In this document: in pieces, positions 1 to 255 of the stretch | Layout of the letters: each line of letters starts with the position of its first letter | Numbering within the stretch: position 1 is the first letter of the stretch | Source: Escherichia coli | Lineage (GTDB): Bacteria; Pseudomonadota; Gammaproteobacteria; Enterobacterales; Enterobacteriaceae | DNA length: 255 nucleotides | Direction: 5' to 3' (one strand) | Assembly (NCBI RefSeq): GCF_003334385.1 | Contig: NZ_QOWN01000219.1 | Notes under the pieces: model-generated | The model's database searches: none | Told to the model about the DNA's origin: nothing | What the model saw: the letters and a program-made list of their open reading frames with translations, nothing else | Position numbers and translations under genes: made by a program

Positions 1-149
1 GCCGGATAATGTTCCAGGAATTGCCAGTGAAATTTTGCGCGGGCGCGACGTTCATCACCGGCTTCAATGGCAGTGGCTACAGCGACTGCACCTTCTTCCT
101 TTATTGCCTGTTCGTCCGGAATGGCGGCGCAAATAAAGACTTTACTCAT
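1..149 (-). CDS. 5' portion (49 codons, incomplete at window edge) of a protein-coding gene; product not recognised (hypothetical protein). N-terminus: MSKVFICAAIPDEQAIKEEGAVAVATAIEAGDERRARAKFHWQFLEHYP...
   Basis: Manual translation of the reverse complement: ATG at complement(147-149), open frame through position 3 with no stop (positions 2-1 begin the next codon). A GAGGT Shine-Dalgarno lies 8 nt upstream of the ATG. An in-frame TAA (complement of 156-158) three codons upstream rules out a longer N-terminal extension. Codon choice is mostly common enterobacterial-type codons (GCC, CCG, GAA, CAG, CGT, CGC), with one rare ATA. GC is about 52% in the ORF versus about 38% upstream. No transmembrane-length hydrophobic segment or lipobox, so probably cytoplasmic. 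Identity was not established; no search was possible. Confidence 0.75.
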   Translation of the reverse strand, partial: MSKVFICAAIPDEQAIKEEGAVAVATAIEAGDERRARAKFHWQFLEHYP

Positions 150-157
150 TTTGTTTT

Positions 158-162
158 ACCTC
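158..162 (-). promoter_or_regulatory. Shine-Dalgarno / ribosome-binding site (GAGGT) for the minus-strand CDS
   Basis: The + strand reads ACCTC at 158-162, which is GAGGT on the minus strand. It is followed by an 8-nt A-rich spacer (AAAACAAA) and then the ATG at complement(147-149). This is a canonical match to the anti-SD core with canonical spacing. Confidence 0.7.
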
Positions 163-190
163 ATTACAGATTTAAGGGTGAACAAATCCC

Positions 191-204
191 TGCCATTGCT
201 GGCA
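191..204. repeat. Perfect 5-bp inverted repeat TGCCA-N4-TGGCA (spacer TTGC on + strand); candidate operator or short hairpin, function unknown
   Basis: Read directly from the sequence: 191-195 TGCCA and 200-204 TGGCA are exact reverse complements. The repeat does not extend (190 C against 205 T). Its centre lies about 48 bp upstream of the minus-strand start codon. The confidence is for the repeat existing as a sequence feature, not for any function. Confidence 0.5.
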
Positions 205-255
205 TATAAGAATGAAACCGGATATTTATTACGGAACTGTTTTAAAGACCTGCCG

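Follow-up and report, generated by a model that had tools for sequence, protein, structure and literature searches.

Start of an 823-residue YdfE-family exonuclease gene in prophage DNA of Escherichia coli

Genes at the locus and the coding strand

The analyzed DNA, a stretch of 255 nucleotides hereafter called the window, is 100% identical to lambda-like prophage DNA of Escherichia coli. Both genes that reach into it lie on the minus strand. Positions 242..255 contain the last four codons of ydfD, the first of them cut by the window edge, and the stop codon TAA (244..242). The respective CDS, WP_001090200.1, ends at position 8242 of locus L001, which corresponds to window position 242. In the 100%-identical copy, RefSeq lists ydfD as a gene of 63 amino acids with a DUF1482 domain, while the annotation of K-12 calls ydfD a 'lysis protein'. 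The stop codon is followed by an AT-rich spacer of 92 nt (150..241, 36% GC) and by the first 49 codons and two further bases of an 823-aa exonuclease gene (1..149, minus strand). This gene is an intact homologue of ydfE, and its part within the window encodes the predicted β1-α-β2-α segment of the YdfE_N domain.

The window is widespread. It was matched in 3,987 of 5,426 complete genomes (approximately 74%) at 7,018 places, with a maximum of seven places per genome, and in 17 phage records, among them those of mEp460_ev081, HannyBb, Tritos and PPompW/Stx2a phages. One carrier of a copy that is 100% identical to the window is strain ABU 83972. The gene order repressor … ydfA-ydfB-ydfC … dicB–ydfD–exonuclease–xis–int was observed in all ten loci compared, among them that of phage mEp460_ev081, and the succession dicB–ydfD–ydfE–xis–int agrees with membership in the YdfE family. 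In these operons, xis and then int follow directly after the exonuclease gene. No annealase (bet/recT/erf) and no gam is named among the annotated genes of the early-left operons of L001 (4257-11011), L002 and L004-L008, nor was a RecT-type annealase found next to the exonuclease gene in the loci compared. Two particularities of single loci may be mentioned here. In locus L009, an IS1 element is located where ydfD would be, and in the assembly NZ_CP124741.1 of EDL933, the prophage region has been placed on a 286-kb 'plasmid unnamed2', which is probably an oddity of assembly or annotation. It is highly probable that the window comes from a Qin-like lambdoid prophage of E. coli and represents the junction of ydfD and ydfE in its dicB operon, an early-left operon under repressor control, of which the junction occupies the int-proximal far end; this estimate is meant for the explanation as a whole, including the protein mechanism discussed below.

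The initial annotation, made from the nucleotide sequence, had described a well-defined gene start on the minus strand, and all of its elements were recovered. The start codon ATG (147..149) is the annotated start in all eight intact copies compared. It is preceded by the Shine-Dalgarno sequence GAGGT (158..162, minus strand), which is invariant in all copies and lies 8 nt before the ATG (9 nt in some alleles), the spacer being AAAACAAA at 157..150. Across the start region, the minus strand reads ...AATGAGGTAAAACAAAATGAGTAAAGTC..., or, in the second form in which it was written out, …TGTAATGAGGTAAAACAAAATGAGTAAAGTC…. An in-frame TAA (156..158) two codons upstream of the ATG closes the frame (…VMR*NKMSK…), and between this stop codon and residue 49 there is no other in-frame ATG, GTG or TTG that could serve as a start. 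Downstream of the ATG, 49 codons without a stop (MSKVFICAAIPDEQAIKEEGAVAVATAIEAGDERRARAKFHWQFLEHYP) extend as far as window position 3. A stop codon shortly beyond the left edge of the window, named beforehand as a finding that would cast doubt on the gene, does not exist, since in a 100%-identical genomic copy the frame runs over 823 codons and the RefSeq CDS WP_000048416.1 ("exonuclease") begins at exactly window position 149. The conserved first β-strand of the product starts at residue 3, and in viral contigs the GAGGT motif also occurs upstream of three different N-terminal variants. The upstream region had been given a GC content of 38%; the AT-rich character of this region is correct, but the exact figure is not, as 36% was measured for 150..241, compared to 52% for 1..149. 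We regard it as virtually certain that the ATG at position 149 is the true start of the 823-aa exonuclease gene.

The only complete open reading frame within the 255 nt is located on the opposite strand. This 66-codon ORF (9..209, plus strand) runs antisense to the exonuclease start and could in principle be the real gene, with the minus frame as its shadow. To decide between the strands, the window was aligned with nine to ten diverged copies (89-99% identity). The 36 variable columns within 1..149 are distributed 3/6/27 over codon positions 1, 2 and 3 of the minus frame (binomial p=3.8e-7, chi-square p=6.5e-7), a substitution pattern that picks the minus frame as the coding one. For the plus-strand ORF, the variable sites fall 25/5/3 on the three codon positions. 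Compared to the most diverged copies, 13 synonymous and three to five non-synonymous codon changes were counted in the minus frame, whereas one or two synonymous and 15 non-synonymous changes were counted in the plus frame. In addition, the ATG of the plus-strand ORF is changed to TTG in three of the nine diverged copies, and its frame is shifted by an indel of one nucleotide close to position 157, which alters its 3′ part. As the ORF loses its start codon and is frameshifted in relatives, it has to be regarded as an antisense shadow, as had been supposed. It has never been annotated as a plus-strand gene in 3,997 records, and the frame opposite to it is the 823-codon ORF with its strong family matches. 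Hardly any credence is therefore left for the plus-strand ORF as a gene; this candidate was rejected on the basis of the substitution pattern. Judged from the aligned copies, the exonuclease gene has evolved under purifying selection.

The ydfD–exonuclease spacer and its conserved leader core

The spacer is less variable than the silent positions of the adjacent coding region. Only nine of its 92 columns vary, compared to 27 of 50 third codon positions. Its most conserved part is a 48-nt leader core (158..205, minus strand), which reads ATGCCAGCAATGGCAGGGATTTGTTCACCCTTAAATCTGTAATGAGGT in mRNA sense and includes the Shine-Dalgarno sequence. This core is 100% identical in L011 (3001-3048) and L013 (3001-3048), although the CDS located downstream of it in these two loci are unrelated to the exonuclease gene (42-44% DNA identity). 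In L011 and L012, the 36 nt upstream of the leader (206-241) are unrelated too (25-28% identity). In E. coli, 2,237 genomes contain the 48-mer, with 3,937 occurrences in total. Its Shine-Dalgarno-proximal 18 nt (TTWAATCTGNNNTGAGGT) precede three unrelated N-terminal variants in the viral contigs L014-L133 and in L010 (approximately 8390-8410), namely those beginning with MSKVFICAAIP…, with MSTDK(E/Q)… and, in Rac RecE, with MSTKPLFLLRK….

Within the leader, a hairpin UGCCA-GCAA-UGGCA is followed by GGGAUUUGUU (191..204, minus strand). It resembles a terminator weakly and is a candidate only; in the terminator scan of the window it was the single site, a weak one, compared to 0.3 sites expected. 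A scan for sigma-70 promoters gave no site, the predicted fold of the leader RNA is no more stable than that of shuffled sequences (z=+0.76), and a search of the window against Rfam did not reveal a match at E≤1. The sole stem variant, UGUCA, keeps the pairing by a G·U wobble, and a double compensatory change was not seen. Covariation in the leader is uninformative because this single wobble-compatible change is all that was observed. The 48-nt leader may be a mosaic joint, a conserved leader for translation initiation or a weak terminator. The spacer also contains a small upstream ORF of 13 codons (MPAMAGICSPLNL*; 207..166, minus strand). It has no Shine-Dalgarno sequence and is probably not translated; in K-12-type copies its TAA is changed to TCA, by which the ORF is one codon longer.

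Domains of the exonuclease and relatives of its N-terminal module

The initial annotation could not recognize a product from the 49 residues encoded by the window. The full protein, however, is readily recognized as a YdfE-family prophage exonuclease. The profile PHROG 2082 ("exonuclease") matches residues 1-823 with its positions 1-823 of 823 (1871 bits), phrog_31653 covers residues 1-81 and phrog_5943 covers residues 1-257. The Pfam domain Rv2179c-like 3'-5' exoribonuclease (PF16473) was detected at residues 642-813 (model 2-177/177, E=5.2e-67). The Pfam domains YdfE_N (PF27430) and YdfE_C (PF27432) were taken from precomputed matches on the 98%-identical 823-aa protein P0121, which carries the Rv2179c-like domain as well, and on approximately 100 close homologues, rather than from the exact protein of the window. 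Homologues lacking the first 90 residues or so also lack PF27430.

According to this layout, residues 1 to approximately 95 constitute YdfE_N and the helical region from approximately 105 to 340 YdfE_C, of which the part from approximately 245 onwards is common to Rac RecE. Residues from approximately 345 to 640 form a linker of low complexity and acidic composition (D+E account for 20% of residues 346-640). In the L001 protein, a CxxC-x10-CxxC motif (CTACGQTGGGNCPDCG, residues 551-566) is located within this linker. It is shared with Rac RecE (approximately 519-534) and is possibly a zinc ribbon. The L005 protein, at 811 aa, lacks 12 residues of the central region. At the C-terminus, residues 642-813 form a DEDDh domain of the Rv2179c/DexA-like type, in which D646 and E648 (MIDLETMG), D746 (GANFD), H796 and D801 (HNALDDA) do not vary among eight alleles. 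From the general DEDDh pattern, these five residues would be the catalytic ones. Residue 800, just before the invariant D801, varies (LDDA, LHDA or LNDA; L004 and L005 proteins).

In a sequence search of the PDB with the full protein, the DEDD domain gave the only matches, 8kel and 8ken, the former being a 227-aa 'exodeoxyribonuclease' (E=1e-6), and nothing was found for the N-terminus. With the Rv2179c-like or T4 DexA-type DEDD exonucleases (PF16473; PDB 8kel), the protein has in common an end-to-end match of residues 642-813 and the presence of the DEDDh residues. What separates it from these enzymes is its size. They are small single-domain proteins, such as 8kel with its 227 aa, whereas the protein studied here carries an N-terminal extension of 640 residues, and it is a part of this extension, not of the nuclease, that is encoded by the window.

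Of 1.84 billion cluster representatives searched with the N-terminal module (residues 1-344), only 174 were related to it at E≤0.001; the majority are proteins of 600-900 aa with the module at their N-terminus. AlphaFold2, run on a 30-member alignment, predicted a structure with a mean pLDDT of 91.2. Its first domain comprises the elements β 3-11, α 13-19, β 24-30, α 33-47, β 56-62, β 83-86 and β 91-94, and its pLDDT values do not fall below 94 from β1 (3-11) through β3 (56-62) or below 91 within residues 1-90. Beyond this domain, a helical stretch (111-205), a linker of low confidence and a second helical domain (247-338) were predicted. It had been supposed that the N-terminus is a β-strand followed by an Ala/Glu-rich helix, as in small α/β folds. 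The model agrees with a strand and a helix in an alternating β/α domain, since residues 1–49 are predicted as β-α-β-α, but the Ala-rich segment AVAVATAIEA belongs to the second strand and not to the helix. A solved structure resembling the N-terminal domain was not found, and profile searches with the alignments A2 and A3 against the PDB gave nothing meaningful. The structural matches in AFDB50 were enterobacterial proteins called "exonuclease" or "exodeoxyribonuclease VIII", or uncharacterized ones, besides a few odd entries. Within residues 1-49, the conserved positions in 30 diverse members are P11, A30, A36 (invariant) and P49. Cys7, which had been pointed out as the only potentially functional residue, was rejected as such because its column is not conserved in the 30 diverse relatives (C10 G7 V6 A2 L2).

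The N-terminal module occurs in combination with different C-termini. Among 33 full-length relatives, three contain the DEDD domain and three the RecE-type domains Exonuc_VIII + DUF3799, while the C-terminal modules of most others are of the phrog_2489/7838 type and of the phrog_26058 type. Distant relatives (P0159, P0179, P0132 and others in alignment A3) mostly end in a conserved module whose motifs, MRATE.FGP.G.GWG and KKSLTDAIKKALS.LGFSAD, resemble Rad52. The Pfam model Rad52_Rad22 hit this module in eight of 14 members with E values of 0.01-0.1, and a comparison by hhalign with human RAD52, whose sequence was confirmed, aligned both motifs (probability 2.3%, E=0.02). At these values, the likeness to Rad52 is a weakly supported lead. 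The proteins carrying these motifs may be the 'RecE-2' proteins which, according to Zheng et al. (Genome Res 2025, PMC12315714), lack a nuclease domain. The same study describes RecE-related proteins without a nuclease fold and left lambdoid DnaQ-type nuclease genes as well as 'RecE-2' uncharacterized. These descriptions fit the exonuclease gene and its relatives, a comparison that is based on the wording of the study. Conversely, the nuclease part is also found behind another N-terminus. Locus L011 (556-2994) encodes an 812-aa '3'-5' exonuclease' that shares residues 245-823 with the protein studied here, but has different first 244 residues or so with RecE-like segments. Hence, N-terminal cassettes of at least two kinds can replace each other in this mosaic family, and the part encoded by the window belongs to one of them.

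Possible function of the exonuclease

On the basis of these data, we propose that the exonuclease would be translated from its strong Shine-Dalgarno sequence on a polycistronic dicB-ydfD-ydfE mRNA as soon as repression of the prophage ends. For K-12, it has been reported that the dicB promoter can transcribe dicB together with ydfD and the pseudogenes ydfE, insD7 and intQ (PMC11430063). The N-terminal module, including the 49 residues of the window, is presumably non-catalytic, as the conserved positions of its first domain (Ala, Pro, Gly and aromatics) are of structural types only. It could be a scaffold, or a targeting unit, by which the C-terminal nucleic-acid effector is delivered; this effector would be a 3'-5' exonuclease that attacks RNA or the ends of DNA while the phage develops. 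As to the substrate, the pointers differ, since the Pfam family has been named for an exoribonuclease and 8kel is called an 'exodeoxyribonuclease'. The chances of a scaffold-plus-exonuclease mechanism, deduced from domain content and conservation, appear to us evenly balanced. The protein could have a role in the processing of ends while the phage replicates or recombines, in the salvage of nucleic acids or in exclusion; a functional study of it was not found in the literature searched.

The best-studied protein at a comparable position is RecE (exonuclease VIII, 866 aa) of the Rac prophage, and some phage records label the gene product as 'exonuclease VIII'. If the gene were a recE orthologue, it would encode a 5'-3' dsDNA exonuclease partnering a RecT annealase. 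Both genes occupy the same place in the early-left operon near xis and int, a similar Shine-Dalgarno-proximal leader precedes them, and both products are large, with an N-terminal part of RecE that a review calls a "domain of unknown function" (PMC11611040). By BLASTP, however, the similarity is confined to residues 262-625, with 60% identity over 451-625 and a weaker one over 262-340, while the first 244 residues or so, including all those encoded by the window, are unrelated. The partial match to the NCBIfam equivalog for exonuclease VIII (NF007259 / PRK09709), in which only residues 447-625 align well, reached 279 bits and stayed far below the cutoff of 1269. The catalytic domains also differ. 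RecE possesses a PD-(D/E)XK domain acting 5'-3', but neither Exonuc_VIII nor DUF3799 was matched in the 823-aa protein, which contains a domain of the DEDDh 3'-5' type instead. Moreover, Rac has an adjacent recT, whereas the exonuclease gene has no recT, bet or erf next to it and is directly followed by xis. Orthology to RecE is for these reasons very improbable, and a YdfE-family exonuclease of the DEDDh type remains the preferred assignment.

The counterpart in K-12, ydfE (b1577) of the Qin prophage, is the same gene. The ydfD-ydfE junction of K-12 and the window share 92% DNA identity, the position after dicB-ydfD is the same, and YdfE_N/YdfE_C and PHROG 2082 are features of the intact form. 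By contrast, IS2 has truncated ydfE in K-12 to a pseudogene (L003 10079-10999), while the intact 823-aa form, to which the copy in the window belongs, has the C-terminal exonuclease domain. A second, independent inactivation is the frameshift in PPompW phages (L012 682-3149). It can be concluded from such frequent inactivation that the gene is dispensable for the host and for at least some phages. Together with its location in many defective prophages, this might even suggest a functionless relic whose start signals have merely been inherited. Such a view is difficult to reconcile with the full-length ORFs of 811-823 aa in all eight diverged chromosomal and phage copies retrieved by similarity to the window, with the strong excess of synonymous over non-synonymous changes, with the invariant catalytic residues and with the presence of the gene in the apparently complete phages mEp460_ev081, HannyBb and Tritos; we give it only a slight chance. 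That many prophages which are otherwise cryptic have kept the gene intact, with purifying selection acting on it, could rather be taken as a sign of a defence or exclusion factor. As such, the DEDDh exonuclease with its auxiliary domain would degrade the nucleic acid of superinfecting phages in a way similar to the ISG20-like 'TONDO' proteins. A 2026 preprint (PMC13344964) reports that prophage DEDDh exonucleases of another clade, with uncharacterized auxiliary domains, defend against RNA phages, and the title of PMC6832061 states protection against phage by the neighboring dicB. However, the TONDO set comprises ISG20-like proteins of <500 aa from a DEDDh clade other than the Rv2179c-like one, no defence model of PADLOC matches (the exonuclease, YdfD and DicB hit no family of PADLOC-DB), and the gene lies in a repressed early-left operon and should consequently be silent in a stable lysogen. 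A function in defence is for the present an improbable explanation, albeit less so than a relic or a RecE orthologue. Preference is given to an exonuclease active in phage development with a non-catalytic N-terminal module.

For annotation, the value of these data is small. The start of the gene and its family are already known and can be found in RefSeq, PHROGs and Pfam; the present analysis confirms a correct call and dismisses the antisense ORF. On the other hand, the exonuclease gene is among the most widespread prophage genes of E. coli and adjoins the studied toxicity genes dicB and ydfD. Its N-terminal module raises a more general question. It is conceivable, though at present rather doubtful, that YdfE_N/YdfE_C is an interchangeable 'adaptor' cassette of mosaic proteins encoded in lambdoid early-left operons. 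The module is combined with at least four C-terminal effectors (DEDDh, RecE-type PD-(D/E)XK, the phrog_26058 type and one that contains the Rad52-like motifs), the DEDDh effector in turn with at least two unrelated N-terminal modules, and all of them stand behind the invariant 48-nt leader. This leader might work as an RNA element, or it might be a joint at which recombination, and with it the swaps, is favored. If this is true, the adaptor cassette would be a targeting device shared by several phage recombination enzymes, for instance one directed to a host replication or repair factor. The N-terminal function of RecE-like proteins has long been a blank, and the swapping of modules would provide a concrete handle on a common binding partner.

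Follow-up and report, generated by a model that had tools for sequence, protein, structure and literature searches.

Results

Location and gene layout of the window

The DNA analysed here is a 255-nt stretch of Escherichia coli, and this whole stretch is called the window throughout. Its minus strand is 100% identical to lambdoid prophage DNA in 3,987 of the 5,426 complete E. coli genomes, a single genome having as many as 7 such copies, and phages such as mEp460_ev081, HannyBb and the PPompW group show 92–99% identity to it. The locus of E. coli ABU 83972 (L001) was used as the reference, in which a window position equals 5256 minus the L001 position. The annotation of L001 gives the order dicB (4638–4826), ydfD (4823–5014, DUF1482), a gap of 92 nt, a gene for an 823-aa 'exonuclease' (5107–7578), xis and int, and the phage record has the same gene order. 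According to this annotation of identical DNA, the minus strand of the window begins with the last 14 nt of ydfD, continues through the spacer and ends 149 nt into the exonuclease gene.

The 3' end of ydfD occupies window positions 242..255 (minus strand), as in the RefSeq annotation of identical DNA, and is translated as AGL followed by the stop. The gene reads ...NNEIPAGL in frame c(253), with its TAA at c(244..242), and its product matches Pfam PF07358 (DUF1482; E 4e-25, residues 4–61) as well as PHROG 1092. YdfD has been described as a 63-aa lysis protein of the Qin prophage (PMC8835842; PMC10448788). The C-terminus of YdfD varies in relatives (window 242..250; L001 5008–5014), where loss of 1 nt turns CTTTAAAA into CTTAAAA, so that the stop disappears and KTAP extends the protein to 67 aa, while another allele ends in PAG; the end of ydfD therefore tolerates indels. 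An antisense ORF of 201 aa lies opposite dicB–ydfD (L001 4439–5044, minus strand of the reference) and is probably spurious.

The exonuclease gene contributes its first 49 codons and 2 nt (MSKVFICAAIPDEQ...) at window 1..149 (minus strand), with the annotated ATG at c(149..147), 8 nt after the Shine-Dalgarno (SD) sequence GAGGT. The Rv2179c-like 3'-5' exoribonuclease domain (Pfam PF16473) was detected at residues 642–813 of the 823-aa product. Although annotated as 'exonuclease' or 'exodeoxyribonuclease VIII' (L001 5107–7578), the gene does not encode a full RecE, as the RecE model matches it only in part (279 bits against a cutoff of 1269, residues 447–625) and the C-terminus is a Rv2179c-like DEDD domain. 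The ydfE gene of K-12 is an IS2-truncated remnant of this gene. Opposite the exonuclease start, a 66-aa antisense ORF (window 9..209, plus strand) had no PHROG match and is probably spurious as well.

Between the two genes lies a non-coding spacer of 92 nt (window 150..241, minus strand) in a Qin/PPompW-type lambdoid prophage, where it is part of the early-left (dicB) operon. It carries no annotated feature in L001 or in the phage record and contains no ORF of at least 20 aa on the minus strand. The existing annotation of ydfD, gap and exonuclease gene is right, and there is no hidden coupled gene.

Spacer anatomy across relatives

Related loci were compared after anchoring 80 of them on the exonuclease N-terminus, 120 on a 20-mer and 80 on RacC. 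The comparison divided the spacer into four layers, namely an upstream-linked part, an invariant block with its tail, a shared leader and a gene-specific end, all described here on the minus strand. The segment at window 241..206 is variable and travels with the upstream gene, being replaced by unrelated sequence where the upstream gene differs. It is followed at 205..185 by the essentially invariant 21-mer ATGCCAGCAATGGCAGGGATT, in which TGCCA-GCAA-TGGCA can form a hairpin (204..191), and then at 184..175 by a semi-conserved tail that reads TGTTCACCCT in the window and YNNWCAMYCT across classes, and that can form a weak second stem (AGGG/CCCU). The leader at 174..158, ending in GAGGT at c(162..158), is common only to loci in which a 3'-5' exonuclease or RecE-like gene (MSTDKEE...) comes next, and one class (L124) diverges just after GAGGTT. 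The last 8–9 nt before the ATG and the coding sequence are gene-specific.

The predicted fold of the whole-spacer RNA was no more stable than those of shuffled sequences (z = +0.37). No promoter was found on the sense strand of the spacer, the sole match lying on the other strand, at a level that chance would give. When 1.1 kb or only the spacer was scanned against Rfam, in two prophage types, nothing was detected in the spacer (best 8–14 bits against thresholds of at least 37). The 1.1-kb scan identified DicF upstream with 76.7 bits (L001 4412–4463). Directly after this full match, a sub-threshold match to STnc100 (38.7 bits against a gathering threshold of 47, E 1e-6; L001 4461–4670) spans the dicF–dicB spacer and the start of dicB.

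Distribution of the invariant 21-mer

The 21-mer at window 185..205 corresponds to L001 5051–5071, and to 3502–3522 and 4939–4959 in two other loci (L205 and L325, respectively). Its hairpin has a 5-bp stem and a GNRA loop. The element is present in a single copy per locus at one fixed operon position in Rac/Qin-type prophages, 24–88 nt after the upstream stop and 44–56 nt before the next ATG. Since it is single-copy, its reading as a repeated intergenic linker was rejected. At least five kinds of genes lie upstream of it (two YdfD alleles, YdaE in two forms, a Kil-like protein of PHROG 294 and another small protein) and at least seven kinds lie downstream (3'-5' exonuclease, RecE-like, RacC, PHROG 2016, PHROG 2434, an unassigned 117-aa protein and a RacC-like protein of Citrobacter), with 12 upstream-by-downstream gene combinations in 163 distinct contexts. 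In phage Rac-SA53, for example, the order is kilR-ydaE, 21-mer, racC-recE. When Citrobacter braakii was compared with Rac-SA53, the 21-mer was identical at 21/21 positions, and the flanks showed 77% identity in the ydaE-like CDS, 60–61% in the two parts of the spacer and 63% in the racC-like CDS.

A search of species-representative genomes gave 38 matches, among which true relatives were found in Escherichia and Citrobacter only; in four further cases the match was to E. coli prophage DNA within an assembly that is mislabelled or contaminated, and the remaining ones were chance matches in unrelated taxa. Spacer-bearing E. coli prophage DNA occurs in L292, L294, L305 and L307 under the labels of a Proteobacteria MAG, Terrisporobacter mayombei, a Candidatus Nanosynbacter MAG and a Lachnospiraceae MAG, and also in PP818812.1, a record named 'Actinobacillus phage'. 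These odd taxon labels are probably due to contamination or mislabelling. In one viral contig (L087) the 21-mer is followed by GTCAGATTCTGACC..., and the sequence is unlike any class from 7 nt beyond the 21-mer onward, directly behind GGGATTTGTTCA. It has no downstream gene start, and it looks as if a deletion or insertion had its breakpoint in the tail of the element.

On the basis of the combinatorial flanks, we read the 21-mer as a mosaic joint, that is, an identity patch where host-killing and recombination blocks would exchange. An identical short block lies at a gene boundary and its unrelated flanks occur in varied combinations. Short conserved sequences are known at the mosaic joints of lambdoid phage genomes (lambdoid and P22/HK620-type), where they belong to modular evolution. 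The 21-mer resembles them as a short identical boundary block between unrelated and variously combined flanks, but it differs in its single fixed position, in its invariance at every base, in its GNRA hairpin and in its placement, which is 44–56 nt upstream of the next start rather than at the ribosome-binding site itself. Literature searches with the 14-mer string, with racC/ydaE/sbcA and with conserved boundary sequences found no description of the element, and the full-text match to the 14-mer was unrelated.

Possible function of the 21-mer

The 21-mer is possibly an mRNA element in addition to being a joint. The spacer may thus be non-coding and yet functional, with the hairpin acting as a processing element, a 3'/5'-end-stabilising element, a weak terminator or a pause element that separates kil/dicB–ydfD from the recombination block. 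This proposal is compatible with an untranslated spacer, to which it adds a function, and we consider it possible but rather unlikely. The perfect conservation of the 21-mer amid diverged flanks argues for it, and so do the variants: the loop is GCAA, GAAA or GCGA, all of the GNRA type, and 2 of the 3 stem changes are C-to-U, with G.U pairing kept only on the sense RNA. Against this, no compensatory double changes were observed, one variant breaks the stem and another breaks the GNRA loop, the stem is only 5 bp long, 40-nt constructs fold at -7.5 to -11.5 kcal/mol and are only marginally more stable than shuffled sequences (z -0.4 to -2.6), and no Rfam family matches. A simple scan flagged the site as terminator-like (TGCCAGCAATGGCA followed by GGGATTTGTT), but about 0.9 such sites per kb are expected by chance, the 5-bp stem is followed by an interrupted U-run, and the RacC and other classes lack the U-run. 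Northern blots of K-12 have been interpreted as showing that a transcript ends behind ydfD and that ydfE is not contained in any longer species (PMC10448788), which likewise speaks for a role in the mRNA; since ydfE of K-12 is cut by IS2, however, this result may reflect instability.

Readings of the 21-mer as a tRNA-like element, a sigma-54 site (GG-N10-GC) or a boxA were examined by eye and rejected, as the spacing or consensus did not agree and there was no match to tRNA or any other Rfam family. The 21-mer shares a 5-bp hairpin with a GNRA-type loop with the lambda nut site (boxA + boxB) and the rrn boxB-boxA arrangement, and the RacC class has CGCUCAAC after the hairpin, resembling boxA CGCUCUUA. 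It differs from a nut-type antiterminator site in that the hairpin precedes the boxA-like part, whereas the order in lambda is the opposite. The boxA-like octamer is found in some classes only and is not conserved (UGUUCACC in the window), and the element lies deep in the operon between the kil/dicB block and the recombination genes, not close to the early promoter. The operons that carry the 21-mer showed no N-like gene.

Judging from the sequence comparison, we tentatively put forward, at somewhat less than an even chance, that early-left operons of the Rac/Qin type have in the 21-mer a cis-acting element not described before. This element would be either a hairpin for mRNA processing, stability or termination control or a protein-binding site, and would be selected at the border of the host-killing (kil/dicB–ydaE/ydfD) and recombination blocks rather than being a passive recombination scar.

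Short ORF beginning at the 21-mer

Cross-class conservation of the spacer starts exactly at an ATG (window 205..203), which opens a 13-codon ORF in the third frame, MPAMAGICSPLNL, closed by a TAA at 166..164, 1 nt before GAGGT. Such a leader ORF might modulate translation of the exonuclease gene, and every class has either an ORF of 10–19 codons here or an in-frame run into the downstream gene. We nevertheless regard this modulation as very improbable. The ATG lacks a preceding SD in all classes, and its TG lies within the hairpin stem. In the six codons that follow, the third bases are the same across diverged classes including Citrobacter, variants within a class are non-synonymous in most cases (6, with 2 synonymous), and the length and end of the ORF differ between classes. 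This pattern fits constraint at the nucleotide level rather than at the peptide level. Owing to the missing SD, the invariant third positions, the non-synonymous variants and the variable end, a leader peptide was rejected as the main explanation of the spacer, and translation of any very short ORF in it, such as these 13 codons, appears unlikely.

Open frame upstream of the exonuclease gene

An earlier note on this DNA had pointed to a minus-strand frame, c(254..159), that is open for 32 codons up to a TAA at c(158..156), and its observations were reproduced. The translation was exactly GRSLKQFRNKYPVSFLYASNGRDLFTLKSVMR before the stop. The frame is that of the exonuclease gene (254 - 149 = 105), and the TAA (window 156..158, minus strand) shares a T with the SD, overlapping the last base of GAGGT at c(162..158) upstream of the ATG at c(149..147). 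The GC content, given as about 38%, was measured as 38.4%, and the frame has three AGG and two TTA codons as reported. A random chance of about 20% had been estimated for 32 open codons, which is of the right order of magnitude: in 20,000 shuffles, the probability for one frame was 0.10–0.12 when the local composition was used and 0.17 when that of the 2 kb around it was taken, and it rose to 0.32 for any of the three same-strand frames and 0.54 for any of six frames. One antisense frame is also open over the whole 106 nt. The 32-codon open stretch (window 156..254, minus strand) is thus a chance stretch of AT-rich non-coding DNA, expected in about 1 of 10 cases.

The alternative considered in the earlier note was that an AT-rich upstream gene ends in the open frame and is translationally coupled to the exonuclease gene by the overlap of TAA and GAGGT. 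The 32 open codons in the window, the stop overlapping the SD and the presence of this overlap in 57% of related loci could be taken in its favour, but the reading has almost no credibility left. Extension of the sequence beyond position 255 revealed TAA TAA at L001 4987–4992, 9–14 nt outside the window, which gives an open stretch of 35 codons in all. The only start codons inside it are a TTG (9 codons) and an ATG (2 codons), neither of which is usable, and no ORF of at least 20 aa was listed for it. A PHROG search with the 35-aa translation gave no family at E ≤ 0.01. Variable sites were counted in 52 distinct relatives whose upstream gene is of the ydfD type, and at codon positions 1/2/3 they numbered 8/6/5 in the open frame, 18/11/54 in the first 100 codons of the exonuclease gene and 22/19/34 in ydfD. 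The open frame thus has no third-position bias, and such bias begins at the exonuclease ATG, c(149..147).

Nonsense and frameshift variants were also frequent in relatives, for which the counts are approximate since some contigs entered twice: an in-frame TAA (AAT AAA to AAT TAA) is present in 31 of 145 related loci, the overlap of TAA and SD is kept in 82 of 144 (57%), a +1 T between SD and ATG (GAGGTTAAAAC) occurs in 57 of 144, and a further deletion was found in 5 of the 144. The +1 T abolishes both the overlap and the frame identity with the gene, as it shifts the open frame off the gene's frame and places its stop at +5 within the gene. Where relatives have a different upstream gene, unrelated DNA takes the place of the 5' half of the open stretch. 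The actual upstream gene is ydfD, in another frame. The stop shortly past 255 and the lack of protein-level conservation, which the earlier note had itself named as decisive, refute the coupled gene, and its preference for an intergenic region is borne out by the upstream stops, the lack of a coding signature, the missing PHROG match and the breakage of the frame in relatives. Where it had left 156–255 as either intergenic or part of an upstream gene, positions 150–241 proved to be non-coding, while 242–255 are coding but belong to ydfD, in the other frame and uncoupled.

There is likewise next to no chance that programmed -1 frameshifting extends ydfD into the open frame, giving a longer YdfD whose stop overlaps the exonuclease SD: relative to ydfD, the open frame is in the -1 register and free of stops from L001 4993 onward, a position that precedes the ydfD stop by 19 nt, but no X XXY YYZ slippery heptamer was read by eye in ...GAA ATC CCG GCA GGT CTT TAA, the CUU-UAA resembles the prfB +1 site although the +1 frame adds only 4 codons (KTVP and a stop), and the frame has no downstream coding signature and is interrupted in relatives.

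The SD polymorphism is located at window 157/158 (L001 5098/5099), between GAGGT and AAAAC, where loci read either GAGGTAAAAC or GAGGTTAAAAC, with an SD–ATG spacing of 8 and 9 nt, respectively. In a few loci, K-12 among them, one A is lost in addition to the T that is gained, giving GAGGTTAAAACAAATG.

Discussion

In this study, window 156–255 (minus strand) was examined as the possible 3' end of a gene coupled to a prophage exonuclease gene. We hold with high confidence that it is not: the region comprises the last 14 nt of ydfD and then belongs to a 92-nt untranslated spacer. The finding is an ordinary one and is already reflected in public annotation. The early-left (dicB-operon) polycistronic transcript of the Qin/PPompW-type lambdoid prophage would carry the spacer untranslated, and ribosomes would load de novo on the exonuclease gene at GAGGT-N8-ATG, where we infer independent initiation at the SD. 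The TAA overlapping GAGGT would then be an accidental in-frame stop.

In coupled junctions, a stop overlaps or abuts the next start or SD, as in ATGA. The likeness here is a stop overlapping the downstream SD; the difference is that no translated ORF brings ribosomes to this TAA, since the real upstream gene ends 92 nt earlier. As ydfD is in a frame other than the open frame and its stop lies 92 nt before the exonuclease start, the two genes are not coupled. A true translationally coupled junction is found one gene upstream, where dicB and ydfD overlap in ATGA (L001 4823–4826) with AAGGA 8 nt upstream, in contrast to the junction between ydfD and the exonuclease gene.

The ydfD–ydfE region of the K-12 Qin prophage (dicBF operon) is the same type of locus with nearly the same sequence as the window, and ydfD and ydfE have been treated as consecutive genes of the dicBF operon (PMC10448788, PMC11430063). 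A K-12-derived locus (L204) has ydfD, a 92-nt spacer with the same hairpin and the same exonuclease N-terminus. The two differ in that the exonuclease gene of K-12 is truncated by IS2 to the pseudogene ydfE, whereas it is intact with 823 aa at the window locus, and in the SD, where K-12 has the GAGGTT variant with a 1-nt deletion (GAGGTTAAAACAAATG) and the window reads GAGGTAAAACAAAATG.

The open-frame question itself matters little, as its answer confirms the annotation. The conserved 21-nt hairpin block is a modest lead, since thousands of E. coli prophages have it, perfectly conserved, at this junction, while the flanking genes differ. It offers a concrete site for studying module exchange in lambdoid prophages, and it bears on whether expression of the toxic kil/dicB/ydfD genes is separated from that of the recombination genes.

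Follow-up and report, generated by a model that had tools for sequence, protein, structure and literature searches.

A 14-base dyad ahead of a prophage exonuclease gene of Escherichia coli as the probable stem of a portable intercistronic RNA element

Is the perfect dyad that lies ahead of an exonuclease gene in E. coli prophage DNA a binding site on the DNA or a hairpin in the RNA? The dyad (TGCCA, four nucleotides, TGGCA) occupies positions 191-204 of a stretch of 255 nucleotides, which as a whole is called the window here. A sequence-only reading of that stretch had placed the dyad in a presumed promoter or leader region, proposed it as the operator of a dimeric transcription factor, and added as a secondary remark that the mRNA might instead form a 5-bp stem with a GNRA loop. 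The features of the window, in the direction of transcription, are as follows.

242 to 255, minus strand: 3' end of ydfD (DUF1482 / lysis protein YdfD), with the stop codon TAA at 242-244, from the annotation of NC_017631.1
206 to 241, minus strand: AU-rich, variable upstream half of the gap, part of the ydfD module; unrelated sequence replaces it in other prophages
205, minus strand: invariant A at which the element sharply begins, 1 nt ahead of the stem; it is A in every context, and position -1 varies
191 to 204, minus strand: the dyad, read as the RNA hairpin UGCCA-GCAA-UGGCA (5' arm 200-204, GNRA loop 196-199, 3' arm 191-195)
171 to 190, minus strand: conserved tail, read as single-stranded, GGGAUUUGUUCACCCUUAAA (class consensus GGGAUUYRYUCAMCCUKAAA), kept before at least 8 different genes
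158 to 162, minus strand: Shine-Dalgarno sequence (SD) GAGGU of the exonuclease gene, read from the sequence, 8 nt upstream of the ATG
1 to 149, minus strand: 5' end of the exonuclease gene, ATG at 147-149, beginning MSKVFICAAIPDEQ (phrog_2082/255, exonuclease)

The dyad and the operon around it

The window is a 100% match to a Qin-like lambdoid prophage in 3,987 of 5,426 complete E. coli genomes (including NC_017631.1), and is thus a very common feature without annotation. On the minus strand the gene order is that of a Qin-type early-left operon: dicB, ydfD, a gap of 92 nt, the gene for an 823-aa exonuclease, xis and int. The exonuclease carries a C-terminal DEDD-type 3'-5' exonuclease domain beyond the window, and its homologue in K-12 is ydfE, a pseudogene truncated by IS2. 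According to RegulonDB, as cited in PMC11430063, dicBp transcribes dicB-ydfD-ydfE-insD7-intQ. The co-directional gene order together with this operon places the dyad, which lies about 2.2 kb inside the leftward operon, in an intercistronic leader and not in a promoter region. A promoter scan found no sigma-70-like promoter in the window, and inspection by eye found no GG-N10-GC spacing of the sigma-54 type there. Of the location proposed from the sequence, the leader was therefore retained, as an intercistronic one running from the ydfD stop codon (242-244) to the start at 149, and the promoter was given up.

The repeat itself is as it had been described. The window reads TGCCATTGCTGGCA at 191-204, two perfect arms of 5 nt around a 4-nt spacer, and the minus strand reads UGCCA-GCAA-UGGCA, whose loop GCAA is a GNRA tetraloop. 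Because the sole plausible start is the CAT at 147-149 (ATG on the minus strand), the centre of the dyad falls about 48 nt upstream of the start codon, as had been stated, and 41 nt separate dyad and ATG. The caution that such a dyad is only modestly improbable by chance was justified, since shuffles of the 92-nt gap give it in 10-42% of cases: a perfect 5-bp repeat with a loop of exactly 4 occurs in 10.5% of dinucleotide shuffles of the intergenic region and in 25% of those of the whole window, and loops of 3-8 nt raise these values to 42% and 75%. Folded over 126 nt or 255 nt, the minus strand was no better than shuffles (z = +1.15 and +0.06, respectively). The stem in the window has 5 bp, 3 of them G-C pairs, with a hairpin-only centroid structure of -6.8 kcal/mol, and the hairpin was predicted in all 23 contexts folded, with pairing probabilities of 0.87-0.98. 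As the dyad is unremarkable within the window alone, its significance comes solely from comparative data. A 9-nt perfect long-range inverted repeat (65-73 with 190-198) also links the hairpin region to exonuclease codons 26-28 and dominates the minimum-free-energy (MFE) fold of the whole window; this pairing was set aside as coincidental, since the second N-terminal class of the exonuclease lacks it and several members of the first have lost it.

The genes around the gap showed some features of their own. The exonuclease is a mosaic, in which the N-terminal part of about 430 aa exists in two forms with few invariant positions (L001 5678-8149, minus strand). The two alleles share 56% identity overall, and their C-terminal half, which hardly varies, has a CxxC...CxxC motif (CTACGQTGGGNCPDCG) in addition to the DEDD-type 3'-5' exonuclease domain; one RefSeq record names an exoribonuclease domain in this protein. 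An alternative 'type B' allele of ydfD ends in a 6-bp inverted repeat, GGCTGG-N8-CCAGCC, that spans the stop codon (L002 ~2745-2775 and L003 ~2587-2616, minus strand), and its spacer differs among copies (ATAACCCG, ATAACCCT, ATAATCCA, ATAACCAG and others). In phage Tritos, the region between DicF and dicB gave a sub-threshold Rfam match to the sRNA STnc100 (L166 29482-29622, minus strand; 33.5 bits against a gathering score of 47, E = 1.4e-4).

A hairpin and tail in many contexts

Comparison of prophages identifies the dyad as the 5' part of an element of about 35 nt, A-UGCCA-GCAA-UGGCA-GGGAUUYRYUCAMCCUKAAA, that is sharply bounded at both ends. Aligned diverged copies lose their homology between phages precisely at 205, the dyad's outer edge, or at the start codon of the exonuclease, the break at 205 being seen with the PPompW/Stx2a phages and H50. 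An early-left operon that carries this form of the element (family 1) has one copy of it, invariably in sense orientation and with 4-22 nt to the SD or ATG; the element is joined to at least 8 unrelated upstream sequences and at least 8 different downstream genes. In a set of 160 protein-anchored IMG/VR loci, at least 6 unrelated upstream sequences are followed by the same 18-mer, ATGCCAGCAATGGCAGGG, and this hairpin 18-mer is invariant even where the adjoining downstream leader has diverged (L117-L122). In an exact-motif scan the hairpin preceded ATTYRYTCAMCCTKAA, after which came the SD and ATG of at least 8 different genes. The downstream genes include those for two N-terminal classes of the exonuclease, racC, two phrog_2016 proteins and phrog_2434.

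The Rac-type copy lies, by annotation, between ydaE and racC and was found in 1,866 genomes, K-12 derivatives among these. In Citrobacter braakii the element stands between a ydaE-like gene and a small gene, which is followed by recE; in C. koseri the homologous genes abut, with no element between them. Only 27 phage records contain family 1, all of them of the Rac/Qin type. No second copy of the dyad hairpin was found in 16 kb of the prophage or in a complete phage genome. A protein scan of genome contigs returned only 9 loci, so the depth across species is small. A Rac-type element with 97.8% identity to the E. coli copies is also present at 5361-5405 of PP818812.1, 'Actinobacillus phage vB_Apl-pPE4' (H86), which suggests E. 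coli prophage sequence or a mis-assigned host. Likewise, an E. coli-type prophage segment with 39-83% protein identity was seen in the metagenome-assembled contigs L288 (SFGN01000167.1), L290 and L292, whose bins are labelled 'Lachnospiraceae' or 'Proteobacteria'; the assignment to Lachnospiraceae is probably a binning artefact. The flanks of some copies could contribute to the structure. Copies of the L168 type (ending in ACGGATTAAAAATGCCAGCAATGGCAGGGATTC), which have the 'type B' upstream context, carry a GGATT direct repeat on both sides of the hairpin, and in ydaE-type contexts the 5' flank AAUUU can pair with GGGAUU instead and lengthen the stem, so that basal pairing of the stem depends on context.

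In the family-1 hairpin the third stem pair is C-G in 117 copies, U.G in 40, U-A in 4 and U.U in 1, with 1-2 C.A singletons. The 117 TGCCA/TGGCA and 40 TGTCA/TGGCA copies come from the protein-anchored sets, in which the asymmetric TGTCA/TGGCA thus makes up 40 of 160 and is the second commonest form, found in a large and successful clade. The U-A and U.U copies come from a later scan, in which position 3 was left free and stem position 12 had to be other than G; the scan gave 4 copies of TGTCA/TGACA (the compensated U-A pair), 1 U.U and 0 C.A, so that 4 of the 5 were compensated, and the compensated copies may represent a single lineage. The path from C-G through U.G to U-A is the classical one for a selected RNA pair. 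In the loop, most changes affect the N of GNRA, with GCAA replaced by GAAA in independent contexts and one copy with ACAA. The family-1 alignment alone showed no statistical covariation, because four of the five stem pairs never vary. Its changes are non-synonymous in 6 of 7 cases and its four-fold degenerate sites are invariant, which places the constraint at the level of the nucleotides and not of a peptide. An upstream ORF (MPAMAGI...) that opens at the element's own ATG was accordingly rejected as the source of conservation: it has no SD, it runs for 9-16 codons or is fused in frame to the downstream gene, and in the sister families its ATG is absent or in other frames.

These sister families emerged as weak recurrent matches to a covariance model of the element, with the tail in common and different stems. 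Across lambdoid prophages and P4-like satellites, about 10 further and unrelated stem-loops are followed by the same tail. The rightward early operon holds family 2 (AAUCCUU-AACCGG-AGGGAUU), also in the window's own prophage and in Rac-SA53, and family 3 (CCGC-UCAC-GCGG) lies further down the leftward operon. A tail-only scan that left out the three known stems returned many further families with stems of 5 to about 14 bp and -6 to -22 kcal/mol, the conservation of the tail across families being partly imposed because the scan pattern fixed most tail positions. The sister stems end 0-6 nt from GGGAUU, and SD and ATG follow. They were found with a stand-alone DEDD exonuclease, with a dNMP phosphatase and in P4-like satellites, and in the satellites the element comes after an Ogr/Delta-like regulator and before small genes, a primase-like ORF, AlpA and integrase. 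One phage often carries an element in each of its two divergent early operons, with two different hairpins, the one in the rightward operon lying about 4.6 kb from the divergent promoters.

Compared with shuffles, folding is more stable in the recurrent families, which comprise about 11 distinct stems (mean z = -1.47, Fisher p = 8e-7; the clusters in this test are not all independent), whereas singleton pattern matches show no such gain (z = -0.32). When sense and antisense folds were compared, the sense strand was the more stable in 12 of 17 and G.U pairs numbered 18 versus 3 (Wilcoxon p = 0.05, borderline), a G-rich tail in itself favouring G.U pairs on the sense strand. Rfam 15 gave no match at the element at E <= 1 (Tritos 26-32 kb and six sister loci), and in the searchable literature the hairpin and tail sequences matched only unrelated primers or cDNA.

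Two of the sister families have features worth recording in their own right. The commonest one (37 copies in the sample) belongs to a P4-like satellite or island (L379 4987-11460) with the order HTH repressor, 80-aa ORF, Ogr/Delta-like zinc-finger regulator, element, 133-aa and 117-aa ORFs, 612-aa primase-like ORF, AlpA-like excisionase and integrase; its high G+C content suggests a host other than E. coli. In the rightward copies of family 2, AGGAGG follows the element, and a second hairpin with a GNRA loop, CCGCCC-GAAA-GGGCGG, lies between this SD and the ATG (L001 15676-15790, plus strand; L176 ~4900-4982 and L297 ~6750-6818, minus strand). This arrangement looks like a 'split SD', in which the hairpin would bring SD and start codon together.

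What the element may do

Taking this evidence together, we infer, at a probability of roughly 0.55, that the dyad is the stem of a GNRA-capped RNA hairpin which, with the tail at 171-190, would form a portable cis-acting intercistronic leader of about 35 nt. The element would head the exonuclease or recombination module of Qin and Rac early-left operons, belong to a wider class made of any stem-loop, tail and ribosome-binding site, which occurs in early operons of enterobacterial temperate phages and in P4-like satellites, and act on the polycistronic mRNA or the nascent transcript and not as a DNA operator. The comparison shows a discrete unit of hairpin and tail, portable and oriented, in intercistronic gaps; on the transcribed strand its stem appears to be under selection as a structure, and it is the secondary remark of the sequence-only reading, an mRNA stem of 5 bp with a GNRA loop, that the comparative evidence favours.

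As to mechanism, punctuation of mRNA processing and stability is the likeliest in our view, and we put it forward only tentatively. RNase E prefers single-stranded RN↓WUU or RAUUW, and the invariant GGGAUU at the foot of the stem would be a candidate single-stranded site of this type. A cut at this point would give the upstream toxin mRNA (dicB-ydfD or kilR-ydaE) a protective hairpin at its end and would free the mRNA of the downstream module with its own 5' end and ribosome-binding site, and the stability and translation of the two modules' mRNAs would thereby be uncoupled. GGGAUU is invariant and is unpaired in most family-1 folds. In family 2 it is predicted to be paired, within the 3' arm, which is a misfit with a single-stranded RNase E site, and the RNase E reading leaves the remainder of the tail, UCAMCCUKAAA, unaccounted for.

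Because identity over about 35 nt is shared at module edges, the element also serves in practice as a joint for homologous recombination, and such a role at mosaic junctions is compatible with an RNA function. That hairpin and tail together might constitute an undescribed class of punctuation, read by a host factor and doubling as a joint for module exchange, is a possibility to which we give well under even odds. If true, the class would delimit expression units in the long early operons of lambdoid prophages and P4-like satellites of enterobacteria, and would provide a molecular function for the 'linker' or 'boundary sequences' of Botstein and Clark.

E. coli K-12 carries two copies of the element, one in Qin (ydfD-ydfE) and one in Rac (ydaE-racC, upstream of recET). 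It separates toxic division-inhibitor and lysis genes (dicB/ydfD, kilR) from a recombination or exonuclease module, and if it sets relative mRNA stability or translation, it would control the amounts of each module upon derepression of a cryptic prophage. A class with many stems and one tail would be a new cis-regulatory RNA motif candidate for curation of the Rfam type, and it would be a concrete example of the long-proposed conserved junction sequences behind phage mosaicism.

Of the other explanations, the one that survives best, and that we still consider unlikely, is that the element is a mosaic boundary (linker) sequence kept for module-swapping recombination, with no direct role in expression and an incidental hairpin. 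This concept exists for lambdoid early operons (Clark 2001; Susskind & Botstein 1978, both as cited in PMC3029335), and it fits the breaks in homology exactly at the element's edges and the many different modules joined on either side. The length of about 35 nt is roughly the minimum homology for Red/RecET, given as 35 bp for recombination of that type (PMC9504249), and recombination genes adjoin the element. What recombination would not explain is that about 11 unrelated stems hold the same place relative to the tail, that the third pair follows the path from G.U to U-A and the strands are asymmetric, and that the sense orientation and the position before the ribosome-binding site are constant. 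Moreover, a covariance-model search found no copy in HK620, where boundary sequences were defined.

An elongation signal, that is, a leaky intrinsic terminator or attenuator, or a his-type pause before the next ribosome-binding site, is slightly more doubtful. A consensus scan did flag a terminator-like site (UGCCAGCAAUGGCA plus GGGAUUUGUU), and the stem sequences vary as they do in terminators, with some families reaching -17 to -22 kcal/mol. In the his pause, 11 nt separate hairpin and 3' end, positions -10/-11 are G and position -1 is Y; the geometry here, a 5-bp stem, 11 nt (GGGAUUYRYUC) and an invariant A, resembles it. But the pause consensus needs a G at +1, where the element has its invariant A. 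The terminator form meets further difficulties: the U-tract is not conserved (GGGAUUCGCUCAACC in the racC type, GGGGUUCGUAC in others), the tract always starts with GGG, and the operon contains 11 terminator-like matches against 8.1 +/- 2.7 in shuffles. Downstream genes (racC and others) are, furthermore, co-induced with the upstream ones, ydaE and racC being induced together when RacR is antagonised (PMC11014345).

Translational control, in which the CCU of the tail would act as an anti-Shine-Dalgarno sequence masking the downstream ribosome-binding site and the hairpin would set the folding register, seems improbable to us. CCU(N) pairs with the (N)AGG of the SD in most MFE structures, with a pairing probability between SD and tail of 0.4-0.9 in about one third of the contexts, and for 4 of the 6 context types the variable K corresponds to the base that precedes AGG. 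Every SD is, however, complementary to CCU by construction, and across the 23 contexts the accessibility of the ribosome-binding site does not differ from that of shuffled-element controls (percentiles 0.05-0.98). A test on the SD core was mixed, miscalled SDs being included in it, and in some families (L298, L314) almost no spacer or SD follows the tail.

The principal proposal made from the sequence, the operator of a dimeric regulator that binds DNA, has lost nearly all its ground; such a site might, for example, act as a roadblock inside the operon. The dyad is a perfect 14-bp one, its half-sites are of typical size and it is strongly conserved; even the double variant TGTCA/TGACA is a perfect DNA palindrome, which a symmetric DNA site would tolerate. 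Conservation of the half-sites, which the sequence-only reading had named as a check, was thus found, but its manner is that of a structure and not of protein recognition. One half-site is altered in the large TGTCA/TGGCA clade, conservation runs on for 20 nt on one side only, and the element is strictly oriented with transcription. The single-copy dyad also lies deep within the operon, where no promoter was found. The sister elements keep the tail and exchange the entire dyad for wholly different stems, the opposite of what a sequence-specific operator predicts. The 14-base dyad is therefore probably not a repressor binding site, and we regard an operator here as very improbable. Consensus sequences of IHF, CRP and Fis were also considered at the element by eye and dropped.

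Least credible of all is a chance dyad in a leader whose conservation merely reflects recent copying. In its favour, 10-42% of random 92-nt regions would contain such a dyad, overall identity exceeds 90% for most copies, and the alignment holds no covariation. Against it, divergence of the flanking leader (L117-L122) leaves the hairpin unchanged, the hairpin is retained between unrelated flanks and in other genera, and unrelated stems hold its position in the sister families. Three candidates of another kind were rejected as well. Mimicry of, or complementarity to, 16S rRNA at its 3' end or elsewhere gave matches that differ by family and are no better than those of shuffles; a second helix (GGG/CCC or GGAUUU/AAAUCU) or a loop-tail pseudoknot is, by eye, not conserved between contexts; and a CsrA site is contradicted by the loss of GGA in the GAG clade and its absence from the exonuclease SD, also judged by eye.

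Comparison with known systems

The portable hairpin and tail share traits with several known systems. Like boxB of the lambda nut sites, family 1 has a 5-bp stem with a GNRA-type loop (GCAA or GAAA) on a nascent early transcript. Unlike in nut, the order of the parts is reversed, the site lies 2-5 kb from the promoters, and the loops of the sister families are not of the GNRA type (UCAC, UUAAC, AACCGG and others). The nut boxA (CGCUCUUUA) is absent 5' of the hairpin, where the upstream sequences are variable and unrelated between contexts, and the 3' CGCUC of some tails was rejected as a boxA, since its position (YRY) is not conserved. No arginine-rich protein of the N type was found either; YdfA, YdfB, YdfC and their neighbours are without an arginine-rich N-terminus. 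The nut reading is not supported.

The his-type pause is a multipartite signal of about 25 nt, and the element recalls it by its 5-bp hairpin, the 11-nt spacer and an invariant position at the end of it, as well as by the sense orientation just ahead of a translation start. It differs in having A instead of G at +1 and in a conservation of sequence far above what a pause requires. With intrinsic terminators it shares a variable stem-loop followed by a fixed kind of 3' tract; unlike in terminators, this tract begins with GGG and is not U-rich, the 5-bp stem of the window is weak, and the downstream genes are co-expressed.

Intercistronic stabiliser hairpins and RNase E processing sites are known from pap, the REP sequence of malEFG, T4 gene 32 and phage f1. 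As in these, an intergenic stem-loop of arbitrary sequence stands here beside what would be a single-stranded sequence of the G/A-AUU type, and differences in mRNA stability between segments of the operon would be expected. The known sites are without a long conserved tail that is common to unrelated operons and mobile elements.

Finally, mosaic 'boundary sequences' have been described for lambdoid early operons (Clark et al. 2001, J Mol Biol 311:657, as cited in PMC3029335). These too are short conserved sequences, placed exactly where non-homologous modules meet in early operons, and several phages have them. Compared by description, the present class is unlike them in combining a variable stem-loop with a fixed tail of 20 nt and a ribosome-binding site, in its strict sense orientation and in its signs of selection for RNA pairing. 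Clark's 2001 boundary sequences aside, neither Rfam 15 nor the searchable literature contains the element or its class, and it would be a fresh variant within a known type, namely the intercistronic RNA hairpin element or mosaic boundary sequence.
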